A stretch of DNA of 64,000 nt, from NCBI GenBank assembly GCA_964365185.1, contig CAYIOP010000001.1, positions 112,673 to 176,672 of the forward strand, read 5' to 3'. Shown here piece after piece: positions 1 through 64,000 of this stretch. The notes beneath the pieces were generated by a model, which was given only the letters and a program-made list of their open reading frames with translations, was not told the origin of the DNA and did no database searches. Position 1 is the stretch's first letter. Every line of letters begins with the position of its first letter. A program made the translations under genes and the position numbers. Source of the DNA: an uncultured Candidatus Saccharibacteria bacterium. GTDB taxonomy: Bacteria; Patescibacteriota; Minisyncoccia; UBA6257; 2-01-FULL-56-20.

Positions 1-783
1 CACCTCCAGAATCCAGGGCAAATTGTTGATCCGCTTTTCTTGGGTGAGATTTTTGAATCCGCTTAAACCTATATAACCCTCACCAAGGTTTTCGTGGCGG
101 TCGCTGTGCGAATTAAACGCGGTTTTGGAGTCGTTGATATGGAGGGCGGTAAAATTTTCCATTCCCACTTCCCTATCCCATTCATCAAAAAGCTTCTCGA
201 TGTTTTGGGGCGTATAGGATTCTATAATTCCGGCTTCAAAAGCGTGGGCAGTATCAAAACACACTTTAGCCCTTTCGGAATTAATTTGTTTTAAAATCTC
301 GCCCACTTCTTGGGCGTTTGAACCAAGTTTTTGTCCGCCACCGGCAGAGTTTTCAAGAATGATTTTGGCCTGGCCCGGAACTTTTTTTAAAACTTCTTTT
401 ACGCCTTGAACTAAATGTTTAATCGCTTCTTCTTTGGGCGCTTCCTTGCCAGAGCCGATGTGAAAAATTAACCCTTCGGCTTGAAGACTTTCCACAATTT
501 GGAGATGAGCAGTTAAACTCATTATTGATTTAGCCCGAATCATCTCGTCGGGACTGGCTAGATTAATTAAGTAAGCGGCGTGGAGGAAAACCGGGCCGAG
601 ATTATATTTTTTTAGGCCGGTTTGGTACTTTTCGATTGCGTTTTTGTCAGGAATTTTCGCGCTCCACTGACGAGGACTAGCGCCAAAAATTTGGAGAGCT
701 TGAGCACCAATGCGAGCGGCGTTTTCCGCCGCCAGATAAAGACCGCCGGCAGTTGAGGCGTGAGCGCCGATTACGGGTTTCAT
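1..783 (-). CDS. nfo: Endonuclease IV (AP endonuclease family 2). Partial; the 3' end runs past the window start
   Basis: Reverse translation from the ATG at 783-781 gives MKPVIGAHASTAGGLYLAAENAARIGAQALQIF...HINDSKTAFNSHSDRHENLGEGYIG. This matches the Nfo/xylose-isomerase-like TIM barrel metal-binding pattern. No in-frame stop before position 1. Confidence 0.75.
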   Translation of the reverse strand, partial: MKPVIGAHASTAGGLYLAAENAARIGAQALQIFGASPRQWSAKIPDKNAIEKYQTGLKKYNLGPVFLHAAYLINLASPDEMIRAKSIMSLTAHLQIVESLQAEGLIFHIGSGKEAPKEEAIKHLVQGVKEVLKKVPGQAKIILENSAGGGQKLGSNAQEVGEILKQINSERAKVCFDTAHAFEAGIIESYTPQNIEKLFDEWDREVGMENFTALHINDSKTAFNSHSDRHENLGEGYIGLSGFKNLTQEKRINNLPWILEV

Positions 784-796
784 CTTGAAATTTGAA

Positions 797-1357
797 TTAA
801 GATTTTAGCTTTTGCGCCAGCTCTAGTGTTTTTTGAATTAAATTTTTAAGTTGGTCAAGATTTTTTTGATTAGTGAGATTGCCTTCGGTATCAAAAATTT
901 CCGGAGCATTCCCGATCATAACTTGAGGTTGAGGCAAAAGTAGAACATTTAAAGAAGTCATAATTTGTCGTAGATGGGGCTGGCTGCGTAAAGTACCGTA
1001 AGGGCCGCTGGAAGCGCCGAAAATGGCGCCGACTTTACCAGTGAATGAATTGCCCTCACGGGAGGCCCAGTCAAGGGCATTTTTGAGGCCGCCGGGAACA
1101 GAGTAGTTGTATTCTGGGGAGGCAATAAAAATAACATCGCTACCTTCGATTATTTGCTTGAATTTTTTAACCGACTCTGGAAGGCCTTGGTCTTGAATGT
1201 CTTGATCATAGATCGGTAGATTTAACGCTTTTAGATCAACTTCCTCAACCTCCACGCCAAATTCTGTCGTAAATTTTTTAGCAATTTGAAGGGCTTTTCG
1301 ATTATAAGAATCTTTTCGCAAGCTACCACTTATCATCAGAACTTTTAACTTATTCAT
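797..1357 (-). CDS. NAD(P)H-dependent FMN reductase (flavodoxin-like fold)
   Basis: MNKLKVLMISGSLRKDSYNRKALQIA N-terminus with a flavodoxin-like SGS...R motif. Confidence 0.7.
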   Translation of the reverse strand: MNKLKVLMISGSLRKDSYNRKALQIAKKFTTEFGVEVEEVDLKALNLPIYDQDIQDQGLPESVKKFKQIIEGSDVIFIASPEYNYSVPGGLKNALDWASREGNSFTGKVGAIFGASSGPYGTLRSQPHLRQIMTSLNVLLLPQPQVMIGNAPEIFDTEGNLTNQKNLDQLKNLIQKTLELAQKLKS

Positions 1358-1366
1358 TTTAAATAA

Positions 1367-1552
1367 TTATTTTTCTGGTGAAGCTGATGAATTAGATTCT
1401 TTATCTTTTACTTCTTGATGAGCGCCGTCAAGACACTGACACTCAAGGAGAGGTTGCTCTTTTTTAGAGCAATCCGCGGCTTGGCAGTTGCCCGGCTCCA
1501 TTGAGACGCCGTGGCACTCGCCGGGACATATATAATGAGCCATATTTAGCAC
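1367..1552 (-). CDS. Small Cys-rich hypothetical protein (61 aa, 8 Cys)
   Basis: Intact ORF, CPGEC...CQAADC...CQC pattern. No recognisable family. Confidence 0.35.
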   Translation of the reverse strand: MLNMAHYICPGECHGVSMEPGNCQAADCSKKEQPLLECQCLDGAHQEVKDKESNSSASPEK

Positions 1553-1645
1553 AAAGTAGTTAAATTATTTGAAGAGCACGACCTTTAAGAAAGCAGGATT
1601 TAGGATTTAGGATTGAGAATATAGCAAATAGTAAACTCAATTAAA

Positions 1646-2323
1646 TTACGAGTTTATTTTAACTTTCTTTAGAACTTGAGGCAATTTCGACAATCGAACT
1701 GCTTTTTCTTTTTTGAAATTACCAACTCTGGTTCTAGAAAGTCGGTAGAGATAAGCTCCTGTTTTTAGCTCTCGACCAATGTCTCTTGCGAGCGCTCGGA
1801 TATAAACTCCAGGGCCAGTTATAACTTTTATTTTTAGATATGGCCATTTATAACTTTCAAGTTTGATACTTTTTATTTCAACTGTCCGCGATTTAAGCTC
1901 AAACGATTCCCCTTTCCTCGCTTTTTTGTAAGCGACTTGGCCACGGAGTTTAATGGCGCTATATTTTGGCGGAATTTGGCTAATTCTGCCTTTAAACTTT
2001 TTTAGAATTTGTAAGATTTCGCTTTGGCTAGGTTTTTGCGTGATGATAATTTTTTCTTTCCTACCTTCAGCGTCGTCGGTTTCAGAATTTTCCCCTAATT
2101 TAATTAGGGCCTCATATTCCTTAATTTTTTGAACAATCGCCCCGAGTTTTTTGGTGGCTTGCCGGCCAATCCCAACAACTAACACTCCTTCTGCGAGCGG
2201 GTCCAGCGTGCCAGCGTGGCCCACTTTTTTGATGCCGGTAATGCGCCTTATTTTTTGAACAACGTCGTGTGAAGTCGGACCCTTCGGTTTCCAAACTGCG
2301 ATAATTTTACCGCCGAATTTCAT
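1646..2323 (-). CDS. truB: tRNA pseudouridine(55) synthase TruB
   Basis: GHAGTLDPLAEGVLVVGIG catalytic motif and a PUA-like C-terminus. Confidence 0.9.
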   Translation of the reverse strand: MKFGGKIIAVWKPKGPTSHDVVQKIRRITGIKKVGHAGTLDPLAEGVLVVGIGRQATKKLGAIVQKIKEYEALIKLGENSETDDAEGRKEKIIITQKPSQSEILQILKKFKGRISQIPPKYSAIKLRGQVAYKKARKGESFELKSRTVEIKSIKLESYKWPYLKIKVITGPGVYIRALARDIGRELKTGAYLYRLSRTRVGNFKKEKAVRLSKLPQVLKKVKINS

Positions 2324-2324
2324 T

Positions 2325-2810
2325 TTATGGCTGAAGGATATCCTCGCTTCGGCCGTTCACTGAAATTTTTACATCCTTAACTTCTGGAAATTGTTTTAAA
2401 GTTTCGATAATCTGAGCTCGAATGGCGCTAACCCGGCAAGAACCGCCGACTTCACGTTCAAGTTCTTCGCTAAAATCAACATTCAAAATCCCTTCCTGGA
2501 ATGAAATTTTTTGAACTTTTACGCCCAGGTTAATACTGGTAAAATAACCTGTAGATTTTTCCTTTTCTCCGGGTCCCCGCAATAAAAACTCAAGAACGGC
2601 CGTGTAAAAGTTCGTGCGATTATTATCAGCGCCGATTTGTCTTAGAACCGGAAAAACTTTAACGCAAGAAATTTCCGGGTCTAGTTGGTTATTACTGAAG
2701 AAAATTTTCAAGGAAATTTCGCTGGGGCCGGAATTTTTGTTGTTTAGAATATAAATTACCGAAAGAATTAAAAACACAACGACCAAAACAATTAAAAGTT
2801 TATATTTCAT
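2325..2810 (-). CDS. GerMN domain protein with an N-terminal TM anchor
   Basis: N-terminal hydrophobic helix and a C-terminal GerMN-like region (...SCRVSAIRAQIIETLKQFPEVKDVKISVNGRSEDI). Confidence 0.5.
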   Translation of the reverse strand: MKYKLLIVLVVVFLILSVIYILNNKNSGPSEISLKIFFSNNQLDPEISCVKVFPVLRQIGADNNRTNFYTAVLEFLLRGPGEKEKSTGYFTSINLGVKVQKISFQEGILNVDFSEELEREVGGSCRVSAIRAQIIETLKQFPEVKDVKISVNGRSEDILQP

Positions 2811-2844
2811 GAATTAAGTTTAGCACATCTAAAGTTCGCAAAAA

Positions 2845-2870
2845 AAAGACGCCTCGTAGCGTCTTTTTTT
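2845..2870. terminator. Bidirectional rho-independent terminator
   Basis: AAAGACGC-ctcgta-GCGTCTTT followed by a T7 run. Confidence 0.7.
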
Positions 2871-2895
2871 ACTCATTACTTGAGAGGGTTTAGCT

Positions 2896-3132
2896 TTATT
2901 TTGGCATTGTCGAGCCCATACCCATTGATGACCCACCAGCTGAACAGTCCTTACACCTACCCTTATGAGTGAAAAGTTCAAAAAGAGCGGCGAGACCAAC
3001 TAAAATATAAATGATTTTGCCAATCGTCATTCCCAGCCAGTCGCCCACGCCTTCGCCAAGCAACCCTACCAAAAGCCAGTTTAAACCGCCGACGATTAAC
3101 AAAATCCAAGCTAACATATGCAGACCTTTCAT
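2896..3132 (-). CDS. DUF378-like small membrane protein
   Basis: 78 aa with two TM helices and a GGLNWLLVG motif. Confidence 0.5.
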   Translation of the reverse strand: MKGLHMLAWILLIVGGLNWLLVGLLGEGVGDWLGMTIGKIIYILVGLAALFELFTHKGRCKDCSAGGSSMGMGSTMPK

Positions 3133-3287
3133 GTCGTTAAATTACTTTATTTTTTCGTAGTTTCCCGACCTTTAGAAACAATTTTTAGAACGCTTTAATT
3201 ATACCTTGATTGGAATATCTCTTGTGGAAAACTCTAAATCTATTATTAAAATTTCCTTTTTAGGAAAAAGTTTTATAATATAGCCCA

Positions 3288-3707
3288 ATGAGCAAGAATG
3301 ACTTTAGAGATTTTTTAAAGGAAAAAAGGGCTTGGTATAAAACGATTAAATCAGTTAGATGTCCTATTTTAAATGAGAAAGTGGTTTTTAATTCTAAAGG
3401 ATTTTACCATCTTCGATACGATAGTTTTGGAAAGGGAAGAAATAGAAAAGAGCAATCTTATAAAATTGGTTTGCTCCCACTTGTCATTCCAGTTATAAAA
3501 AGTGCAACTAAAATTCATGATTATAAAAAAGAGCAGTATTCAAAGCCACTTGGAAAGTATTATGAAATTTGGGAATTAAAAGAACTTGTTGGCGAAAAAA
3601 ATCCGACGTTAGTCTCTGTTGTTTTAAGAAGAATTGGCAATGGGAACATTACGTTTCTTAGTGTTTGGAAAAATAGAGATAAGAAAACAAAAAAGCCCCT
3701 GAAATAA
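3288..3707 (+). CDS. Hypothetical protein
   Basis: 139-aa ORF. A TATAAT sits 8 nt before the ATG, which suggests a leaderless mRNA. A clean terminator follows at 3692-3718 (AAAAGCCCctgaaataaGGGCTTTTTT). Confidence 0.5.
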   Translation: MSKNDFRDFLKEKRAWYKTIKSVRCPILNEKVVFNSKGFYHLRYDSFGKGRNRKEQSYKIGLLPLVIPVIKSATKIHDYKKEQYSKPLGKYYEIWELKELVGEKNPTLVSVVLRRIGNGNITFLSVWKNRDKKTKKPLK

Positions 3708-3905
3708 GGGCTTTTTTGTTGTACTCGCTTGCGGCGTATGGAAATTCCTTTAGCCGAATAAAGCTTGCGCTTCACGAGTACCGAATTATTATACTCCCGG
3801 ATCTATTAAAAAGTCAAGAAAATGGGGATAATTAGGGGAAAAACACTATTAATAATGTAGAAGAAATGGGGATTTACGCACAAAAAAAACTTGACTATTT
3901 CATTT

Positions 3906-4958
3906 CTAAAGAGAAATTAATTCTTCCCAGGGGAGGCCGATTTTGCCAAAGTGGCCGTAGGCGGCAGTGGCAAGATAAATTGGACGCCTTAAATTGAGCC
4001 GCTCAATAATGGCTTGAGGTCGAAAATCAAATTTCTCCGAGACCATTTTGCTTAAACTTTTACCATTTTCATCAATCGCCTCAACCATTAGAGGTTCGGC
4101 TCGGCCAATCGCATAAGCCACTGAAATTAAACATTCTTTGGCCAGGCCACTGGCCACCACATTTTTAGCGGCAAATCGAGCCATGTACGCGGCGGAGCGA
4201 TCAACTTTAGTCGGGTCTTTGCCGGAAAAAGCGCCGCCGCCGTGCGGAGCTAATCCACAATAAGTGTCTACCATAATTTTCCGGCCGGTTAAGCCAGCGT
4301 CGGCCTCAAAACCGCCGAGCACAAATTTACCGGTCGGATTAACCAGAATTTCAATACCTTCTATATTTTTTACTAAGGGCTTAATTAAGTTTTCAACTAA
4401 GGCGGCTCGAATTTCGGATTGATTGATATCTTCTGAGTGCTGACAACTCACTAGAATAGTTTTAACTTTCTCATCTTCCATAGTCACTTGCGATTTACCG
4501 TCCGGGCCCAGCCAAGTAAATTTTCCGCTTCGGCGCATATCTTCAAGGCCTTTGGTCAGTTTATGAACCAACCAAATGCTTTCCGGCAAGAATTCAGAGG
4601 TGCCGTCTTTAACCGCGTAGCCGTACATAATGCCTTGGTCGCCGGCGCCGCCAGTATCCACGCCTTGGGCTATATCCGGCGATTGTTTAACCACGTGAGC
4701 AATAACTTTTAAGTTGTCCTGGTAGCCAATATTTTTGTAGAGTTCGCGGGCGATATTTTCCGCGTCAAAATGAGTGTTGGTGGTTACCTCGCCGCCGATA
4801 ACCAAAAGTCCGTGGGAACCGAAGGTCTCAACTGCCACGCGGCTTTTGGGGTCGTCTTTGAGGCAGACGTCTAAAATGGCATCGGAGATTTGGTCACAAA
4901 CCTTATCCGGGTGGCCAGAGGTAACGCTCTCAACAGTGTAAATTTTAGGTCGAATCAT
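3906..4958 (-). CDS. metK: S-adenosylmethionine synthetase
   Basis: GHPDKVCDQISDAILD, GGGAFSGKDPTKVDRSAAY and the DTYGG-like motifs. Confidence 0.9.
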   Translation of the reverse strand: MIRPKIYTVESVTSGHPDKVCDQISDAILDVCLKDDPKSRVAVETFGSHGLLVIGGEVTTNTHFDAENIARELYKNIGYQDNLKVIAHVVKQSPDIAQGVDTGGAGDQGIMYGYAVKDGTSEFLPESIWLVHKLTKGLEDMRRSGKFTWLGPDGKSQVTMEDEKVKTILVSCQHSEDINQSEIRAALVENLIKPLVKNIEGIEILVNPTGKFVLGGFEADAGLTGRKIMVDTYCGLAPHGGGAFSGKDPTKVDRSAAYMARFAAKNVVASGLAKECLISVAYAIGRAEPLMVEAIDENGKSLSKMVSEKFDFRPQAIIERLNLRRPIYLATAAYGHFGKIGLPWEELISL

Positions 4959-4998
4959 TGGCTCTAAAATAGTATCGTCTATTTAAGCATTTTTAATT

Positions 4999-5634
4999 TT
5001 AAAATTCAAGTGTCTGCCCATTGTTCGGAATATGGAACTTGACGCCGAGATCGGTTAAAACCGTCTGAGGTATCCGGTGGGCGGCACCGAAAATTCTAAG
5101 CATGCCGTCGTGCACCGGAAAGCAAAATTCGGGTTTGATAATTTTACCATACTCCACGGCTTCCCGAATTTTAATCCATGGACCGGCAACCGGCAGGGCG
5201 AGAATTTTAACCGGTTTTTCGGGATTAGTGAGCGCGTCGCCGGGATAAAAAAATTGGTTAGCGATAAAATAGCCGGTGTTTTGAACCACAGTCACGGTGT
5301 CGTAGATGTCGGCGTGCTTGTCACCAAAACCTTCAATTAAAACGCCGCTAAAATTAGTGTTCTGACCGTGGACCACTTTTTCAAAAGAAATTTTTTGCTC
5401 AGCTAAAATTTTACCCACGGCATCATTGGTGATGATTTTAACTTGCGGGTTATTTTTGAGCACAGCTTTTAGCGATTCCAAGTGAAGGTGGTCGCTGTGT
5501 TCATGAGTAATCAAAATTAAATTAATTCCGATTATCTCATCTTGAAGCGCGCTGTAGTCACCCGGGTCAGTTAATATTCTTAAGTTCCCTTCATCAATTA
5601 AAAGGCAGCAGTGTCCGAGTTTAGTGATTTTCAT
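4999..5634 (-). CDS. MBL-fold metallo-hydrolase
   Basis: ITHEHSDHLH (HxHxDH) motif. Confidence 0.75.
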   Translation of the reverse strand: MKITKLGHCCLLIDEGNLRILTDPGDYSALQDEIIGINLILITHEHSDHLHLESLKAVLKNNPQVKIITNDAVGKILAEQKISFEKVVHGQNTNFSGVLIEGFGDKHADIYDTVTVVQNTGYFIANQFFYPGDALTNPEKPVKILALPVAGPWIKIREAVEYGKIIKPEFCFPVHDGMLRIFGAAHRIPQTVLTDLGVKFHIPNNGQTLEF

Positions 5635-7328
5635 TAGACGTGATTGTGATTGCGCTTAATTAAATTGAAGTCATTGGCTTTAAGTTGCTTCAGGGTAGAA
5701 GTAAAGTTGATACCTTTTTTAGAAAGAGCTTGGCCTAAGTATTGGCCAGAGGTAAAGTGCGGCAGGAGCACATAGTCCACTCCTTTTTTATATAAAGCTC
5801 TGGCGTCATTTTCAGTTTCAGCGCGAAGAATAAGTTTGGGTTTAAATTTTCTAAAATTCTTTAGGTTTTCAATGAGTCCTAAATTATCATCCAAATCCGG
5901 ACTGGTTGAAATCACTAATTTAACGCCGGACTTATCTATTTTTTCCAAGATTTCTTCGTCGCCAATATCGCCAAAAATGTAATCATATTTTTCTCTTTCC
6001 AGCTTTTCGATGACATCCGGATCAAAATCAACAATCAGTAATTCTTTTTTATTTAGAGCATGGGCGATATTTTCACCTGTACGATGACAACCGATTAAAA
6101 CAATGGATTTTTTGGCGACTTTTTCGGAAAAATCCAAAATTTTAACTTTTTTGCGCTCAAATAAAGAAAGGAGGGTTTTGAGAACGCGGAAAATTTGATG
6201 ACTATAAACAATCATATAGGCCGAAATCACGATGGTGATAACGCCAACCGCGGTGATTAAGGCGAGGTGTGAATCATTAATGTGGCCGAGTTTTAGACCC
6301 AAAACGGCTATGATTAAACTGAATTCAGAAATTTGCGCAACGGTCACGCCAGCCATAAAACTGGTCCTTTTACGATAACCCATAACGCCCATAATAATCA
6401 GCACAATTAGTGGGTTGCCGATTAATACGAATAACGAAAAAATAAGAATAGGAGTGCCGATACCATCGAGATTAGAAACGCCGAGCAAGGACCCTAAAAG
6501 AACAAAAAATATCAAGATAAAAAAGTCCCTAAGCGGCCGGATTTTGCTGGCAATCTGATGATTTTCGGAAGAATTGGCTAAAGCTAAGCCCGCTAAAAAT
6601 CCGGCAATCTCAATCGAGAAACCGATTCGACTGACCGCGGCCACCACCAAAAACATCCACATTAAACTCACTAGGAAAAGAAGTTCTTGCGACCTGGCAA
6701 TTTTGTCGAAAAGATGTGGCAAAATTTTTCGGCCAATCCAAATAGTGAAAGCAAAAAGAATTAACGCCTTAAGGATAGTGGCTAATACTCCCTGCCAAAT
6801 CAGACCAGAGCCATTTTCAATTCCTGACAAAATAACCAAAAGCAGAATCGCAACCACATCTTGAACCAGGAGAAAACCAATGGAGATTTTACCGTACAAA
6901 CTGTTTTGGTCTTTTTTGTCGGATAGAAGTTTTAAGACCACGATCGTGCTTGAAAAGGTAAGAGCAACGGCGATATAGAGCGCCGGCAGCGAGCTAAAAC
7001 CCAAGACAGTCGCAATGCCGAAGCCAATTATGGCGGTAAAAATAATTTGTCCAAGACCCACAATGAGCGCCGCTTTTCCCACTAAACGAAGAGAGGTGTA
7101 ATTGATTTCCAGGCCAACCATAAAAAGCAGGAACATAATCCCTAAATTGGAGAAAATTTGAAAAATCTCCGAATTGGCAAGATCGATATTGAAAAGTCCG
7201 AATTGCGCGATTAAAAAACCGGTGGCGATGTAAGCCAAGATAAGCGGTTGCTTAAAAAATTTAGCCACCAAGCTTAAAACCGCGGCGACTAAAATAATAA
7301 CAGCAAGGTCAAAAAAACCCGTGGGCAT
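5634..7328 (-). CDS. Monovalent cation:proton antiporter (CPA2/Kef-type) with a C-terminal RCK/TrkA-N domain
   Basis: About 12 TM helices followed by the Rossmann motif VLIGCHRTGENIAHAL. Confidence 0.85.
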   Translation of the reverse strand: MPTGFFDLAVIILVAAVLSLVAKFFKQPLILAYIATGFLIAQFGLFNIDLANSEIFQIFSNLGIMFLLFMVGLEINYTSLRLVGKAALIVGLGQIIFTAIIGFGIATVLGFSSLPALYIAVALTFSSTIVVLKLLSDKKDQNSLYGKISIGFLLVQDVVAILLLVILSGIENGSGLIWQGVLATILKALILFAFTIWIGRKILPHLFDKIARSQELLFLVSLMWMFLVVAAVSRIGFSIEIAGFLAGLALANSSENHQIASKIRPLRDFFILIFFVLLGSLLGVSNLDGIGTPILIFSLFVLIGNPLIVLIIMGVMGYRKRTSFMAGVTVAQISEFSLIIAVLGLKLGHINDSHLALITAVGVITIVISAYMIVYSHQIFRVLKTLLSLFERKKVKILDFSEKVAKKSIVLIGCHRTGENIAHALNKKELLIVDFDPDVIEKLEREKYDYIFGDIGDEEILEKIDKSGVKLVISTSPDLDDNLGLIENLKNFRKFKPKLILRAETENDARALYKKGVDYVLLPHFTSGQYLGQALSKKGINFTSTLKQLKANDFNLIKRNHNHV

Positions 7329-7984
7329 TATTGAGTGGTAAAAAATTTAACCGGAATTTTTAATTCGTCGGCGTGTTTCACAAGTCCCGAGGGATTATCC
7401 TTTTCTAAAACAAGCGTTCCTTTTTCGGTGGCTGGTTTTTGAAATTCGAGAATTGCTTCGAAGGGAACAAAATTTTCAGTCATCCACTCACCTTTAGCAT
7501 GGGCTGGTTTAATGGCTAATTCTTTACCATTGCCGTCTAAAAGTTTGACTGGAAAACTGGCCTCGAAAAACCATGTACCGCGAGCTTGTCCCTTGATTAT
7601 GAGAGGGCTATTCACAATTTGGTTAGGCGTGGGCTCAAATAACTGAATGATGGTTTGTTTTTCAAGGAGATTACCGAGGTCCTCAACAAAAACTTTTCCA
7701 TTATTTAATTGACATCTACGAGGATAACTTTCAAGTACAAGCACTCGATAACCAGCAGAAATACAATCTTCAAAATTAGAAATATGAAATGTTTTGCCGC
7801 CTAGAAGACAACTAGGAGGATAGCTTTTTTGTAGCGACCCGCCAGCATTAAGACAATCGGTAAAGGTTACAACGCCTGGGACCGGATTTTCATTATTATT
7901 TTTATTTTTAGGGCCAGGAACAAAAATTAAAATTCCAATTAAAAATGCAATAATTAGGCCAAAAACATAGACCAAAATTTTCAT
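7328..7984 (-). CDS. Secreted/anchored Ig-like (Gmad2-type) domain protein
   Basis: N-terminal TM and a C-terminal beta-rich domain (GTWFFEASFPVKLLDGNGKE...). Confidence 0.4.
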   Translation of the reverse strand: MKILVYVFGLIIAFLIGILIFVPGPKNKNNNENPVPGVVTFTDCLNAGGSLQKSYPPSCLLGGKTFHISNFEDCISAGYRVLVLESYPRRCQLNNGKVFVEDLGNLLEKQTIIQLFEPTPNQIVNSPLIIKGQARGTWFFEASFPVKLLDGNGKELAIKPAHAKGEWMTENFVPFEAILEFQKPATEKGTLVLEKDNPSGLVKHADELKIPVKFFTTQ

Positions 7985-8011
7985 AAGTATATTATAGCAT
8001 TAAATATAGGC

Positions 8012-9115
8012 TTATACACTTTCTAATTTTTCTATTCTAACGCCGATCAGGCGGATTTTTTTCTTGCTGGGATTTTCACGCTGGTCAAAAAATGGTAACA
8101 ATAATTTTAGAACCTCAAATTCTAGATTTTCCTTTGAGTGAATCGGCTCTTTTAAGGTGTGGTTTTTGGATTTAGTGATAAAACCCGAGAAGCGAACTGT
8201 GATAACAATGGTCTTAAATGAATCGAATCTAGATTCTTGAAATCGATTAAAAACCGATTCGATGAGTTGTTTCATTCTTTGAGTAATAAATTGCGCGTCA
8301 AGTGTGTCTTTGGAAAAAGTTTCTTGTTCGCCGATGGATTTGATTTCCTCAAATTCCCCAACCGGCGAGTCGTCCTTGCCTCTGATTTTTTGGTATAGCA
8401 CCATCCCCCATTTACCTAAAATTCGTTTCATTTCAGGTTCCGAGAACTTTTGGAGGTCTCGAACTTTAGCAACACCAAGTTTATTTAAAATCGTTTCGGT
8501 CTTGGGGCCAATGCCGGGAATTTTCCGAATAGTTAAATTTTCCAAAAATTTTTCTACTTTCTGCTGGCAGATTTTTTCATCATCATCGCCGATTATGGTT
8601 AAACCATCGGGTTTTTGCGCATCCGAGGCGATTTTAGCGATGAGTTTATTGGGACCAATACCAATGGAGCAGGTTAGATTTTCCTGGCTTTTGATTTTAG
8701 TTTTGATTTTTTGACAGAGAATTTCGGCTTTTTTAAATTCATTTAAAAAACTTAAATCAAAGTAAGCTTCATCGATGCTGGCTTCTTCAACAGCAGAAAC
8801 AAAATTTTTAACAATGGCAATTATTTCTCGCGAGACCTCAGTGTAGTTTTTATGATTCCCCCCGATAAAAACCGCTGCCGGCAATTTTTTGTCTTTAGCT
8901 TCCTGTGATAATTGCCAGGCCCGGCTGATGGACATAGCGGAGTGGATGCCATAGGCGCGGGCGGCATAATTCGCGGTTGAAACCACTCCCCGACCGTGAC
9001 CAGCCACCGGGTCAGCGCCGACCACAATTGGCAGGCCCTTAAGCCGAGGTCGGTCTCGCTCCTCAATCGCCGCAAAAAAAGCATCCATATCAAGATGGGC
9101 AATAATTCTATTCAT
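8012..9115 (-). CDS. dinB: DNA polymerase IV
   Basis: MNRIIAHLDMDAFFAAIEERDRPRLKGLPIVVG, Y-family palm motifs. Confidence 0.9.
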   Translation of the reverse strand: MNRIIAHLDMDAFFAAIEERDRPRLKGLPIVVGADPVAGHGRGVVSTANYAARAYGIHSAMSISRAWQLSQEAKDKKLPAAVFIGGNHKNYTEVSREIIAIVKNFVSAVEEASIDEAYFDLSFLNEFKKAEILCQKIKTKIKSQENLTCSIGIGPNKLIAKIASDAQKPDGLTIIGDDDEKICQQKVEKFLENLTIRKIPGIGPKTETILNKLGVAKVRDLQKFSEPEMKRILGKWGMVLYQKIRGKDDSPVGEFEEIKSIGEQETFSKDTLDAQFITQRMKQLIESVFNRFQESRFDSFKTIVITVRFSGFITKSKNHTLKEPIHSKENLEFEVLKLLLPFFDQRENPSKKKIRLIGVRIEKLESV

Positions 9116-9278
9116 TTTTTTACCTTGATATGGATGAAGGAAAGGGGTCGGGAAAATAGGAAGTTTTCCCGTGTGGGAATCCGCCAGCTGGCGGAACTAA
9201 AAACCGAGAGGTTGTTAGGGAGCTTGATTTACTCAAGCGACCATTCATATCGAGATGAGCGATGATTCTCATAAAGAA

Positions 9279-10941
9279 TCATTCCTTTTTTATACGATCC
9301 AGCGCGTAATTTAAATTGCCGTTCACTTTTTTGCCGGGATTAAAGATATTTTGCGGGTCAAAAATTTTTTTAACTTCTTCGAAGAGTTTCAACATCTGCG
9401 GTGGAAACATTTTGTTTAGATACGGCGTGCGGATTAAACCATCATTATGTTCGGCGGTGATGGAGCCGCCGAATTCTTTGACTAAATCATAAACCTCCTC
9501 GGATAATTTACGGATAACGTCTTTTAAAGCGGGATTTTTGAAATCCGCGAGCGGAATAATATGAAAATTACCGCTCCCCGCGTGGCCGGCAATAGTATAA
9601 GTTAATTCCTTATATTTTGAGACGAGTTGATTTAAACGAGGCAGAAATTCCGGCATCTGCTCGGGATTTACAATCACATCATCAATGAAAGGCGCGGTGT
9701 GGCGGCCTTTGATTTTTTGACGAAGCAAATTAAAACTTTCACGGCGAATGGTCCAGTATTCCTCTTCTTCAACACGGCTGCGGGTTAAATGAACCCTATA
9801 TCTTTTGGCTTTTAATTCTTGCGCCAGCGCCTCCGCGGCTTTTCTGACTTCGAGGTCGCTCTCGCCGGCGAATTCGGCTAGTAGCACCATTTTAGGAAAA
9901 CCAAAAGTTAAAACCATCCAGAGGTCAGGCAGAAAGGCAAGAAAAAGTTTCAGTAAGCTTTGGTTTTTTTGACGAAGCGATTTTACTAAATCCGGCAGAA
10001 ATTTAAACGCCAACCACAAAGTTTTGTCGTCATAGGATTCTAAACTTTCGGGCTGAAATTTTAAAATAATATTGACCAGTTTTCCAACTTGGCTAATATC
10101 CCGCAGAAAAATCACAGCCATACGGGAATGGGACTTCACTTTCACGAGTCGGAGTTTGGCTTCAGTAATGATGCCAAGAGTTCCTTGTGAGCCCACGATT
10201 AATTTGGCTAGATCAAAATATTTACCATCGTAGACCTCCCAAAGAAAATAGCCGGCGGAGTTTTTAGAAACTTTAGGTCGAGAATCCCAAATTAATTTTT
10301 GATTTTTTTTGACGATTGCCCAAATTTTTTTATAGATCTGGCCCTCGAAATTTCTTTGATTTATTTTTTTCTTAAGTTCAAATTCGTCGAGCGGCCGGAT
10401 AGTATATTCATTGCCGTCTGATAAAACTACTTTTAGCTCCATTACATAATCTTTGGTTTCGCCGTAAGCTAAGCTTTTTTCTCCGGCGGAGTTATTCGCG
10501 ACTATGCCGCCCATGGCGCAGAGTTCGCGCGAGGCCGGATACACCGGATAAATTAAATCTTTTTTTAAGGTTTCTTTTTCAAAATCCCGATAATAAACGC
10601 CGGGTTCAACCACGGCGTAGCCGCCTTCATCACCAAGTAGATAGTGAATTTCTTTAGTATGGTTAAAATATTTCTGGAACCCAATAACAATGGACTCGGT
10701 GAGCGATCCGCCGGTCATATCCGTGCCGGCTGAGCGAGCTGAAAGTGAAATCTTTTTATTTCGTTTTTTCTTAGTGGAGACGAATTTAACCAAGTTTTTA
10801 ACATCTTCAACGTTCCTGGGAAAAACTACCAGTTCGGGTTTGATTTTAAAAATACTGGCGTCCTCGCTGAATTTGTCGAGCGTCGGTTCGTCATCTAAAA
10901 CCTCCCCTTGAAAAAACTTTTTGACTTCTTCCTTTAACATT
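9279..10941 (-). CDS. FAD-linked oxidase (GlcD/D-lactate dehydrogenase family)
   Basis: FAD-binding PCMH N-domain and a GHAGSGNFH C-terminal motif. The longest ORF extends to 11009 but overlaps the next gene; the likely start is the MLKEEV Met at 10941. Confidence 0.8.
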
Positions 10942-10959
10942 TTGTAAAATAATAACATA

Positions 10960-11466
10960 ATGAAATTAAGTCTAAAAATCGCGGCTTTGATTCTTATTAT
11001 AGGAACCATCCTATTTTTTGGTTTAAAATCGCGTTATAATGAAAATTCAATGAACACCCAACTTAACAGCGTCCGGTTTGCTTTTAATGGTTATACGCTT
11101 GAAAAAAATTCCGAGACCGGTTTTTTTGCGGAGGCGCCTGCTAGCTCTGAATCGAAAAGCGCCCAACCGGCAGCTGGTGAGGTGGAAAATACGACGTCGG
11201 TGCTGGGCGCCGTTCAAATAACCTCGGAGGATTTTAACCAGATTTGGACTTTAATTGAGAAAATAAATTGGGATAAATACGCGGATGCTTCTAAAATCGA
11301 GTTCATCTACCCGCCGGACTTGCTTTCTCGGACGATGCTGCAATTTGAAAAAGATGGAGTGGTGGTTGTCTATTGGAATCATGATGGATTCATCAAAGAT
11401 GAAGGGTTACGCCGACCGCTTATTGAGATAACTCTAAAAATTCAGGAAATTGTCCTGAAAAAATAA
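10960..11466 (+). CDS. Hypothetical protein with an N-terminal TM; C-terminal domain paralogous to the next ORF
   Basis: ORF with a TM anchor. Its C-terminal approx. 60 aa resemble the C-terminus of the 11488 ORF (FxxxWxxLxxxNxxK pattern). Confidence 0.5.
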   Translation: MKLSLKIAALILIIGTILFFGLKSRYNENSMNTQLNSVRFAFNGYTLEKNSETGFFAEAPASSESKSAQPAAGEVENTTSVLGAVQITSEDFNQIWTLIEKINWDKYADASKIEFIYPPDLLSRTMLQFEKDGVVVVYWNHDGFIKDEGLRRPLIEITLKIQEIVLKK

Positions 11467-11487
11467 GTTGCGAGGCGTAAAAATAAA

Positions 11488-11988
11488 ATGGGTGACAAAA
11501 TTATTGGGAAAAATATTGCTATCCCTAGAGATTTTGTTTTGGAAATTAAATCTAAAACAACAACTGTCGCGGATAAATCAGATACCTCGACGAAGAATTT
11601 AATTTTAACTAACGAAAGTTATAAGTTAAAAAAGTTGGAAAATGGGGTTCGACTTACTTTTGAAAAAGCCATTCTAAAAAATATCCCTCAAGGCGAGATT
11701 GAGGTGTATGTGGAATCGAAGCCGACTGTACAATTTGAAAAGAATTTAACCGAAGAGCAATTTGCCGAGTTTTGGCAAAAATTACATTCAGTTAATTTCT
11801 TGAATAAAAACTACGGCTCCGATCCTGGTAATTTAAATAGAAGCGTCCATATGAGCTATATTCGTTCGTTAAGTATGAAAATTGATGATGCTGAGGTAAT
11901 AAATTTTTCTTATGGGAGCGACATTACTGAAAATGCTAGGGAGATTTTTAAGTTAATTTGGGAAAATTTGGCGAGTTTAATTAAATAA
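11488..11988 (+). CDS. Hypothetical protein (paralogous domain)
   Basis: 166-aa ORF followed by a hairpin/T-rich terminator at about 11990-12030. Confidence 0.5.
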   Translation: MGDKIIGKNIAIPRDFVLEIKSKTTTVADKSDTSTKNLILTNESYKLKKLENGVRLTFEKAILKNIPQGEIEVYVESKPTVQFEKNLTEEQFAEFWQKLHSVNFLNKNYGSDPGNLNRSVHMSYIRSLSMKIDDAEVINFSYGSDITENAREIFKLIWENLASLIK

Positions 11989-12030
11989 GAAGACGGATTT
12001 TTAGGCCCGTCTTTATAGATTTTGTTTCTA

Positions 12031-12678
12031 TCACGCAACCGCCACAAGCCATTTTTCTAGCACATTTTCTTTTTCATTTCCGTTCGAAATTTTGCCAAGC
12101 GGATAAACCCTGCCTATTTTTTTAAGGAGGAGTTCCATCTTGCTAGCATCATTAAACCTACTTGATATCAGAAGTTGGGCATAAATGATCGGAATCAATG
12201 ATATTGATAAAGAATATGGGCGAAGATGCTTAAGGGCGCAGTTCCGAAAACCTTCGGTGCGACTGAAATAAATAGAAAGCTTAGCGTGGGTTTTCAGAAC
12301 TTTTTCAAGAACGACCGCTTCAGTCATTAGTCGGGTGTCGAATTTTCGCCGAAATAAATACTTTCTGATCAGAACTTGATCGATAATATTTTTTTCGCCG
12401 ACGGTTTTAATAATTGAAACGTGGGGGTTAGATAAAGAGATAAATTCAACGCTGACCTCTCTGCCGATTGCCAGTGTGATGGCCTGCTCGACTCTCGACT
12501 TCACTACATCTTTTTGTGAAGCCAATGTGTAATCCTTACTGTGGGCATCCGAAAAGGCGCTGAATATCTTGACAAATCTCCTATCAATTTCAGGTCGAGA
12601 ATGCTTAAGATCGGGATTAATTTCGACAAGGGTGTTCATGAAACTTTCGAATGCCTGAGATTTTTCCAAAATTCTCAC
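12031..12678 (-). CDS. Hypothetical protein
   Basis: 215-aa ORF with no recognisable motifs. Confidence 0.45.
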   Translation of the reverse strand: MRILEKSQAFESFMNTLVEINPDLKHSRPEIDRRFVKIFSAFSDAHSKDYTLASQKDVVKSRVEQAITLAIGREVSVEFISLSNPHVSIIKTVGEKNIIDQVLIRKYLFRRKFDTRLMTEAVVLEKVLKTHAKLSIYFSRTEGFRNCALKHLRPYSLSISLIPIIYAQLLISSRFNDASKMELLLKKIGRVYPLGKISNGNEKENVLEKWLVAVA

Positions 12679-12765
12679 TTTGATCCTCCGTGATTTTTAA
12701 TTTTCAAGGTGCAAATTGATGTTGATAGAGTATTATTGCTCAATTTAATCACTAGGTCAATAGAT

Positions 12766-13368
12766 TTAGCGAATGAATTTTATTTTTGAATTGATTATTT
12801 TGACCACCTTTGAGGGCTTATTTTGTTTGCGACCACTATCGACATAGAAATCAATTTTAGCGCCGAAATATTTTTTGGCTTCTCGAATTGTTTTGGCGGG
12901 TGGCTCACCCTCAATGTTGGCGCTTGGGGCAACCAGTGGGCCGGTTTTTTTAAGGAAGGCGCGAATTGAAGCGGGTTTTGGAATACGGAAGGCAATGGTC
13001 TTAGTGCCGCGATGTAAATAAGTAAATTTTTTGGATGGGCAAGGAAGGATGATGCTTGTTGGGCCGGGCCAAAAACGAGAAGTTAGAATATAGAATTGAG
13101 AATTAAGGGAAATGCTAAAAAACTTTTTTAGGTCGCTTATGTTGCTAATTAAAACAATTATTGGTTTTTTAGGATTACGACGACGAAGCTTGTAAATTTT
13201 CTCTACTACTTTTGGTTTTAGAGCTGAACCAACTAGGCCATAGATGGTGTCAGTTGGGATAACGCCAATGTCGCCCTTTTTGAGTAGGGCGATGATTTTT
13301 GAGCTAAATCTTTTACTCTCTTCAATTTTTCTTGGCATTCCTTTTTCGAGAAATAAAGAAGTAAGCAT
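12766..13368 (-). CDS. tsaC: L-threonylcarbamoyladenylate synthase (YrdC/Sua5 family)
   Basis: GVIPTDTIYGLVGSAL...KIYKLRRRNPKKPIIVLISN, the YrdC signature. Confidence 0.8.
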   Translation of the reverse strand: MLTSLFLEKGMPRKIEESKRFSSKIIALLKKGDIGVIPTDTIYGLVGSALKPKVVEKIYKLRRRNPKKPIIVLISNISDLKKFFSISLNSQFYILTSRFWPGPTSIILPCPSKKFTYLHRGTKTIAFRIPKPASIRAFLKKTGPLVAPSANIEGEPPAKTIREAKKYFGAKIDFYVDSGRKQNKPSKVVKIINSKIKFIR

Positions 13369-13858
13369 AAACTAGAATTAAAGCGCTGTAATTTATAAGC
13401 ATAAAAGTAGAATGTCCCCAACTAGTTCCATTGATAGTGAAATCCGAGACGGGAAATAAAAATGGAGTGGGAAAGAAATCCTTGGAATGGCTGAAGATGT
13501 CGATTATTATGTGAATTCCCCATCCGGCCATGAGCCAATAGGGTTTTCTACGAATAAGCCAAATTAAACCAAAAACCGCGGCGAAAATTATGAAACTGTG
13601 AGTGAAATTGTAAAGCGTAGAAATATAATCCGGAATGAGATTTGGGTCAGGCGGGCCGCCTTGAAACGGACTTTCTTCTGAAAAGAAAATTACTCGAAAG
13701 ATATTTTGAACAAAGAAAATTCCGAAGGAGAGAAGGTCGGGAGCAATGCCAAATAAAATTCCCAACCAAATATCGCGGCGCGAGCGCTTTTGGTTTTTGA
13801 GGCGAGCGGAACTTTCAAAAATTGCATTGGTCCAGAGACCGTGCGCGAGGATGTCCAT
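13322..13858 (-). CDS. Membrane-bound metal-dependent hydrolase (YdjM/DUF457-like)
   Basis: Polytopic membrane protein starting MDILAHGLW, with His-rich loops (HIIIDIFSHSKD). The YdjM family is SOS-regulated in E. coli (established knowledge). Confidence 0.45.
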   Translation of the reverse strand: MDILAHGLWTNAIFESSARLKNQKRSRRDIWLGILFGIAPDLLSFGIFFVQNIFRVIFFSEESPFQGGPPDPNLIPDYISTLYNFTHSFIIFAAVFGLIWLIRRKPYWLMAGWGIHIIIDIFSHSKDFFPTPFLFPVSDFTINGTSWGHSTFMLINYSALILVYAYFFISRKRNAKKN

Positions 13859-14051
13859 AAGAATTAGGCGTTAAGTTTTTCCTCCGAAAGAGGATCCGCC
13901 TCTGGCGGAAAGCGGGAAAGTGTTAGGGGTTAAGTTTATATTAATAATTGTGGCTCGGCAATTTGGGGGTTGCTTAGATTGACAAGGTAATTAGAATTCT
14001 TTATTCTTTTTATTAGTAAACAAGTGAAAATTTAATAGAACTGGAGGGAAT

Positions 14052-14285
14052 ATGCCGACGGCGGAAATGTGGTTTTGGATTGGTATTTATCTTTGGTGCG
14101 GGCTTGGGATTTTAAGTTTCATACTAATGGCGGTAGTAGAATGTAAGAAGGGGAATGCTCACGATCTTAACGCAGGGGGCTACCTAATGGTTTTTCAAGC
14201 CGCCATAGTATTTGCCCCAGTTTTTATTCAATTTGGCGTAGAAGCTCTTCGGGAATTACGAAATCTTTCTAAGGGCAAGAAGTGA
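14052..14285 (+). CDS. Small membrane protein
   Basis: 77 aa with two TM helices. ATGA overlap with the next ORF. Confidence 0.4.
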   Translation: MPTAEMWFWIGIYLWCGLGILSFILMAVVECKKGNAHDLNAGGYLMVFQAAIVFAPVFIQFGVEALRELRNLSKGKK

Positions 14286-14578
14286 GAGGAATTTTTAGTA
14301 ATTGGGAAGGAGAATTGGCCATGGAGGGATCTTTTCCGTGGGGTCTGGTAATGATAAATTTCGGAGTGGCCCTAGGATTTCTTACTTTAGGGTTGGCTGC
14401 GCCGCTTAAGTACGTGAGAAGTCTTAAAATCATCGTGCCTATTGCGGTGATTGCGCTGGTTCTAATGATTTGGGGAGGATTAAACCTCAAGCCACCAAAA
14501 AAAGAACAGAAGCCGCAAGAAACTGGGGCCTCAAGCAATATCGCTTGGGGCTTTTTTTATTTTCCCCGTAGGAAATAG
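14282..14578 (+). CDS. Small membrane protein
   Basis: 98 aa with three TM helices, translationally coupled to the previous ORF. Confidence 0.4.
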   Translation: MRGIFSNWEGELAMEGSFPWGLVMINFGVALGFLTLGLAAPLKYVRSLKIIVPIAVIALVLMIWGGLNLKPPKKEQKPQETGASSNIAWGFFYFPRRK

Positions 14579-14692
14579 CGAAAAAAATGTAAAATATTTT
14601 TGAACTAAAAAGGAATCTTTGAACAAAAAATTAGAGCTAATTTTTAGAACTGGGGAATAATAAAGACGAAAAATATTTTATTTCCTACGGGG
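14564..14692. repeat. Inverted-repeat element pair of the CCCCGTAGGAAAT...AAAATATTTTTGA family: long arm 14564-14605, short inverted arm 14668-14692
   Basis: Eight copies in the window: 14564-14605, 14668-14692, 21168-21215, 21273-21300, 25636-25683, 38125-38167, 49923-49965, 50028-50056. Confidence 0.7.
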
Positions 14693-14774
14693 TTTACACA
14701 ACATTCTCACATTCTTCCGCCTTCGTCCCACTTAGCGGGACTACGGTCGGACAAGTCAGAATATTAGAATGCGC

Positions 14775-15236
14775 TTACATCGTTGGTTTTTTGTAGAAAT
14801 CCGGGTCAATGACGCGGTCAAAGCAGGTTCGGCCGGCAGTATGTTGCCAATTGTCGCTCCCTGTGGGGATTGGTTTCTCGTAGACCATTGGACGAGCAAC
14901 ATTGTCTAAATTTGGTCCGGGGCCAGAGGTGGAAAAAATGGCGCAGAGGGTAAATTCCAGTTCCGCTTTGACCAGATATTCATATTCGGCTCCGGTTTCC
15001 GGATCAACCGGAATAATCACGCCTCGAGTGGAATCAATTAAGTCAGCCAATTTTTCCGGTAGCTGACCCTTGGCTTGCCAATAAGTGATAATCTGCCACT
15101 CAATATTTTGTAAATCCGAGATTCGGAGATCATCTAATTTTCTTAGCCGCTCTTCCTGCGGCGTGCCGAGAATGAAAAATCCGGCGATAATAGCGGCGGC
15201 GACAATGGCAATGATTAGATAAGTGAAATAGCGCAT
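14775..15236 (-). CDS. Hypothetical TM-anchored protein
   Basis: 153-aa ORF with an N-terminal TM helix. Confidence 0.5.
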   Translation of the reverse strand: MRYFTYLIIAIVAAAIIAGFFILGTPQEERLRKLDDLRISDLQNIEWQIITYWQAKGQLPEKLADLIDSTRGVIIPVDPETGAEYEYLVKAELEFTLCAIFSTSGPGPNLDNVARPMVYEKPIPTGSDNWQHTAGRTCFDRVIDPDFYKKPTM

Positions 15237-15266
15237 GTGAATTTCTAATTGTTCTAATTAACCTAA

Positions 15267-15857
15267 TTATTCTATTTCGACTTTGTGTTTTTTAATATCA
15301 GTGAGGTAATAACCAAAAACCGAACTAGCCACAAAGCCGACAGTTAAGACCTTAAGGATAAAACGCAAAGTGAGTTCGCCTTCCAAAAAACTTTTAACCA
15401 GGACAACCAAGTCCACGATGATGATAATGGCGGCCACAAAAAGCGTAAAATAAAGCAACCATTTTCTGATTTTTAAATTAAGTTTCTCTGGATTTTTTAT
15501 ATAGTCCTTATTTAGATACCAATTGAGCCAGACATAAATCGGAAAGATGACGAGCAACGTGGCAAGGGCGCCCCGGCCGAAACCGCGAGCGCGATCAAAA
15601 ACATAGGGGTCATTTAATATGTCTGGCAAAAAGATATTGATATATTGGAAAATTAGAGTGATGAAAGAAATGGCGCTCGCGTAGAGCGTGACAATGCTCA
15701 AAAGCTGGATAAAAAAATCTTTGGGGGAGGTTTTGATTTTGACGAGTTGGTTATCCATTACTTTGAATCTAACATAATAATTTGGCAAAAGCAATAAAAA
15801 ATGGCCTCCAAGTGGGGGCCAAAGTTTTTGTAGGGAGTGGACGGATATGTCAGGCAA
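15267..15857 (-). CDS. Hypothetical polytopic membrane protein
   Basis: 196-aa ORF with four TM helices. The start may be the internal Met at about 15761. Confidence 0.45.
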   Translation of the reverse strand: MPDISVHSLQKLWPPLGGHFLLLLPNYYVRFKVMDNQLVKIKTSPKDFFIQLLSIVTLYASAISFITLIFQYINIFLPDILNDPYVFDRARGFGRGALATLLVIFPIYVWLNWYLNKDYIKNPEKLNLKIRKWLLYFTLFVAAIIIIVDLVVLVKSFLEGELTLRFILKVLTVGFVASSVFGYYLTDIKKHKVEIE

Positions 15858-16205
15858 GGACGTAGGACCTGACCAACAGTGTTTGATGACGCTGACTACT
15901 ACTGTCGTCCACTTGCCCTACTTTGTGAAAAAGGAGCCAGGACTAAGATTAGAGCTAAGAAGGGGGGACAAACTCAACTCCGTGTTTCCCAATCCTGGCT
16001 TTTTGCTTGTCTCTTAGGCAAGTTGTTGCCTAAGTATAACGACGTAATCTGGACCATCACAAACATCGTGGTGGCTAGATACGAAAACATCCGTGTTTTC
16101 ATCTTTGATCTCCTATATCAAAAGCTGAGTATATTATAGGCGGTGATTATTATTTTGTCAACTCCAAGTCATGAAGTATATAACATGTAGCATGAAACAT
16201 TTAAT

Positions 16206-17516
16206 TCATAGAATTTTGCCACGAAGTCGGCGGTGGTAGGCAATGGCAAATCTGTGGGCTTCGTCACGGATTTGGATAAGGGTTTTGGGTTCAATGCCAG
16301 CTGGCATTTTGCCGATAAGTTCGTTTTTCTTGCGCTCTGGGCCTTTAGCTAAACCAATGACCGGCATAAATAAGTTAAGTTTGTTTAGAACTGATTTGGC
16401 CGCGTTTACCTGTCCCCTACCACCGTCGATTAAAATTAAATCTGGGTGCGGCCAGTTGTTTTTAAAACGGCGAGTTAAAATTTCTTTAATCATAGCAGTG
16501 TCATCTTGACCTTGAACCGCTCGAATTTTGAATTTGCGATATTCGTTTTTATCGGGCCGAAAAGTGTTTCCTCCAAAGGCGGATCCTCCTTTGGAGGAAA
16601 AAACCACCATTCCACCCACTGCGGCGGTGCCGGAAATTTGAGAGATGTCGTACCCCTCAATACGTTGTTTAGGGTTTAGCCAATAGCCACTAGGGTTTAG
16701 GGAATTATTCTCCTTGATGAGGGCGATGTCGTTGATGTGCTTGAGGCCAAAGATTTGGCGGCGGATTTTTTCTGCTTTTTCAAATTCCAGCTTTTCGCTT
16801 AGTTGTTTCATCTCTGCCTCAAGGTTGCGAATAACTCTGGATTTTTTGCCGGCTAGAAAAAGTTTGAGGTTATGAATGATTTTTTTATATTCAGTTTCAC
16901 TTATCGCGTCCACGCAGACACCCGGGCAATTACCAATTTGAAAATCAAAGCAGGGACGGCTGACGCCTACATGATGTGAATCTGCTAATCTATGCAAATG
17001 CCGCAAATTGCGAATAGTTCGTTTTTTTAATTCTTCTTCGGAGTGAGTGTTCCATGGGAAAATTTGGCGAATGAGTTTTAATGATTCACGGACATCTCGG
17101 GCAGAGAGAAAGGGACCGTAGATTTGGCTGTATTTCCCTTTTTCCCCGGCAATGTCTTTGCCACGAGTTAGAACGAGGCGGGGAAATTTTTCTCCGCCTT
17201 TGGCGGAGGTAATCGCAAAATATATGAAACTTCGGTCGTCTTTTTCTAAGACATTGTAGAGCGGCTGATGTTTTTTGATGAGCTCTGATTCTAAAATCAG
17301 CGCCTCAAGCGCGGTGTCAGCTTTTTTGAAATCAATTTTTTTGACTTGAGAAATGAGTTTTTCAATTCGGTAGTCGTGGCTTTTCTGAAAATAACTTGAA
17401 ACGCGGCGCTTTAGATTGCCGGCTTTGCCGATATAGAGAATTTTCCCGTTCGTGTTTTTCATCAAGTAAACGCCGGGAGTGTCGGGAAGTTTTTGGTAGA
17501 GAGTGGTTTTAGTCAT
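16206..17516 (-). CDS. uvrC: Excinuclease ABC subunit C. Short form of 436 aa with no C-terminal (HhH)2 domain
   Basis: GIY-YIG N-domain (YLMKNTNGKILYIGKAGNLKRRVSSYF), a Cys-rich UvrBC region, and an RNaseH-like endonuclease domain ending IRDEAHRFAIAYHRRLR. Confidence 0.85.
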   Translation of the reverse strand: MTKTTLYQKLPDTPGVYLMKNTNGKILYIGKAGNLKRRVSSYFQKSHDYRIEKLISQVKKIDFKKADTALEALILESELIKKHQPLYNVLEKDDRSFIYFAITSAKGGEKFPRLVLTRGKDIAGEKGKYSQIYGPFLSARDVRESLKLIRQIFPWNTHSEEELKKRTIRNLRHLHRLADSHHVGVSRPCFDFQIGNCPGVCVDAISETEYKKIIHNLKLFLAGKKSRVIRNLEAEMKQLSEKLEFEKAEKIRRQIFGLKHINDIALIKENNSLNPSGYWLNPKQRIEGYDISQISGTAAVGGMVVFSSKGGSAFGGNTFRPDKNEYRKFKIRAVQGQDDTAMIKEILTRRFKNNWPHPDLILIDGGRGQVNAAKSVLNKLNLFMPVIGLAKGPERKKNELIGKMPAGIEPKTLIQIRDEAHRFAIAYHRRLRGKIL

Positions 17517-17521
17517 CGCTC

Positions 17522-17551
17522 TTTACAATAATAGATAAAATTCGCTATAAT
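17522..17551 (+). promoter_or_regulatory. Sigma70-like promoter for the 17589 ORF
   Basis: TTTACA, 18-nt spacer, TATAAT, with an AAGGAGAG SD ahead of the ATG. Confidence 0.5.
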
Positions 17552-17588
17552 GACAAATAGTAAATTTAGTTAACAATAAGGAGAGTTT

Positions 17589-17846
17589 ATGCATCTTGGA
17601 GAAATAGAAGTGATCATGGTTCCAATTCATGGATTAATGGCTGTTTACGCTCAATCAGGAGTAAGGGCAACTATCGAAGAGGAATCAGAGGCACTACGAA
17701 TTTTTGCTGGATCAGGAAAACCAATAGCGCCCCGAGGTGATGCATTGAACGGAGCGTTGAAAGAATTCTGGCGAAATCGCCCTCCGAAACCAGTAAATCA
17801 GGATGAGCTTCAGATTTTCTTGCGTGGGAATAGCCCTTCTCACTGA
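17589..17846 (+). CDS. Hypothetical protein
   Basis: 85-aa ORF with promoter, SD, and the bidirectional terminator at 17866-17900 (GAAAACCGTTTCAG...CTGAAACGGTTTTTT). Confidence 0.5.
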   Translation: MHLGEIEVIMVPIHGLMAVYAQSGVRATIEEESEALRIFAGSGKPIAPRGDALNGALKEFWRNRPPKPVNQDELQIFLRGNSPSH

Positions 17847-17917
17847 CTCAACTATGGCGAGAATCGAAAACCGTTTCAGCAATTACTGAAACGGTTTTTT
17901 CATACTCGAAGTAGTAT

Positions 17918-18127
17918 TTATGTATGAGCTTCCGGGCTTTTCATGCAGCAATCCTTAACCATCTTGCCAGATCCGCAGGAACACATTTCATTTTCGATTT
18001 CGGCGGCTTTATCTTTACCACAGCAGGCGTAAAACATTTTTCCCGAACCACAGGGACAGGCGTTCATCAGAACGCTCATTTTTTGTTTAACTGTTTCTTG
18101 ATCCATATTTTTAAATTGTCCCGCCAA
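17918..18127 (-). CDS. SEC-C motif (YecA-like) small metal-binding protein
   Basis: Two CPCGSGK..CCGK-type SEC-C motifs in 69 aa. Confidence 0.55.
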   Translation of the reverse strand: MAGQFKNMDQETVKQKMSVLMNACPCGSGKMFYACCGKDKAAEIENEMCSCGSGKMVKDCCMKSPEAHT

Positions 18128-18214
18128 GGCGGGATTTGTTCATATATTGTTCGCGACCTTTTTGAGTAAACCGGAGTTCTAATTTAACACGTTTTCTTAA
18201 TTATAACAAATTCT

Positions 18215-20746
18215 TTAGCGGAGAACCTTGCGGAGATATTGCCCTGTGAAACTACCGGCTTTGCGGGCAATTTCTTCGGGGGTGCCCACTGCCACGATTT
18301 TGCCGCCAGCCACTCCCCCTTCGGGCCCTAAATCAATTACCCAGTCCGCGGTTTTGATGACATCTAAATTATGTTCAATAATTAAAACGGTATTGCCTCT
18401 ATCAACCAACTTTTCTAAAACCTTAAGCAGATTTTCGACATCGGCAAAATGCAGGCCAGTGGTGGGTTCGTCGAGTAGATAAAGTGTTTTTCTAGTGTCG
18501 CGTTTGCCGAGTTCGGCTCCGAGTTTGATTCTTTGGGCTTCGCCACCAGAAAGCGTAGTCGAAGATTGGCCGAGTTCAAGATAACCCAAACCAACTTCTT
18601 CTAAAATTTTTAACTTGTCATGCAGATGGGGAATTTCTTCAAAAAACTTGGTGGCTTCCTCGATGGTCATTTTAAGGATATCGTGGATACTTTTGTTTTT
18701 ATATTCAACTTCTAGTGTCTCCCGATCAAATCTTTTGCCTTTGCAAATGTCGCACTGGACATAAACCGTGGGCAGGAAATGCATTTCGATAGCGATGGTG
18801 CCATGGCCTTCGCAGTTTTCACAGCGGCCGCCGGGCCGGTTAAAACTGAAGCGGCCAATTTTGTATCCGCGAAAGCGCGCTTCTTCGGTTGAAGCAAAAA
18901 GTTCGCGGATAAAAGTCCAGGCACCAACATAAGTGGCGGGATTAGAGCGCGGCGTGCGGCCAATGGCGGATTGGTCAATATTAATTAGACGATTCAGATA
19001 TTCATTGCCCATCACATTTTTACAGCCAAAATCCCGATAATGAGTGCCGCCATAGCGGCCGGAGAGAGCTTTAAAAATTACGTCATACATGAGCGAGCTT
19101 TTGCCCGAACCAGAAACACCGGTAATGCAAGTCATCCGGCTAAGCGGAATATCCACATCTAGATTTTGAAGATTGTTGGCAAAGGCACCGCGGATTTTTA
19201 AGGCGGGTTTGTCTTTGGAAATCTGGCGCCTTTCTTCCGGAACTTCAATAAATTTTTTGCCGCCGAGGTAGTCCAGAGTTAGTGATTCTTTATTTAAAGA
19301 GCGGCTCTTGGGAGATAAAATTTCCGGAATCGGACCTTGAGCAATAATTCGGCCGCCGTGTATGCCCGCGCCTGGGCCAATGTCAACCAGATAGTCGGAC
19401 TCGCGGATGGTTTCTTCGTCGTGTTCAACCACAATAATGGTGTTACCCAAATCCCTTAATTCGTGGAGAGTTTGGATAAGTTTGGCGTTGTCACGTTGAT
19501 GTAGGCCGATTGTGGGTTCATCTAGAATATATAAAGTGCCGACTAGTCGTGAGCCAATTTGCGAGGCGAGGCGAATGCGCTGGGACTCGCCGCCAGAGAG
19601 CGTGCCGGCTTTTCTGTCTAAAGTGAGATATTCGAGGCCAACGTCAATCATGAACTCCAATCGATTACGGATTTCTTTTAACGGAACTTGGGCGACTTCC
19701 AGGAATTTTTTATCTTTAATAGTTTCGAGGGTGCCGATAAAATCATAAGCATCAGCAATGGAAAGATTAGTGACGTTGAAAATATTTTTATTTTTGAGAG
19801 TCACGCTTAGGGCTTCTTCTTTGAGACGTTTGCCAAGACACTTGGGACAGGGTTTATCGCTCCAGACGCTTTCGGTGCCTAAGCCGTGGCATTCCTCACA
19901 AGCGCCATAAGGACTATTAAACGAGAATAGTCGTGGCTCGATTTCCGGAAAGGAAAAACCATCATTGGGGCAGGCGAATTTTGAAGATAAGTGAGTTTCG
20001 GTTTTACCATGGAGAATAGTGACTAGATCGTGGCCGTGTTTTAGAGCTGATTCAACCGCTTCGGCGATGCGCAAGCGATTATCTTTATTTCTTAAATCAA
20101 GAGTAGTCGGAATCCGATCAATTACTAATTCGATAGTGTGTTGTTGGTAGCGGCTAAGTTCAATGCGATTTTTTAAGGATTGAAATTTGCCGTCCAAGCG
20201 GACTTCGCGAAAACCGGTATTTAGAAAATCGTAGAGAAGTTGGTAGTACTCGCCTTTTCGGCCCCGCACTATAGGGGCGAGAATAATTAACTCTTTATCA
20301 TTTTTTGATGACTTAGCGATTTCAGTAACGGCATCAACAATTTGTTCGGTGGTTAATTTTTTAATTTCGTGGCCACACTTGGGACAAAAAGGTTTGCCCA
20401 CGCGCGCAAAAAGAACCCTTAGATAATCGTAGATTTCAGTGATGGTGGCCACAGTTGAGCGAGGATTGCTGGAATGGCTTTTCTGGTCAATTGAAATGGC
20501 TGGAGAGAGACCTTCGATTTCATCCACATCGGGCTTGTCTAAGCGGCCCAAAAATTGGCGAGCATAGGCCGAGAGAGATTCGATGTAGCGGCGCTGGCCT
20601 TCGGCGAAAATCGTGTCAAAAGCCAAACTGGATTTGCCGGAACCAGAGAGTCCGGTAAAGACAATCATTTTGTCGCGCGGAAGCTCGAGGTTAATGTTCT
20701 TAAGATTATGCTCGCGAGCGCCTTTGATAATGATTTTGTCTTTCAT
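18215..20746 (-). CDS. uvrA: Excinuclease ABC subunit A (843 aa; insertion domain absent)
   Basis: Two ABC ATPase modules ([15 protein letters not shown].., [15 protein letters not shown]..), zinc fingers, and the UvrB-binding region. The roughly 110-aa insertion domain between the Zn-finger cysteines is missing: [11 protein letters not shown]...CPKCLGKR are adjacent. Confidence 0.9.
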
Positions 20747-20797
20747 AAAAATGTAATGCTAATCTACAAATTTCATCCGAATGCTGCGAATGATTGC

Positions 20798-20827
20798 GTC
20801 CTCCGAAGGAGGATCCTCCTTTGGAGG
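20798..20827. repeat. 30-nt GGAGG double-hairpin palindrome TCCTCCGAAGGAGGA+TCCTCCTTTGGAGGA, upstream of uvrA
   Basis: Two adjacent 6-bp-stem hairpins that are mutually complementary. Family members at 13880-13909, 16569-16598, 23530-23559 and 42136-42165. Confidence 0.7.
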
Positions 20828-20913
20828 AAATGTTGCGAATTTATTTGGATTTGACATTTTTAGGGTTGTGGTGTATGCTTTGAGTAGTTAATTAAATTAA
20901 GTTTGGAGGAGCT

Positions 20914-21069
20914 ATGAAAGTTTTGGCAGTATTACTGGGACTCGGGATGCTAGTATTCGGAATTTTGGTAATGGCCTTCGGTAAGCCCGAAGAAGGTCTA
21001 TGTGGCTTTTTCTTTATCTGCGGAGCCATTATTTATTTTCGCGAGCTCTCGGTTATGAGATCAATATAA
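20914..21069 (+). CDS. Small membrane peptide (51 aa)
   Basis: GGAGGAG SD 6 nt before the ATG, two TM helices. Terminator at 21096-21130 (CCAGTGA...TCACTGG followed by T7). Confidence 0.35.
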   Translation: MKVLAVLLGLGMLVFGILVMAFGKPEEGLCGFFFICGAIIYFRELSVMRSI

Positions 21070-21450
21070 GAATTCACCGCGAAAATTCTATGGATCCAGT
21101 GATGAATTTCACTGGGTCTTTTTTTATTTTTGTTAATACGCGAAATAGGCCCGGGGTTGGGGTCTATCCCCCGTAGGAAATGAAGAGAAAATCCGGTATT
21201 TTCTCTTCTGAAATAAACTTTGTTTTAAATTAAGTTTATTTTGACAAAAAGAAGTCGAGGTTATTAGTCGCAGAAAATACCCGATTTCCTACGGGGTAGA
21301 GGGTGTATCAAATGAAGTTTAGAGTGAAAAACGAAAAGTGTAAAGTAGATAACGTAATACTAATCTACGAATGGCGTGCGAATGATACGAATAATTTAGC
21401 GATTGATTGAATTATTGTAATGTTCTAGTTGCTATAAATACTAAAGCGGA

Positions 21451-23493
21451 TTACTTAACTTTTCTGTTTAACTCCTTAATTTCGTCTCTTAGGATGGCGG
21501 CGAGTTCGAAGTCGAGGTGTTTGGCGGCTTCGCGCATTTCAATTTCTTTATTCTTGATTAGTTTTTCAATCGCGGTTTTGGATTTTCTGATGGGTCGAAG
21601 CTCAAGTTTTAAGAGTTCTTGAACATCTGGCAAGATATCTTTAATAGCTTTAATAATGGTTTTGGGAGTAATGCCATGTTTTTGGTTGTATTCCAATTGG
21701 ACCTTGCGGCGGCGTTCGGTCTCCCCTACCGCCCGCTTGATGGAACCGGTGATAGTATCGGCATAGATTAAAACTTCGCCTTGGGCGTTACGGGCGGCGC
21801 GGCCAATGGTTTGAATGAGCGAGGTCTCACTTCTTAAAAATCCTTCTTTGTCAGCGTCTAAAATGGCCACCAGCGATACTTCCGGCAAATCAAGACCCTC
21901 CCTTAATAAATTCACGCCAACTAGAACATCGTAGTCCCCTTTTCGAAGCGAAGTTAAGATTCTAATTCTATCTAAAGTTTTGACGTCGCTGTGGAGGTAA
22001 GCAACCTTCATATTAGGTTTTAGGTGATAGGTTTTAGGTATTAGAGATGATGGGGTTGGGTTTTGATTTTGTAAATAATCGGTAAGATCCTCGGCCATTT
22101 TTTTGGTGAGCGTGGTGACTAAGACCCTTTGTTTTAAATTCACGCGTTTTTGGATTTCCGGAATCAAATCCTGAACTTGACCGCGAACCGGACGCAAAGT
22201 GATTTTTGGGTCAACTAGGCCGGTGGGACGAATAATTTGTTCCACGATTTGCTGGCTTTTTTTACGTTCGAATTCAGCTGGCGTGGCCGAAGTATAAATT
22301 ACTTGACCAATCCGTTTTTCAAATTCATGAAACTGCAAAGGGCGGTTGTCGGCGGCCGAGGGTAGACGAAAGCCATATTCGATTAATGTTCGCTTGCGAG
22401 AGGCATCGCCGGCATACATGCCGTTTAACTGGGGTACAGTGACGTGGGATTCATCAATGACGGTTAAGAATTCTGGAAGTCCGCCTTCGCGCCGGCGCTT
22501 CGGCGGGACAAAGTAATCCAGCAAGGTTTCGGGTGGAGCGCCGGCAGGGCGGCCACTTAAATGACGGGAATAATTTTCAATACCGTGGCAGTAGCCAACC
22601 TCTTGCATCATGGCCAAATCAAATTTGGTGCGGCGTTCCAAACGCTCGGCCTCCAGATATTTGCCGGTTTTCTCAAAATGTTTGAGTTGCGCTTTTAGTT
22701 CCTCTCGAATGGCTTTGACAGCGCGATCCCGGTCTTCTTTAGGAGTGATAAAGTGTTTGGCTGGAGCAAAAACAACTTCGGGAATTTCCGGTGTCTGGCC
22801 GGGCATAAATCCTTGGACTGGATCGATTTCGTAAATCGATTCGATAGTTTCGTTTTTGACCTCAAAGTTGTAAACAACTTCTTTATCCATGGGCATAATT
22901 TCCCAATGATCGCCGCGCAGGCGAAAAGTGCCGCGTTTTAAATCGGCGGTGGTGCGATTAAATTGGAGTTCAATCAGTTTTTTGGCGAAATTCTTGCGGT
23001 CGATTTTCTGGCCTTTTTTGAGGCGAAAAATATTTTCTTCATAAACCTCCGGCGCGCCTAAGCCATAGATACAGGAGACTGAAGCCACCACAATCACATC
23101 TGGGCGGGTTAAAAGCGCAGTGGTGGCGGCATGGCGAAGTTTATCGATCTCATCGTTAATCATTGCTTCTTTATCGATGTAGGTGTCAGTGGTGGGCAAA
23201 TACGCCTCGGGCTGGTAATAGTCGTAGTAAGAGACAAAATAGTTGACTGAATTGTTGGGGAAAAGTTCACGAAACTCATTACAGAGTTGGGCGGCCAGGG
23301 TTTTGTTGTGAGCGATGACTAGCGTGGGTTTTTGAACTTTCTCGATGACGTTGGCAATCGTAAAAGTTTTGCCACTACCAGTGACACCTAAAAGAGTTTG
23401 ATGCGAATAATTTTTCTCCAAGCCAGAAACTAATTTTTTGATAGCGTCGGGTTGGTCGCCAGCGGGTTTGAATTTTGAGTGGATTTTGAACAT
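21451..23493 (-). CDS. uvrB: Excinuclease ABC subunit B
   Basis: Start chosen at [18 protein letters not shown], the canonical UvrB N-terminus. Helicase motifs and a C-terminal UVR domain. Confidence 0.92.
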
Positions 23494-23616
23494 TTTTAAA
23501 AGCGTAATACTAATATACAAATATGTGTGTCCTCCGAAGGAGGATCCTCTCTTGGAGAAAATGATACAAATAATGTAATCAACTAGAAGCGGATAAACGC
23601 GGATTGAAAATTGCCC

Positions 23617-23644
23617 TTGACTTTTTAGATTTATCTATTATAAT
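23617..23644 (+). promoter_or_regulatory. Sigma70 consensus-like promoter
   Basis: TTGACT, 16-nt spacer, TATAAT, upstream of the 23687 ORF (SD GGAGGAG). Confidence 0.55.
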
Positions 23645-23686
23645 ATATTACAGAAACTACTACAACAATTTTTTGCGGAGGAGAAA

Positions 23687-23995
23687 ATGTACTGTGTTCC
23701 ATCAAAATTAAAAGGATGTCCCGCCCTTGTTCTGTTTCAAATGACACCCATTAAAATCCGATTTAACGGGAGAGGATCATCTGAGATAACTGATGTTGCG
23801 CGGATGATAATCGAGAAGGGCGAAATCGTAAAGCTCAATGGGGAATTGGTCGCAGCCCCTGTTGGAAAACATATCCAAACTTTCTACGGAATCGAGGAAC
23901 CGGGAAGTTCGGGGAAAGAAACCGACGAATCCTCTAATCTGTACCTTCCCGATTCAGTGATTTCCATTGAGAATCCTAGCCTTCTTTTTGTGTAG
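23687..23995 (+). CDS. Hypothetical protein
   Basis: 102-aa ORF with promoter, SD, and a terminator at 24013-24050. Confidence 0.5.
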   Translation: MYCVPSKLKGCPALVLFQMTPIKIRFNGRGSSEITDVARMIIEKGEIVKLNGELVAAPVGKHIQTFYGIEEPGSSGKETDESSNLYLPDSVISIENPSLLFV

Positions 23996-24048
23996 GCCAA
24001 GCGATCCAACCATAAGCGGCGAACAATAAGGTTCGCCGCTTTTTTATT

Positions 24049-24585
24049 TTAAGGATTAATCTTTATCGGCTGATCGCCAACGTTTTTGGTTGAGAGAAGT
24101 TCGATAACAAATTTAAGGGTGGCATTCGCTGGAATTGGGCCGGCGCCAGTTTCGCCATACGCTAATTCCGGTGGAATAACTAATTCTCTTTTGCCACCGA
24201 CTTTCATGCCTAAAAGCCCGATGTCCCAACCGCGAATCACTCCACCAGTGCCAACCATAAAGTCAAAGGGTTCGCCGCGCTTGTATGAGTTATCAAATTC
24301 AGTGCCGTCTTCAAAGGTGCCAATATAATTTACCGAGACCGTATCCCCGGCTTTAACTTCAGCTCCATCGCCGACTTTAACGTCTTTTTTAACCAGCTTT
24401 TCATCACCGGGTTTAGGAGCTAAATTATCAGCTGGCGAGACCTGGTTTTCTGAATTATTAACCTGGGGTTCGGTTAAATTTTTAATGATTTTGCCGCCGG
24501 GTTTATTGATTAAAGTAATCGCGTAGATTAAAACCGCGACCAGAACTATAAGAACGATGATAACAATAATATTTTCTTTGGACAT
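24049..24585 (-). CDS. FKBP-type peptidyl-prolyl cis-trans isomerase, membrane-anchored
   Basis: N-terminal TM, then an FKBP domain (GDTVSVNYIGTFEDGTEFDNSY...GWDIGLLGMKVGGKRELVIPPELAYG). Confidence 0.85.
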   Translation of the reverse strand: MSKENIIVIIVLIVLVAVLIYAITLINKPGGKIIKNLTEPQVNNSENQVSPADNLAPKPGDEKLVKKDVKVGDGAEVKAGDTVSVNYIGTFEDGTEFDNSYKRGEPFDFMVGTGGVIRGWDIGLLGMKVGGKRELVIPPELAYGETGAGPIPANATLKFVIELLSTKNVGDQPIKINP

Positions 24586-24672
24586 AGAATTAGGATTTAG
24601 AATACAGAATTTAGAATTAAGGGCTAAACGGCACGACGTTAAAATAAATGATAATCAGAAACCAAAGGGAAG

Positions 24673-25557
24673 TCAATCGCCTTTTTCGAATTCGTTGTGA
24701 CTGGTATCTGTCGATGTGGGAATTGATAGTTCGGAAGTTCGGCATTTTTCGTTAAATCTATTTATGAGTTCTGAATCATTTTCAGTAATCCGGTTTACGG
24801 TTTTCTCGCCTTTTTTCAATATTTCCAGCCAGGAATTACAAAATGAGGTTTTGGATTCCAAAGGATAGTTTTTTGACTCAATGAAATTGCTTCCACTTAC
24901 TTCTTCTTTATTCTCTTTTCTATTATCTTCTTCCTCTCCATCTGATTTCTCTTTATTCTCGATTGCACTTGATGCTCCAAAAGATTGAAGTGAAGGCGGA
25001 GAATCATCTTTTTTGTTTTTCTTTTTCTCTTTTTTATCCTCACTTTTTTTGTTAGCGGCGTCTTTTTGAATTTTAAGCTGGCTTTCGGATTCTTTTTTGA
25101 TTTTAGATTCGGTCTCAACTTTTTCAAAGGCGCCCAGAGAATTTTCTATTTCTTGCTCAAAATCCTCGGATAGGTCGGAGATTTTTGGACTCTCCGGATT
25201 CCCTTCCTGAATGGATTTTATTTCCTCAAGGCGACGTTCAGCTAATTCCAAATGTCGAGTTGGTTTTTCTTCGTTTTTGGTGAACGCGGTTTTCACTGCT
25301 TCTTGAGCGCGTTTAAGAGAATAAAAAATATTGTTGGGGCCAACGTTGGTTTCATCCGCGTAAGTGGCCGCACTAGTCAAAAGAATCATAACGGCTACAC
25401 CCGCGCTAACTCCACGAATAAAATATTTAAAAGCTGGCGAAGGCCCGCTTTTTGCAATACCAAATTTCCCTTGAGCCGCCGATAGAAAAAGCAGCTTGGT
25501 TTTTTCTTTAAATTCTTTATTGGGTTTGTAAAAGTTTTTAAAATTCATATCCCGCAA
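24673..25557 (-). CDS. Putative anti-sigma factor / membrane protein with a K/E-rich low-complexity region
   Basis: Immediately downstream of the ECF sigma gene. Short cytoplasmic N-terminus, one TM helix, and a low-complexity extracytoplasmic region. Confidence 0.35.
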   Translation of the reverse strand: MRDMNFKNFYKPNKEFKEKTKLLFLSAAQGKFGIAKSGPSPAFKYFIRGVSAGVAVMILLTSAATYADETNVGPNNIFYSLKRAQEAVKTAFTKNEEKPTRHLELAERRLEEIKSIQEGNPESPKISDLSEDFEQEIENSLGAFEKVETESKIKKESESQLKIQKDAANKKSEDKKEKKKNKKDDSPPSLQSFGASSAIENKEKSDGEEEDNRKENKEEVSGSNFIESKNYPLESKTSFCNSWLEILKKGEKTVNRITENDSELINRFNEKCRTSELSIPTSTDTSHNEFEKGD

Positions 25558-25684
25558 GAAATTAAATATTTTTTGTTTTTTCGGCGTCTAATTTCATAAA
25601 TTAGTGATATCTTTTGATGCTGAGATTAGTTATTTGAGCTCAAAAATATTTTATATTTTATCGCTATTTCTTACGGGACATGTT

Positions 25685-26233
25685 TTACTTAAGATGCTCC
25701 TGGATTTTTTTCTTCAAACGACCGATAGCCACTCTTAAATTAACCTCGGGTTTGTTTAAAATTTTGGAGATTTCTTTATATTTTAAATCCGCAACAAAAT
25801 GAAGCTCAAATAAATCTTGTTCTTCTTGGGAAATTGATTTCAAAAAAATTTGAATTCTTTTGAGTTCGACTTGGCTGTCCATTTTTTCTTGGCCGCTATA
25901 TTTTGATGATTCTTCGAGCTGGATTTCTTCGATGTCGGAAAAATGAGTTTCTTTTTGTTTACGATAATGATCTATTGTCGTATTTCTAGCTAATTGCCAA
26001 AACCAGGTTAAGAAATTGCCCCTTTTCGCATCGAAACTTTCAATCCGATCGATTAATTTAAGAAAAATTTCTTGGCTTAAATCTTCGGCGATATGGCGAT
26101 TTGACGTTTTATTCATACAAAACCCAAAAACCTTATTAAAGAGCTCCTCGTAGAGCTTCTCGGCTGCCCGGGTGTCTCCTTTTTTAAGGCTTTGAGCCAG
26201 CCGATTATATTTAGCAAATTCAAATAGAGCCAT
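25685..26233 (-). CDS. ECF-type sigma-70 family RNA polymerase sigma factor
   Basis: Region 2 (FLTWFWQLARNTTIDHYRK) and a region 4 HTH (LKYKEISKILNKPEVNLRVAIGRLKKK). Confidence 0.8.
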   Translation of the reverse strand: MALFEFAKYNRLAQSLKKGDTRAAEKLYEELFNKVFGFCMNKTSNRHIAEDLSQEIFLKLIDRIESFDAKRGNFLTWFWQLARNTTIDHYRKQKETHFSDIEEIQLEESSKYSGQEKMDSQVELKRIQIFLKSISQEEQDLFELHFVADLKYKEISKILNKPEVNLRVAIGRLKKKIQEHLK

Positions 26234-26269
26234 GAAGTAATACGTTTTGGGGAATTAAACGTTACAAAA

Positions 26270-26959
26270 CTATCGCTTTCGCTTCAAAAGCGAGTGGAGC
26301 TTTACTTCTCCTAGGGGTTCATCATTTTGCCGCAGTTTAAAACTATTTTTTAACTCTGTCCAAAAGGCGCGATCGAGCCGCCAGTTAATGATAAAAATGA
26401 TAGACATGGCAATAACCGCGCCAACACCAGCGCAGAGCATATCTTTTTGGGCGTCCCAAATATCGCCTTGTGAGCCAAGAAAAGCTAAGCCGGCGCTAGA
26501 ACTGACTGAAGTGGCGGCAAGCCATTCAATAATTTCATAGACCGCGGAAAAAGACAGAGTGACATCGAGCGGCAGATAATAGCCCCAGAACCCTTTAACC
26601 TTGGCGATTCTTAAGAAAATCTCACGAATTGGATAAGTAAGCAAAAACCCAAAGGAGAAATGGACCAACCGGTCGTACATATTTCTCTCCGCGCCAAACC
26701 AGTTTTTAAGAGTATCACCAAACGGCACTTCAGCGTAAGTGTAGTGCGAACCAATAACATGGAGAATTAAAAAAATCGTGATTAAAGTGTATGAAACATT
26801 AGAAAGTTTAAAATAACGTCCTAAGAAAATAATAAGCGGCACAAAAATAAACACCAAATAATTTTCAAGCAACCAGTCGTGGGGATAACTTGGATTTATC
26901 GCTGCCCAAACCCAGGCGACAAGGAAAATCGCTAATAAAAACCATCTATATTTTGTCAT
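26270..26959 (-). CDS. Polytopic membrane protein (YjdF/DUF2238-like?)
   Basis: 229-aa ORF with about 6 TM helices. The family assignment is tentative. Confidence 0.4.
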   Translation of the reverse strand: MTKYRWFLLAIFLVAWVWAAINPSYPHDWLLENYLVFIFVPLIIFLGRYFKLSNVSYTLITIFLILHVIGSHYTYAEVPFGDTLKNWFGAERNMYDRLVHFSFGFLLTYPIREIFLRIAKVKGFWGYYLPLDVTLSFSAVYEIIEWLAATSVSSSAGLAFLGSQGDIWDAQKDMLCAGVGAVIAMSIIFIINWRLDRAFWTELKNSFKLRQNDEPLGEVKLHSLLKRKR

Positions 26960-26968
26960 AACTTTATT

Positions 26969-28723
26969 TTACCGTTGATTGTTGTTTATGGAAACCTGCT
27001 CTCTCCAGAGGGCGGCATAAAGACCTTTAACTCCAAGAAGTTTATCGTGACTCCCCTCTTCAATAATTTTACCTTTTTCCAGAACATAAATTTTATCGGA
27101 ATGGGCAACAGTCGAGAGACGATGCGCCACTAAAATCGTAATTAAGTTGGGCCGAGATTTGGAAATTTGACGAATAGTTTGGCTAATGGATTTTTCAGTG
27201 ATGGAATCCAAACTACTGGTGGCCTCGTCGAAAATGATGATTTCTGGTTTTCTTAAAAGCGCGCGAGCAATGGCTAATCGCTGGCGTTCGCCACCAGAGA
27301 TTTTAATTCCGCCCTCACCGATTTTGGTGTTGAGTCCCTGATTGCTTCTTTCGATAATCGGCAGAGCGGCAGCCATTTTTAAGGCCTCAAGACATTCTTT
27401 ATCAGAAGCATCGGGATTTACAAATAAAAGATTTTCCCGGATAGTGCCGGCAAAAAGTTGAGTTTCTTGAGTGACTAAACCAATTCTTTTTCTTAACTCG
27501 TCGTAATCTACACTCAACGAGTCAAAATTATTGAATAAAATTTTTCCTTTTTGAGGTTGATAGAGACCCACTAAAAGTTTAACGAGTGTGCTTTTGCCAG
27601 AACCAGACGGACCAACAAAGGCCACCGACTCACCCGCTTTGATTTCAAGAGCAATTTTCTCTAACGAATTTTTTTCACTCAAGGAATAGCCGAATGAAAC
27701 ATCTTTAAATTGGATTGATTCGAGAGATTTAAGCGTGGTGGATTTTTGGGGTTTAACTTCTGATGGGATTGTGAGAATTTTTTGGAGTTGCTCAATCGAG
27801 GCCCGGGTCTCTTGAAATTGGGTGGAGACATTGCCTAATTCTGATAAAGGGCTAAAAATAAAAAAGGAATAGAGGAAAAGGCCTAGGAATTCTCCTAAAC
27901 TAATACTGCCTTTAAAAATAAGCCACATCATTAGAAACAAAAGTGTGGCGCGCAGGGCATTGATGAGCGTGCCTTGGATAAAACTGAAGAGCCGAATTAA
28001 ACGAATTTTCCTTAGTTCAAGAGCAAGGATTTTTTCGTTCACAGAATTTAGGCGATTGATTTCCTGATTTTCTAAACCTAAACTTTTGATTAACTCCACG
28101 TTTCTTAAAGTTTCGGTGGTGGAACCGGCTAAATCAGCGGTCTCTAAAACAATGTTTTTTTGAATTGATTTTATCTTGCGGCTAATCAAAAAAGTGGTGA
28201 GCGCGAGAATCGGAATCATTAGAAAGTAAACCAGCCCCAGCAACCAGTGCACGTGAAAAGCATAGATTAAGACAAAAATAACGCCGATGAGCGAGAAAAA
28301 GACGATATTAACAAAATTGGAAATAAGAATTTGAATATCATTGCGGGCTTTTTGAAGTTTTCCCAAAATTTCGCCTGAACGCTGGTCTTCTAAAACGGCA
28401 TAGGGCAAAGAAAAAGAATGGCCAATGCTACGCTCATAAATTGAGGCGCCGACTTTTTGACTCACCATACTGACAAAATAATCTTGAAAATTTTTGGCGA
28501 CCCGAGAAATAAAAGCCACTCCAACAAAAGCCAGAAGAAGGTAGAGAATTCCGTGGAGAAATTCCTGGGTTGAAAATTCTCCGGCGTGAGTGACATATTT
28601 ATCGATCATCAATCGCAGGACTTGCGGATCGAGTAAGGAGAAAAATTGATTGATGGCCGCCAAAAACAATCCCAGAATCAGGATTTTTCGGTGGCGACGA
28701 ACATAATTCCAAATAAGGGACAT
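26969..28723 (-). CDS. ABC exporter, fused permease/ATPase (MsbA-like)
   Basis: Six-TM N-domain plus Walker A GPSGSGKST, signature LSGGERQR, and Walker B IIIFDEATS. Confidence 0.9.
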   Translation of the reverse strand: MSLIWNYVRRHRKILILGLFLAAINQFFSLLDPQVLRLMIDKYVTHAGEFSTQEFLHGILYLLLAFVGVAFISRVAKNFQDYFVSMVSQKVGASIYERSIGHSFSLPYAVLEDQRSGEILGKLQKARNDIQILISNFVNIVFFSLIGVIFVLIYAFHVHWLLGLVYFLMIPILALTTFLISRKIKSIQKNIVLETADLAGSTTETLRNVELIKSLGLENQEINRLNSVNEKILALELRKIRLIRLFSFIQGTLINALRATLLFLMMWLIFKGSISLGEFLGLFLYSFFIFSPLSELGNVSTQFQETRASIEQLQKILTIPSEVKPQKSTTLKSLESIQFKDVSFGYSLSEKNSLEKIALEIKAGESVAFVGPSGSGKSTLVKLLVGLYQPQKGKILFNNFDSLSVDYDELRKRIGLVTQETQLFAGTIRENLLFVNPDASDKECLEALKMAAALPIIERSNQGLNTKIGEGGIKISGGERQRLAIARALLRKPEIIIFDEATSSLDSITEKSISQTIRQISKSRPNLITILVAHRLSTVAHSDKIYVLEKGKIIEEGSHDKLLGVKGLYAALWREQVSINNNQR

Positions 28724-28902
28724 TATTAGAAGTAAGAATTTAGGATTGAGGATTGAGGATAAAGAATTAAGAGAAATTCGAGTCTAGAAAATAGAAACAA
28801 AAAAAATAATATCTAATTAAGTATACACTGTAAACGAGAGCGGGTATAAACAAAAACCCCTCGACCAAATGGCGGAGGGGTTTTTGACTTATAAATTTTG
28901 GT

Positions 28903-29193
28903 TTAGAAATCTCGGCCGCCTCGACCGCCGCGATTTTGTCGTGGCTCCAAGGGGCGAGCTTCGTTGACCGTAAGGTTGCGACCGCCAAGGGTCTTGCCGT
29001 TCCACATTTCAATCGCTTTGCTAGCATCTTCGTCGTTGGTCATCTCCACAAAGCCGAAGCCCTTGGAGCGGCCAGTCATGCGATCGGTAATAATGGTGGC
29101 TGATTCAACTTCTCCCGCTTGAGAAAAGGCATCCTTTAACTCATCGGAAGTGGCTGAATAAGGCAGTCCGCCAACGTATAACTTTTTACCCAT
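28903..29193 (-). CDS. RRM-type RNA-binding protein
   Basis: RNP-2 (LYVGGL) and RNP-1 (KGFGFVEM), with an RGG-rich tail. Confidence 0.85.
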   Translation of the reverse strand: MGKKLYVGGLPYSATSDELKDAFSQAGEVESATIITDRMTGRSKGFGFVEMTNDEDASKAIEMWNGKTLGGRNLTVNEARPLEPRQNRGGRGGRDF

Positions 29194-29371
29194 ACACTTA
29201 TTGATTTGTTGTCCTGGTTCTAAATTAATACCAGTGACGTAAGACGACCTTCTTCTAGCACTGCTTCCCTCCTTTAAACAATCAATAAGCGTGGGGAATC
29301 TGCTTAGATGCTTACTTTTTTATTATACACTAATCACTAATAAAAGCAATAGGACGTAATTATGACTGCAC

Positions 29372-29526
29372 TTGACAAATTTAATAGGCCTGTTATAATA
29401 GCAAAGATCATTCGTAGAGGATGAAGTACGAGGATATCTCTGGCCCGAGTTAGTGGCTGAGAACTGCTTCATAACCTCGATAATCGACCCTGATCGACTC
29501 GCCACTTTTTAGGCGAGTTTTTTTAT
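29372..29526 (+). ncRNA. Candidate small RNA of about 120 nt, bounded by a near-perfect promoter and an intrinsic terminator
   Basis: TTGACA (29372-77), 16-nt spacer, TGtTATAAT (extended -10, 29391-99), then a structured region, then CTCGCCacuuuuuagGCGAGT followed by a T7 run (29497-29526). No plus-strand ORF lies downstream. Confidence 0.5.
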
Positions 29527-29600
29527 TTAAACAATTTCTGAATTGTAACAACTTTCGTCCGCCGTCGCTTAAGCTGTGGCAGGACTTCGGCCTGTTTTCG

Positions 29601-31352
29601 TTAAACAACCTCAGAGTTGTAACAGGCCTCGCAGTACACAGTTTCGGAGCGGTCAGGAGCGAAGGATGTCTCAAATTTATTCGGACAGGGATTCTGGCCG
29701 TGGAAATGCTCGGCGGTGTTTTGATAAACACCTTGCACTTTGCGATTTGCACTTTGCTCTTCTTGGCATGCACAATTCCGTTCCCAGAGTTTACGCGGAG
29801 CGCGAAGGGAAATTCTTTTTTTGTACCGACAATCCGGACAAATTCTGGGAATCGGAATTTTTTCTCGACGATAGAAAGTAAGTTCGTCTTTAACAATGCG
29901 ATAATTTTTATTGCAATCAACGCACTTTAAAATTTGTTCAAGTATTGAATCTTGAGTTTGGGCGATGGAATCCGGAATATCTTCGGGTTTTAATGTTTCT
30001 TTGCCAAAAGTGCCGCTGCTTATTTCGTCTTCCCACTTCCAGCCAGCGCGAATAGCTACCTCTTTGTTCTCAAGTGGCATATACACTTGGCCTTGAGTTT
30101 CGTTGTAGCCAAAGGGCGAAAACTGGGGCGGGAAAAATTCGCCGTATTCTTTGGTTTGCTTCATATGCTCAATAATTTTTTCCTTAAGTTTTTTGTATTC
30201 CTCGGGATTGTATTGCTTATTTAAAATACAATACTTGCCGCCCTTAACGCCCACACAGCCAAAAAGATTTTCGCTGTTGTGGCAGCTATCGCAATAACTA
30301 AGATGTGAGTTGTCGTAGCTTAAATGAGTGAAGGAAACATTATAGCTATGGACTAGCGCGTGGGACTCATAAATCAATTCGGTTTTAAGGCCGAAATGAT
30401 ATGAATCCATTGAATTTTTAACATCCGGACAAACAATGGAGTATTTGGAATCTTCGATGGCTGTGCCGTCAAAAGAATAGTGAGTGTTTTTGGAGTTAAA
30501 AAGCATATTACCGGAAACATTTACGGATTTCTCAATAAAGGCGTATTTATGTAGCGCTTTTAATTTTATATTTTCTAAAAATCTATCATAAACTTTTTTA
30601 CGTCCAGAATAGCTTTCTAAATCATATTCCTTTAACTTTTTGAAATATTCTTCTTTGGAGTAGGGCTGATTTTCAATATAATGGGATTTGTTGCGCAGGT
30701 TGGAAGATAAAAAGCAATTAGTGCAGCCCCGACAATCATAGCAGTAGAGGCATTCATTGCAGTCCCTTAAAACCAGACCAAATTCGCAGCGATAACTTTT
30801 ATGGGTGTCGATGCATTCATAAAGCAAGTTATTCCCCTCTTCAATGTGGTAGCAATCACAGCAATCTTTGGCGCCCATATAAACATTGTTGGAGTATAAA
30901 ATATTTTCCGCGTCAAAAACACTGAAAGAAAAATAACAATTCTTGCTGTTGCCGGAGTGATGAATATATTCCGAATTAACATTGTTTTTATTTAAAAGCG
31001 AGATACGAGGAACTTCTAACTGGAGTTTACGCCACTCTTCAAGAAAATTTCCAGAGAAGTTGAATTCGCGACTATAAGAGAGCGGGTCCCATTTATCCGA
31101 CCACCAGCATTCCGGACAATAAACTTTAAAGGGTTTATTTTGGGAATAAATCGCGATTATATTTCGCTCGCATAAATCGCATTTTCGGCGATAGAGCGTA
31201 CGTTCATTGCGCCAGGCATAGCGTCTTTGTTGCCGACAATCCGGACACCAAGTCGGTGGAGGGACTTGGATTTTTTCGTAGAAATTGAAATCTGAAGCGT
31301 CTATTTCAAAGCTAGCTTTACAATTTTGACATTGTTTTATTTCTTGAGTCAT
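29601..31352 (-). CDS. Large Cys-rich multi-zinc-ribbon protein of unknown function (583 aa, about 50 Cys)
   Basis: N- and C-terminal zinc ribbons share a CxxC...FY(E/R)+KI.P.P..CPDCR motif. The central region has repeated CxxC/CxC clusters (CCDCYH, CNECLYCYDCRGCTNC, CDSCHN). Confidence 0.6.
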   Translation of the reverse strand: MTQEIKQCQNCKASFEIDASDFNFYEKIQVPPPTWCPDCRQQRRYAWRNERTLYRRKCDLCERNIIAIYSQNKPFKVYCPECWWSDKWDPLSYSREFNFSGNFLEEWRKLQLEVPRISLLNKNNVNSEYIHHSGNSKNCYFSFSVFDAENILYSNNVYMGAKDCCDCYHIEEGNNLLYECIDTHKSYRCEFGLVLRDCNECLYCYDCRGCTNCFLSSNLRNKSHYIENQPYSKEEYFKKLKEYDLESYSGRKKVYDRFLENIKLKALHKYAFIEKSVNVSGNMLFNSKNTHYSFDGTAIEDSKYSIVCPDVKNSMDSYHFGLKTELIYESHALVHSYNVSFTHLSYDNSHLSYCDSCHNSENLFGCVGVKGGKYCILNKQYNPEEYKKLKEKIIEHMKQTKEYGEFFPPQFSPFGYNETQGQVYMPLENKEVAIRAGWKWEDEISSGTFGKETLKPEDIPDSIAQTQDSILEQILKCVDCNKNYRIVKDELTFYRREKIPIPRICPDCRYKKRISLRAPRKLWERNCACQEEQSANRKVQGVYQNTAEHFHGQNPCPNKFETSFAPDRSETVYCEACYNSEVV

Positions 31353-31366
31353 AATTAGAATTACGA

Positions 31367-32269
31367 TTATCTCTGAAATTCTAGCAGATAGTGCCTATCT
31401 TTAATAACTGGCTGATCAACGCCTAAATCTTCTTCATAGTTTAATTTCCAACCATATTTAGAAATTCTCCGAATCCAATCTTTTGGAGTTTCATACGCGC
31501 CGGGAACGGGTATATTGGCATTATGAAAAAGCCGGTTATATAGATAGTCGTTCATAAAAGTTCTGTCTTTGTCCATTTCTATTTCTTCCTCAGTTTTTCC
31601 TTCGGGAATGGTTTCGATAATAACAAGCTTATGTTTAATAATTCTGTCGAGTTCGGCTAAAATTTTCTCATTCTCTTGTTCATGATGGAGAACATTAGTG
31701 AGTAAGCCGGCTTCGTAGTGTTTATCCATAACTTCGACGCGCGTACCGTCGAAAATATAAATAGGAACAGTAAGTCCCTCGCGGTGATAGGATCGAATAT
31801 CCACTCCTTCAATATTAAGTAAAAGTTGGTCGCTTAAAAGTTGGGTAATCTGACCGTCGCCAGCGCCATAATCAATAACCTTGCCCCTGATATTTTTAAG
31901 ATATGGGGCGACTTGTTTAAAAATCGTTTCAGCGCGATTTTTTAATTTTTCGTTTAAAACTTCAATAAGATTTAATTCCTGGTTTCCAAAATTAAGCCTG
32001 GTGTTTTGGAACAATTTTCTGACCTTATCTTCGGTTTCCCGTAAGGATTGATTGCTTTTTAAAAAACTAGAAACATCTTTATATATTTCTATTGATTTTT
32101 CTTGCGACAATCCCAATTGTTCAAAGGTATGGGTGAAATCATTTTCTATTTGGATTTGAGTTTCAGGGTTTGCAAAACAATCCAAAATACGTTCCTGCAG
32201 TAATTTTGTTTCGTCTTCGGATTTCTCTTTTTTATTTTCAGGTGAGTCGAAATTCATGTTTATTTTCAT
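31367..32269 (-). CDS. Class I SAM-dependent methyltransferase
   Basis: SAM motif I VIDYGAGDGQITQLL, with acidic post-I and motif II-like segments. Confidence 0.55.
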   Translation of the reverse strand: MKINMNFDSPENKKEKSEDETKLLQERILDCFANPETQIQIENDFTHTFEQLGLSQEKSIEIYKDVSSFLKSNQSLRETEDKVRKLFQNTRLNFGNQELNLIEVLNEKLKNRAETIFKQVAPYLKNIRGKVIDYGAGDGQITQLLSDQLLLNIEGVDIRSYHREGLTVPIYIFDGTRVEVMDKHYEAGLLTNVLHHEQENEKILAELDRIIKHKLVIIETIPEGKTEEEIEMDKDRTFMNDYLYNRLFHNANIPVPGAYETPKDWIRRISKYGWKLNYEEDLGVDQPVIKDRHYLLEFQR

Positions 32270-32300
32270 GACACTTTTGATGTGCTATACGAATGGAAAT

Positions 32301-32801
32301 TCATCTCTCGATATTATTCCATCTAATAAAAACTTTTATGGTTTCTTTAAATCCGCCAGTATATTTTTCAGGATTTTTATCCATATCTTGCAACACCTCG
32401 TTTAGATTTCTCCAGAAAACATTTTTTACCTCGTCCTCTTTCAACTTTAAAGGAACAGCGTTACAAATAAAAATTCTAAACATGTGCCTACTATTAAATA
32501 TTGCTCCTTTGTCCTGGGCATCCGTAGAGCCAATATCTTTTAATTCAACGCCAACAACACCAAGCTCTTCTTCTAATTCTCTTTTTGCCGCCTCAAGATA
32601 GCTCTCGCCTATATCTACATGCCCCGCAGATGAATGATCGAGGTGTCCATCTTTTGCTCGTTCATTTATTAAAATCTCTCTTTTCTCATTTACAAGATAA
32701 ATGACCGCTACTCGGTGTAGTAGCCCTTCTTTGTGTGCTTTTTCTCGAGATACTTCACCAAGCACATTGTCTTTTTCATCAACCCAAATTACATTACTCA
32801 T
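32301..32801 (-). CDS. Nudix hydrolase
   Basis: Nudix box GHVDIGESYLEAAKRELEEELGV. Confidence 0.85.
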   Translation of the reverse strand: MSNVIWVDEKDNVLGEVSREKAHKEGLLHRVAVIYLVNEKREILINERAKDGHLDHSSAGHVDIGESYLEAAKRELEEELGVVGVELKDIGSTDAQDKGAIFNSRHMFRIFICNAVPLKLKEDEVKNVFWRNLNEVLQDMDKNPEKYTGGFKETIKVFIRWNNIER

Positions 32802-32825
32802 ATTTCCTATTTTCTATGACGTTTT

Positions 32826-33251
32826 TTATTTTACTTCTTGGAAGCCAAGTTTTAATAGCACCGATCTCGCATCTTCAATTCTGTCATCCTTAACTAAAAT
32901 ATAATCTTTTGAATAGGTTGAAACTACTAAGATATTCAGACCTTCTTTCGCGATGGCCTGACTTACTGTAGCAATAAATCCTATGGCGTAAAATGGAACA
33001 GATACGTTAAGCGAAACTAATCTATAAACTTCTTTATTCTTTTCGATAAGGGCTAATTCTGGGAGATTTTTTTCTTCGGTGACTACTGTAATTTCGTCTT
33101 TGTCTTTACTGATAAAAAAATGATTTTCAATATTCGGAGCTTCCGCAACCTTGGCATACACAAAGCTTCCTTCCTCGATTTTGAAACTGCTTTGCTTAAT
33201 GATTTTATCGATTTCGCTGTTCATGTTTTTATCCCCCATTATCCATGACAA
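32826..33251 (-). CDS. ACT-domain protein
   Basis: C-terminal ACT-like beta-alpha-beta-beta-alpha-beta segment (NVSVPFYAIGFIATVSQAIAKEGLNILVVSTYSKDYILV). Confidence 0.45.
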   Translation of the reverse strand: MSWIMGDKNMNSEIDKIIKQSSFKIEEGSFVYAKVAEAPNIENHFFISKDKDEITVVTEEKNLPELALIEKNKEVYRLVSLNVSVPFYAIGFIATVSQAIAKEGLNILVVSTYSKDYILVKDDRIEDARSVLLKLGFQEVK

Positions 33252-35830
33252 CGCTTAAACTTTTTTCCTGATCCGCACGGGCAGGGGTCGTTGCGGCCCA
33301 CCTGAGTGGACGAGCCACTAGGGTCTAGGGTATGGCCCGCCTGACGGCGAGGCAGGCCACTAGGGGTGGGTTGGTTGGTATTTTGTGAATCTTGGTGCGC
33401 CAATCTGAATAAATTCCCGAAAATCCAGGCGTTGAAATTATCCCAGAAATCCAGAAATAGTTTTCGGCTTTCTTGCTTGTATTCCACGAGCGGGTCGTGC
33501 TGGCCATAGGCGCGAAGCCCGACGGACTCATTTAAAGCGTCAAGATTTTCCAGATGAGTCATCCAGAGCATATCTAAGATGCCCAAAATTTTGCTTTTAA
33601 TGAGCGAATCCTCGCTTATTTCTTCGCTGCGTTTTTTAATCAACGCTTCCAGAGTTTCTGAATCGGGATTCTCGGGGAAAGAATGCTGATCGTTTACAAC
33701 ACCGGCCTCGACAAAAATTTTCTTTAATCGCTCGTCTGGCGACTCCGGGTTTTCGCCTTCGGCCGTTAGAACCGGCTCCTGCTCTATTTTTTTCAAAAAC
33801 TCGGATGAAATACCGCTGATTAAATTACTTAAATCCTCTTTGTTTAAAGCCGATAACACTTCTTTTCTTCTTTTATAAATGTTAAAGCGCTGCTTGTTTA
33901 AAACATCATCGTATTCAAGCAAGTGCTTTCTTAAATCAAAATTCGCTCCTTCCACTCGCGATTGCGCTTGCGAAACCGCTTTGGAAACCAAATTAAGCTC
34001 AATAGGAATGTCATCCGGAAAATTAAACCGACTCATTAACCCCTCGATGCGGTCGCCGCCGAAGATGCGAACCAAATCATCCTCCAAAGACAAGAAAAAC
34101 CGCGTTGAGCCGGGGTCGCCTTGCCGGCCAGTGCGGCCGCGAAGCTGGTTATCTATCCGGCGAGCTTCATGGCGTTCGGTGCCGATCACGTGAAGTCCGC
34201 CTAAGTTTTTAATCTTTTCCCCTTCTTCTTTTTTAGGCGGGTTGCCGCCTAAAATAATATCGACACCTCTCCCCGCCATATTAGTAGCGACAGTTACAGC
34301 GCCCTTGCGGCCGGCTTGAGCAATAATCGCTCCTTCACGTTCATTGTTTTTGGCGTTTAAAACTTCATGGGGAATATTGGCCGTCGCTAAAAGTCCTGAT
34401 AAAAACTCATTTTTCTCAATCGAGGTGGTGCCTAAAAGCACTGGCTGGCCGATTTTATTTTTTTCTTTAACTTCTTCAACCACGGCCTTCCACTTAACTT
34501 CTTGATTGCGATAAATAATATCTTGCAAGTCCTTCCTGATAAGCGGCCGATGAGTTGGAACTGTGATGACTTCTAAATTGTAAACCTTGTGAAATTCCTC
34601 CGCCGAGGTTTGAGCAGTACCGGTCATGCCGGAGATTTTTTCATACAACCGGAAATAATTTTGAATGGAAATTTTGGCATAAGTGCGGGACTCTTCTTTA
34701 ACTTGAACCCCTTCTTTGGCCTCAATAGCTTGGTGAAGTCCACCGGAATATCTTCGGCCCTGAAGCATGCGGCCGGTGAATTCATCCACAATAATAATTT
34801 CGTTGTTTTTAACCACATAGTCCTTATCCTTTTTAAAAAGAGCGTGAGCTTTTAAACTTTCTTCTAAATAATGAACTAGGCGTAAATTCTGGGGCGCGTA
34901 GATATTCTGAACCCCAAGCATTTTTTCAACTTTTTCAATACCAGAGTCGCCAATCGCCACTGAGCGATGCTTTTCGTCTAAAGTGAAATCCTCGTCTTTC
35001 TTTAAATAAGTGACGACTCGAGCAAAAGTTTTATAAAAATCGCTCGATTTTTGATCAGGTGCGGCAATAATCAAAGGGGTTCTGGCTTCGTCAATCAAAA
35101 TACTGTCCACTTCGTCGATAATCGCGAAGTTATAATCCCTTTGAACTTGAGATTCTAAACTATAAGCCAAATTATCCCTTAAATAATCAAAGCCGAATTC
35201 GTGGTTGGTGCCATAGGTGATATCGGCTAAATAGGCCTCCCGGCGCTCAACTGAACGTAAAAATTCCTGTTGGACAAGAAAACTGCCGGTGGTATCTCTT
35301 TCTTTATCAATCATTTTCTCGATTTCTTCCGGCACGGAAAAAGTTGGGTCGTAAATAAACGCTCCGTTCGGGACTAAACAGGAGACACTTAACCCTAAAG
35401 CGTGGTAAATTTGGCCCATCCAAATCGCGTCGCGGCGAGCGAGATATTCATTTACGGTGACCACATGCACGCCTTTCTTAGTTAACGCATTCAGATAGGC
35501 CGGAGCCACAGCGGATAAGGTTTTGCCTTCACCAGTGGTCATCTCTGCCACAGCACCTTTGTGAATAACCAATCCTCCAACCAATTGGACATCGTAAGGA
35601 CGCTGGCCAAGAGTTCTTTTCGCAGCTTCCCTCACCAAAGCAAAAGCTTGGGACATAATCGAATCTAAAGTTTCGCCGTTCTTTAGTTTATCTATCAAAA
35701 TTCCAGTTTCTTTCTTTAAGTCGTCTTCGGATAATTTACTGATTTCCGGTTCAAGCGAATTTATTTCTTCAACTTGGGCTAAAAATGGGCCGGTCGGGTC
35801 GCCGGCAAAAAAATTTTTCAAAAAACTCAT
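33239..35830 (-). CDS. secA: Preprotein translocase ATPase SecA
   Basis: DEAD motor motifs, the preprotein cross-linking domain, and the C-terminal SEC-C zinc motif CPCGSGKKFKRCHG. Confidence 0.95.
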   Translation of the reverse strand: MSFLKNFFAGDPTGPFLAQVEEINSLEPEISKLSEDDLKKETGILIDKLKNGETLDSIMSQAFALVREAAKRTLGQRPYDVQLVGGLVIHKGAVAEMTTGEGKTLSAVAPAYLNALTKKGVHVVTVNEYLARRDAIWMGQIYHALGLSVSCLVPNGAFIYDPTFSVPEEIEKMIDKERDTTGSFLVQQEFLRSVERREAYLADITYGTNHEFGFDYLRDNLAYSLESQVQRDYNFAIIDEVDSILIDEARTPLIIAAPDQKSSDFYKTFARVVTYLKKDEDFTLDEKHRSVAIGDSGIEKVEKMLGVQNIYAPQNLRLVHYLEESLKAHALFKKDKDYVVKNNEIIIVDEFTGRMLQGRRYSGGLHQAIEAKEGVQVKEESRTYAKISIQNYFRLYEKISGMTGTAQTSAEEFHKVYNLEVITVPTHRPLIRKDLQDIIYRNQEVKWKAVVEEVKEKNKIGQPVLLGTTSIEKNEFLSGLLATANIPHEVLNAKNNEREGAIIAQAGRKGAVTVATNMAGRGVDIILGGNPPKKEEGEKIKNLGGLHVIGTERHEARRIDNQLRGRTGRQGDPGSTRFFLSLEDDLVRIFGGDRIEGLMSRFNFPDDIPIELNLVSKAVSQAQSRVEGANFDLRKHLLEYDDVLNKQRFNIYKRRKEVLSALNKEDLSNLISGISSEFLKKIEQEPVLTAEGENPESPDERLKKIFVEAGVVNDQHSFPENPDSETLEALIKKRSEEISEDSLIKSKILGILDMLWMTHLENLDALNESVGLRAYGQHDPLVEYKQESRKLFLDFWDNFNAWIFGNLFRLAHQDSQNTNQPTPSGLPRRQAGHTLDPSGSSTQVGRNDPCPCGSGKKFKRCHG

Positions 35831-36162
35831 ATTTTTCTTTGGTTACGGGGACTTATTTTGGTTTTATACTTTTCTATTTCCAGGCGCAATTTGTTTTTAG
35901 CTTGATCAATAGCTTGACGAACATCGGAAGCCAAGACCTCAACGCGTAAAACTTTGCCAGGGAGATCTAAATTCATCTCGGCCATAAAAACATCACCCTT
36001 ATGATGATGCTTGGTACTCCGACCAACTTCCAGGTGAAAGGCGACAACATCAGTAGCATCGAATCTTTTAACTAGTTTTTCAATAATTAAGGTCTTCCCA
36101 TTAATAAAAGTCCTTAAACTGGGGGTAAGGTCTAGATTAGTGGCTTTTATGGTGCTTTTCAT
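35827..36162 (-). CDS. hpf: Ribosome hibernation promoting factor (HPF/RaiA family, short form)
   Basis: MKSTIKATNLDLTPSLRTFINGK...VFMAEMNLDLPGKVLRVE, the typical YfiA/HPF fold sequence. Confidence 0.85.
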   Translation of the reverse strand: MKSTIKATNLDLTPSLRTFINGKTLIIEKLVKRFDATDVVAFHLEVGRSTKHHHKGDVFMAEMNLDLPGKVLRVEVLASDVRQAIDQAKNKLRLEIEKYKTKISPRNQRKI

Positions 36163-36202
36163 TGGCTAATTATAACCATAAATTGCCCTTTCTTGCAAAA
36201 AA

Positions 36203-36229
36203 AACCACCCTATTAAGGGTGGTTTTTTA
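36203..36229. terminator. Bidirectional intrinsic terminator
   Basis: An A-run, CCACCCtattaaGGGTGG, then a T6 run. Confidence 0.7.
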
Positions 36230-36242
36230 GAATTATCTTTTT

Positions 36243-36326
36243 CTCTTAGCCGTCTTTCTCTTTTTAGTAGTTTTTTTCTTGGCGGTCTTTTTTACTGCTT
36301 TTTTTCTTTTTTTCATTTTAGGTTCG
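36243..36326 (-). CDS. Possible tiny highly basic peptide (27 aa; MKKRKKAVKKTAKKKTTKKRKTAKRKR)
   Basis: Short ORF between two terminators upstream of hpf. Composition resembles small ribosome-associated basic proteins. No SD, and no homology could be checked. Confidence 0.2.
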
Positions 36327-36527
36327 ATCTGGTAAATCAATCGACCTTTGCTAGTAAGTTTAAATACAAAACTTACCAATTGAGTTTTCACTCTCTTACG
36401 AGTGATGACGCAAAAAATTTTACGTCCTCAATTACAAAAATTAATTTTAATTTATCTTATATTTATTTTAACACTTGAGTGGAGAAATAAAACGAAAACT
36501 GTGGACAACTTTTCGCTCGCTTTTATT

Positions 36528-36650
36528 TTGTGAGAACCGAGGTTATTTGATCTCCAGCGGATCAAATCCCTCTGCACCTCGGCGCGGAAATCCCGCTAAC
36601 GCGGGAACCAATCTTTCCGCGCCTCCGGTAGCTTCTCACAAAACAAAAAC
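36528..36650. ncRNA. Candidate structured RNA element (three-way junction with mutually exclusive pairings). Strand undetermined
   Basis: Outer stem UUUUGUGAGAA/UUCUCACAAAA. Hairpin A: CCGAGG...CCUCGG, with an inner UUUGAUC/GAUCAAA stem. Hairpin B: CGCGGAAA...UUUCCGCG, with an inner CCCGC-uaa-GCGGG stem. A 3' CCUCCGG could pair with the 5' CCGAGG instead of hairpin A's partner. Confidence 0.35.
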
Positions 36651-36671
36651 TCGCTTGTGGGTGGAATAAAA

Positions 36672-36715
36672 AAATAGCCAGTAACTCATTAAATAAGAAA
36701 CTGGCTATAGGTAAT
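36672..36715 (-). terminator. Minus-strand intrinsic terminator
   Basis: On the minus strand, ATAGCCAG-loop-CTGGCTAT followed by TTTTTTTATT. Confidence 0.6.
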
Positions 36716-36982
36716 GACTACTGCCGAGAATTCGGCGTTTCCACTCACGGGACCCACCCGCTACACAACTCATAGGAACGGGTGCCCGTTCCGTGTCGGG
36801 GCATTTTCCGAGATTCTCTTTAAATGGCGGTTATTTGATCTTATTGAAACTTTCAAAAAGACGAGACTCCCCACCAGATTAACTCATGCGAGTCAGTCTC
36901 GGCATACCCTAAAACAGTAGTCCCTGAATAAGAGCGAGATGTTTCATCTCTGCCTCCTTGGCTAAATTAATAATAACACAAC

Positions 36983-37906
36983 TTAAACAATCTGAATTTC
37001 TTCTTCAAGGGTGATGTTGAATTTATTTTTTATTTCGGATTTAACGACTTCGATTAAAGTTCTTACGTCTTTAGCGGTGGCGTGGCCTAAATTAACCAAA
37101 AAATTGGGGTGCTTAGGAGAAACCATACAATCACCTTCGCGGCGGCCTTTTAAGCCGGCTTCAGAAATTAAATAAGCCGTGGGCACGACTGGAAAGGGAT
37201 CTTTTTTAATTGGCGGCTGGAGTTTTTCTAGAACCCACTGCGGCACTTGTTTTAAATCCACATTTTTGAAAGTGCTACCGGTGTTGGGATACTCCAAGGG
37301 GTGATGATCTTTGCGGAATTTAATTTTTTCTTCGATTGAACTTCTAATTTTTTCTGGATCGCCTTTGATTAAATTTATTTCCGCACTTACGACAACTTCT
37401 TGCCCCTGCCTTTCTTTAAAAATACTGTTGCGATAATTGAACCGACACTCGGAATTATTTCTTTTTATTACTTCCACGCTTTCGATATCCAAACTTTCAA
37501 CCGATAAGATGTTATCTTTAATCTCGCCACCGAAGGCGCCGGCATTGCCGCGAATGGCGCCACCAAAGGTGCCTGGCAATCCGCCAGCCCATTCTAAGCC
37601 AGAGAGGTTCTTTCGAATGGTGAATCTGAGCAGATCTTCCATTAGGACACCAGCGCCGACGAAGACAACTTGTTCGTTAGTTGTTAATTGTTGGATGTCA
37701 ACTTTAATGACTAAACCATCGAAACCAGAATCATTAATTAACAAATTAGTGCCACCACCAAGGATGAAAATCTTGGCGTTTTTTTCTTTAGCCCAAAGCA
37801 CGGCTTTTTTTACATCCTCAAGTGTTGGAGCAAGACAAAAATAGCGGGCCGGCCCGCCGATTTTGTAATTGCTGTATTTAGAAAGCTCAACATTTTCTTG
37901 GATCAT
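36983..37906 (-). CDS. murB: UDP-N-acetylenolpyruvoylglucosamine reductase
   Basis: FAD-binding motifs (YSNYKIGGPARYF..ILGGGTNLL) and the MurB C-domain. Confidence 0.9.
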   Translation of the reverse strand: MIQENVELSKYSNYKIGGPARYFCLAPTLEDVKKAVLWAKEKNAKIFILGGGTNLLINDSGFDGLVIKVDIQQLTTNEQVVFVGAGVLMEDLLRFTIRKNLSGLEWAGGLPGTFGGAIRGNAGAFGGEIKDNILSVESLDIESVEVIKRNNSECRFNYRNSIFKERQGQEVVVSAEINLIKGDPEKIRSSIEEKIKFRKDHHPLEYPNTGSTFKNVDLKQVPQWVLEKLQPPIKKDPFPVVPTAYLISEAGLKGRREGDCMVSPKHPNFLVNLGHATAKDVRTLIEVVKSEIKNKFNITLEEEIQIV

Positions 37907-38184
37907 ACCCCGGAGGAAATTACCTGCCCGCCGAACAAACCGAAATTTCGGCGTTAAGACTAATGATTAAGACCTTTATCTTTATTTTAGTGTAAAACAT
38001 TGTCATTGACAGATATATTTAAAATTTCGGTCGGCTTTGGCAGGCGGGAATATTTTTTTGTTAATTCATATACGACTTTTTTATATTACTTTACTCTATT
38101 GCAATGCCCTCCTAAATTAGATTAGCTCAAAAATATTTTATTTTCTCACTATTTCCTACGGGGCATGATAATAAAAATCAATCT

Positions 38185-38332
38185 GTTTAAATGGCCACGG
38201 GCCAAATTTTGGACTTGCGCATCCTGCCTGAATGGCTGCCAGTGGTGACCTCCTAACATGTTTGTGTTGAATGAGTGCTCTTCCGGCAGCCGTCCAGGCA
38301 ACATGACTACTTAGAACCCGTGGCCATTTAAA
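38185..38332. repeat. 148-bp element with perfect 16-bp terminal inverted repeats (TTTAAATGGCCACGGG / CCCGTGGCCATTTAAA) and a nested imperfect inverted repeat. MITE or structured RNA
   Basis: Terminal inverted repeats at 38185-38200 and 38317-38332. Inner TGCCTGAATGGCTGCC / GGCAGCCGTCCAGGCA. Single copy in this window. Confidence 0.45.
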
Positions 38333-38395
38333 AAGGTTGTTATAAAGGACGCTTTGAAAATTATAGTTTCTTTTAAGGGTACAGGTCAAAAAAAC

Positions 38396-38420
38396 TAAAA
38401 ACCCCTTGCGGGGTTTTTAG
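38396..38420. terminator. Bidirectional intrinsic terminator
   Basis: AAAAACCCCTTGCGGGGTTTTTAG. Confidence 0.7.
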
Positions 38421-38605
38421 CCAAACATATAGTTGGGACAGTCCTTTGAAAAACCCAAAGGACTACTCACACTCATTCTTGAGTATTATACCTGATTTTA
38501 AATATTAATGCAAGGGGTTATCCCCATTTGGCTCACAAAGACCAAAAATCCCCACTCTGGGGCTTTCTGGTTTCTAGCTATCGCTTTACTTCAAGTCGAA
38601 TAAAT

Positions 38606-39886
38606 TTAAGGCAAAGTTAGGAAATTCATTTGGCTTGAAGTAGTGGCGTTATTTAAGATGTCTTTTGATTCAACCGCGAAGTAGTAGGTACTCGAGGCAG
38701 TTAAACCAGTTAGGTTTACTGAATGAACAGTGGACATGCCGGAAACTTCAGTAAACTGAGCAGTTGCGAAATTTAGCGGAGTGTTGGTGCTGTAATAAAC
38801 CTTGCTGGTGGCTGATTCATTGGTATTCCAAGTAATAGTAGCCGTGGTTGAACTGACATTAGTCACGCTAACCGAAGAGATAATCGGCGCGGTGACATCA
38901 ACTGGCGCTAAGGTCGCGAAAGAATTCTGGCTGGAAGTTGTTTTATTACCCGAGGGGTCACTCGATTCAACGACATAGAAATATGTGGTTGAAGTAGTAA
39001 GACCAGTTAGATCTAAAAAGTGCGCGGTTGTAAATGAACCATTTGAAATCGTGAGTGCTGATGTAAGGTTAATTGGTGAGATAGTTGAATAATAAACTTT
39101 GCTATTAGCAACCTCGTTTGTAGTCCAATTAATCTTGGCGCTTGAGCCGGCTAAATTAGAAGCAAAAACCGATGAAATGATTGGCGCAATTATATCCGCA
39201 GTGGAGGTGGTGTTGTCATCATCATCATCGTCATCATCATCAATTTTTTTACCGATTCCCGGTGGCAATTTTTGACACTCTGGAATAACCGGTTTGTCGT
39301 TCTTTTTTAGCCAACCCTTAGCAATAAGATGACCGGGTGGGATAACGGCACACAACCGGGAACCTCTTTGACTATTTTTGTGATTATCCTCGTCGTCATC
39401 ATTATCTTCGTCGTCATCATGATTTTCTCGGGCAATTGGATTTTCTTTGAGTCGCTCATTTAATTTCTTAAGGGTTTTCGGTCCGACAATGCCAAGTTGG
39501 TCAAGACCATGCTTGGCCTGGAACTTTTTCACAGCTTTCTCTGTGAGTAAACCATAAAACCCGGTGATTAACGCCTCCGGATAAATTTCCGAGTCAGCGG
39601 CTAAAAGGGCCTGAAGAATTGTGACATCATCTCCACTTGAGCCACGGCGTAAATTCTTAATAAGCCCAACAACAGTTTCGCTTCTCTGGACTTGAACTGC
39701 AATTTTTTGTTTATTTAGATTATTGATTTGGGTCTGAAGAGCTTGAATTTGCTGGCTTAAGTTTTTGATGAGATCGAGTTGAGTTTGAATTGAGGTAGTG
39801 GTGGTTTGGGCGCTGGCTGACTGAATGCTGGGCATAATTATTCCCAACATTAGCAAAGCCAAGATTAAATTAGTGAGTTTTTTCAT
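38606..39886 (-). CDS. Secreted protein with a peptidoglycan-binding (PG_binding_1-like) domain, poly-Asp tracts and two FN3-like repeats
   Basis: Signal peptide, a coiled-coil Q-rich segment, GSSGDDVTILQALL...FQAKHGLDQLGIVGPKT, D-rich linkers, then two repeats each ending YY..VES.D..N. Confidence 0.55.
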   Translation of the reverse strand: MKKLTNLILALLMLGIIMPSIQSASAQTTTTSIQTQLDLIKNLSQQIQALQTQINNLNKQKIAVQVQRSETVVGLIKNLRRGSSGDDVTILQALLAADSEIYPEALITGFYGLLTEKAVKKFQAKHGLDQLGIVGPKTLKKLNERLKENPIARENHDDDEDNDDDEDNHKNSQRGSRLCAVIPPGHLIAKGWLKKNDKPVIPECQKLPPGIGKKIDDDDDDDDDNTTSTADIIAPIISSVFASNLAGSSAKINWTTNEVANSKVYYSTISPINLTSALTISNGSFTTAHFLDLTGLTTSTTYFYVVESSDPSGNKTTSSQNSFATLAPVDVTAPIISSVSVTNVSSTTATITWNTNESATSKVYYSTNTPLNFATAQFTEVSGMSTVHSVNLTGLTASSTYYFAVESKDILNNATTSSQMNFLTLP

Positions 39887-40134
39887 TTTTAATTTAAGAT
39901 TTTTATATTTTGGCCGACCTTTTATTGATGTTTAGTATTTAAATTAATACGGGACTCTTCCTAAAATGTTACTTTAAGTTTAGGTACTTTTATCTTACGA
40001 TAAAAATCCCAAAACCCGGCAAGCGGAATTTTGGTCAAGTATACAACATTCATTATGGTTGCGACCCGTTATAATTAAAGTATAATTCACTTAGCTTATT
40101 TTTACTTTTACTCCCTACTTGTTTTGCCTAAAGG

Positions 40135-40911
40135 TTAACGGATTTCGTAGGTGACGTTCACTTGAATAGTAATTTCTTCAGTGCCGGGTTCAATTGAAAC
40201 CATTTGAGGAGCTGGGACCATTCCTTCTCCGCCCATGCCCATGGCTTTATCGTAATAAGGGTAGATGGGACCGTTGTTGAATTCATTAAAAGACACCACA
40301 CGCCCTAATCCCACACCCATACCCTTAGCCATTGATTCGGCTTTACTTCTGGCTTTTTCAAAGGCCTCTTTTCTAGCGATGACCAAGAATTCTTCCGGAT
40401 TTTCAACTGTAAAACTAACGCCGCTCACTTGATTAATGCCCAACTCTGGTAAACCGCCTAAGATTTTGGAGATTTTATCTAAATTCTTTTCCAAGTCCTT
40501 GATTTTTACTTGAACAGTTTGAGTTAAAGTATAACCAACAATAAACGACTGACCTTGATTTTTATGGTACTCGTATTTCGGATTTAAGCTGTATTGCGTA
40601 GTTTTTAAATCCTCGGCTGGAATGCCTTCTTCTTTAACGAACTTAATGCCTTCGGCTAATCTTTGATTATTGTCGCTGGCTACTTTGACCAAATCAACAC
40701 CTTCAGTGATAACTGAAAATGAAAATTGGGCTAGATCGGGCTTAACTGTGGTTTTGCCTTCGGCATTGACATAAAAAGTTCTCGAAGGAAAACGGGAATT
40801 ATTGATACTTGAGAGCATCGGCATCACAAAAAAGAAAATGCCGATGATTAAACCAGCCAGAAAGATATCTAGAAAAATCCAGAAATATGATTTGGCTTTA
40901 GAAGTTTCCAT
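40135..40911 (-). CDS. SIMPL (DUF541) domain protein, membrane-anchored
   Basis: N-terminal TM and a SIMPL-like domain ending ...EITIQVNVTYEIR. Confidence 0.6.
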   Translation of the reverse strand: METSKAKSYFWIFLDIFLAGLIIGIFFFVMPMLSSINNSRFPSRTFYVNAEGKTTVKPDLAQFSFSVITEGVDLVKVASDNNQRLAEGIKFVKEEGIPAEDLKTTQYSLNPKYEYHKNQGQSFIVGYTLTQTVQVKIKDLEKNLDKISKILGGLPELGINQVSGVSFTVENPEEFLVIARKEAFEKARSKAESMAKGMGVGLGRVVSFNEFNNGPIYPYYDKAMGMGGEGMVPAPQMVSIEPGTEEITIQVNVTYEIR

Positions 40912-40926
40912 GTTTTTAATTTAGTT

Positions 40927-41685
40927 TTAAGGGAATTGATTAGATATTTTAATTATTTTCTGAAACTCTTGTAAATTTAAACTAGCGCCACCGACCAAAA
41001 CGCCGTCTATCTCGTTGTGTTGAATAATACGGCCGACATTTAAAGATGTTACCGAACCGCCGTAGAGTATTTTAGGTTTTAGGTTATAGGTTATAGGTTT
41101 TAGAAATTCTCGAATGAAGTTGACCATTTCGAGGATAAAGGAGGGGGTTTCTTTAAGCGAGCGGTCGCGGCTGGTGCTGATGGCCCAGATGGGTTCGTAG
41201 GCGATGAGAATGTTAGATGATCGAAATGTTCGAATGTTCGAAATGTTTTTTAGATTATTCTTTATCTGGGAGGCGACGAATTTTTTGGCCACGGGGACGC
41301 CTTTCTTGCGAACGATGGCTGGCTCACCCACACACAAAATTACCTTAAGCCCGGCGCGAAGCGCGTCTTTAATCTTTTGGCTCACAATTTCATCGGTGTC
41401 GCCCAAAGCGCGCCGTTCGGAATGACCAATAATAACATAACTGACGCCTAATCTTTTGAGCATCACGGCTGAAACCTCGCCGGTAAATGGACCGGCAATT
41501 ACTTCTTCTCTAGAAACATCTTGGCTGCCAAGCTTGGCTTTTTTCAAAATGCGACTGACTCGATTTAAAAATACAAACGGTGGGCAGACCACCACGTTTT
41601 TTTTATCGGAAATTTTGGCCAGCTTGAGAGCGCCGGATTCACTGGTAGGGTGCATCTTCCAATTAGCAATTATTATTTTAGCCAT
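40927..41685 (-). CDS. tpiA: Triosephosphate isomerase
   Basis: ANWKMHPT, IIGHSERR, AYEPIWAI, and a GG(A/S)V-type C-terminal motif. The coding sequence contains TTAGGTT-type short tandem repeats. Confidence 0.9.
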   Translation of the reverse strand: MAKIIIANWKMHPTSESGALKLAKISDKKNVVVCPPFVFLNRVSRILKKAKLGSQDVSREEVIAGPFTGEVSAVMLKRLGVSYVIIGHSERRALGDTDEIVSQKIKDALRAGLKVILCVGEPAIVRKKGVPVAKKFVASQIKNNLKNISNIRTFRSSNILIAYEPIWAISTSRDRSLKETPSFILEMVNFIREFLKPITYNLKPKILYGGSVTSLNVGRIIQHNEIDGVLVGGASLNLQEFQKIIKISNQFP

Positions 41686-41788
41686 CTTGGAATTATTATA
41701 ACTTATCTATTGAAATCCTGGAAAATATGCTATATTGATAAAGGTAACTCTTTTGGTTTTTAACTTTTTTCTTTTCCAAGGAGGAGAA

Positions 41789-41947
41789 GAATGAAACGGG
41801 ATAGGAATGAAAAATTGAGGGAAGAGAGGAAAAATCCCTCAGCGAACGTCGAACGATTTTTGGCGTGCAGTCCGGATCAGGATATCCGTCAGCCGCACTC
41901 CGTAAAATTCAAGCGTGAATCCCGGAAAAACAAGAGGCGCTAATTAT
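41789..41947 (+). CDS. Possible small basic protein (52 aa)
   Basis: Strong SD AAGGAGGAG 6 nt before the ATG. Followed by hairpin terminator GTCCACC...GGTGGAC and a T-rich run (41972-42000). Confidence 0.3.
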
Positions 41948-42113
41948 TTAATAGGAGGAAAAAGTTTTAGTCCACCTGCGTTCGGGTGGACTTTATTTAT
42001 CACACGAAAGCGCGCCTACGGTCTTTGACCTTCGGCAACACGAAAGCCCCACACGAATTTAAACACACGAAATTTGCTCACTTAATAAATTTAAGTTAAT
42101 TTATCTAGGAGAT

Positions 42114-42135
42114 GGCCCTATCGTCTAATGGCTAG
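42114..42135 (+). repeat. 22-nt duplicate of the 5' end of tRNA-Glu (GGCCCTATCGTCTAATGGCTAG)
   Basis: Exact copy of tRNA positions 1-22 (42427-42448). The GIY-YIG gene lies between this copy and the intact tRNA. Confidence 0.85.
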
Positions 42136-42181
42136 CCCTCCGGAGGAGGGTCCTCCTTCGGAGGAGACGCACAAAGATGAA

Positions 42182-42448
42182 ATGAATTGTTTTCTCTATG
42201 TATTAAAGAATAAAAATAAAAACTGGCATTATATTGGAGTTACCTCTAACCTAAAGAAGAGGTTGGAATATCACAATCGCGGTAAAGTTAAATCAACTCG
42301 ACCTTATGTTCCACTTACGCTTGTATATTCAGAAAAATTTAATAATAATAGTGAAGCCCGCAAGCGAGAAAATTTTCTAAAAAGGACAGCTCGAGCAAGA
42401 GAAGATTTATTCGAAAAAATAGATTTGGCCCTATCGTCTAATGGCTAG
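42182..42448 (+). CDS. GIY-YIG nuclease family protein (YhbQ/UPF0213-like, 88 aa)
   Basis: FLYVLKNKNKNWHYIGVTSNLKKRLEYHNRGKV...RPYVPLTLVYSEKFNNNSEARKRENFLKR is a GIY...YIG...R...E...N motif. The longest ORF starts at 42128 inside the tRNA-fragment copy, so the internal Met at 42182 is preferred. The stop codon lies inside the intact tRNA. Confidence 0.7.
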   Translation: MNCFLYVLKNKNKNWHYIGVTSNLKKRLEYHNRGKVKSTRPYVPLTLVYSEKFNNNSEARKRENFLKRTARAREDLFEKIDLALSSNG

Positions 42449-42498
42449 GACGGTTGGTTCTCAGCCAGCAAATCGGGGTTCGATCCCCCGTAGGGCTG
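42427..42498 (+). tRNA. tRNA-Glu (anticodon CUC)
   Basis: Cloverleaf: acceptor GGCCCUA/UAGGGCU, D-stem GUCU/GGAC, anticodon stem GUUGG/CCAGC with loop UUCUCAG, T-arm CGGGG-UUCGAUC-CCCCG, discriminator G. No CCA encoded. Terminator at 42510-42540. Confidence 0.85.
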
Positions 42499-42695
42499 CT
42501 TTTAGAAAAATAAAAGCCCTTAGGGAAGGCTTTTATTTTTTCTACAGTGGAGATTTCATTACGGAGGATCGAACTAAGAGGGGTCGGGAGAACATTTGGT
42601 CTCCCGTGTCGGAATGAGTCCGGCAACTGCCGGACGGATTCAAAACCGAGGGTTTTGAAAGAGTCCCGCCGAAGGGGGACGACGTGAGATTCCCC

Positions 42696-42710
42696 CGTAG
42701 GGCTGCTATT
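42696..42710 (+). repeat. Duplicate of the tRNA-Glu 3' end (CCCCCGTAGGGCTGC), preceded by a degenerate T-arm
   Basis: GGGGGacgacgugagauuCCCCCGUAGGGCUGC mirrors the tRNA T-arm and 3' acceptor. The roughly 200 bp between tRNA and copy is highly structured and non-coding. Confidence 0.6.
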
Positions 42711-42736
42711 GACATTTTAATTATATATGCTAGAAT
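42709..42736 (+). promoter_or_regulatory. Sigma70-like promoter for the 42838 ORF
   Basis: TTGACA, 16-nt spacer, TAGAAT. SD GGAGGTG ahead of the ATG. Confidence 0.5.
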
Positions 42737-42837
42737 ATAATTAGTAATTCCTATTTGTATGAGTAGGTCGTTCCCTGTGGAATAAGGGTAAAGTCCTGAC
42801 CTTATAGGATTTAACAATTTTTTATTGGAGGTGTTGT

Positions 42838-43107
42838 ATGACACAACTTTTGCAGATTAATGGGGGGCCGTCCAAATTCGATTTAATGATTTCTTTGTTT
42901 GGCGAAGGAAGGATGTCAGTCTTATTTAGCGGAGTTTCGAATGAATCGGGAAAGTTTTCGGAGGATGTTTATATAACTTCCCTTGAGAAAGAAAGTGGAG
43001 ATGGAGAAAGCTGGAACTTCCGAGGTTACGCCAGCGGAAATAGGAAAGTTGAAGGGTTTTTTTCAACTCTTCATCGAACCGGCCACATAAAATTTGTAGA
43101 GGAGTAG
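42838..43107 (+). CDS. Hypothetical protein
   Basis: 89-aa ORF with promoter, SD, and a strong terminator at 43128-43167. Confidence 0.5.
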   Translation: MTQLLQINGGPSKFDLMISLFGEGRMSVLFSGVSNESGKFSEDVYITSLEKESGDGESWNFRGYASGNRKVEGFFSTLHRTGHIKFVEE

Positions 43108-43178
43108 AGCTAAGACCTCATTGTAGAGTCGCCCGACAGGCAAACCTGTCGGGCGATATTTTTTTAAAATATTTATAT

Positions 43179-43754
43179 TCACAAAACCGATTTTACGATT
43201 TCAACGTAAATTCTAGCGTTTTCTTCGGCTCTCTCTTCGCCGGAAAAATGGCCCTTGTCTTCATATGTTATAAGTTCCGCGTCTAGTTCGCTGGCGATTT
43301 GAACTCCTTGTTCATAAGGAATAGAATCATCGTCTTTAGAATGTAGCACAAGAAATTTATTGGCTAATTTTTTTATTTTTTCGATATCCAGCGCATAGTC
43401 GAAAAAATCCGAATAATTTTCATTTTTTCTTTTACGATTTTCGCGATAATCATTGTTAAAGGCGGCGATTAAAATGACGGCATCAACTTTTTGATTGTAT
43501 TTATCTAAATACAAAAGAGCGGTTCGGGTGCCTAAACTATGACCAACCAAAACCACCGGTTTATCTGAATTTTTTACTTCTCGGTCGACAATTTCCAACC
43601 ACTCTTGACTATGAGGATTTTCGCCGCCTGGGAGAGCTGGAATGGAATAATCGACACCTAAATCGGTTAAGGTTTTAGCTATAATCTGCCATTTCCTTTT
43701 TTTGGGCGACGTTGGCAACGAATTGTAGCCGTGAATAAAAATAACTTTTTTCAT
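43179..43754 (-). CDS. Alpha/beta-fold serine hydrolase (YdeN/RBBP9-like)
   Basis: GHSLG nucleophile elbow (VVLVGHSLGTRTAL), about 190 aa. Confidence 0.6.
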   Translation of the reverse strand: MKKVIFIHGYNSLPTSPKKRKWQIIAKTLTDLGVDYSIPALPGGENPHSQEWLEIVDREVKNSDKPVVLVGHSLGTRTALLYLDKYNQKVDAVILIAAFNNDYRENRKRKNENYSDFFDYALDIEKIKKLANKFLVLHSKDDDSIPYEQGVQIASELDAELITYEDKGHFSGEERAEENARIYVEIVKSVL

Positions 43755-43801
43755 TTTAAAATTAGTGGGGACGATTTGAGTCGTCCCCTTTTTTGAATTT
43801 C

Positions 43802-43981
43802 CTAGTCGTGTCTGAATGGACTTTTGCTATGCGGGCCGCGATGGACCAGTGGTTTGACTTGGATTGTTTGGCCGCACTCTGGACACTTCAGTTGCGCCGG
43901 AAAAGTTGAATCTTCTGTTTTATGAAGTAGTTGCTGGTAGCCGCAAGTACAGGAAATTTGATGAGTATATTCGGGGAACAA
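43802..43981 (-). CDS. Possible small zinc-ribbon protein (TTG start, about 60 aa)
   Basis: GGAGGT SD 7 nt before a TTG. Translation contains CTCGY...CPECG. Not in the ATG-only ORF list. Confidence 0.25.
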   Translation of the reverse strand: MFPEYTHQISCTCGYQQLLHKTEDSTFPAQLKCPECGQTIQVKPLVHRGPHSKSPFRHD

Positions 43982-44054
43982 TTTTACCTCCGTATTTTAA
44001 ATTGCGATGTTTTTTCTGATTAAAGTATAACATAAAGAGTTTTGATTTAAAAGA

Positions 44055-45335
44055 TCAATTTTCGCCTAAATTTTGAAGGTCGAATTCTTTTAGAACTTGG
44101 ATTTCTTGCACGATTTCATTCATCCGCATTACGTGCGAGCCCTTTACCAAAATCAAATCCCCTTTTTTTAGCAAACTTTCAACTGGTTTTTTGGCTTCAT
44201 CCACATCATTAAACTCATAAAGATTACTTTTTTTGAAGCCATTTTTTAAGGCGGACTCGGCAATAGATTTTGCAGCCCGGCCCACGGTAACTAGAATATC
44301 CGCCACGCCTACGGCCAGACGGCCAATTTCCTCGTGCGCTTCTAATGTATACGAACCAATTTCAGTCATGTCGCCCAAGACCGCGATTTTTCTTTTACCA
44401 GGCAATTCCAACAAAGTATCGAGGGCCGCGTGCATTGATAAGGGACTGGCGTTATAGCTGTCGTCTAAAATGTAAGTTTCTTTCTGGCCTTCGATCAGCC
44501 GCATTCGGCCTTCGACCGGCTGATAATTTTTTAGGGCTTCGGAGATGCGAATTAAATTTAGACCAAAGACCAAACCAACACAGGCGGCGGTCGCGGCCGC
44601 ATAACCTTGAGCTTTTCCGAAGACGCCGTTGATTTTAACCGGCACCATACTGCCGCCGTATTCAAGTTTAAAATTAATGCCCAAGGGTTTTAATCCTTCG
44701 GAGCGAACAGTAAAATTAGTGATTCTTACATCCGCCCCTCGGCCAAAACCAAAGGTCATCACGTTTCCCCGAGTACGGTCTTTAAGCGCCATCACGGTTT
44801 CGTCGTCGTAATTTAAAATAGCAAAACCGGAAACCGGCAAGAATTCTATGAGCCGTCCTTTTTCTCGAGCCAACTCTTCGGGCCCGGCGAAAAACTCAAC
44901 GTGAACCGGGATCTCGCCGATCGCGGTGATAATCGAGATATTCGGCCTGGCAATTGATAAAAGATATTTCATATCGCCGGGTTTATCCACGGCGTACTCC
45001 AAAATTAAAAGTTCTGGATAGAGGCGACGGAACGCCAGAAAACTTTTAATAATTTGAATCGTGGCGGAGAGAATAACTTTCGGCCAAAAAAACAGCCCTT
45101 TTATTTCCGGCCACTCCCCTAAAATAGTCAGCGGCAGGCCAATTTCATTATTAAAGTTTTTCTTGGCAAAGCGTAAATGACGATCGCTGCCCAAGACCGC
45201 GGCCACGGCCGCTTTGGTTGAGGTTTTGCCAACGCTGCCTGTAATGCCAATAATGCCCGGTCGCGCCCGCCAAATCATCAATTTAGCCAGTTGTTTTAAA
45301 ATGCGCTTGAGGATATTTCTGAATTGATCTTTCAT
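44055..45335 (-). CDS. murF: UDP-MurNAc-tripeptide--D-Ala-D-Ala ligase (MurF-like Mur ligase with a very short N-terminal domain)
   Basis: P-loop GITGSVGKTSTK about 30 aa from the start, and the MurF-type NNEIGLPLT motif. Lies in the dcw cluster after ftsI. Confidence 0.7.
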   Translation of the reverse strand: MKDQFRNILKRILKQLAKLMIWRARPGIIGITGSVGKTSTKAAVAAVLGSDRHLRFAKKNFNNEIGLPLTILGEWPEIKGLFFWPKVILSATIQIIKSFLAFRRLYPELLILEYAVDKPGDMKYLLSIARPNISIITAIGEIPVHVEFFAGPEELAREKGRLIEFLPVSGFAILNYDDETVMALKDRTRGNVMTFGFGRGADVRITNFTVRSEGLKPLGINFKLEYGGSMVPVKINGVFGKAQGYAAATAACVGLVFGLNLIRISEALKNYQPVEGRMRLIEGQKETYILDDSYNASPLSMHAALDTLLELPGKRKIAVLGDMTEIGSYTLEAHEEIGRLAVGVADILVTVGRAAKSIAESALKNGFKKSNLYEFNDVDEAKKPVESLLKKGDLILVKGSHVMRMNEIVQEIQVLKEFDLQNLGEN

Positions 45336-46984
45336 AAATCATTATTAACACTGGATTCTAGGCGATCCGGAGGAAGATTATAGTAAGTTAAAATAAATTG
45401 CGCGAGTTCCCGAAAAGCCGGAACAACTGTGGTGCCGGCTAGGGGCGCGCCTTTGGGATCGTCAAGTTTGATTAAAATCACGAATTTAGAATTGTTGGTT
45501 GGGCCGAAACCGATATAGGTGTTGATAACTTTGTCGGTGTAGCCGCCATTTTCAAAATCGGGAATCTGAGCAGTGCCGGTTTTGCCGGCTAAGGCGTAGC
45601 TTTTGATTTGACCGATTTCGGCTTTATCTAACGCCGAGACCATCATGGTTGTCACTTCTTTAGCAGATTTTTCGCTAATAACCCGGCGAATTTCCTTTGA
45701 CCCAAGTTCAGAGTTTAGATAAGGACGCAGCAAGCGGCCACCATTAGCGATAGCCGAGAAAGCGTTGATTAATTCGAGAGGTGTGATTGCCACACCTTGG
45801 CCAAAAGAAGCGGTGGCAAAAGCCACTTCCGGAGCTCTCTCTTTTAGACGATTCAAATTACCACCTAATTCGCCGGGCAAATCAGCGCCGGTTTTTTCGC
45901 TGAACCCAAATTTTTCCAAGTAGTTTCTAAAAATTGAATGACCAGTGGCTTTTTCAGCAAAAGCGGCGCCGGTGTTGATTGATTTTTCAAGCACATTAGT
46001 CATTGTAACCCGACCGTGAGCTTTCAAGTCCCAATTTTTTATTTCACGGCCGCTGACTTTTAAAATACCAGTGTCGTTAAAAGCGGTCTCGGGAGTAATT
46101 TTTCCGGAATCAATGCCCGCGGCCATAGTGATAACTTTAAAAACCGAGCCGGGTTCATAAATAGCTTGGACTGATGGATTTAAAAATGATTCTAAAGTAA
46201 ATTTTCCGTATTCATTCGGATTAAAACTTGGCTGGCTCTCCATGGCTAAAATTTTTCCGGTTTGCGGCTCCTGGACAATAATCGTGCCGCCTTTGGCTTC
46301 TTGTTTAGTGATTAAAGAATCCAAAATCTTCTGAGCTTCTTTTTGAATATTAGAGTCGATGGTTAAAATTAAATCTTTGCCAGCTTTGCCTTCGGTGATT
46401 TTGCCATCTTCACCATTCCCTTCTTGGCCAGATAAAGTTTTTTCGTAAAAGCGCTCAAGCCCATATTGGCCAACTTCACCTTCGGAATCTTCGCTCGATG
46501 CGGTAAATCCTAAAACATGGGACATTAAAGAATTAAAAGGATAAAGCCGATCGGTTTCAAAAGTAGTGTAGATGCCTTTAATCTTTAAATTATTAACTCG
46601 GATAATTAATTCAGCTGGAGCTTTTTTGATTAAGAGTTGATATAGGTTATCTGATTTGGAAAGTTTTTTTTCAAGCTCTTCCACTGATATATCTAAAATC
46701 GGCGTTAACTGATGTGCTGTTTCTTTATAGTCCTCAATTTCTTTCGGAACTGCGTAGATGACCGGAAAATCTCGATTTAAAACAACGGCCAGGGTTTTGT
46801 TTTTTTTGTCAGTAAAAAAAATTTTGCCCCTAAGGGCTTTAAATAATCCGGAGGCGGCATATTGGGACTCGGCTCGAGCCCGATAATTTTGGTTGTCGGA
46901 AATTTGAATCTGATAAAGCTTAAAAATCAAAAATGAATAAACGATAATAAAAATCGAAATAATTGTAATAAATCGGAATTTCAT
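45332..46984 (-). CDS. ftsI: Peptidoglycan D,D-transpeptidase (PBP2/FtsI class B PBP)
   Basis: N-terminal TM, then SXXK (GSVFK), SXN (KSINTG) and KTGT (GKTGTAQ) motifs. Confidence 0.9.
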   Translation of the reverse strand: MKFRFITIISIFIIVYSFLIFKLYQIQISDNQNYRARAESQYAASGLFKALRGKIFFTDKKNKTLAVVLNRDFPVIYAVPKEIEDYKETAHQLTPILDISVEELEKKLSKSDNLYQLLIKKAPAELIIRVNNLKIKGIYTTFETDRLYPFNSLMSHVLGFTASSEDSEGEVGQYGLERFYEKTLSGQEGNGEDGKITEGKAGKDLILTIDSNIQKEAQKILDSLITKQEAKGGTIIVQEPQTGKILAMESQPSFNPNEYGKFTLESFLNPSVQAIYEPGSVFKVITMAAGIDSGKITPETAFNDTGILKVSGREIKNWDLKAHGRVTMTNVLEKSINTGAAFAEKATGHSIFRNYLEKFGFSEKTGADLPGELGGNLNRLKERAPEVAFATASFGQGVAITPLELINAFSAIANGGRLLRPYLNSELGSKEIRRVISEKSAKEVTTMMVSALDKAEIGQIKSYALAGKTGTAQIPDFENGGYTDKVINTYIGFGPTNNSKFVILIKLDDPKGAPLAGTTVVPAFRELAQFILTYYNLPPDRLESSVNNDL

Positions 46985-46989
46985 TTCAC

Positions 46990-47316
46990 TTACCTAAAAT
47001 TGGCGCTTAGAATTATTGATTCTTGCGATGTTGATTCGAAATAAGACGGACTTTTTTCGGATATTAGGCCTTTTTCGGCAATAAAGATTTTAACCTCGTC
47101 ACTATTTAAAATCGAAAAGACCGCTTCTTTAATCTCAGCCACCTTGGCTTGTTCCCTCTCAATTTCGTTGTTAATGCCGGAAATATCGTGTTTTAAGCTA
47201 ACAACTTGATTGTACATAACAACCAAAAAGAAAATGCCAATAATTATCCCCAACCCCATAGCAAGATAAATAAAATCAAGGGTTTTTCGTTCTTTTTTGG
47301 GTTCGAGGAAAGTCAT
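46990..47316 (-). CDS. ftsL: FtsL-like cell division protein
   Basis: Small bitopic protein with a TM and coiled coil, sitting between rsmH and ftsI. Confidence 0.45.
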   Translation of the reverse strand: MTFLEPKKERKTLDFIYLAMGLGIIIGIFFLVVMYNQVVSLKHDISGINNEIEREQAKVAEIKEAVFSILNSDEVKIFIAEKGLISEKSPSYFESTSQESIILSANFR

Positions 47317-47356
47317 TTTAATTAGTATTTAAGATTTAGGATTTAGGGTTCGGCAT

Positions 47357-48256
47357 TTAGATAATTTGGATGGCTCGAAGTTTGGCGGAGTGGCTTCGAA
47401 AATTTAGTTTGATTTCTTTTTCTTCGGGTGTAATTGGTTTTTTTGTTAAAATTTTTCCTTTGTTCTCCTTCTCTATTTTTTGAAAATATTTTTTTATTAA
47501 AGCGTCTTCTAAAGAATGAAAGCTGATGATGATTGCCCGACCACCTATATTTAAAACATCACCGAGGCGAGATAAAATTTTTTCCAGATTTTCAAGTTCA
47601 CTGTTTGCGTAAATTCTTAAGGCCTGAAAAGTTCTGGTGGCGGGATCGATTCGACTTTTGTTCCGGCCGCTGCCTCGTTCATAACTTTTGGGAAGCGCCT
47701 GACGAATAATGTTGGCTAGTTCTGAGCTAGAAATAATTCGACTATTACGACTGCTTTTTTTGATGGCTCTTGCAATAGCTCGTGAATATCTTTCTCCGCT
47801 AAATTTAAAAATGATGTCGGCGAGGTCTTGTTCTTTTAGTTCGCGAATGATTTCGGCCACTGGTTTCTGTTTCGAGGAATAAGTCATGAAAAGCGGTTCG
47901 TCGTGCGTGAAACTGAACCCTCGATTGGAATTCTCGATTTGCTCGGAAGAAAATCCCAGGTCCAGGAGCAAGCCGTCGGCTTTGCTTAATTTTTTCTCTT
48001 TTAGAATTTCCGGAATCTCGGCGTAGTTGCCGGAGATTAAAATTACTTTGGAATTACGACTGACAATTTTTTCTTTGGCTCTTGCGATTAAACTTTCATC
48101 CCAATCAATTCCCAAAAGAGTGCCGTGTGGTGAAATTTTTTCCAAAATTTCCTTCGCGTGTCCGCCGCCATTCACTGTTCCATCGATAACGAAACTGCCT
48201 GGTTTGGGATCGAGATATTCGACGACTTCTTTTAAAAGAACCGGTTGGTGGGACAT
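47357..48256 (-). CDS. rsmH: 16S rRNA (cytosine1402-N4)-methyltransferase
   Basis: MSHQPVLLKEVVEYL...DGTVNGGGHA, the RsmH/MraW signature. Confidence 0.9.
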   Translation of the reverse strand: MSHQPVLLKEVVEYLDPKPGSFVIDGTVNGGGHAKEILEKISPHGTLLGIDWDESLIARAKEKIVSRNSKVILISGNYAEIPEILKEKKLSKADGLLLDLGFSSEQIENSNRGFSFTHDEPLFMTYSSKQKPVAEIIRELKEQDLADIIFKFSGERYSRAIARAIKKSSRNSRIISSSELANIIRQALPKSYERGSGRNKSRIDPATRTFQALRIYANSELENLEKILSRLGDVLNIGGRAIIISFHSLEDALIKKYFQKIEKENKGKILTKKPITPEEKEIKLNFRSHSAKLRAIQII

Positions 48257-48331
48257 GAATTATGTAGCATGTAACATGTAGTAATAAGCAGGGTGAATTT
48301 GTGTTATATGTTATATGTTTCGTGCTATGTG

Positions 48332-48763
48332 TTATATGCCCAGCTCCCCTAACTTCTCCGCTATCTCATCGGACGAACCTTCGGTCTTGGATTTATACTT
48401 TTCCCATCGCTCTGTATCCCAGACCTCAATTCGATTCATAAGTCCGGTTACAACCACTTGCTTAGAGAGACCGGCGTATTTTCTTAAATAATCAGGAACT
48501 AAAATTCTGCCTTGCGAATCAACCTCAACATCCATCGCTCCGGAGAGCATCAACCGAACAAAAGCGCGAGAGTTCGCTTGAGCTAAGGGAAGAGCCACTA
48601 ATTTTTGCGCGAGTACTTCCCATTCTTTGTTAGTAAAAATAAATAAACAGTTATCAAGCCCGCGAGTGATGATGGCGCCGGATTTTAATTCTTCGCGGAA
48701 TTTCGCCGGAATCGCCATTCGACCTTTGATATCTAAATTGTGTTTAAATTCTCCAAGTAGCAT
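48332..48763 (-). CDS. mraZ: Transcriptional regulator MraZ
   Basis: FKHNLDIKGRMAIPAKFR and a second DxxGR(I/V)xxP repeat. Confidence 0.9.
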   Translation of the reverse strand: MLLGEFKHNLDIKGRMAIPAKFREELKSGAIITRGLDNCLFIFTNKEWEVLAQKLVALPLAQANSRAFVRLMLSGAMDVEVDSQGRILVPDYLRKYAGLSKQVVVTGLMNRIEVWDTERWEKYKSKTEGSSDEIAEKLGELGI

Positions 48764-49015
48764 CGGTTCGTTATTGGTTATTAGTTGATGGTTATTAGTT
48801 ATTAGTCAGCCCCAGGTTCTAGCCATTAGCCACTAGAGAGAAGGTTGCCCTCACAACAAACTTCTTTTTCTCTAATGACTACTGGTTAGATCCCGGAAAA
48901 AGTTCTGCACAGAAAGTGCCAGTTATCCCCAATTTCATCCACAATTCCCCACTTCCGTTTAATAATAAGCCACTTTTGCAGTTTGTCAAAACAGCGACTT
49001 ATGACTCTAGAAATA

Positions 49016-49044
49016 AAAAGGCCCTTTATTTTAAAGGCCTTTTA
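49016..49044. terminator. Bidirectional intrinsic terminator
   Basis: AAAAGGCC-loop-GGCCTTTT. Confidence 0.65.
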
Positions 49045-49098
49045 GCCAGAAGCTAAAAAAATATCCACAAGTTATCCTGTAGGGCGAGAAAATAGGAT

Positions 49099-49440
49099 TT
49101 AGGATTCAGAATTTAGGATTTCGTCGATTTTAGCGGCTAAAATAAAGTCGTTTTCAGATAAACCACCAATCGCATGCGTCCAAAGTTCAACTTTGACTTT
49201 GCCGTATGTAAGGAAAATATCTGGATGATGATTTTCGCTCTCAGCAATTTCTCCGATTTTGTTTACAAAACTTAGCGCTTCTTTGAAATTCTTGAATTTG
49301 AAATCCGCGTAAATTCTTTTTGGTTCAAGCTGCCAATTTGAAGAAACTTGTTGCAATAATTTTTTTGACTCTTCAATGGTTAAGGGCGGCACTCCCCCTT
49401 CGCAAGGAACACATTTTTTCTGGAATAGTTTTATTATCAT
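49099..49440 (-). CDS. Pterin-4a-carbinolamine dehydratase
   Basis: EGGVPPLTIEESKKLL...ENHHPDIFLTYGKVKVELWTHAIGGLSENDF, with the PCD [EDKH]xHP signature. Confidence 0.8.
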   Translation of the reverse strand: MIIKLFQKKCVPCEGGVPPLTIEESKKLLQQVSSNWQLEPKRIYADFKFKNFKEALSFVNKIGEIAESENHHPDIFLTYGKVKVELWTHAIGGLSENDFILAAKIDEILNSES

Positions 49441-49506
49441 TTTATTTTAGTTTACCCCAAATCAAAAACCGCGCAAGCGGCGGTTTTTGATTTATTTTAT
49501 TCTCCA

Positions 49507-49887
49507 CTATTTAAACCACTCTTTAAAGCTCTTTGGCCAACCTAAGAGAAAAAGGAGGGCGAGAGGCGCGCTCCAATTGGCGAAGCGTTCAATAAAATCC
49601 CAAATTGGCAAACCAACGAGGGGTCGAACGAGAGCCGTCCAAAATCCCCAGAAGGCTGCCCAAAGAAGAAAAATGCGAATTGGTTTGGTAAGAACAATAA
49701 TGGCTACAAGAATATCGAAGAGGCCAACTAGCGTCAGAAGAGTGGCTGAAGTATCGGCGTTCGCGCCAGTTAGCTGACCGACCCATTTAATCCAATCCGC
49801 CTTGCCCTGAAGAGCAAAGACACCGTGACCCAAAAACTCACCAGCCACACCAATCTTCAGAATCCACTCGATAGTTTTAGAATTCAT
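49507..49887 (-). CDS. DoxX-family membrane protein
   Basis: 126 aa with four TM helices. DoxX-like layout. Confidence 0.5.
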   Translation of the reverse strand: MNSKTIEWILKIGVAGEFLGHGVFALQGKADWIKWVGQLTGANADTSATLLTLVGLFDILVAIIVLTKPIRIFLLWAAFWGFWTALVRPLVGLPIWDFIERFANWSAPLALLFLLGWPKSFKEWFK

Positions 49888-50044
49888 TTTAGATTTTCAC
49901 TTGCGACCTTTTACTAATTATACCCCGTAGGAAATGATGAGAAAATAGTTAAATATTTTTGAATCAATAAAACTTTAAACTAAATGTGTTGTTCACTAAA
50001 AAAATAGGCAAGACGAGTAAGAGTGATTGAAAATATTTTATTTC

Positions 50045-50716
50045 CTACGGGGTAGACCAGTTTTGATACCACTCGCGCATCTGATTAATTTCAGCGGTTT
50101 GCGCCTGGATAATATCTTGAGCGAGTTTTTTAATCTCATCGCGATTGGAAGAAACTGCCATCATCTGGGCCATCATTACGGCCATTTGATGATGAGGAAT
50201 CATCTGTCGGATAAACTCGGCGTCAAAATCTTTAGCGCTCCCCAATGCTTCAAGATCCGTCTGGTCGCCCATCATGCCGCCCATCATTATGCCGGGCGAG
50301 TGATTCATCATCGAGTGGCCAAGATAGGTGACCGAATCAGGAACATCCGAGCCGTACCAATTTTTATACCAGCTTCGCATTTCATTAATTTCCTGGGTTT
50401 GAGCGACAATAATCATTTGAGATAGAGTTTTAATTTCAACTCTTTTGGATTTTTGAAGCGCGAGATTAGCCATGACAATCGCGTCTTCGTGGTGCGGAAT
50501 CATCTGCTCAATGAAGTGGCGATCTAGATCATTCATTGGATTACGATTGCCTCCCATCATATTATTCTGATTGCCACCGCCCATCATGTAGTTGTTCATC
50601 ATGTTCGGATACCGGGAATTTAAACCAACAGAAGCCAGCGATGGAAAAACATTAACTAGGACAACACCAACTAATATGCCGACGATTACGTAAATATAAT
50701 TGTTATTATTTTGCAT
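50045..50716 (-). CDS. DUF305 domain protein with a Met/Asn/Gly-rich region
   Basis: Two DUF305 repeats (MIPHHEDAIVMA..; MIPHHQMAVMMA..) and an MMNNYMMGGGNQNNMMGGNRNPM segment. Confidence 0.7.
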   Translation of the reverse strand: MQNNNNYIYVIVGILVGVVLVNVFPSLASVGLNSRYPNMMNNYMMGGGNQNNMMGGNRNPMNDLDRHFIEQMIPHHEDAIVMANLALQKSKRVEIKTLSQMIIVAQTQEINEMRSWYKNWYGSDVPDSVTYLGHSMMNHSPGIMMGGMMGDQTDLEALGSAKDFDAEFIRQMIPHHQMAVMMAQMMAVSSNRDEIKKLAQDIIQAQTAEINQMREWYQNWSTP

Positions 50717-50833
50717 TTGATTTTTTACCCTCCAATTTTTTAAACAAAGTTTTGGAAGGTGAATCTATAACGACTCCCTACTATCGACCCCTTAGTACGG
50801 GATTTCGCCGTCCTTTAGGTCTAGGGATTTTTA

Positions 50834-53023
50834 CTAAGGACGGCTCAACTTGCTTCTACGCAATAAGACCGCGTTTATAGACACGATCACGGTTGAAAGA
50901 GACATTAAGACCGCGGCGAAAGCTGGGGCCAGCGTAATACCTTGATTCCAGAGAACGCCGGCGGCAAGCGGGATGGCCACCACATTGTAGCCCGTGGCCC
51001 AAAAAAGATTTTGAATCATTTTTCGGTAAGTGAGTCGAGAAAGTTTGATGATTTTAACAATGTCACGAGGATCGTTTTTAACCAAGATGATGCCGGCGGA
51101 CTCGATGGCCACATTAGTGCCGGCGCCGATGGCAATGCCCAAATCTGCTTGAACCAAAGCCGGGGCGTCGTTGATGCCATCCCCCACCATTACTACTTTA
51201 CTGCCTTTCATTTGGAGCAACTTAACTTTTTCAGATTTATCCTGCGGCAAAACGCGGGCAAAGTATTCATCAATTCCCAAATCCTCGGCTACCCATTTGG
51301 CAACTTCTTCCGAATCACCGGTAATCATCGCTACTTTTATATTCATCTCCTTAAGCAACTTGATGGCTTCACGGGATTCTTCACGGATAATATCAGCCAG
51401 CCCCAAAGCGCCGAGTAATTGATTGTTTTCCAAAACATAGATAATGGTTTTTCCTTTTTTGGATTCACTGGTAATTTTAGATTTGATTTCAGAGGGTAAA
51501 ATGAAACTTTGTTCCAAAATTGCGTGACCACCAACCAAAATTTTTCGGTTGTCTATTTTGCCCTCAACACCCTTACCAGGAAGACGCTTAAAGTCACCGA
51601 CTGAATCGATTTTCAGGTTTCTTTTTTTGGCTTCAGCCACAATAGCTTTGGAAATTGGATGCTCGGAGTGGGAATCAACGGCCGCGGCGATTTGAATAAG
51701 CTCGTTTTCGGATTTGGACTGATTAAACCCTCCTCCGCTAAAGCTTTGGCTGGCAAGCCAAATATCAGTGATACCATACTCGCCTTTAGTTAAGGTGCCG
51801 GTCTTATCGAATAAAACGATATTAATCGAACGGGCCATTTCAAGCGCCAGACGATTTTTAATTAGGAATCCGTTTCGAGCAGCCATGGTGGTGGAAATGG
51901 AAGCCACAAGCGGGACAGCTAATCCCAAGGCATGGGGGCAAGCAATCACAAGCACTGCTACCATCCTCTCAAGCGCGAAATCAAAACCGGATTTCGCCAT
52001 CAGCCAAAGAATAAACGACAAACCGCCGGAGGCGATGGCAATGATGGTTAAATAGTAGGCCGCTCGATCGGAGAGAATTTGAAGTTTAGATTTTGAGGCC
52101 TGGGCTTCACGAACCAAGCGCATCACGCCAGAGAGAAAGGTGTGTTCACCGATTTTGGTAACTTTGATTTTAAGCGAGCCGTCGCCATTCACTGTGCCGG
52201 CAATAACTTCGGAATTTTCTTTTTTAGGAACTAAGGCGGACTCGCCGGTAATCATTGACTCATTGGTTTCGGATTTGCCTTCAATAACAATGCCATCGGT
52301 TGGAATCCGGGCACCGGGCCGAACAAAAACTATATCCCCTTCTTTAATTTCGCTAAGTGGAATAGTTTTTTGCTCGCCGCCCCGAATAACTTCGGCTGAA
52401 TCCGGCAAGAGCTTGGAGAGTTCTTTGAGCGCCCCTTGAGCGCCTTTCACCGCTCTCATCTCAATCCAGTGGCCCAAGAGCATAACCGTGATAAGCGTGG
52501 TGAGTTCCCAAAACAATGTTTCGCCCTCTCCTTTAATCGTCACAAAAACGCTGTAGCCATAAGCCGTGGTGATAGCGAGAGCAATTAATGTCATCATGCC
52601 GGGAAGTTTGGCTTGGATTTCTCTTAAGGCGCTCATAAGAAAAATCATACCGGCATAGAAGAAAACAAATGAACCCAAAACAAAAGGCAAGAATTTTGAA
52701 CCGGGAAAATCTGGGGCTTCGATTTTTAGGACATGGAGGGCAAAATCAGAATAAAGAATAACAGGAACAGACAAGACCAAACTAATCCAGAATTTTTTCA
52801 GGAATTGTTCGGTGGAGTGGCCAGCGTGCTTGCCCTCCCCGTGCTGCGTGTTTTGTTTTTCATGCTTCATAATTAGCGCCATCCCGCACTCCGGACACAT
52901 GCCGGGTTGATCTTGTTTGATTTCCGGATGCATCGGGCAAGTGTAATAAGCCGAGCTGTTTGTGTTTGCTGGTTTTGAGTCCTGATTTTTTTGGTCAGGA
53001 TGACAACAAGAGTGGTCTTTCAT
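50834..53023 (-). CDS. Heavy-metal translocating P1B-type ATPase (CPH motif, CopB-like; N-terminal CxxC/His-rich metal-binding region)
   Basis: N-terminal CCHP...CPMHPE...CPECGM, TGES, the TM6 CPH motif (IACPHALGLA), DKTGTLT, GDGINDAP. Confidence 0.9.
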   Translation of the reverse strand: MKDHSCCHPDQKNQDSKPANTNSSAYYTCPMHPEIKQDQPGMCPECGMALIMKHEKQNTQHGEGKHAGHSTEQFLKKFWISLVLSVPVILYSDFALHVLKIEAPDFPGSKFLPFVLGSFVFFYAGMIFLMSALREIQAKLPGMMTLIALAITTAYGYSVFVTIKGEGETLFWELTTLITVMLLGHWIEMRAVKGAQGALKELSKLLPDSAEVIRGGEQKTIPLSEIKEGDIVFVRPGARIPTDGIVIEGKSETNESMITGESALVPKKENSEVIAGTVNGDGSLKIKVTKIGEHTFLSGVMRLVREAQASKSKLQILSDRAAYYLTIIAIASGGLSFILWLMAKSGFDFALERMVAVLVIACPHALGLAVPLVASISTTMAARNGFLIKNRLALEMARSINIVLFDKTGTLTKGEYGITDIWLASQSFSGGGFNQSKSENELIQIAAAVDSHSEHPISKAIVAEAKKRNLKIDSVGDFKRLPGKGVEGKIDNRKILVGGHAILEQSFILPSEIKSKITSESKKGKTIIYVLENNQLLGALGLADIIREESREAIKLLKEMNIKVAMITGDSEEVAKWVAEDLGIDEYFARVLPQDKSEKVKLLQMKGSKVVMVGDGINDAPALVQADLGIAIGAGTNVAIESAGIILVKNDPRDIVKIIKLSRLTYRKMIQNLFWATGYNVVAIPLAAGVLWNQGITLAPAFAAVLMSLSTVIVSINAVLLRRSKLSRP

Positions 53024-53026
53024 GAA

Positions 53027-53299
53027 TTACTTTTTTTCAGTGAATTTATTATGGAGAACAGAAAAAACCAAAGCCGTGAGATAAGTATAGAACATAACCT
53101 GTACGAGCGCTGCTAATGAACCGCCAAGGGTTACATTTTGGCCGCGGGCGAGCCCATCGGTATTAGTTAAGTGCAACAACCAACCCAGGAATTGAGTGGA
53201 GGTTTCAGGGAAAAGGGCGACAAAGATCGTGCAAATAATATAGACGATGCCCATAGTTATCATGGCGGCTAAGGCAAATTTTTGAGTTTGAAGTTTCAT
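53027..53299 (-). CDS. Small membrane protein
   Basis: 90 aa with three TM helices, directly downstream of the ATPase. Confidence 0.4.
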   Translation of the reverse strand: MKLQTQKFALAAMITMGIVYIICTIFVALFPETSTQFLGWLLHLTNTDGLARGQNVTLGGSLAALVQVMFYTYLTALVFSVLHNKFTEKK

Positions 53300-53324
53300 G
53301 ATTTTTATTTTTGTTATGACCTTT

Positions 53325-53789
53325 TTAATTATTTTTTAGATTCCAAATAAATTTTCTTTCTTCTATTCCGCCGACCCGACTGATAATAAGAGTAATAGAT
53401 TGAATTAAACTACTCAACGATTTAAATTTTAACACGCCGGCGCGATGGTGGCCCCCGGGAGGATCCCCTTCCCAATTTGAAGGATTTATAACTTCGCCGG
53501 AGTCCAATATGAGCTTTGATGCCAAAACCATATCTTCTGATAATTCAACCGAGTGAGTGTTTAAGTCAACTTCAAATGACCGCTCTGATAAATTAGGCGC
53601 TAGATTAATTGGGGTGACGCTGACTTCAACACCCCCTTCGTTTGAGGTGATAGTTTGCAAGGCGAATGGATTCTCATTTAAAGTCGGCGGAGTAGTATTG
53701 TTGTTTTTATCGGAACGACTGCTTAAAACCAGCCCGAAGGCAACAATAATCACGATGACGTTAGCAAGTAGCAAGATTCGACTCTTCAT
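53325..53789 (-). CDS. Secreted/anchored hypothetical protein with a GGHH motif
   Basis: N-terminal TM, beta-rich region, WEGDPPGGHHRAG. Confidence 0.4.
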   Translation of the reverse strand: MKSRILLLANVIVIIVAFGLVLSSRSDKNNNTTPPTLNENPFALQTITSNEGGVEVSVTPINLAPNLSERSFEVDLNTHSVELSEDMVLASKLILDSGEVINPSNWEGDPPGGHHRAGVLKFKSLSSLIQSITLIISRVGGIEERKFIWNLKNN

Positions 53790-54210
53790 GCTTTTTGAAT
53801 TGGATGATTTTTCTTAATATGTAGACGATCCCGAAAAAATTAAAGAGAAGGCCTACGTAAAATATTTCGACCTGGTATTGGGATACAAAAACTACGACTC
53901 CGGTAGTTCCCAGAATTGGTAAAATATTCGCGAGATAATGAGTGCAGCAAGAAATCATCGCGGCCGTAGAGGTGGTGCCTGAAACAGCCAAAACTTTTTT
54001 GGAAGCCATCTGTTTGATGGAATTCTTAAGATATGAGTAGAGGCCGATTTGAATTCCGAAGCCGAAAGATAAACTTAAAATGAAATACCAAAACTCAGAG
54101 AATTGACTTTGAGCAAAATCAAAACTTGAAATCAAGCTGACTAATCCAAAATAAACTCCGATAAGAATAAAGGACGCGACAAAACCTTTAAGAATGGATT
54201 TAGTAATCAT
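53761..54210 (-). CDS. Polytopic membrane protein with a vicinal Cys pair (MISCCTHY)
   Basis: 149-aa ORF with about 4 TM helices, overlapping neighbours in the operon. Confidence 0.45.
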   Translation of the reverse strand: MITKSILKGFVASFILIGVYFGLVSLISSFDFAQSQFSEFWYFILSLSFGFGIQIGLYSYLKNSIKQMASKKVLAVSGTTSTAAMISCCTHYLANILPILGTTGVVVFVSQYQVEIFYVGLLFNFFGIVYILRKIIQFKKHEESNLATC

Positions 54211-54221
54211 TCTTAATTAAT

Positions 54222-55148
54222 TTAGACCCCACAACCGCCTTCACTTTTTCTCTCGACTGGTTGAGTTTGTTTTAAGATGTTGGCGTAGCCGTAGGCGCTG
54301 GAGTAATTGATTCCCAAGATTTCTTTCGGGTCAGCTGTCGCTAAACTCATATCTTTCATTTTAAGATACTTATCGATTGTGAGGTAGGTGTCGGGAAACC
54401 AATAAGAATTTACTTGGAGCGCGACTTGATACATCTCCTTTTCGGTGGCTCCGTTCGCGACCATAAGCTCAAGCAGGCCAAGCATGGCCATGCCGTGGTT
54501 GCAATCTGGAAAGTAAGTGGAGTTGCCACAACAGGGACGGTAGATACCCTTTGAGACCTCTTCGGCTAAAAGTTGCTGATCAGGAGTAAGCTTAATGAAT
54601 TCATGTTTTGAGTAATGATTCATTGGATTGCCTCTAGCAAGTGTCCAGCCGCCGGTCGAAGCGAAATTTTCCGCTCCGCCATATTGCGTGTCCTGCATTG
54701 GGCCTTTCTCTAGGATTGGATTTTTATTAGCTAAACCAAAAGCCCAGAGAAGGTTTAACCAAAAAGCGGAGTTTCTTTCGGTCATTATGATTTTGCCGCT
54801 CACGAGTCCGCTCAAAAGTTCTTTTTCCTCTGGAGTCAGGCCACCACGACCGGCATAGAGCGACTCAAACTTTGACGCGTCAATCACGCCCGTCTCAACC
54901 AGCTTACCGCCAAGATCTTGCCATTTTATCGGCAGCTCAACGCCTTCGGTTCGCAAAACCTCATTTTCTGAATTTACTGCTTCATTATTCTGATTTGAAT
55001 CAGCGCTAGATTTTTTTTGGGCGTTTTTGCCAATAGCGTAGATTTGAGTAAGTGCTAAAACCGCCACCGCTAAAATCGCAATCCATTTCCAGGAACTCCC
55101 CTCTTTGGGATGATGCGTGATTTCAAGATTTTCTTTTTGTTCTTCCAT
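54222..55148 (-). CDS. TM-anchored hypothetical protein with a PCCGNSTYFPDC motif and C-terminal GGCG
   Basis: 308-aa ORF with an N-terminal TM helix. Confidence 0.45.
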   Translation of the reverse strand: MEEQKENLEITHHPKEGSSWKWIAILAVAVLALTQIYAIGKNAQKKSSADSNQNNEAVNSENEVLRTEGVELPIKWQDLGGKLVETGVIDASKFESLYAGRGGLTPEEKELLSGLVSGKIIMTERNSAFWLNLLWAFGLANKNPILEKGPMQDTQYGGAENFASTGGWTLARGNPMNHYSKHEFIKLTPDQQLLAEEVSKGIYRPCCGNSTYFPDCNHGMAMLGLLELMVANGATEKEMYQVALQVNSYWFPDTYLTIDKYLKMKDMSLATADPKEILGINYSSAYGYANILKQTQPVERKSEGGCGV

Positions 55149-55162
55149 ATTTTTATTTTAGT

Positions 55163-56074
55163 TTAATGACACGACGATTTAGTTTCAGTTTCATCTTTTT
55201 CGGCAACCACTTTTTCTTCTTTATCTTTCTTAAAGGCGCGATAAACCAAGTAGGCAAAAATTCCGGGGATAATAATCATCCAGATGATTTCTGGAATTCC
55301 TTTGGCGATTTCAAAGAAGCTAGTGGTAACCCGATTCAAGAAATTGCCAACCGCGACTTGAAATTCCGGCGCCCAATAGGCGTTGCCGGAGAAGCCCAAG
55401 ATAATCATGGTTACGCCAATTAAAAGAAAAATACCGGCAGCTAAGAGATTGGTTGAATGAACATAGTGGGTTTTATCTCCTAGTTTATATTCAATGATTT
55501 TGCCCTGAATCAGTTTGGATTTTTCCAGTTTAAACCGATCGTAGAAATAAGCGGCCAGGAAAAGCGGAAAAACCATGCCAAAGACATAGGCAAAGGTGAC
55601 GATGAGGGCTTTCCAAAAAACCCCGGAGACAACCGCGAGGGTGACCGCGCCGGCTAAAACCGGAGCACAACAAGAAGTGGCAGCGCCGGAGAGAATCCCC
55701 AGAAGAAAAACTGACTTAGGATGCGAGGCGTTTAGTTTGGGTTTAATTTTACTTAGCATCGGAATCATGGTGATGCTTTTGCCTAGGAGAGAGAAGATGG
55801 AGAGGAGAATCATAAACGTTCCGCCGATTAGATACATTTCTTTGTGGAAATCCTGAAAGATTTCCGCGAGCCAGGCCGCCCCAAGACCAATCGGGATGAG
55901 GACAACCGCAATGCCCAGAAAAAACAAAAGTGTCATCCGGATGATATTTTTCTTTTCCCGAAAAGCCGAGGCGAGATACGTAGGCAGAAGCACGGTGATG
56001 CAACACGGCGCAAAGAGCGCCACCATTCCGGCCAAAAAAGCCGCAAGGATTGAGGCGCTAAAGATTAGTTCCAT
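55163..56074 (-). CDS. DsbD/CcdA-superfamily transmembrane thiol-disulfide protein with vicinal-Cys variants (APCC..., TSCCAP)
   Basis: FLAGMVALFAPCCITVLLPTYLASAF resembles the CcdA TM1 Cys motif; a second SCCAPVLAGA motif lies in a later TM. About 8 TM helices. Confidence 0.5.
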   Translation of the reverse strand: MELIFSASILAAFLAGMVALFAPCCITVLLPTYLASAFREKKNIIRMTLLFFLGIAVVLIPIGLGAAWLAEIFQDFHKEMYLIGGTFMILLSIFSLLGKSITMIPMLSKIKPKLNASHPKSVFLLGILSGAATSCCAPVLAGAVTLAVVSGVFWKALIVTFAYVFGMVFPLFLAAYFYDRFKLEKSKLIQGKIIEYKLGDKTHYVHSTNLLAAGIFLLIGVTMIILGFSGNAYWAPEFQVAVGNFLNRVTTSFFEIAKGIPEIIWMIIIPGIFAYLVYRAFKKDKEEKVVAEKDETETKSSCH

Positions 56075-56075
56075 T

Positions 56076-56579
56076 TTAATTGGTGACAGTCGCGGTGAAA
56101 TCCAACTCGACTTTTGGAGTTTGAGTGGAGTTGGTTTCCAAATAAACCGTCCGATTGGCTAAACCAACGCCCGATGGGCCGTGCGCGGCCGGATTAAATA
56201 TGGCTTCTACTTGAACGGTTTCTCCAGCTTTAATTTCGATGCTGGCTTTTGAAGCAGCGCCGCCGTGACCGGGCATGCCGAATGGCCCTTCGGTTTCACC
56301 ACTCGCGCTGGTGATTTTGGCAACGGTGCACATGCAAGAGGTATAAACTTTGTTGATGACTACTGGTTCGGACCCCTCGTTTTTTACGGCGAAGACTTTT
56401 GAAACATCGCCATTTTTCATGCTAATGGTGCCGAAGTCAAAAGAATTTTCTAAGACAGAGAGAATACTGGCGGATTGAGTATTGGGAGTCGGGTTAGATT
56501 TTCCATTACTCACGAAAATAACTCCGACAATAGCAACCAGTAGAATGACGGCGAAAGTAATAATGTTGGATGGTTTCAT
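56076..56579 (-). CDS. DUF1573-like secreted protein
   Basis: N-terminal TM/signal, then a beta-sandwich-like domain with a TSCMCT motif. Confidence 0.45.
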   Translation of the reverse strand: MKPSNIITFAVILLVAIVGVIFVSNGKSNPTPNTQSASILSVLENSFDFGTISMKNGDVSKVFAVKNEGSEPVVINKVYTSCMCTVAKITSASGETEGPFGMPGHGGAASKASIEIKAGETVQVEAIFNPAAHGPSGVGLANRTVYLETNSTQTPKVELDFTATVTN

Positions 56580-56738
56580 AGTTCTTGCCCTCCTAAGTTT
56601 TGGTTCCCAAAATTTTGGAGGGTAAATTTTTGGTTTATTCGACTAAAATTTTTGAATACTGCGGCGAAACAATGAAAAAACACCTTAAACGAGGTGTTTC
56701 GGCGGCGCACTACAAAAGACGCTTTTCTAAAAAAGTGT

Positions 56739-57206
56739 CTAGCGCGCCGAAATCAAGGCGAGCGGGTAACGTTTATTTAAAATCGAAAGCCAGGCCAAGA
56801 AACGGGATTTAAATTCAAAAAGATTTTCTGAGAATTGAGTTTGGGATTTTTGTGAATATCGAATGAGTTTGAGCTTTATCTTGGCCGAAATCAAGGCGCC
56901 AATAATTAATGAGAAAGCAATGAGTAAAAGCGCGAAGATGCCGGATTGGTTCAAATTGGCCTGAATGGAATTTTGGAGATTGCCGAAGTGCTCCAAGGTA
57001 GAGCTAATGGGGTCAACAACTTGGGCGCAGGTACTCGACAAATCAAAAAGACAGGAATGATGAGTAGCGTGACTTTCGTGGGCTATGCTCGAAAAACCGA
57101 GGATGCTGACGGTTAAAAAAGCCAGAAGAATTATTAACCCTTGGGGTTTCATTAGTTTTATTTTATCCCTGTAGCGTGGAAAGTCAAATAATAAGATATT
57201 AGTCAA
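56739..57206 (-). CDS. Hypothetical membrane protein with a His-rich segment
   Basis: Two TM helices and an HESHATHHSCLFDLSSTCAQ segment. The start may be the internal Met. Confidence 0.4.
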   Translation of the reverse strand: MTNILLFDFPRYRDKIKLMKPQGLIILLAFLTVSILGFSSIAHESHATHHSCLFDLSSTCAQVVDPISSTLEHFGNLQNSIQANLNQSGIFALLLIAFSLIIGALISAKIKLKLIRYSQKSQTQFSENLFEFKSRFLAWLSILNKRYPLALISAR

Positions 57207-57798
57207 TCGGGACTAATTCACCGGCTTTAAGCCGGGCGTAGAAGCTTTTGGCGATACTGGGACTCTCCGAAAAAGGTTCATCTGGCGCGCGGTCAGCGTA
57301 ATTGGCTATCACTTGCCCATTTTTGATTTCAACCATTTGGGGAGCAATGCGGTCGCCAATCCAAATGGCATTGGTGCCAGTATATTTTCCATTATTGTTT
57401 ATGGCTACGGCCAAATAGTAAAAAGTGCCGGTGCCGCCGGGATTTTGCTGAATGAAGAAAGCGGCGTCGTTGTCGCCGTCAGCGTCGAGATCACCCGTGG
57501 TCGGCACACTGAAAATCCTGGTTTCAATCTTAGTGGCTGAACCCGGCTCAATTTCTTTCTCCGATTCACCGTTTATAAAAATGTATTTCTCGCTTTCAAT
57601 AATATAGGTGGCGTTCAGCGGGTCAGCGGCGGCAGGGGTATCGTCTAGATTTTCGATATCGGGAGTTTCTGAACTATCTTTGCTAAAATACCAAATTCCA
57701 GCAGCAATCACTACAATAACTAACGGAATTAAAATTTTCTTCGAAAATGATGTTTGAGTATCCATGGGGTTAATTTTACGCTTATTTCCAAAGTCCAA
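57199..57798 (-). CDS. TM-anchored hypothetical secreted protein
   Basis: 199-aa ORF with a TM at residues 20-40 and a D-rich region (DLDADGDNDAAF). Confidence 0.45.
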   Translation of the reverse strand: MDFGNKRKINPMDTQTSFSKKILIPLVIVVIAAGIWYFSKDSSETPDIENLDDTPAAADPLNATYIIESEKYIFINGESEKEIEPGSATKIETRIFSVPTTGDLDADGDNDAAFFIQQNPGGTGTFYYLAVAINNNGKYTGTNAIWIGDRIAPQMVEIKNGQVIANYADRAPDEPFSESPSIAKSFYARLKAGELVPID

Positions 57799-58198
57799 GG
57801 ATTAAACCAAAGGCGATGAAATTAATGAGTTGGTAGCCAGCTTGAATTAGAAACCTGGACCAGGAAACTTTTTTGGAGTCGTTGTTCCACATGGCACCGC
57901 TGGCGATAATCGGCATAACAAAAGCCGCCCAAATCCAGATTGAGTTTTCCAGACCCGAGGCGTCTTGTGAGCCCGAAATGTAATAAGCCAAAACCCACAC
58001 TTGAAAAAGGGTGAGTAGAAACTGGACGGCATAGAGCGGAGCGGCGCTCTTTTGCATTTTTTTTCTGGCTTCAACGTCGTCGGGATTCGCTCCCACAATT
58101 TCCATCCACTTTCGCCCAAAAATGGGCCCGTACCAAATGGCGCCGAGCGCCATCGAAAACACCGCGCAAACAATTACCGCTAAATAGTTTATTGTCAT
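57782..58198 (-). CDS. DUF1761-like membrane protein
   Basis: 138 aa with four TM helices. Confidence 0.45.
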   Translation of the reverse strand: MTINYLAVIVCAVFSMALGAIWYGPIFGRKWMEIVGANPDDVEARKKMQKSAAPLYAVQFLLTLFQVWVLAYYISGSQDASGLENSIWIWAAFVMPIIASGAMWNNDSKKVSWSRFLIQAGYQLINFIAFGLILGLWK

Positions 58199-58302
58199 AT
58201 TGATATTTTAATGGTTTTTATAAAAAGTCACGCTTGATATTATCGACCAATAGTTATATTGAAATTATAACAGTTTTTTAACAATGTGTATTGAATAGAA
58301 AA

Positions 58303-58608
58303 TTAGGCCATGATTCGAATTCGAAAAATAATATCATCCTCGTTTCCAAACCCTTCTTTTTTGCGTACTTGAGCTTTAAGAGGCAAAAGATATGTATCGG
58401 ATTTTTGGTCTGGAAAAATTGAGGTTTTCCAAGTAGTTTTACCGATTACAACAATAACTGGTAAAGATCCAAATCCTCGACTTACTTTTCCAAAATTTTC
58501 TTTTATTTCTTTGGCTTCTTTTTTAGGAATACTGACGAAATGCCATCCGGCCATACCGGGATAGAGCCAAACTCTGGTTTTGATTTTATATTCCTTTTTT
58601 TGAATCAT
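58303..58608 (-). CDS. DUF1905-like protein
   Basis: 101 aa starting YKIKTRVWLYPGMAGWHFVSIP. Confidence 0.5.
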   Translation of the reverse strand: MIQKKEYKIKTRVWLYPGMAGWHFVSIPKKEAKEIKENFGKVSRGFGSLPVIVVIGKTTWKTSIFPDQKSDTYLLPLKAQVRKKEGFGNEDDIIFRIRIMA

Positions 58609-58632
58609 AACTCAATAAAAAACGATTTTGGT

Positions 58633-58917
58633 TTATTCTAATGTTCTCAAGAACTTGAGAATAGTTAAACCAAGAGGTGAAAGTTTGTGGCGAATGCTAT
58701 TGCCATCTGATCTTTTTAAAATCAGGCCGGCGATGGCCAATCGCCGAATGTGTTCGGAGGCGGTTTTGAAGTTAAGGTGGAGTTCGTTCGAAATATCAAT
58801 AACTGAAAGTTCTGGTTTATTATTTAAAAGTCCCAGAATTTCAATTCGCCGGTGGTTGGAAAAACCCCGAACCAATCTTTCTAATCTAAAATATTTTGTC
58901 CTTTTCCCCTCTTCCAT
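58633..58917 (-). CDS. ArsR/SmtB-family metalloregulatory repressor
   Basis: Winged HTH HRRIEILGLL...LSVIDISNEL...ASEHIRRLAIAGLI. Confidence 0.7.
   Translation of the reverse strand: MEEGKRTKYFRLERLVRGFSNHRRIEILGLLNNKPELSVIDISNELHLNFKTASEHIRRLAIAGLILKRSDGNSIRHKLSPLGLTILKFLRTLE
58636..58664. promoter_or_regulatory. Second related palindrome TATTCTAATGTTCTCAAG-AA-CTTGAGAATAG, overlapping the arsR 3' end and just upstream of the DUF1905 gene
   Basis: Shares the ATTCTAATGTTCT half-site with the 58952 site. Confidence 0.45.
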
Positions 58918-58951
58918 ATCTATTCCTGATTATACTATACCAAGTTCATCT

Positions 58952-58979
58952 ATTCTAATGTTCTTGAGAACATTAGAAT
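58952..58979. promoter_or_regulatory. Perfect 12-4-12 palindrome ATTCTAATGTTC-TTGA-GAACATTAGAAT: candidate ArsR/SmtB operator over the arsR promoter
   Basis: Sits 35-62 nt upstream of the arsR ATG. A TATAAT lies 9-14 nt upstream of the ATG. The TGTTC-N-GAACA core resembles SmtB/CzrA-type operators. Confidence 0.55.
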
Positions 58980-59070
58980 AGATGAAGGGGTGGGGCGGGG
59001 GTGATAAGAGGAGAAAAACAAAAACCGCCGCACGAGGTGTGGGCGGTTTTTGTTTTGTGCTTAGTGTTTT

Positions 59071-59268
59071 TTAAGCGCGGGAGACGTTAGTCGCGGCCGG
59101 GCCTTTGTCGCCATCGACAACTTCAAAAGTGACGGTATCGCCAACTTTGAGTTCATCGAAGGTAACACCTTGCAACTCCTTTGAATGGAAGAAAAGATCC
59201 TTGGCTTCGCCTTCGCGAGCAATGAATCCAAATCCCCTATCAGTCAGAGTCTTAATTGTACCTGTCAT
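59071..59268 (-). CDS. Cold-shock protein (CspA family)
   Basis: TGTIKTLTDRGFGFIAREGEAKDLFFH contains the RNP1/RNP2 motifs. Confidence 0.9.
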   Translation of the reverse strand: MTGTIKTLTDRGFGFIAREGEAKDLFFHSKELQGVTFDELKVGDTVTFEVVDGDKGPAATNVSRA

Positions 59269-59405
59269 TGATTTGTCTTTTTGTTGCTTTTTTGCTGCTT
59301 AGAAATCCGACTACATCTCTTAAACCTGCTTCTCTAGTATACTCTTATATTTCGACTTTGTCCATAGGGGGTGGAATTTAGGCCTATATTTCATATTAAG
59401 CCGCC

Positions 59406-59439
59406 CTCATTCCAGTGTTCTTAAAAACATTGGAATGAG
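59406..59439. promoter_or_regulatory. Third related palindrome CTCATTCCAGTGTTCTT-AAAA-ACATTGGAATGAG, upstream of the cold-shock gene
   Basis: 14-bp arms with one mismatch and a TGTTC...GAACA-like core. Confidence 0.4.
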
Positions 59440-59462
59440 GCAGGGATGGTTAGTAGTTTAAA

Positions 59463-59531
59463 CAACATTCTCACATTCTTCCTCCTTCGCTCTTAAGCTA
59501 CGGATGGACAGGTCAGAATGTGAGAATGTTG
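59463..59531 (-). terminator. Long hairpin with a 17-bp perfect stem, CAACATTCTCACATTCT...AGAATGTGAGAATGTTG. Likely terminator of the lexA-M-R-X block; a degenerate copy lies at 14696-14775
   Basis: Sits directly after the stop of the 59543 gene. On the minus strand the stem is followed by UUUAAAC. The related copy also follows a minus-strand gene's stop, at 14775. Confidence 0.45.
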
Positions 59532-59542
59532 CGGCGAGAGAG

Positions 59543-59935
59543 TTATCTCTCCCATTCTTTGATGTCAGGGGAAAAGTCGAGTTGGTAGTCAGGAATACCT
59601 AATGAAATACCAAATTTTGTGACTTCGTTGTATTGCTCGTTTTTACTTCTATCAACTTTAAAAACTTTGTTGCGGAAAATAATATAGTGGGTGGTGTTAT
59701 TTTTGAAGTCAACGTACCAGGAAGAATGTTCGCTATCCAGCGACTGGCTTATTTTTGTGGCAATGTTTTCGGCTTGGTCTTCAGGAATTTCAATAGTATG
59801 AAGCGTCCACTGGTTTAGCCAAGGAGTTTTATGTTCGTCGGTGACTTTTTCAACTTTGGTGCTTAAAATTTTGATATCTTTAAGAACCTCTTTATTTTCT
59901 AAACTTTCTTCAATAATTGTTCCGAGGTGGGGCAT
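59543..59935 (-). CDS. Hypothetical protein (130 aa), last gene of the lexA-M-R block
   Basis: ORF starts 25 nt after the endonuclease gene. No recognisable motifs. Confidence 0.5.
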   Translation of the reverse strand: MPHLGTIIEESLENKEVLKDIKILSTKVEKVTDEHKTPWLNQWTLHTIEIPEDQAENIATKISQSLDSEHSSWYVDFKNNTTHYIIFRNKVFKVDRSKNEQYNEVTKFGISLGIPDYQLDFSPDIKEWER

Positions 59936-59960
59936 GGGGATAACTTAAACTTGTTTTGCT

Positions 59961-60758
59961 CTAAAAACTTTTTAGAAAATCATTAAGTAAAAGCGAGCTT
60001 AGGGCGATTTGATTATTGGATAGATTCCTAACTGTTTGATATAAATTTTTAGCTTTTCTAGCAGCTTTATTCGCTGAAAGCCAGACTACTCCATCAATCA
60101 CGGCTATTCTGATGGTTTTTTTATCTTTCTTCTTAATAAAATTTATTGTCTCTCTAAAACTTTTATCTTGAGTTCCTCCACTGGTGGAAATAAATTTTGC
60201 TTCTCCGATTACAAATTTATCTCCCACTTTAAATACTAAATCTAAGCCCTTTGGTCCTTTGTATCCTAATTTTTTATGAGCAAATTCTTTAAGAGCTTTG
60301 TCTCCTCCGGCTAAAATTGCTACTTGACTTTTGGTGGTTAAAAAATTATCTGGTTTTAATATTGGATAATTTAATTTATATAACCACTTTTGAAACATTT
60401 GCCCCATCTGGCGAGACGACGATGAAGGACGCAGAGATCCATCGATAATTCCCTCAAGCCCTGTTCTGAAAAGACGCTCGCTAATTCTTTTCGTTGTTGC
60501 AGGATTTTTGTCTAAAGCTTTAGGATCTTTCCTTATAAACCCAACATAAGGATCATCAAATGGAAAACGTTCTAATTCAAGTAGGGTTAAAATAAGTTCT
60601 TTTTTATTTTTGTTTTTGAATGCGACTTCTATGTCCTTCCTCTTTTTTTGATTAATCTCTCGTCCTACTCCAATATTGACTGGATAGACATTACTTAATT
60701 TATCTAAGTATCCGTTCGAGTTAGCTAACTCAATACTTTTCTTTATCCAGGTATTCAT
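59961..60758 (-). CDS. Putative type II restriction endonuclease (PD-(D/E)xK fold)
   Basis: PD-D/ExK-like core GLDLVFKVGDKFVIGEAKF. The start was chosen at Met (MNTWIKK) at 60758, which gives an ATGA overlap with the methyltransferase stop. The longest ORF extends to 60857. Confidence 0.5.
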   Translation of the reverse strand: MNTWIKKSIELANSNGYLDKLSNVYPVNIGVGREINQKKRKDIEVAFKNKNKKELILTLLELERFPFDDPYVGFIRKDPKALDKNPATTKRISERLFRTGLEGIIDGSLRPSSSSRQMGQMFQKWLYKLNYPILKPDNFLTTKSQVAILAGGDKALKEFAHKKLGYKGPKGLDLVFKVGDKFVIGEAKFISTSGGTQDKSFRETINFIKKKDKKTIRIAVIDGVVWLSANKAARKAKNLYQTVRNLSNNQIALSSLLLNDFLKSF

Positions 60759-60759
60759 A

Positions 60760-61953
60760 TCACGAAAACAATACTCCTGTTTTTCTAGATTCGATAGGTA
60801 ATTGACCGAGAATCTTAGTGAAGTAAAGATAATTAATAAATTTATAAGTAAAATCAAACGATATTCTTTTTCTATCTTTGTCGCGGTAATTAGTTAAGAA
60901 GAGCGAAAATTGATCGTTTCTAAGTTGATTTATTTCTTTATTGAATAAATCAATTATTTTCTCTTGTATGTTTATGCTTAATTTATTCGAGTCGGAAATT
61001 AAATAAATCATATGCCTTGAGGTTGGTTTACTGATAAGGCATTTAACTCCGTGTTTTCTTATATCTTCTAAAGCAATTTTTCCATTTTCGCTACCACTAT
61101 CAATAGCTTTAAGAAACATAATATTAGAATTTATAATTTTTTTGAGAGAACTAGATACCTTAACTTCCTTTTTATTTTTAATGTGATTATAGGCGGCCTG
61201 AATTTTATATTGACCCGATTGAATATCACTTTCCACTAATCTTCTTATTTTTAGATGATTATCAACTATATTAATCGGATTTATTATTCTTCCGCCAATT
61301 GTCCAATGAAATTTTTTTTCAAGAAAGATTTTTGTTGAATTTTTTTCCGGGAAAAAATTAGTTTCTACTTCTTGATTTTCTGGATTATCACTCTTTCTAA
61401 TTGATCGATAATAAAAAGTTATAACATTAGAAGTGGTATCCGGGAAAACTTGCTGTTTAAAATAATTGATCTTAACTATCCTAAATTTTTCAAAGAATAA
61501 ATTTCGAATTTTACGAGAATTTTCGGCTGATAGAAAATTTATTGGAATTACTACGATTCCCTCCTTACTGTTAAGAATTGAATTTAAAGAAATCTGGTAC
61601 AAATCCTCAAACCCGCTACTTTTAAAATATTTTTCTTTAGTTTCTTTATCGGCTTTATTGATATTTAAATAGGGTGGATTTGTTACTATAAAATCATATT
61701 TTCTTTTCTCTTTTAAGCTGTCGCCATAAAAAATTATGCGATTATCGACTAAATTTTTATCAATCTCAAACCCTGCTACTGTTTTAGCGCCATTATTCCT
61801 TGCCCAAGATAAAAGATCTCCTGAGCCAGCGAATGGATCGGATATATTTTTATTAACCACAAATTTCTCTAGTCCTTGTAATACATAGTTTGAATTAACT
61901 GTAAAAAACTGACCTAATTGTTTTTTAAATTGTACGGTTGTTTCTGCTTGCAT
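60760..61953 (-). CDS. N6-adenine-specific DNA methyltransferase (FxGxG before NPPY; gamma-class-like)
   Basis: LGQFFT, motif I DPFAGSGDLL, motif IV TNPPY, and a long C-terminal target-recognition region. Confidence 0.8.
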   Translation of the reverse strand: MQAETTVQFKKQLGQFFTVNSNYVLQGLEKFVVNKNISDPFAGSGDLLSWARNNGAKTVAGFEIDKNLVDNRIIFYGDSLKEKRKYDFIVTNPPYLNINKADKETKEKYFKSSGFEDLYQISLNSILNSKEGIVVIPINFLSAENSRKIRNLFFEKFRIVKINYFKQQVFPDTTSNVITFYYRSIRKSDNPENQEVETNFFPEKNSTKIFLEKKFHWTIGGRIINPINIVDNHLKIRRLVESDIQSGQYKIQAAYNHIKNKKEVKVSSSLKKIINSNIMFLKAIDSGSENGKIALEDIRKHGVKCLISKPTSRHMIYLISDSNKLSINIQEKIIDLFNKEINQLRNDQFSLFLTNYRDKDRKRISFDFTYKFINYLYFTKILGQLPIESRKTGVLFS

Positions 61954-61969
61954 ATTTTTAGCGTATCTT

Positions 61970-62608
61970 TTACTTTATTGACTTCCAGGAACCGTTTTTG
62001 AGAACCGAGATGACTTTTCCTTTTAGTTCCATTTTGTCAGTAAATAGAATAATTTTATGCTTTGGGTTTTCGGGCTTTAAGTAGACGTAAGGCGGCTTAT
62101 CGTCCGAGATAAATCTTTTTATAGTGGAACCATCCTCGATACTTGCTAATACAATATCACCGGAAACAAATTCTTTTTGAGATTTTACTAAAACCGCATC
62201 GCCGTCGTCGATGCCGGCGTTAATCATTGAGTCGCCAGAAACTTTTAAAACAAAAACTTCGTCTTTTAGAAAAGACACATCGGATGTTGATGTGGTTTCC
62301 CATTCTCCGGAAATTTCTACCATTTCAAGTGGGGTGCCAGCTTTAGTGATTCCTAAGTTAGATATGAGCGGAGAAAATCCTAAAGTTTTAAATCCAGCAA
62401 AAGTGATTTTTAAACTTCGAGCAAATGAATCTCTATTTATTAATCCCGTTTGCTCAAGTTTTTTTAGGAGATCTAGAACAGATTGATTAGAGGAAACACC
62501 CAAATACCCTCTCATTTCTTCTAGGGTTGGCGAATATCCATTATCTCGTGTGTGTTCGTAAATTAGTTGGAGTAGTTCTTTTTGACGGTCCGTTATAAGG
62601 CCTTCCAT
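61970..62608 (-). CDS. lexA: LexA repressor (wHTH + S24 peptidase)
   Basis: N-terminus LITDRQKELLQLIYEHTRDNGYSPTLEEMRGYLGVSSNQSVLDLLKKLEQTGLI (LexA wing-helix). Cleavage-site-like KAG, catalytic Ser in VSGDSM, and Lys in TIKRF. Confidence 0.85.
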   Translation of the reverse strand: MEGLITDRQKELLQLIYEHTRDNGYSPTLEEMRGYLGVSSNQSVLDLLKKLEQTGLINRDSFARSLKITFAGFKTLGFSPLISNLGITKAGTPLEMVEISGEWETTSTSDVSFLKDEVFVLKVSGDSMINAGIDDGDAVLVKSQKEFVSGDIVLASIEDGSTIKRFISDDKPPYVYLKPENPKHKIILFTDKMELKGKVISVLKNGSWKSIK

Positions 62609-62614
62609 AATTAA

Positions 62615-62642
62615 ATTATAAACTGACCTTTTGGTCAGTCAA
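62615..62642 (-). promoter_or_regulatory. lexA promoter with an embedded palindromic operator ACTGACC-TTTT-GGTCAGT
   Basis: On the minus strand: TTGACT (62642-62637), a 16-nt spacer containing the palindrome (62622-62639), TATAAT (62620-62615), then ATG 6 nt later (leaderless). This is the classic autoregulatory layout. Confidence 0.6.
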
Positions 62643-62814
62643 TGTGGATAACTTTTTGAATATGCCCTTTAGGCGGGTTCGTTCAACTGGCTGGGGGGTG
62701 GAAGTAAAAAAAGCCCTGAATTTTTGGGAAAGACAGGACTCGTTGAGTCAAATTTAGAAAAAAATAAGGGGTTGCTTGTGGCAACCCCTTTTTGTTTCCT
62801 TTCTAATCTCGCGA

Positions 62815-63495
62815 TTATTGAATCGCTGTGTGAATCCTTCTTAAAGCACCTACCGGATCGGCAGCGTACATAATTGGACTGCCGCAGATTATAACCTCGG
62901 CTTTTTTCTCCTTGGCTACTGCAGGTTCGATTTTCTGCTTATGTCGATCATCAGCATAAGCAGAATCTCTTACGCCCGTGGCCCATTTTGGGATATCGAG
63001 CGCGGCAACAGCATCTAAAGCGGTGCCTGGAAGGATGGAGCCATCACAACCAACATCGATAGTTGTTTGAGTCAGGTGGTGGACTAAATCCACGAAAGAG
63101 CGTTTGAAATGTTTCCAGCAGTAGTCGTCGTCGAAGTGGGATAAAACCGTAACTCCGAGCACTTTGGTTTTTGAACTGCGGGTAGCTTCGATAACCTTGG
63201 GAAGAAGTGAATCAGCAAGAGCGTAGACGTTGAAGAAATCGACTTCATACCAAACCAGAGCTTTGGCTATATCAACCATAGTTCTGGTTCCGTTGCACAT
63301 TTTCAAGTCAACGAAAATGGGACGTTTGTAGTATTTGATTAATCTGAAAGCTCTTTCATAGCCGTGACGAAGGATATAATCAAGATTAATCTTTATCCCA
63401 AAATGAAGTCCGGTGCCGCAAAGAATCTGAAGGATGTCTAGAGTTTTTTCTTCGTCGCCAGAAAGATTGTCCGCAGCCACATAAAGAGTGGTCAT
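62815..63495 (-). CDS. Orotidine 5'-phosphate decarboxylase family protein (PyrF-like, with Asp-to-Asn in the DxKxxD motif)
   Basis: HFGIKINLD, FVDLKMCNGTRT (canonical DxKxxD reads DLKMCN), ATGVRDS, VIICGSPIMYAADP. Confidence 0.55.
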   Translation of the reverse strand: MTTLYVAADNLSGDEEKTLDILQILCGTGLHFGIKINLDYILRHGYERAFRLIKYYKRPIFVDLKMCNGTRTMVDIAKALVWYEVDFFNVYALADSLLPKVIEATRSSKTKVLGVTVLSHFDDDYCWKHFKRSFVDLVHHLTQTTIDVGCDGSILPGTALDAVAALDIPKWATGVRDSAYADDRHKQKIEPAVAKEKKAEVIICGSPIMYAADPVGALRRIHTAIQ

Positions 63496-64000
63496 TGCGT
63501 TCCTCCAGTCAACACAGGTTTAAGTCCCCTTTTTTCTTGCCAACTCAAGGGATTAGCGAGAAATTCTCTGTAGGCAGAAATTGCTTCCGTAGAATGGGTT
63601 ACATGTTTCGCGGCGACATAGAGAAGTTCTTCTAATGTGAAAAGATGAATCATCTCGACACTGTGATTGTGAAGGGTTTTGATTGATTCAGGATTTCCGT
63701 AGAAAAGAATGCAGGCGGCGTGAGTAACCACGCAACCGGCATCTCGGACCGCCTCGGCACTGTTGGTTGTGGTCTCGGCAAAATTCACCAACTCTTCAAC
63801 AATCAAACCGTTACTCCCTTTGGAAATATTCGGATTGTCTTTATGGCCTACGAGAAGTTCTTGTTGCCCACCTTTTTTCCGAGTTCCGCGGGCGTAGACA
63901 AAAGGAACAGGTCGGCCGAGTAAAATTTCGAGATACTCACTTAGGACCCAGCCAGGAACTTGGCCGCCACTGACATTGCCGACGACAAAATCAATATCCG
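63492..64000 (-). CDS. Type I phosphoribosyltransferase (orotate PRTase-like). Partial; the 5' end runs past the window end
   Basis: The frame continues upstream of the listed ORF (the TTG was read as Met). A PRPP-motif-like segment GLIVEELVNFAETTTNSAEAV. Adjacent to the pyrF-like gene. Confidence 0.45.
   Translation of the reverse strand, partial: DIDFVVGNVSGGQVPGWVLSEYLEILLGRPVPFVYARGTRKKGGQQELLVGHKDNPNISKGSNGLIVEELVNFAETTTNSAEAVRDAGCVVTHAACILFYGNPESIKTLHNHSVEMIHLFTLEELLYVAAKHVTHSTEAISAYREFLANPLSWQEKRGLKPVLTGGTQ

What the first reader, a model, noticed from the sequence alone, without database searches (positions are those of the whole stretch)
29372..29526. Stand-alone small RNA candidate with a near-consensus extended -10 promoter and an intrinsic terminator
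TTGACA, 16 nt, TGtTATAAT is about the strongest promoter-like sequence in the window. It is followed by about 100 nt that fold into a long-range helix (GAGGAUGAAG pairs with CUUCAUAACCUC) with internal stem-loops, then CTCGCC...GGCGAGT and a T7 run. There is no ORF and no plus-strand gene downstream; the flanking genes are on the minus strand. I could not match it to SRP RNA, 6S, tmRNA or RNase P by eye.
Basis: seen in the sequence. Interest (0 to 1): 0.6.

Follow-up and report, generated by a model that had tools for sequence, protein, structure and literature searches.

The report
Orphan small-RNA gene candidate
In a groundwater Patescibacteria (CPR) genome, a perfect consensus promoter and a strong terminator bracket about 115 nt of non-coding, hairpin-forming sequence, so this is probably a small-RNA gene; it matches no known RNA family, has no detectable relative, and its function is only inferred.

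Summary
TTGACA-16-TGtTATAAT at 29372-29399 is one of only two 12/12 promoter matches in the 64 kb; base shuffles of the window give 0.095 per window. An intrinsic terminator lies 97 nt downstream of the -10 hexamer (stem -13.2 kcal/mol, z -6, then T7). No credible ORF lies between them. Rfam 15 places it in no family.

The organism is a CPR/Patescibacteria bacterium from Hainich groundwater. The neighbours, all on the minus strand, are an RRM-type RNA-binding regulator and a cysteine-rich multi-copy gene, here called X583.

The sRNA reading is only partly supported:
- The core hairpin is modestly stable (z about -2.5 to -2.8); the whole body is not (z -0.8).
- No homolog turned up in about 1.1 Mb of related CPR loci, one metagenome scan or two viral scans.
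- The relative with the same gene order, L090, keeps the rbp promoter and 5'UTR and a hairpin after X583, but has unrelated sequence where the sRNA sits.

The best reading is a lineage-specific, independently transcribed RNA of about 115-120 nt. It most likely acts by base pairing, possibly with the adjacent RRM protein, and is antisense to any X583 read-through. No target is supported statistically.

It is a new member of a known kind, of modest interest.

The parts
29372..29377 (+). -35 hexamer TTGACA of the sRNA promoter
   Evidence: 12/12 match, 16-nt spacer; only two 12/12 sites in the window, 0.095 expected per window from shuffles.
29391..29399 (+). Extended -10 element TGtTATAAT. It also reads as codons TGT-TAT-AAT (Cys-Tyr-Asn).
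   Evidence: pair I2: 29386-29398 is a 12/13 inverted copy of the X583 C-terminal codons at 29617-29629.
29405..29416 (+). Predicted transcription start (29405-29407, inferred from -10 spacing) and short 5' leader that pairs weakly with 29485-29494
   Evidence: Inference from the promoter geometry; MFE fold.
29417..29479 (+). Core imperfect hairpin. The outer helix is GAGGAUGAAGU / GCUUCAU(AA)CCUC; the inner stem-loop is at 29437-29462.
   Evidence: -21.5 kcal/mol, z -2.5 to -2.8.
29480..29495 (+). Linker between the core hairpin and the terminator, largely single-stranded. Together with 29465-29479 it is the stretch resembling the antisense of the X583 'IIEHMKQ' codons.
   Evidence: Fold; blastn 20/21 to an L012 paralog, E 0.009; 17/20 to the window's own X583, counted by eye from the printed sequences.
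29496..29526 (+). Intrinsic terminator: 8-bp stem, 8-nt loop, T7 run at 29518-29524
   Evidence: (-13.2 kcal/mol, z -6.0).
29527..29556 (-). Relic of the last nine codons plus stop (ESCYNSEIV*) of an X583-family paralog, abutting the sRNA terminator
   Evidence: direct repeat D1 (80% over 30 nt with the real X583 end); nhmmer E 0.064. L090 has the same arrangement, read.
29557..29592 (.). Hairpin just after the X583 stop codon. It is conserved with L090, is independent of the sRNA, and is not terminator-like.
29194..29350 (-). Divergent rbp (RRM) promoter and conserved 5'UTR of about 120 nt. The promoter is TTGCTT-16-TATAAT, with -35 at 29345-29350 and -10 at 29323-29328; its -35 lies 21 bp from the sRNA -35.
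   Evidence: Sequence; conservation with L090, L092, L091 and L097.

Best explanation
This is a lineage-specific, independently transcribed non-coding RNA of about 115-120 nt in a CPR/Patescibacteria bacterium.

Shown from the sequence:
- A sigma-70-type consensus promoter with an extended -10 should start transcription at about 29405-29407.
- A canonical intrinsic terminator should end it at about 29522-29526.
- The RNA consists of a short leader, one imperfect 63-nt hairpin, a linker of about 16 nt and the terminator hairpin. This is the standard build of a bacterial intergenic sRNA.
- It carries no credible ORF.

Inferred, not shown:
- It acts as a base-pairing riboregulator.
- The RRM-type 'RNA-binding regulator' encoded divergently next door may assist it.
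- It converges on X583, which has no terminator-like site of its own before the rbp promoter. It would therefore be perfectly antisense to any X583-to-rbp read-through transcript.

My estimates: a real, discrete transcript about 0.6-0.65; a functional base-pairing regulator about 0.35; a specific partnership with the neighbouring RRM protein about 0.1-0.15.
For: - Promoter: 12/12 plus TG. It is one of two such sites in 64 kb against 0.095 expected. The other one sits correctly upstream of an SD-preceded 42-codon ORF, so consensus promoters appear to be used in this genome.
- The conserved rbp promoter also shows -35/-10 architecture.
- Terminator: -13.2 kcal/mol, z -6, followed by T7.
- Core hairpin: z -2.5 to -2.8.
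- No ORF of 30 aa or more. The only AUG ORF has 10 codons with GAGG abutting the AUG.
- No minus-strand terminator-like site between the X583 stop and the rbp promoter.
- The neighbour is an RRM protein that passes the NCBIfam 'Rbp_regulator' cut-off (104.2 bits against 100).
- A single-RRM-domain protein, RbpB, is a global sRNA-binding protein in Bacteroides, and its own mRNA carries an RbpB site (PMC11697453).
Against: - No homolog was found by blastn or nhmmer, or by a single-sequence covariance model in 98 CPR loci, including with filters off on the nine loci fetched through ABC homologs.
- L090, the relative with the same gene order, has unrelated and shorter sequence there. Its flanking non-coding elements are well conserved by comparison.
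- The body as a whole is no more stable than shuffles (z -0.77).
- No target is statistically supported. The scan of translation-initiation regions is no better than shuffles. The -22.9 kcal/mol duplex with the rbp 5'UTR is matched by 12% of random window segments.
- Expression is untested.
Confidence: 0.45

Rival explanations
1. Cis-acting convergent unit. The strong promoter fires against transcription reading out of X583, and the short RNA is fully complementary to that read-through RNA. Its role would be to insulate or tune rbp expression, by transcriptional interference or duplex-dependent cleavage, rather than to regulate distant targets.
For: - X583 has no minus-strand terminator-like site before the rbp promoter.
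- The hairpin after its stop codon lacks a U tract.
- In L090 a terminator-like hairpin on the rbp strand sits just upstream of the rbp -35, where the window has the sRNA promoter instead.
Against: Read-through is only inferred from the lack of a predicted terminator; Rho-dependent termination cannot be assessed. The L090 hairpin is weak (5 bp). Nothing shows that rbp needs insulation.
Confidence: 0.2
2. Evolutionary debris with little or no function. The spacer is a graveyard of X583-paralog ends. The promoter-like and terminator-like sequences would be by-products: TGT-TAT-AAT as Cys-Tyr-Asn codons, and the hairpin as the old 3' flank of a lost paralog. Any transcript would be young and unselected.
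For: - Relic ESCYNSEIV* directly abuts the terminator.
- The -10 region is a 12/13 inverted copy of the X583 C-terminal codons (I2).
- A 21-nt stretch matches the antisense of a paralog motif.
- There is no conservation in L090, and the fold z-score is modest.
Against: - A perfect -35 at the right spacing, plus TG, plus a perfect -10 is expected about 0.1 times per window.
- Having a z -6 terminator 97 nt downstream of it on the same strand makes a pure accident unlikely.
- Only the C-terminal relic at 29527-29556 is detected by a family profile. The other two 'relics' are not.
Confidence: 0.25
3. A tiny protein-coding or leader-peptide transcript: MKYEDISGPS (29421-29453), or a 19-codon GUG ORF starting at 29453 that I read by eye.
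For: An AUG follows GAGG. The 10-codon ORF translates cleanly. The single metagenome hit lies in a Peripla_BP_6 gene encoding ..KMKYEGISGP...
Against: - GAGG abuts the AUG with zero spacing, and both are buried in the outer helix.
- No plus-strand gene lies downstream for an attenuator to control.
- The metagenome hit is in an unrelated high-GC organism with no other similarity. By my rough estimate (collection size assumed, not reported by the tool), about 0.1 to 1 chance hits were expected for that pattern.
- Pfam finds nothing in the translated fragment.
Confidence: 0.04
4. A divergent member of a known RNA class: SRP/4.5S, 6S, tmRNA, RNase P, C/D-box-like guide, TIGR guide RNA, or a ribozyme.
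For: The length is close to that of 4.5S RNA. There is a weak hit to the archaeal C/D box sRNA sR36 (16.2 bits against gathering 55, E 0.11). TIGR-Tas systems with Nop-domain proteins occur in CPR bacteria (PMC12045711).
Against: - No Rfam family reaches threshold. The permissive scan lists no SRP, 6S, tmRNA or RNase P hit even at E up to 10.
- The sequences flanking the GAUGA and CUGA boxes cannot pair, so no kink-turn can form (read).
- There is no tandem repeat array.
- No Nop or Cas-type gene is among the 17 ORFs scanned between 18 and 38 kb.
Confidence: 0.03

Closest known systems
Intergenic, Rho-independently terminated bacterial sRNAs, for example GibS/FopS of Bacteroides thetaiotaomicron, which are bound by the single-RRM protein RbpB (PMC11697453)
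   Same: Own promoter, about 100 nt, no ORF, a 5' region followed by a terminator hairpin. An RRM-1-type RNA-binding regulator is present in the genome, here immediately adjacent.
   Different: There is no sequence or Rfam relationship. FopS is multicopy with a single-stranded 5' seed, whereas this is single-copy in the window and its 5' part is mostly in a hairpin. Binding to the RRM protein is untested.
sRNA genes transcribed divergently from a functionally linked neighbour (OxyS/oxyR, GcvB/gcvA, SgrS/sgrR; from my own knowledge)
   Same: Back-to-back divergent promoters, here 21 bp between the two -35 hexamers.
   Different: In those cases the neighbour is the transcription factor that controls the sRNA. 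Here it is an RNA-binding protein, and no link is demonstrated. The complementarity to the rbp 5'UTR is not significant.
Cis-antisense RNAs and convergent-transcription regulators (excludon-like arrangements; from my own knowledge)
   Same: Convergent with X583, and complementary to any read-through from X583 into rbp.
   Different: It overlaps no annotated coding sequence or proven UTR, and it is terminated before reaching X583.
Archaeal C/D box sRNA sR36 (RF01124) and the box C/D-like TIGR guide RNAs of CPR bacteria and phages (PMC12045711)
   Same: GAUGA- and CUGA-like boxes are present, with a weak Rfam alignment. The host phylum is one where TIGR-Tas occurs.
   Different: The score is far below gathering. 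No terminal stem or kink-turn geometry can form. There is no array of units and no Nop-domain gene nearby.

Membership tests
Any Rfam 15 family (including Bacteria_small_SRP, 6S, tmRNA, RNaseP_bact, 5S, ribozymes) | Covariance-model score at or above the family's gathering threshold | tested here: not met
   only a tRNA at 42427; the best hits in 29200-29700 are sR36 at 16.2 bits (gathering 55) and Trp_leader at 16.3 bits (gathering 41), the latter mainly on the terminator.
Generic bacterial trans-encoded sRNA (a functional class, not a homology family) | Own promoter and Rho-independent terminator bracketing 50-300 nt without an ORF | tested here: met
Generic bacterial trans-encoded sRNA | Detectable discrete transcript | not testable with these tools
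   No RNA-seq access. Hainich groundwater metatranscriptomes exist according to the abstract of PMC12960796.
Generic bacterial trans-encoded sRNA | Conservation or covariation in related genomes | tested here: not met
   Searches found no homolog. The nearest genomes share only 71-76% ABC-protein identity, so the test has low power.
Generic bacterial trans-encoded sRNA | Seed complementarity to target mRNAs beyond chance | tested here: inconclusive
   nothing exceeds background. Only 64 kb of the genome was available.
Box C/D sRNA | C box RUGAUGA and D box CUGA brought together by a terminal stem to form a kink-turn | tested here: not met
   GGAUGAA at 29419-29425 and CUGA at 29490-29493 exist, but the adjacent UAGAG and UCGAC cannot pair. 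Rfam E 0.11.
TIGR-Tas guide array | Tandem array of dual-spacer units next to a Nop-domain Tas gene | tested here: not met
   No tandem or direct repeat array. The scanned neighbours are RRM, ABC, X583, methyltransferase, NUDIX, ACT, SecA and other housekeeping-type genes.
Transcription attenuator / leader peptide | Leader ORF and terminator upstream of a regulated gene on the same strand | tested here: not met
   No plus-strand gene lies downstream. The next coding sequence is the 3' end of the convergent X583.
MITE or other mobile repeat | Multiple copies, terminal inverted repeats | tested here: inconclusive
   Single copy in the window and absent from 98 loci. The rest of the genome was not available.

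The most novel reading that the evidence does not exclude
The sRNA is a newly born riboregulator assembled from scraps of the neighbouring multi-copy cysteine-rich gene family (X583).

- Its extended -10 (TGT-TAT-AAT) would derive from inverted Cys-Tyr-Asn codons of a paralog's C-terminus.
- Its 3' half would retain an antisense copy of the family's conserved 'IIEHMKQ' codons: 20/21 to an L012 paralog, and 18 of 20 pairable positions with the window's own X583 mRNA.
- It could then pair with X583-family mRNAs, with the adjacent RRM-type RNA-binding regulator serving as its protein partner.

This would be a bacterial parallel to regulators that originate from inverted duplications of their target genes, in a phylum where no sRNA biology is known.
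Probability: 0.08. Interest if true: 0.65.

Novelty: new member of a known kind. Interest (0 to 1): 0.3.

Why it matters
Three full-text literature searches found no paper on regulatory RNAs in CPR/Patescibacteria. A cleanly delimited sRNA candidate next to an RRM-type RNA-binding regulator would be a concrete entry point for such work. Single-RRM proteins of this kind act as global sRNA binders in Bacteroides, which lack Hfq (abstract of PMC13370968; PMC11697453).

The locus also shows how quickly the spacer upstream of rbp turns over in this clade. Each sampled lineage has different, apparently unrelated RNA-like units there. This is relevant to how sRNA genes arise.

As it stands, this is one unconserved in-silico candidate, so its immediate value is modest.

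Tried and rejected
1. Cyanobacterial origin, guessed from the RRM gene. Rejected: all 80 genome loci that encode relatives of X583 are CPR/Patescibacteria.

2. Synteny through X583. This failed as an anchor because X583 is a tandem multi-copy family. Synteny through the ABC transporter worked but revealed no homolog.

3. A single-sequence covariance model, searched over all loci, and with filters off on the nine loci fetched through ABC homologs. Only terminator-like matches appeared.

4. Local alignment against the syntenic intergenic regions of relatives. Not above shuffles.

5. Metagenome pattern scan. The one hit lies inside a high-GC Peripla_BP_6 gene and I treat it as chance. The nine positions just upstream of the pattern also differ only by transitions, which I could not fully explain. 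Two viral-contig scans gave zero hits.

6. The idea that the whole spacer is a decayed X583 paralog. Protein and DNA family profiles detect only the 9-codon C-terminal relic. The order of the putative pieces does not fit a single pseudogene.

7. sRNA pairing with the rbp 5'UTR at -22.9 kcal/mol. It beat shuffles, but 12% of random window segments do as well. The analogous test in L097 pointed to a different UTR site.

8. Target scan over 71 translation-initiation regions. No better than shuffles.

9. C/D box and TIGR ideas. Rejected.

10. Strain microdiversity. The other assemblies are the same population; the only differences lie in the rbp 5'UTR, so this was uninformative.

Full report
**1. 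The observation**

On the plus strand, TTGACA (29372-29377) is followed by a 16-nt spacer. TG (29391-29392) precedes TATAAT (29394-29399). The consensus scan scores this 12 of 12 with an extended -10.

My own scan of the whole window finds only two 12/12 sites: this one and a minus-strand site starting at 16161. Two hundred mononucleotide shuffles give 0.095 such sites per window. The other perfect promoter sits correctly upstream of an AGGAG-preceded 42-codon ORF. Consensus sigma-70-type promoters therefore appear to be used in this genome.

A hairpin GACUCGCC/GGCGAGUU (29496-29519) starts 97 nt downstream of the -10 hexamer and runs into a T7 tract (29518-29524). It folds at -13.2 kcal/mol, z -6.0.

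It encloses a stem-loop at 29437-29462. The statistics are:
- Core hairpin 29417-29479: z -2.5 to -2.8.
- Body without the terminator, 29407-29495: z -0.77.
- Whole unit: z about -2.5.

So the terminator and the core hairpin are real, but there is no strong evidence of an elaborate fold.

No plus-strand ORF of 30 codons or more lies in the unit. The only AUG ORF is MKYEDISGPS. Its GAGG abuts the AUG, and both lie inside the helix.

**2. Organism and context**

The flanking genes are all on the minus strand:
- An ABC exporter at 26969-28723.
- A 96-aa single-RRM protein at 28903-29193.
- A 583-aa cysteine-rich protein with no Pfam or NCBIfam match at 29601-31352, called X583 here.
- A methyltransferase at 31367-32269.

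The RRM protein passes the NCBIfam cut-off for 'Rbp_regulator, RNA-binding regulator' (104.2 bits against 100).

All 80 genome loci that encode relatives of X583 come from CPR/Patescibacteria metagenome-assembled genomes. Exact copies of the RRM protein occur only on Hainich H43 groundwater contigs that are identical to the window. The ABC protein's nearest relatives are 71-76% identical, with nothing between 76% and 100%. The window's lineage is therefore a singleton in current databases.

The wider neighbourhood is housekeeping: UvrA, UvrB, FKBP, an ECF sigma factor, NUDIX, ACT, SecA, HPF and MurB. There is no Cas or Nop-domain gene and no repeat array.

**3. Known families**

Rfam 15 at gathering thresholds finds only a tRNA at 42427. 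A permissive scan of 29200-29700 returns four sub-threshold hits:
- sR36 C/D box, 16.2 bits against 55, E 0.11.
- Trp leader, 16.3 bits against 41, mainly on the terminator.
- BSnc119 and NRON.

There are no SRP, 6S, tmRNA, RNase P or ribozyme hits, even at E up to 10.

The C/D resemblance prompted a check against TIGR-Tas systems, which occur in CPR bacteria (PMC12045711). The locus fails the defining features. The sequences flanking the GAUGA and CUGA boxes cannot pair, there is no array, and no Nop-domain gene is nearby.

**4. Search for relatives**

X583 proved to be a massively paralogous, tandemly arrayed family, with at least 197 full-length ORFs in the 80 loci. It is useless as a synteny anchor.

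Using ABC homologs, I fetched 13 loci from nine relatives. The order rbp-ABC-sigma-DUF5667-FKBP is conserved in every locus long enough to show it, but the segment upstream of rbp differs in every lineage.

None of the following found a homolog:
- blastn or nhmmer.
- A single-sequence covariance model, also run with filters off.
- Local alignment against the syntenic spacers.

One metagenome pattern scan gave a single hit inside a high-GC periplasmic-binding-protein gene. I regard it as chance. Two viral scans gave nothing.

The most informative comparison is L090, the only relative with an X583-like gene directly upstream of rbp. Its alignment to the window shows good conservation of these elements:
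- The rbp start.
- The rbp 5'UTR, including the GGUCGUCUUAC motif.
- The rbp promoter.
- A hairpin just after the X583 stop (window 29557-29592).

The interval holding the sRNA does not align and is about 100 nt shorter in L090. L090 has no promoter match there. Functional non-coding elements are thus detectable at this evolutionary distance, and the sRNA is not among them. It was either gained in the window's lineage or lost in L090's.

**5. Origin clues**

Directly after the sRNA's T-run, the minus strand encodes ESCYNSEIV-stop (29527-29556). This is a copy of the X583 C-terminus EACYNSEVV-stop. The supporting results are tblastn, a direct repeat of 80% over 30 nt (D1) and nhmmer with E 0.064.

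L090 has the same layout: gene stop, then hairpin, then EECYQKEVV-stop (read). The relic therefore predates the split. It probably marks a deleted tandem paralog, since an intact second paralog follows the X583 ortholog in L001 and L006.

Two weaker resemblances are noted but not supported by the family profiles:
- The sRNA's -10 region (29386-29398) is a 12/13 inverted copy of the X583 codons for Ala-Cys-Tyr-Asn, so TGT-TAT-AAT doubles as an extended -10 (I2).
- Positions 29465-29485 match the antisense of the family's 'IIEHMKQ' codons: 20/21 to an L012 paralog at E 0.009, and 17/20 to the window's own X583 (counted by eye).

**6. Mechanism**

Shown: the anatomy of a self-contained transcription unit that yields an ORF-less RNA of about 115-120 nt.

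Inferred: that it is transcribed, and that it acts by base pairing.

I could not support any target:
- A scan of 71 translation-initiation regions is no better than shuffles.
- A 20-bp interrupted duplex with the rbp 5'UTR (-22.9 kcal/mol) beats shuffled sRNAs, but 12% of random window segments match it.

Two contextual facts shape the hypotheses. First, no terminator-like site lies on the minus strand between the X583 stop and the rbp promoter, so the sRNA gene would be antisense to any read-through. Second, the neighbour is a single-RRM RNA-binding regulator. In Bacteroides a protein of this kind binds sRNAs globally and also binds its own mRNA (PMC11697453).

I therefore rank the explanations as follows:
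- A lineage-specific base-pairing sRNA, possibly working with the RRM protein: best, confidence about 0.45 as stated.
- Unselected debris: 0.25.
- A cis-acting convergent insulator: 0.2.
- A micro-ORF: 0.04.
- A divergent known family: 0.03.

**7. Verdict**

This is a new, orphan member of a well-known kind, the intergenic terminator-ended sRNA. It is not a new kind of system. Interest is modest at 0.3: CPR riboregulation is unexplored and the RRM neighbour is suggestive, but there is no conservation, covariation, target or expression evidence.

Noticed in passing
window 29601-31352 (-); L001-L080: X583 is a cysteine-rich protein of 560-600 aa with zinc-ribbon-like CxxC motifs at both ends. 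It has no Pfam or NCBIfam match. It is massively amplified in CPR genomes, often as tandem arrays of up to about eight copies, with at least 197 full-length ORFs in the 80 loci.
   Followed up: partly
window 29527-29592; L090 3302-3400: The layout 'X583 stop - conserved hairpin - nine-codon C-terminal relic plus stop' is shared by the window and L090. The hairpin (about 33 nt, 3 differences) is far better conserved than the coding flanks, lacks a U tract, and occurs in no other fetched locus.
   Followed up: partly
window 29194-29350 (-); L086, L090, L091, L092, L095, L097: The RRM gene has a conserved promoter (TTGCTT-16-TATAAT) and a long 5'UTR with conserved blocks (GUAAG...CUAAGC..., GGUCGUCUUAC) across relatives at 68-74% ABC identity. 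A 13-nt inverted repeat lies at 29194-29206 / 29280-29292. This looks like an autoregulatory leader.
   Followed up: partly
L092 1864-2128 (+), L091 about 1780-2058 (+): These relatives carry, on the rbp strand just upstream of rbp, a conserved promoter (TTTACA-17-TAATAT), a structured region of about 230 nt and a hairpin followed by T5. The region includes the long helix GGGCCGAUUCGG/CUGAAUCGGCCC with one compensatory change. There is no Rfam hit and ARAGORN finds no tmRNA.
   Followed up: partly
L095 1847-2148 (+); L098 about 2420-2730 (+): A different unit occupies the same position upstream of rbp. L095 has TTGACA-18-TAGACT and, about 230 nt downstream, a 14-bp terminator stem with a T tract. 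L098 has a terminator-like hairpin there. L095 gave no Rfam family above chance level; L098 was not scanned.
   Followed up: no
L097 2830-2992 (-): In a relative where SecA directly precedes rbp, a divergent sRNA-like unit sits in the same place and orientation as the window's candidate. It has TTGCAA-17-TATACT, about 125 nt with a long-range helix (z -2.1), and a hairpin followed by a U run. It is not homologous by covariance model or sequence.
   Followed up: partly
window about 29350-33251 compared with L086, L088, L090, L092, L097, L098: The interval between SecA and rbp is a variable island. The window has ACT, NUDIX, a methyltransferase and X583. Other lineages have Exo_endo_phos plus two small genes, or nothing at all.
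   Followed up: partly
window 15974-16161 (-): The only other 12/12 promoter in the window (TTGACA-17-TATAAT) drives an AGGAG-preceded 42-codon ORF encoding a hydrophobic small protein, MKTRMFSYLATTMFVMVQITSLYLGNNLPKRQAKSQDWETRS.
   Followed up: partly
window 42427-42740 (+): The last 16 nt of the tRNA gene (42484-42499) are repeated at 42691-42706, 207 nt downstream. This looks like an attachment-site scar. It is immediately followed by an 11/12 extended -10 promoter (TTGACA-16-TGc-TAGAAT, starting at 42709).
   Followed up: no
L096 4196-4225 (-): The one metagenome match to the sRNA's 5' part lies in frame in a high-GC Peripla_BP_6 gene (..YLQKMKYEGISGP..). The nine bases upstream of the searched pattern differ from the window only by transitions. 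It is probably chance, but not fully explained.
   Followed up: partly

What the first reader, a model, noticed from the sequence alone, without database searches (positions are those of the whole stretch)
36163..36982. An 800-bp non-coding island between hpf and murB packed with hairpins, a possible riboswitch-like three-way junction, an 11-codon leader ORF with attenuator, and a 27-aa poly-Lys ORF
In an otherwise compact genome this gap holds five separate things. (i) A bidirectional terminator at 36203-36229. (ii) A 27-aa ORF MKKRKKAVKKTAKKKTTKKRKTAKRKR on the minus strand at 36243-36326. (iii) A roughly 120-nt element at 36528-36650 with an outer 11-bp stem and two inner hairpins, whose 5' CCGAGG can pair with either CCUCGG or CCUCCGG; that is classic alternative-structure switch logic. 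(iv) A minus-strand terminator at 36672-36715. (v) Downstream of murB on the minus strand, a strong SD plus the 11-codon ORF MKHLALIQGLLF followed by a GAGACT...AGTCTC T-rich hairpin (attenuator-like), and a perfect GGAACGGG-N2-CCCGTTCC palindrome. The location next to hpf hints at stress or translation-linked regulation.
Basis: seen in the sequence. Interest (0 to 1): 0.55.

Follow-up and report, generated by a model that had tools for sequence, protein, structure and literature searches.

The report
Mosaic gap with novel three-way-junction repeat
The gap between murB and hpf is a patchwork of independent parts, two of which are new leads: a copy of an undescribed, widely conserved three-stem DNA/RNA element found in many uncultured "CPR" bacteria, and a tiny, extremely basic protein gene always paired with the ribosome-hibernation gene hpf.

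Summary
The features exist, but they do not form a single hpf switch. All local genes are on the minus strand.

Reading murB to hpf:
- A weak hairpin after murB.
- A roughly 205-nt structured segment (36716-36922) with no homolog anywhere, ending in a strong terminator.
- A three-way junction (3WJ, 36510-36665). It belongs to a family absent from Rfam 15. I recovered 29 distinct copies. 43 of 50 base pairs show compensatory changes, and 96% of cells are paired against 35-45% in slid controls. Copies lie in unrelated intergenic contexts, in either orientation, sometimes twice per contig. No RT or transposase gene is nearby and no promoter of their own is detectable. This does not fit a riboswitch.
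- A conserved promoter with a DnaA-box-like TTATCCACAG element and an extended -10.
Versions of 12-58 aa occur in 11 lineages. Substitutions are mainly at third codon positions. It has its own terminator.
- A promoter giving an apparently leaderless hpf mRNA.

The "SD + 11-codon leader/attenuator" and the CCGAGG alternative pairing are not supported. The functions of the 3WJ family and the peptide remain inferred.

The parts
36936..36950 (-). Short hairpin GAGAUG-AAA-CAUCUC 33 nt after the murB stop, with a weak U-rich tail. It is probably a weak murB terminator. It contains the ATG of the 12-codon ORF.
   Evidence: Terminator-like site in the scan; sequence.
36908..36959 (-). AAGGAGG (36953-36959) plus a 12-codon ORF MKHLALIQGLLF (36908-36946). 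Probably fortuitous and not a leader peptide.
   Evidence: Only 6 of 47 genes in the window have any SD-like motif. The ORF has no counterpart in L183, L207, L001 or L092.
36716..36922 (-). 'RNA X': a roughly 205-nt multi-branched structured segment closed by GACTACTG/CAGTAGTC. It is specific to this lineage and its function is unknown. It contains the GGAACGGG-TG-CCCGTTCC palindrome (36775-36792) and the GAGACT/AGTCTC hairpin.
   Evidence: Fold z-scores are -3.7 (-) and -4.5 (+). No Rfam match. No DNA homolog in 213 loci other than the same population. The 68-aa plus-strand ORF has no credible homolog among 1.84 billion representatives.
36665..36708 (-). Strong intrinsic terminator. The stem is AUAGCCAGU/ACUGGCUAU (36700-36708 / 36674-36682), followed by U7-8 (36665-36673).
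   Evidence: Sequence; forms in the MFE and centroid folds; coordinates.
36510..36665 (-). Three-way-junction element, a member of a new family. It has a long AU-rich closing helix P1, P2 with a conserved GCUUGGU bulge, and P3 with a CCGCUGGA loop. The conserved core is GAGAAGCUAUCGGAG / CGAGAUGCAGGCG / ACGCCGGUUCUC. The flanks are AAGCGAG (5') and GCGAGCGA (3').
   Evidence: Covariance-model hits of 180 and 158 bits. Covariation shown. Orthologous copies in L097/L183/L088 and in L207/L208.
36499..36508 (-). DnaA-box-like promoter-upstream box TTGTCCACAG. It reads TTATCCACAG in most relatives.
   Evidence: Conserved upstream of the mini-ORF promoter in L097, L183, L096, L092, L001, L209, L210, and as variants in L207 and L212. 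The same box abuts the -35 of the lexA promoter in this window.
36465..36473 (-). Extended -10 element TGTTAAAAT of the mini-ORF promoter. The inferred transcription start is near 36458.
   Evidence: TGnTAAAAT or TGnTATAAT is conserved in position in at least 8 lineages. The start site is inferred, not measured.
36317..36458 (-). 5' leader of the mini-ORF mRNA, with hairpins and the conserved motif AAAGGUCGA (36341-36349).
   Evidence: (A)AAGGTCG(A) is present 30-80 nt before the ATG in every lineage examined.
36233..36316 (-). Microgene encoding the 27-aa polybasic peptide MKKRKKAVKKTAKKKTTKKRKTAKRKR.
   Evidence: Homologous basic ORFs of 12-58 aa sit at the same place in 11 lineages. Against L183: 12 identical codons, 7 synonymous changes (all at third positions), 1 non-synonymous change in the shared core, and one in-frame 3-nt indel.
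36197..36228 (-). Intrinsic terminator of the mini-ORF transcript. The CCACCC/GGGUGG stem has A- and U-tracts on either side, so its form is bidirectional.
   Evidence: Sequence. Rfam sub-threshold hits are only to the terminator portions of other families. Position is conserved in relatives while the sequence differs.
36169..36198 (-). hpf promoter: -35 TTGCAA, an 18-nt spacer, and -10 TATAAT ending 6 nt before the hpf ATG (36162). This implies a leaderless hpf mRNA.
   Evidence: Promoter scan gives 10 of 12 matches. TATAAT is invariant in the alignment of relatives. The leaderless status is inferred from spacing.

Best explanation
The 820-bp gap is a mosaic of independent modules on the minus strand. 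It is not one regulatory device.

(1) The conserved ancestral content of the murB-hpf spacer is a small transcription unit. It consists of a promoter (TTATCCACAG box plus extended -10), a leader of about 130 nt, a microgene for a 12-58-aa polycationic peptide, and a terminator. Immediately after it comes a separate promoter that probably gives a leaderless hpf mRNA. I infer that the peptide is translated. I also infer that it works with the short, single-domain HPF of these bacteria as a ribosome- or nucleic-acid-binding polycation, in the role RMF plays for short HPF in gammaproteobacteria.

(2) Upstream of that promoter sits one copy of a previously undescribed family of roughly 150-nt three-way-junction elements. 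The family is scattered at a few copies per genome through the intergenic regions of Paceibacteria-like CPR bacteria, in either orientation. I infer that it is a host-maintained, orientation-independent extragenic element in the manner of REP/BIME, ERIC or bcr1 repeats. On this view it is carried passively in neighbouring transcripts, or acts as extruded DNA. Its invariant junction-proximal helices and purine-rich internal loops would be the docking site of a specific protein. Its long AU-rich closing helix would make it a discrete, very stable unit and a possible RNase III or processing boundary. It does not sense a ligand for hpf.

(3) Between murB and that element is a variable slot. In this lineage the slot holds an orphan structured 205-nt segment ending in a strong terminator. 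In relatives it holds a membrane-protein gene, a retron-type reverse transcriptase, or nothing.

Shown: the structures, their conservation, distribution and contexts, and the coding-type substitution pattern. Inferred: transcription starts, translation of the peptide, and every functional role.
For: Mosaic and synteny:
- SIMPL-murB-gap-hpf-secA is conserved.
- Nhmmer finds only window 36185-36673 conserved with relatives.

Microgene:
- It is present in 11 lineages, with hpf identity running from 100% down to 35%.
- Substitutions against L183 are third-position biased and there is an in-frame indel.
- GC-richer lineages keep the K/R/T/A composition using different codons.
- Its own promoter and terminator are conserved in position.
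- HPF has only the PF02482 domain and is 107-118 aa long.

3WJ family:
- There is no Rfam 15 match on the window or on 8 member loci.
- With two sequences, 19 of 50 pairs were already compensatory.
- With 28 sequences, 96.4% of cells are paired, 43 of 50 pairs have double changes, 0 of 500 shuffles reach the observed value, and slid controls give 35-45% pairing.
- 37 covariance-model hits of 56-159 bits came from one metagenome pattern scan.
- Orthologous copies at the hpf locus occur in three lineages.
- Two copies per contig occur in L102/L194, L197 and Ga0209515_10000205.
- Neighbours are assorted housekeeping genes with no RT or transposase.
- Both orientations occur within co-directional gene arrays. 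Examples are clpP-[rev]-tyrS-[fwd] in L102, a copy just after a tRNA on either strand (L115, L157), and a copy between 23S and 5S rRNA antisense to the model (L142).
- No promoter-like signal appears at a consistent distance on either side. Mean score is 6.6 of 12 on both sides.
- G.U pairs are rare: 32 of 1346 cells, against 17 A.C.

Variable slot.
Against: - No expression data exist. Promoters, transcript ends and translation are all inferred.
- The 3WJ has strongly conserved unpaired purine-rich loops (GGA/GA and GCGAG/GAGC). There is also a 2:1 excess of G.U over A.C on the model strand, whatever the direction of the neighbours. Both point to one functional strand. That fits a dedicated RNA better than a fully orientation-independent element.
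- Copy number is low, about one per 50-200 kb of sequence searched. Copies within a contig are only 58-74% identical. This differs from typical REP or MITE families.
- The peptide's length varies fivefold (12-58 aa). That is unusual for a structural ribosome ligand and would also fit a regulatory upstream ORF.
- No sequence similarity to RMF, bS22, bL37, THX or any Pfam, NCBIfam or PDB entry was found.
Confidence: 0.55

Rival explanations
1. The 3WJ is a gene family for a trans-acting small structured RNA, either an RNP scaffold or a ribozyme. It would be made from the model strand (minus in the window) and trimmed back to its paired 5'/3' ends. The paralogues would differ in P2.
For: - Sequence is near-invariant at the junction and in the internal loops, while the stems covary freely.
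- Tandem-purine internal loops make sense only on one strand.
- G.U exceeds A.C by 32 to 17 overall. The excess is similar in loci whose neighbours run with the model (13 to 4) and against it (11 to 5).
- Orthologous copies are retained with compensatory change at three loci.
- P2 and P3 'types' are shared across genomes.
Against: - No promoter-like signal at a consistent distance and no terminator.
- Some copies start within 10 nt of a tRNA 3' end or a stop codon.
- One copy lies antisense inside a 23S-5S spacer.
- The G.U fraction is only 2.4%.
- The model strand lies on the C-rich strand of its flanks in 16 of 21 loci, so it is mostly antisense to neighbouring genes.
Confidence: 0.2
2. The 3WJ is, or descends from, a non-autonomous mobile DNA element. 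It could be a MITE, or a hairpin-recognised single-strand transposon end. Its fold would be kept because a transposase or nuclease recognises it in DNA.
For: - It is multi-copy, extragenic and found in either orientation.
- At the hpf locus it is present in 3 of 11 lineages and absent in the rest. 'Empty' sites read GCGAG|TGAG-TTATCCACAG.
- Short purine direct repeats flank P1 and co-vary between loci: GCGAG...GCGAG, CGGAG...CGGAG, GAAG...GAAG.
- Covariation is almost purely Watson-Crick.
- P2/P3 modules are combined in mosaic fashion.
- Three contigs of one lineage break inside the element.
- The neighbouring slot is an insertion hot spot, holding a retron RT in L092-L095.
Against: - No transposase, integrase or HUH gene was found near any of roughly 25 loci.
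- The outer inverted repeats (P1) are the least conserved part in sequence, the opposite of transposon ends.
- Copies within a genome are as divergent as copies between genomes.
- There are no hits in 2.9 million viral contigs.
- Copies persist at orthologous loci across deep divergence.
Confidence: 0.15
3. One reading: the 3WJ is a riboswitch-like cis-regulator, and the upstream SD plus short ORF is an attenuator. Together they would control hpf or translation-stress genes.
For: In the window and two related lineages the 3WJ lies on the same strand as the mini-ORF and hpf, and upstream of them. A weak, separate structured hit lies upstream of hpf in an Azambacteria genome (L012, E about 1e-3).
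Against: - A conserved promoter lies between the 3WJ and the mini-ORF, and a terminator plus another promoter lie before hpf.
- About 25 other loci carry the element with unrelated neighbours and in both orientations.
- No conserved alternative pairing exists.
- No gene follows the proposed attenuator, only the 3WJ.
- The short-ORF segment is not conserved in any relative.
Confidence: 0.03
4. The poly-Lys ORF is a regulatory upstream ORF rather than a functional peptide. Ribosome progress through the Lys/Arg codons would set how often the adjacent terminator forms, and so tune read-through into hpf.
For: - The stop codon lies 5-30 nt before the terminator stem in all lineages.
- Peptide length is very variable (12-58 aa) while composition is constant.
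- Runs of AAA codons are known to slow or slip bacterial ribosomes. This comes from my own knowledge and was not tested here.
Against: - hpf has its own well-conserved promoter after the terminator.
- GC-richer lineages replace AAA with AAG, AGA or CGN.
- The core KKA-KKTAKKKTTKKRK is conserved at the amino-acid level through 7 synonymous changes.
Confidence: 0.15

Closest known systems
Structured extragenic repeats (REP/BIME and ERIC/IRU of enterobacteria, bcr1 of the Bacillus cereus group, Correia elements of Neisseria)
   Same: All are multi-copy and confined to intergenic DNA, in either orientation relative to flanking genes. They often abut stop codons or promoters. Their palindromic folds are maintained by compensatory changes, and they are carried in neighbours' transcripts.
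   Different: - This element is a three-way junction with an invariant junction core, not a simple or imperfect hairpin.
- Only a few copies occur per genome, and those are highly divergent.
- The outer inverted repeat is variable in sequence.
- No clear target-site duplication and no cognate RAYT or transposase were seen.
- It is conserved at orthologous loci across deep divergence.

The comparison rests on my knowledge of those families. None is in Rfam as a match.
raiA motif RNA (Rfam; a large ncRNA often found upstream of raiA/hpf in Firmicutes and Actinobacteria; PMC10861870)
   Same: Both are structured non-coding elements upstream of a raiA/hpf-family gene. In both cases the link to that gene is positional rather than regulatory.
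   Different: No covariance-model match even at E<=10. The 3WJ is smaller (about 150 nt), has a different architecture, and sits mostly at loci unrelated to hpf.
Retron msr-msd ncRNA
   Same: Both have a long terminal a1/a2-like helix enclosing two hairpins, with an AGC just after the 5' strand of that helix. A retron-type RT occupies the same murB-hpf gap in relatives L092-L095.
   Different: There is no RT in the 64-kb window or beside any family member. L092 has no 3WJ.
RMF (ribosome modulation factor) and tiny basic ribosomal proteins (bS22, bL37, bTHX, eL41)
   Same: The mini-ORF product is very small and very basic. It is encoded next to a short, single-domain HPF, which is the kind of HPF that needs RMF in E. 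coli.
   Different: No sequence similarity to any Pfam, NCBIfam or PDB entry. Length varies from 12 to 58 aa. Composition is low-complexity K/R/T/A. Ribosome binding is untested.
DnaA box (TTWTNCACA)
   Same: Relatives carry perfect TTATCCACA at the mini-ORF promoter. The same 9-mer abuts the -35 of lexA in this window and occurs three times after the 3WJ in L104.
   Different: The window copy has one mismatch (TTGTCCACA). There is no cluster, no AT-rich unwinding element and no GC-skew switch here. Binding by DnaA is not shown.

Membership tests
Riboswitch / cis-regulatory leader RNA | Fixed position and orientation in the 5' UTR of the genes it controls | tested here: not met
   Family members lie 5' or 3' of unrelated genes on either strand, after tRNAs and within an rRNA spacer. 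In the window a promoter separates the element from the mini-ORF.
Riboswitch / cis-regulatory leader RNA | Conserved expression platform, meaning mutually exclusive pairings involving a terminator or a ribosome-binding site | tested here: not met
One fold explains 96% of cells. No U-tract follows P1 on either strand.
Any Rfam 15 family (including raiA, HEARO, twister-sister, hammerhead, 6S, SRP, tmRNA) | Covariance-model score at or near the gathering threshold | tested here: not met
   In the window only tRNA-Glu at 42427 passes. Nothing overlaps the 3WJ at E<=10. Nothing overlaps 8 other members at E<=5.
Retron | Reverse transcriptase gene adjacent to the ncRNA | tested here: not met
   Tblastn with the L095 RT finds nothing in the window. 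No RVT_1 domain appears among 30 neighbouring proteins.
Structured extragenic repeat (REP/ERIC/MITE-like) | Several copies per genome, extragenic, in both orientations | tested here: met
   Two copies per contig occur in three cases. Both orientations occur within one gene array (L102). All copies are intergenic. Only one copy is present in this 64-kb window.
Structured extragenic repeat (REP/ERIC/MITE-like) | Conserved terminal inverted repeats with target-site duplications, or a cognate transposase/RAYT | tested here: inconclusive
   The terminal helix varies in sequence. Short purine direct repeats flank it, but they could instead be part of an internal loop. No transposase lies nearby. Whole genomes were not available.
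Intrinsic terminator | G+C-rich hairpin immediately followed by a U-tract | tested here: met
   Met for 36197-36228 and for 36665-36708. Not met for the 3WJ, which is followed by an A-rich tract on both strands.
Leader-peptide attenuator | Short ORF with regulatory codons, overlapping alternative hairpins, and a regulated gene downstream | tested here: not met
   The 12-codon ORF at 36908-36946 has no codon run and its ATG is inside a hairpin. No gene follows its terminator. SD use is rare in this genome (6 of 47). The segment is absent from relatives.
Protein-coding microgene | Substitution pattern and indels that respect the reading frame across lineages | tested here: met
   Against L183 there are 7 synonymous third-position changes, 1 non-synonymous change in the core, and an in-frame indel. 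An ATG, an open frame and a stop before the terminator are present in 11 lineages with different codon usage.
RMF / small basic ribosomal proteins | Sequence or profile similarity | tested here: not met
   No Pfam, NCBIfam or PDB match. The peptides are absent from a collection of 15 billion proteins.
RMF / small basic ribosomal proteins | Binding to ribosomes | not testable with these tools
   Needs proteomics or cryo-EM of CPR ribosomes.

The most novel reading that the evidence does not exclude
The three-way-junction family is a new class of functional RNA restricted to CPR/Patescibacteria. It could be a protein-bound scaffold or a catalytic RNA with an invariant junction core, present as a few diverged paralogues per genome. 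Separately, the polybasic microprotein is a previously unseen partner of short HPF, either an RMF analogue or a new tiny ribosomal protein, in these reduced-genome bacteria.
Probability: 0.25. Interest if true: 0.85.

Novelty: new variant of a known kind. Interest (0 to 1): 0.7.

Why it matters
CPR/Patescibacteria make up a large share of bacterial diversity, yet almost nothing is known about their non-coding elements or how they regulate translation.

The 3WJ has covariation support equal to that of established RNA families, and it is missing from Rfam 15. It is a ready-made candidate for biochemical work: finding its binding partner, testing for cleavage, and testing its effect on flanking transcripts.

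A microgene invisible to all gene callers is conserved beside hpf across a whole clade. This suggests that ribosome hibernation in these organisms involves a component nobody has annotated.

The analysis also points to practical features of these genomes: leaderless or SD-less initiation, a recurrent TTATCCACAG promoter box shared with lexA, and a murB-hpf insertion hot spot.

Tried and rejected
- **Rfam.** I searched the whole window, the gap at E<=10, relatives and 8 member loci. There were no hits other than tRNA/rRNA and terminator look-alikes.
- **SecA-anchored loci.** These came from 80 GTDB species. Identity was at most 58%, and no DNA similarity to the gap was found. R2 was run over 57 of those loci plus close relatives and found only a weak hit in L012.
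- **murB homologues.** The nearest is 62% identical, so they were of no use for RNA X.
- **RT remnant hypothesis.** No RT-like sequence lies in the window. The L092 gap shares only the promoter-to-ORF part with the window.
- **Replication origin hypothesis for the DnaA-like box.** There is no box cluster above chance (6 observed against 6.3 expected) and no skew switch.
- **RNA X as a decayed copy of the L183 115-aa gene.** No similarity.
- **RNA X as a 68-aa plus-strand gene.** No credible homologue.
- **Dedicated promoter for the 3WJ on either strand.** Not found.
- **Phage association.** Four pattern hits in viral contigs were all rejected by the model.
- **Literature searches** for a CPR structured RNA of this kind found nothing.
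- **Strand assignment from G.U against A.C pairs.** Only weakly informative.
Full report
**Setting.** The window comes from a groundwater Patescibacteria (Paceibacteria-like) genome. Identical hpf and murB proteins occur on Hainich aquifer contigs. The best SecA matches among GTDB species are Paceibacterota MAGs at 58% identity or less. All genes around the finding are on the minus strand:
- murB, 37906 to 36983
- the 820-bp gap
- hpf, 36162 to 35827
- secA, 35830 to 33239

The synteny SIMPL-murB-gap-hpf-secA holds in every relative recovered.

**Checking the observation.** The 27-aa ORF lies at 36233-36316, not 36243-36326. The short ORF near murB has 12 codons.
- The hairpin at 36205-36222 with flanking A and T runs is a textbook terminator.
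- The hairpin at 36674-36708 with its U-tract is also a textbook terminator.
- The 3WJ folds far better than shuffled controls on both strands, with z of -7.9 and -8.1.
- The murB-proximal 205 nt also folds well, with z of -3.7 and -4.5.

Rfam 15 recognises nothing in the gap. Only the terminator portions of unrelated families match, below threshold.

**What is conserved.** Close relatives are scarce. The nearest hpf is 72% identical and the nearest murB 62%. Fetching contigs for hpf homologues showed that only window 36185-36673 is alignable with relatives. That stretch contains four things.

1. *A basic mini-ORF just upstream of hpf.* It is found in 11 lineages with lengths of 12 to 58 aa. 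Examples are MPKKKKGGKKRR, MKKKKATKKTAKKKTTKKRKK, MAKKKAAKKKTTKKKKATKKKRV, and a 58-aa K/R/T-rich version.
   - Against the L183 lineage, the window ORF has 12 identical codons and 7 synonymous third-position changes.
   - It has one non-synonymous change in the shared core and one in-frame codon indel.
   - GC-richer lineages keep the composition using AAG, AGA or CGN codons.
   - This is the signature of a translated gene. No gene caller or database holds it, and it matches no family or solved structure.
2. *A promoter for that ORF.* It has a TTATCCACAG box (TTGTCCACAG in the window, 36499-36508) and an extended -10 (TGTTAAAAT, 36465-36473). Both are conserved in position in at least 8 lineages. 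An invariant AAAGGUCGA motif lies in the leader.
3. *A terminator after the ORF.* Its sequence differs in each lineage.
4. *The hpf promoter.* Its TATAAT ends 6 nt before the hpf ATG, so hpf is probably leaderless. This fits the genome. Only 6 of 47 genes have any SD-like motif, and many have a -10-like hexamer just before the ATG.

HPF here is the short single-domain type, with PF02482 only and 107-118 aa.

**The three-way junction.** The window and L097 alone gave 19 compensatory pairs out of 50. A covariance model found truncated copies at contig ends in the L088 lineage.

One metagenome scan with a pattern taken from the conserved junction and loop returned 105 stretches. The models confirm 37 of them at 56-159 bits. 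None of four viral pattern hits is real.

In an alignment of 28 distinct copies:
- 96.4% of cells pair.
- 43 of 50 pairs show changes on both sides.
- No shuffle out of 500 reaches the observed value.
- Sliding the partners by 1-3 columns drops pairing to 35-45%.

The consensus is a long AU-rich P1 enclosing P2 and P3:
- GAGAAGCUAUCGGAG
- P2a, the bulge GCUUGGU, the P2b hairpin, then the return strand of P2a
- CGAGAUGCAGGCG
- P3 with its CCGCUGGA loop
- ACGCCGGUUCUC
- purine-rich flanks, AAGCGAG on the 5' side and GAGCGAC on the 3' side

The fold is therefore real and the family is new to Rfam. My literature searches found no description of it.

**Why it is not an hpf switch.**
- Apart from the three related lineages that carry it at the hpf locus (window, L097/L183/L088, L207/L208), members lie beside a wide range of genes. 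These include iPGM/rny, mraZ-rsmH, rplJ, tuf, clpP, tyrS, ftsZ, ftsH, an ECF sigma factor, dnaJ, a class A PBP, ruvC, alaS, polX, murA and a TraG-like gene.
- Members also lie directly after tRNA genes on either strand (L115, L157). One lies antisense between 23S and 5S rRNA (L142).
- In L102 the array reads clpP-[element, reverse]-tyrS-[element, forward].
- Eight other lineages have the hpf locus without the element.
- The alternative pairing that suggested a switch uses stem nucleotides that differ in other members.
- No RT or transposase is nearby.
- No sigma-70-like promoter sits at a consistent distance on either side.
- No U-tract follows the element on either strand.

**What the element might be.**
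- *Pair types.* Pairs are almost purely Watson-Crick. G.U accounts for 32 and A.C for 17 of 1346 cells. The modest G.U excess on the model strand is the same whether neighbours run with it or against it.
- *Copies on one contig.* These are usually only 58-62% identical. In one case two copies share a 65-nt identical 3' half but have unrelated P2 domains. P2 and P3 variants recur in different combinations across loci.
- *Strand.* The model strand lies on the C-rich strand of its flanks in 16 of 21 loci with at least 3 kb of flank. This is uncorrected, orthologues are included, and I did not follow it up.
- *3' flank.* In three independent loci the 3' flank is followed within 2-6 nt by TTATCCACAG. 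In several others it is followed directly by a TTGACA-type -35.

Taken together, I favour a host-maintained, orientation-tolerant extragenic element with a protein-recognised core, in the manner of REP/BIME, ERIC or bcr1. The two serious rivals are a dedicated small RNA and a relic of a mobile element. None of these roles is shown.

**The murB-proximal part.** The slot between murB and the 3WJ is variable.
- The window has the orphan 205-nt structured segment plus terminator.
- L183 has a 115-aa membrane-protein gene.
- L092-L095 have a retron-type RT (PADLOC RT_VI/II-A, E about 1e-20) plus about 1 kb of non-coding DNA.
- L207 and L001 have essentially nothing.

The window segment has no homologue in any fetched locus. 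It is unrelated to the L183 gene. Its 68-aa plus-strand ORF has no credible relative.

The 'strong SD + short ORF + attenuator' reading has three weaknesses. It depends on an SD in a genome that does not use SDs. The ATG is buried in a hairpin. The terminator has no gene behind it. I treat this segment as lineage-specific filler or an orphan 3'-UTR/sRNA of unknown role.

**Verdict.**
- Two leads are worth pursuing. One is a new, strongly supported structured-element family in CPR bacteria. The other is an unannotated polybasic microgene conserved beside short hpf.
- Function is inferred for both. Expression data and complete-genome surveys would settle the main alternatives.

Noticed in passing
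L092:2737-3648 (also L093-L095), the murB-hpf gap of a relative: A 261-303-aa retron-type reverse transcriptase sits on the opposite strand in the same gap. Its best PADLOC hits are RT_VI/RT_II-A at about 1e-20. It is followed by about 1 kb of non-coding DNA and a 53-aa ORF. The gap is therefore an insertion hot spot.
   Followed up: partly
window 62608-62660 (upstream of lexA, 61970-62608, minus strand): The lexA promoter reads TTATCCACA-TTGACT-GACCAAAAGGTCAGTT-TATAAT-6 nt-ATG. It has the same DnaA-box-like 9-mer as the mini-ORF promoter. A perfect GACC-N4-GGTC palindrome lies between -35 and -10 and is a candidate SOS box. The AAAGGTC half recurs in the mini-ORF leader.
   Followed up: partly
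whole window (e.g. 40912-40927, 7985-8000, 62609-62625): Only 6 of 47 genes of at least 150 aa have an SD-like motif. Many have a TATAAT-like hexamer 6-8 nt before the ATG, which suggests widespread leaderless initiation.
   Followed up: partly
window 24586-24625 and 28724-28763; also L102 and L104 upstream regions: A repeated motif like TTCTAAAT(T/C)CT sits directly upstream of several start codons in this and related genomes. Its function is unknown.
   Followed up: no
L104:8399-8450 and 8560-8615: Three perfect TTATCCACA boxes follow the 3WJ, which lies divergent from mraZ. Another box (TTATTCACAGG) precedes a tRNA gene promoter. The box may be a general promoter element in these lineages.
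   Followed up: partly
L102:6698-8322 (same arrangement in L194): tyrS is flanked by two inverted, diverged copies of the 3WJ element, 58% identical to each other.
   Followed up: partly
L142:462-1244: A version of the element lacking P1 lies between the 23S 3' end and 5S rRNA, on the opposite strand. It sits next to another conserved hairpin (GGATCCCGT...ACGGGATCC), which is also seen in L124/L184.
   Followed up: no
L012:351-523 and 1018-1125: In an Azambacteria genome, hpf is bracketed by two other long-stemmed structured elements, each with a closing helix of about 25 bp. The first is a weak hit to the 3WJ model (E about 1e-3) but looks like a different structure.
   Followed up: no
window 59961-61953: A low-GC (0.30) restriction-modification pair, a Tsp45I-like endonuclease and an Eco57I-type methylase, lies next to lexA.
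   Followed up: no
flanks of 29 3WJ loci: The model strand of the element lies on the C-rich strand of its flanking DNA in 16 of 21 loci with at least 3 kb of flank. This could be an orientation bias relative to replication or to gene direction.
   Followed up: no

What the first reader, a model, noticed from the sequence alone, without database searches (positions are those of the whole stretch)
42114..42710. tRNA-Glu(CUC) locus with a GIY-YIG nuclease gene between a 22-nt copy of the tRNA 5' end and the intact tRNA, plus a degenerate 3'-end copy downstream
The first 22 nt of the tRNA are duplicated exactly about 290 bp upstream at 42114-42135. Between the copy and the real tRNA lie one GGAGG palindrome and an 88-aa YhbQ-like GIY-YIG nuclease ORF. 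That ORF's last codons and stop are encoded by the tRNA 5' end. About 200 bp downstream of the tRNA, a structured non-coding segment ends in a degenerate copy of the T-arm plus acceptor 3' end at 42696-42710. The arrangement looks like a minimal nuclease-only mobile cassette using the tRNA 5' region as target or attachment site, plus the scar of an older 3'-end integration. Duplications of a tRNA 5' end are much rarer than the usual 3'-end att duplications.
Basis: seen in the sequence. Interest (0 to 1): 0.7.

Follow-up and report, generated by a model that had tools for sequence, protein, structure and literature searches.

The report
Nuclease gene nested in duplicated tRNA
A tiny nuclease gene sits between a broken, hairpin-interrupted copy of the front of a glutamate tRNA gene and the intact tRNA, and the same arrangement recurs at many kinds of tRNA genes in more than a hundred (mostly ultra-small) bacterial species, pointing to an apparently undescribed selfish or regulatory element that lives inside tRNA genes.

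Summary
tRNA-Glu(CUC) lies at 42427-42499. An exact 23-nt copy of its 5' end lies at 42113-42135. An 88-aa GIY-YIG ORF (42182-42448) takes its last codons and stop from the tRNA. A 19/20 copy of the tRNA 3' end lies at 42691-42710. Five independent assemblies reproduce the region.

It is not a one-off. The upstream copy is tRNA nt 1-26, split at nt 22/23 by a 30-nt GC-rich double hairpin. In 98 of 108 analysable loci a copy of the tRNA 5' part runs up to the ORF start, and 94 of those copies are hairpin-interrupted.

A sample taken without any tRNA requirement shows the same architecture at 18 anticodons, plus a mirror form (tRNA, ORF, 3' partial copy).

The leader is conserved where synonymous sites are saturated. 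The hairpins covary with Watson-Crick pairs only.

The protein is a minimal UPF0213/SLX1-like domain with no DNA-binding domain.

Best reading: a tRNA-gene-invading, homing-type cassette that keeps one intact tRNA through partial duplication. Mobility and the nuclease's target are inferred. I found no prior description.

The parts
42113..42135 (+). Partial ('orphan') tRNA copy, block 1: T(-1) plus tRNA-Glu nt 1-22, identical to 42426-42448
   Evidence: the repeat finder D1, 23/23. BLAST E = 2e-7 in the window. The same kind of copy is present in 98/108 homologous loci.
42136..42165 (+). 30-nt GC-rich double hairpin (CCCTCC-GGA-GGAGGG, TCCTCC-TTC-GGAGGA) that interrupts the partial tRNA copy between nt 22 and 23. 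The 3' arm of hairpin 2 contains the only Shine-Dalgarno-like GGAGGA, 16 nt before the ATG.
   Evidence: Sequence. MFE -23.6 kcal/mol. Homologous hairpins sit at the same breakpoint in L011. Covariation across 22 double hairpins: 97.7% paired, 71 double changes, no G-U pairs.
42166..42169 (+). Partial tRNA copy, block 2: GACG = tRNA nt 23-26. It is followed by a 12-nt linker (42170-42181) to the start codon.
   Evidence: Spliced alignment of the upstream region to the tRNA. In L011 the corresponding block is 7 nt (GACGCCA) and in L013 it is 14 nt.
42182..42448 (+). 88-aa minimal GIY-YIG nuclease ORF (UPF0213/SLX1-like). The last 22 nt, including the TAG stop, are tRNA nt 1-22.
   Evidence: Pfam PF01541, E = 1.1e-15. 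The catalytic-type residues Y6, Y17, G19, R27, H31, E63 and K67 are conserved in 97-100% of 108 homologues. Closest solved structures are 1zg2, 1ywl and SLX1.
42427..42499 (+). Intact tRNA-Glu(CUC)
   Evidence: ARAGORN. Rfam RF00005, 52.9 bits.
42506..42540 (+). AT-rich stem-loop with a T run directly after the tRNA (terminator-like)
   Evidence: Inverted repeat I10, 13/13 complementary. The consensus terminator scan did not call it because its stem is A/T-rich.
42560..42574 (+). Inverted copy of the tRNA T-arm/acceptor 3' strand (reverse complement of tRNA nt 52-66). It can pair with the 3' partial copy to close a four-hairpin structure.
   Evidence: Inverted repeat I6, 93%. Fold of 42545-42712 gives -65.1 kcal/mol, z = -2.75. 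The same inverted-plus-direct arrangement occurs in L083.
42575..42690 (+). Copy of a dispersed structured repeat made of hairpins of the TCCGGC..GCCGGA type. The second copy is at about 9140-9250.
   Evidence: Pairwise alignment with compensatory stem changes. No Rfam family at E <= 10.
42691..42710 (+). Partial copy of the tRNA 3' end (nt 58-73 plus trailer), 19/20 identical
   Evidence: the repeat finder D2. BLAST E about 7e-4. Comparable 3' copies occur in a minority of homologous loci.

Best explanation
The locus is one member of a widespread, stereotyped element: a minimal (about 80-90 aa) UPF0213/SLX1-like GIY-YIG nuclease gene lodged inside a partially duplicated tRNA gene.

In this window the order is as follows:
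- a non-functional copy of tRNA-Glu nt 1-26, split at nt 22/23 by a GC-rich double hairpin;
- a 12-nt linker;
- the nuclease ORF;
- the intact tRNA-Glu, whose first 22 nt encode the end of the ORF and its stop codon.

I read this as a selfish, homing-type cassette. The nuclease, or an ancestor of it, breaks tRNA genes, and repair copies the cassette into the gene. The invaded part of the tRNA ends up duplicated, so one intact essential tRNA is regenerated next to the ORF, while the displaced part stays behind as a hairpin-interrupted fragment. ORF and tRNA would be co-transcribed, and RNase P processing of the tRNA would remove the stop codon from the mRNA and so limit nuclease expression.

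Shown here: the architecture, its recurrence at many tRNA isotypes and in both polarities, conservation of the nuclease active-site residues, constraint on the leader, and Watson-Crick-only covariation of the hairpins.

Inferred: that the nuclease cuts tRNA genes or the hairpins, that the cassette moves by break repair, the co-transcription and RNase P step, and the role of the hairpins. Candidate roles are to break up the direct repeat so the cassette is not deleted, to destroy a cleavage site in the partial copy, or to serve as the structure the nuclease recognises.
For: Recurrence at tRNA-Glu/Gln:
- In 113 of 126 instances a tRNA-Glu or tRNA-Gln overlaps the match.
- In 98 of 108 analysable loci a copy of the tRNA 5' part lies upstream of the ORF with a score above every shuffle.
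- Exact matches of at least 12 nt occur in 86/108 loci, against 0/108 and 3/97 in the controls.
- The copy starts at tRNA nt -3 to +1 in 95/98 loci and ends a median of 5.5 nt before the start codon.
- 94/98 copies are interrupted by inserts of 67% GC and median length 30 nt. Hot spots are nt 9-13, 21-23 and 35/36.
- The stop codon ends at tRNA nt 15 or 22 in 52 loci, or a few nt upstream of the tRNA in most others.

Generality:
- In a metagenome sample chosen without any tRNA requirement, 25 of 114 nuclease genes abut a downstream tRNA of 18 different anticodons, and 19 of 22 of these have the 5' partial copy.
- 19 genes follow an intact tRNA, and 12 of those are followed by a 3' partial copy, the mirror form.

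Accessory distribution:
- Relatives lack the cassette at tRNA-Glu(CUC).
- L011 carries the same hairpins and breakpoint at tRNA-Glu(UUC) in a different neighbourhood.
- Two MAGs each carry two cassettes at different tRNAs, only 35-51% identical to each other.

Function retained:
- 95 of 108 ORFs are 78-89 aa long, the family's normal size.
- Y6, R27, E63 and K67, which the search pattern did not require, are 97-98% conserved.
- Leaders are 83-92% identical in pairs whose four-fold sites are saturated and whose flanks are at baseline.

Precedent:
- T4 SegB, a GIY-YIG homing endonuclease, recognises the T-loop of tRNA genes, co-localises with tRNAs and drives segmental amplification (PMC2330249; PMC13096335).
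- Non-intron insertions in CPR rRNA genes encode GIY-YIG proteins (PMC11270868).
Against: - No cassette-free allele of this species was found. All five contigs carry the cassette, and the tRNA-specific 26-mer has no match in the metagenome collection.
- No two species share cassettes more than 79% identical, so recent transfer is not demonstrated.
- The protein has no DNA-binding domain, and sequence-specific homing would be unusual for it.
- The intact tRNA keeps the full target sequence, so self-immunity is unexplained.
- The leader is constrained. That also fits a regulatory RNA or DNA element.
- No match was found in viral contigs.
- A sigma-70 promoter scan upstream of the partial copies was inconclusive: 7/98 against 3/98 in each of two control windows.
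Confidence: 0.58

Rival explanations
1. Host-serving gene with a cis-regulatory leader. The nuclease is a domesticated partner of tRNA operons. The tRNA-like leader plus hairpins is a regulatory element, for example alternative pairing of the 5' copy with the 3' half of the downstream tRNA. It would couple nuclease translation to tRNA processing or to DNA damage.
For: - The leader is conserved beyond neutral expectation.
- The ORF's stop codon lies inside the tRNA in about half of the loci.
- Cassettes are old: at most 79% identity between species.
- In this window the same double hairpin lies upstream of uvrA, uvrB and a 178-aa gene.
Against: - Distribution is patchy, with relatives lacking the cassette.
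- Up to two divergent copies occur per genome, at different tRNAs.
- Truncated ORFs exist, such as L081.
- In the mirror form the hairpin-bearing partial copy lies downstream of the ORF, so it cannot be a 5' leader there.
- The hairpins show no G-U pairs, which is atypical for an RNA structure.
- Hairpin positions within the copy vary between lineages.
Confidence: 0.2
2. A nuclease paired with dispersed palindromes, analogous to REP elements and their RAYT transposase. The SLX1-like nuclease acts on the Watson-Crick double-hairpin palindromes (cruciform or hairpin DNA) and spreads them. Partial tRNA duplications would be by-products of its breaks and their repair at tRNA genes, whose own stems form similar structures.
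For: - Double hairpins accompany 94/98 cassettes.
- They covary with Watson-Crick pairs only.
- Four more copies of the same type lie in this 64-kb window. By its position in the ORF and its peptide (SKGGSAFGGN), one lies in-frame inside uvrC.
- Two intergenic copies are flanked by 8-12-nt direct repeats (sequences; the repeats were read by eye).
- The same 20-nt palindrome CCTGCCTGCCGGCAGGCAGG occurs in partial copies of Glu, Leu and three Arg tRNAs.
- Hairpin breakpoints 12/13 and 22/23 lie opposite each other across the D-stem, and 35/36 is the tip of the anticodon hairpin.
- The closest characterised solved relative is the structure-specific nuclease SLX1; the closer matches, 1zg2 and 1ywl, are uncharacterised UPF0213 proteins.
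Against: - In only 8 of 103 loci of 8 kb or less did the cassette's hairpin sequence recur elsewhere.
- No whole-genome census was possible.
- Solo hairpins might be ordinary regulatory or terminator-like palindromes.
- This model does not by itself explain why the partial copy starts exactly at tRNA nt 1.
Confidence: 0.17
3. Remnant of classical site-specific integration or a local rearrangement. The repeats would be att-type duplications left by a lost integrase-bearing element, or scars of the inversion that moved the tRNA away from murF.
For: - The tRNA is inverted and lies 1.5 kb from murF, compared with relatives.
- The 17-20-nt 3' end duplication resembles attL/attR of tRNA-targeting islands (the resemblance is from general knowledge).
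- L013 has a serine-recombinase element next to its tRNA.
Against: - There is no integrase in or near the cassette.
- The 5' duplication with the same anatomy recurs in about 100 unrelated loci, which a local accident cannot explain.
- Five independent assemblies agree.
Confidence: 0.05

Closest known systems
Phage T4/T6 SegB, a free-standing GIY-YIG homing endonuclease in the tRNA gene cluster
   Same: - GIY-YIG catalytic domain.
- The gene is embedded among tRNA genes.
- It recognises a conserved tRNA-gene motif.
- It spreads itself together with adjacent tRNA genes and generates segmental duplications that include partial genes (PMC2330249, PMC13096335).
   Different: - SegB is a phage protein and, from my own knowledge, about 220 aa long with a C-terminal DNA-binding region. 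The protein here is an 88-aa bare catalytic domain of the UPF0213/SLX1-like clade, encoded on a bacterial chromosome.
- I know of no stereotyped partial tRNA copy, hairpin insert or ORF-tRNA overlap reported for SegB (not checked in the full texts).
- No viral contig matched the pattern used here.
Free-standing homing endonuclease ORFs in fungal and chytrid mitochondria that duplicate the end of the invaded gene (for example the Allomyces atp6 insertion), and the mitochondrial GC-rich double-hairpin elements
   Same: - The nuclease ORF is inserted into an essential gene.
- Gene function is kept because the invaded end is present twice, one copy functional and one displaced.
- GC-rich double hairpins are associated with such regions.
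- All of this rests on my own knowledge. I could not retrieve the primary papers (one search found none).
   Different: - Those targets are protein-coding genes in organelles, and the ORFs are larger and have DNA-binding modules.
- Here the targets are bacterial tRNA genes of many isotypes, in both polarities, and the hairpins lie inside the displaced copy.
UPF0213 / YhbQ-type minimal GIY-YIG proteins and eukaryotic SLX1
   Same: Sequence family. The alignment profile matches 1zg2 (BH0048) at E = 1.9e-14, 1ywl (EF2693) at 1e-12 and SLX1 at 3.7e-5. The 2006 survey places prokaryotic stand-alone domains in the Slx1 cluster and calls them the minimal form (PMC1564403).
   Different: That survey has no mention of a tRNA-gene context (its three 'tRNA' occurrences concern other matters), and none surfaced in my searches. 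SLX1 works with SLX4 on branched DNA. No partner is evident here.
Non-intron insertion sequences in CPR rRNA genes that encode GIY-YIG proteins
   Same: - Same phylum.
- GIY-YIG ORFs sit inside genes for structured RNAs.
- The insertions lie at the tops or bases of stem-loops and are not group I or II introns (PMC11270868).
   Different: The host gene is rRNA, the insertions lie within the mature RNA region, and no partial duplication that regenerates an intact gene was described.
Group I introns at position 35/36 of Patescibacteria tRNA genes
   Same: Same phylum. The same unusual position (35/36) is one of the three hot spots for the hairpin inserts in the partial tRNA copies (PMC13011429).
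   Different: No group I intron is detectable here (Rfam). The inserts are about 30-nt palindromes that cannot self-splice. They sit in non-functional copies, and the functional tRNA is uninterrupted.

Membership tests
GIY-YIG nuclease superfamily (Pfam PF01541) | Profile match above the curated cut-off | tested here: met
   58.1 bits against a cut-off of 22.6, E = 1.1e-15, residues 21-90 of the 106-aa ORF.
GIY-YIG nuclease superfamily (Pfam PF01541) | Conserved catalytic-type residues (two Tyr, Gly, Arg, Glu) | tested here: met
   Y6, Y17, G19, R27 and E63 are present in the window protein and 97-100% conserved in 108 homologues. Y17 and G19 were required by the search pattern; Y6, R27 and E63 were not.
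UPF0213 / SLX1-like minimal GIY-YIG clade | Closest relatives by sequence are UPF0213 proteins and SLX1, and there is no accessory domain | tested here: met
   1zg2 at E = 1.9e-14, 1ywl at 1e-12, SLX1 at 3.7e-5, I-TevI only at 3e-3. The ORF is 88 aa and has a single domain.
Free-standing GIY-YIG homing endonuclease (Seg/I-TevI type) | Catalytic domain linked to a sequence-specific DNA-binding region | tested here: not met
   88 aa, with no second domain. TIGR01453 (group I intron endonuclease) scores 17.4 bits against a cut-off of 56.
Free-standing GIY-YIG homing endonuclease (Seg/I-TevI type) | The gene lies next to or inside its conserved target gene and is absent from some related genomes | tested here: met
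   The ORF overlaps the tRNA. Three relatives have tRNA-Glu(CUC) without it. The relatives are distant (TIM 61-62% identical), so this is weak evidence of polymorphism.
Free-standing GIY-YIG homing endonuclease (Seg/I-TevI type) | Cleaves the cassette-free allele and is copied in by break repair | not testable with these tools
   This needs biochemistry or crosses. No cassette-free allele of this species was found.
tRNA-targeting integrative element (integrase with att duplication) | An integrase or recombinase gene within the element | tested here: not met
   The only ORF between the repeats is the GIY-YIG gene. The 207 bp between the 3' repeats contain no Pfam-annotatable gene; only short overlapping ORFs of 46-100 aa cross them.
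tRNA-targeting integrative element (integrase with att duplication) | Direct repeat made of the tRNA 3' end | tested here: inconclusive
   This holds for 42691-42710 (19/20) but not for the main feature, which is a 5' copy. 3' copies are found in only a minority of homologous loci.
Group I intron in a tRNA gene | Group I ribozyme fold that interrupts the functional tRNA | tested here: not met
   No intron family reaches E <= 10 in 41000-44000, or the gathering score across the whole window. The functional tRNA is continuous.
REP/RAYT-type pair (dispersed palindromes plus a dedicated nuclease) | Dispersed copies of the palindrome in the same genome, next to and away from the nuclease gene | tested here: inconclusive
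   There are five double hairpins of one type in the 64-kb window. Only 8 of 103 short loci show extra copies. Whole genomes were not available.
REP/RAYT-type pair (dispersed palindromes plus a dedicated nuclease) | HUH/Y1 transposase-family enzyme | tested here: not met
   The enzyme is a GIY-YIG protein. At most this is an analogy, not membership.

The most novel reading that the evidence does not exclude
This would be a new class of bacterial mobile element. A bare, SLX1-like structure-specific GIY-YIG nuclease would work together with Watson-Crick-only double-hairpin palindromes. The element invades tRNA genes of any isotype from either end and regenerates an intact tRNA by partial duplication, which would make it hard for the host to lose. 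Its hairpin modules also spread on their own as ORF-less insertions. In this window that includes the regions upstream of uvrA and uvrB and, apparently, an in-frame site within uvrC.
Probability: 0.33. Interest if true: 0.9.

Novelty: new variant of a known kind. Interest (0 to 1): 0.8.

Why it matters
- The minimal GIY-YIG (UPF0213/YhbQ-type) proteins are a very large family. A full HMMER scan gave 4,824 cluster representatives at E <= 0.001. They have solved structures but, to my knowledge, no established biological role.
- In the sample taken without any tRNA requirement, about 27% of members (31 of 114) sit in partially duplicated tRNA genes: 19 have the 5' copy and 12 the mirror 3' copy. 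About 38% abut an intact tRNA. This gives the family a concrete and testable genomic context.
- It offers a possible explanation for partial tRNA fragments and GC-rich palindromes in the tiny genomes of Patescibacteria.
- It extends the SegB-tRNA paradigm from phages to bacterial chromosomes.
- It raises a mechanistic puzzle: how a nuclease with no DNA-binding domain is tied to tRNA genes, and how the intact tRNA escapes.
- For annotation, many database 'proteins' of this family carry N- or C-terminal extensions that are translated tRNA or hairpin sequence.

Tried and rejected
- Group I intron or other known RNA family: Rfam found only the tRNA.
- tmRNA or a split or permuted tRNA: ARAGORN found one ordinary tRNA, and the outer 5' and 3' fragments do not add up to a tRNA.
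- Assembly artefact: rejected by five independent contigs.
- The search for homologous proteins with the single protein found only the protein itself.
I replaced it with hand-built degenerate DNA patterns.
- My first version of the metagenome pattern had the wrong spacing and was corrected.
- Search for a cassette-free allele or a close relative through the tRNA's anticodon-arm 26-mer: no match.
- Viral contigs: no match. Defence (PADLOC) and phage (PHROGs) families: nothing significant.
- Promoter capture by the partial copy: the sigma-70 consensus scan showed no clear enrichment, 7/98 against 3/98 in each of two control windows, so I make no claim.
- Simple tandem segmental duplication as the origin: disfavoured. 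Identity stops within 0-4 nt upstream of tRNA nt 1 in 71 of 76 loci.
- Recent horizontal spread: not supported, since the maximum identity between species is 79%.
- Extra copies of each cassette's hairpin within its 8-kb locus: found in only 8 of 103 loci, which is uninformative at that scale.
- Literature searches for a prior description of the architecture found none. Subscription-only papers were not searchable.
Full report
**1. What is in the window**

ARAGORN and Rfam find one tRNA in the 64 kb: tRNA-Glu(CUC) at 42427-42499, scoring 52.9 bits. The repeat finder reports three features:
- an exact 23-nt direct repeat at 42113-42135 and 42426-42448, which is T plus tRNA nt 1-22;
- a 19/20 repeat of the tRNA 3' end at 42484-42503 and 42691-42710;
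- an inverted copy of the T-arm at 42560-42574.

Within the window the 22-nt match has BLAST E = 2e-7, and the 3' match has E about 7e-4.

The ORF at 42182-42448 encodes 88 aa with a clear GIY-YIG domain, at 58.1 bits against a cut-off of 22.6. Its last codons (ALSSNG) and TAG stop are the first 22 nt of the tRNA, and the repeat ends exactly at the stop.

Between the upstream copy and the ORF lie two adjacent 6-bp hairpins (42136-42165). These are followed by GACG, which is tRNA nt 23-26.

The 1152-nt region is identical in four independent contigs, and a fifth covers 1053 nt of it at 99.7%. It is therefore not an assembly artefact.

**2. Organism and local context**

The flanking triose-phosphate isomerase has its best hits, at 57-62% identity, in Paceibacteria-type Patescibacteria. 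The window has 41% G+C.

In the three nearest available relatives the gene order PBP-murF ... TIM-SIMPL-murB is kept. There, tRNA-Glu(CUC) lies 2 nt after the murF stop on the same strand, with no GIY-YIG gene. In the window the tRNA is inverted relative to murF and lies 1.5 kb away, and nothing tRNA-like follows murF. The cassette is therefore not a conserved neighbour at this locus.

**3. The first hint that this is a family trait came from proteins**

A full HMMER scan gave 4,824 cluster representatives at E <= 0.001.

Many of them end in ...ALSSNG, ...APSSNG, ...GPIV, ...GAIV or ...APSSSLV. These are translations of a tRNA-Glu 5' end in two reading frames. Others begin or end with translated tRNA-Leu or tRNA-Ser sequence.

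Some carry N-terminal 'extensions' such as MAPSSS...GGSSSGG, which are a translated 5' tRNA copy plus hairpin. One homologue, P0282 (53% identical), starts MVSPPEEGPPPAE. The window's long ORF starts MASPPEEGPPSEE.

**4. Individual homologous loci**

- L011 carries CCAT plus tRNA nt 1-22 (one mismatch), then the same hairpins, then GACGCCA (nt 23-29), then the ORF, then tRNA-Glu(UUC). Its gene neighbourhood is unrelated to the window's.
- L013 and L014 have the copy split at nt 12/13 by other palindromes, with tRNA homology resuming after them.
- L012 keeps the hairpins but has no recognisable copy.

**5. Systematic test at tRNA-Glu/Gln**

I wrote a degenerate DNA pattern for the nuclease motifs (Y[IV]G ... 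H.xG ... ST) followed 120-150 nt later by TCGTCTA. I checked it on the window, where it gave one hit against none in shuffles, and then scanned one genome per species.

By their record titles these are mostly Patescibacteria. A few are titled Gammaproteobacteria, Leptospira, Bdellovibrionales, Omnitrophota or Flavipsychrobacter, and I did not verify those labels.
- Of 126 instances, 113 have a tRNA overlapping the TCGTCTA: Glu-UUC 44, Gln-CUG 27, Gln-UUG 24 and Glu-CUC 18.
- In 108 analysable loci, an exact match of at least 12 nt to the tRNA 5' region lies within 250 nt upstream of the ORF in 86. The controls gave 0/108 (reverse complement) and 3/97 (downstream region).
- A spliced alignment finds a copy scoring above every shuffle in 98/108 loci.
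- The copy begins at tRNA nt -3 to +1 in 95/98 loci, ends anywhere from nt 16 to 54, and stops a median of 5.5 nt before the start codon.
- It is 97% identical to the adjacent tRNA.
- In 94/98 loci it is interrupted by one to four inserts with a median length of 30 nt, 67% G+C and about -0.45 kcal/mol per nt.
- The inserts cluster at nt 9-13, 21-23 and 35/36. Breakpoints are uncertain by one or two nt.
- In 71 of 76 loci identity stops within 0-4 nt upstream of tRNA nt 1. This argues against random segmental duplication.
- The stop codon ends at tRNA nt 15 (31 loci) or nt 22 (21 loci), or a few nt before the tRNA in most of the rest.

**6. Generality**

A second pattern used nuclease motifs only, with no tRNA requirement. 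It recovered 123 of the known instances.

Of 114 ORFs with enough flanking sequence:
- 25 have a same-strand tRNA starting within 30 nt of the stop or overlapping it. These tRNAs carry 18 different anticodons: Pro, Ser, Cys, Leu, Arg, Tyr, Val, Met, Thr, Gly, Gln and Glu. 19 of 22 also have the interrupted 5' copy upstream.
- 19 lie within 60 nt downstream of an intact tRNA. 12 of these are followed by a partial copy of the tRNA 3' part, the mirror form. In several tRNA-Met cases the ORF's stop is the anticodon-loop CATAA of the partial copy.

With roughly 45 tRNA genes per megabase (my estimate), chance adjacency would be near 0.1%.

The same perfect 20-nt palindrome CCTGCCTGCCGGCAGGCAGG occurs in partial copies of Glu, Leu and three Arg tRNAs.

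**7. Is the leader a decaying scar?**

It is not. Among the closest cassette pairs (66-79% protein identity), four-fold degenerate sites are saturated (mean identity 0.37) and the flanks sit at the random baseline (0.50-0.54 against 0.49). Leaders of equal length are nevertheless 83-92% identical, hairpins included.

Across 22 double hairpins of 30 nt, which I picked by length, 97.7% of cells pair. Ten of 12 pairs show changes on both sides (71 cells), and there is not a single G-U pair. Every shuffle and slide control scores far lower. The sample was chosen by hand, which is a caveat.

Watson-Crick-only covariation fits a structure that matters on both strands, that is, DNA hairpins or a cruciform. 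It fits an RNA fold less well. This reading is an inference.

**8. The protein**

Y6, Y17, G19, R27, H31, E63 and K67 are 97-100% conserved in 108 homologues. 95 of 108 ORFs are 78-89 aa long.

The closest solved relatives are the structural-genomics UPF0213 proteins 1zg2 and 1ywl, followed by SLX1. I-TevI is marginal. The protein fails the NCBIfam group I intron endonuclease model. It has no significant PADLOC or PHROGs match, and the pattern has no hit in viral contigs.

The 2006 survey places such stand-alone prokaryotic domains in the Slx1 cluster as the minimal form (PMC1564403).

**9. Mobility evidence is indirect**

In favour:
- absence in relatives;
- a homologous cassette at another isoacceptor and in another neighbourhood;
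- related cassettes on Glu versus Gln and on different anticodons;
- two MAGs that each carry two cassettes, only 35-51% identical to each other and each closest to cassettes on the same tRNA type elsewhere;
- decayed examples such as the truncated ORF of L081;
- tandem arrays (L194, L049, L101);
- in several loci the partial copy has a different acceptor stem from the functional tRNA (L101, L110, L120, L042), as if two different tRNA genes had been joined.

Against:
- no pair of species shares more than 79% identity;
- I found no cassette-free allele of this species.

**10. The region 3' of the tRNA**

After the tRNA comes an AT-rich stem-loop with a T run (42506-42540). Then comes a 145-nt multi-hairpin segment whose closing helix pairs the inverted T-arm copy with the 3' partial copy (-65.1 kcal/mol, z = -2.75).

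The core of this segment (about 42575-42690) is homologous to an intergenic segment at about 9140-9250, with compensatory stem changes. It is therefore a dispersed structured repeat and is not tRNA-derived. Only the terminal 17-20 nt are a tRNA copy.

Across the Glu/Gln loci, 3' copies of at least 12 nt occur downstream in 13/92, against 1/91 in an upstream control. The reverse-complement control is also high (11/92) because T-arms are shared.
- Five loci, including the window, have copies that start at nt 54-58.
- Others have 3' halves that start at about nt 36-37 next to a double hairpin.
- L083 repeats the inverted-plus-direct arrangement.

The origin of the window's 3' copy stays open. It could be the other piece of a split tRNA gene, an old integration scar, or the insertion duplication of the structured repeat.

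**11. Comparison with what is known**

- The nearest paradigm is T4/T6 SegB. It is a GIY-YIG homing endonuclease in a tRNA cluster that recognises the T-loop motif, is statistically associated with tRNAs in phages, and drives recombination-dependent segmental amplification (PMC2330249, PMC13096335).
- CPR rRNA genes carry non-intron insertions that encode GIY-YIG proteins at stem-loop tips and bases (PMC11270868).
- Position 35/36 is also the unusual group I intron site in Patescibacteria tRNAs (PMC13011429).
- From my own knowledge, fungal and chytrid mitochondria contain endonuclease ORFs that duplicate the end of the invaded gene, as well as mobile GC-rich double-hairpin elements.
- None of the retrievable papers describes a minimal GIY-YIG gene nested in a partially duplicated, hairpin-interrupted bacterial tRNA gene.

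**12. Verdict**

The details are wrong: it is neither rare nor a simple att core, and the hairpin lies inside the copy.

The most likely mechanism is a homing-type invasion of tRNA genes that preserves one intact tRNA (confidence about 0.58). A regulatory or domesticated reading and a palindrome-nuclease reading remain live. The nuclease's substrate, self-immunity and the role of the hairpins are open, and each can be tested directly.

Noticed in passing
window 9140-9250 and 42575-42690: Two copies of a structured element of about 110 nt (AGGGGTCGGGA-hairpin-TCCCGTGT.GGAA, a TCCGSC..GSCGGA hairpin, then AAAACCGAG...). The stems show compensatory changes. There is no Rfam match. The 9.1-kb copy lies between two minus-strand ORFs.
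   Followed up: partly
window 13875-13910, 20799-20829, 23530-23560: Three more double hairpins of the same CCTCC/GGAGG type as in the cassette. Each lies in the upstream region of a minus-strand gene: a 178-aa membrane-like ORF, uvrA and uvrB. The uvrA and uvrB copies are flanked by 8-12-nt imperfect direct repeats (ATTCGCA.CATT and ATTTGTAT).
   Followed up: partly
window 16571-16600 (inside uvrC, 16206-17516, minus strand): A double hairpin lies in-frame within the UvrC RNase H-like domain and encodes about 10 extra residues (VVFSSKGGSAFGGNTF). It looks like a palindromic-element insertion into a coding gene. I did not compare it with other UvrC sequences.
   Followed up: no
window about 20750-20790 and 23495-23530 (minus-strand sense): uvrA and uvrB share a dyad-like motif, TTGTA.ATTAG.ATTAC, between the double hairpin and the start codon. 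This may be a common operator or promoter of the excision-repair genes.
   Followed up: no
window 41996-42075: Four copies of ACACGAA(A), spaced 14-36 nt apart, lie just upstream of the partial tRNA copy. Their function is unknown.
   Followed up: no
window 41791-41943 and 41969-41992: A 50-aa Lys/Arg-rich ORF with a strong GGAGGAG ribosome-binding site is followed by a bidirectional terminator-like hairpin. It has no Pfam or PHROGs match.
   Followed up: partly
window 42709-42736, 42838-43107, 43128-43157: A near-consensus promoter (TTGACA, 16 nt, TAGAAT, with TG) begins inside the 3' tRNA copy. About 100 nt downstream lies an 89-aa ORF of unknown function, followed by a strong terminator.
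   Followed up: partly
window 42427-42499 versus 44055 (end of murF); L006, L008, L010: In relatives, tRNA-Glu(CUC) follows murF by 2 nt on the same strand. Here it is inverted and 1.5 kb away, so the tRNA, possibly together with the cassette, has been relocated.
   Followed up: partly
L071 about 2950-3060 (oriented); L029; L049; L101; L066: Downstream of the functional tRNA, some loci carry full-length or 3'-half tRNA pseudogenes with a double hairpin at nt 35/36 or 21/22. Some are in tandem arrays. Position 35/36 is the site reported for group I introns in Patescibacteria tRNAs.
   Followed up: partly
L013 4380-6062: A 560-aa serine recombinase gene, with further small ORFs behind it, lies just downstream of the cassette's tRNA-Glu. 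This looks like an integrated element at the same tRNA.
   Followed up: no
L194 2742-3660; proteins P0124, P0127: Tandem arrays of two or three nuclease genes, with a period of about 310-360 nt, alternate with tRNA or hairpin units. Gene callers have fused them into 205-214-aa 'proteins'.
   Followed up: no
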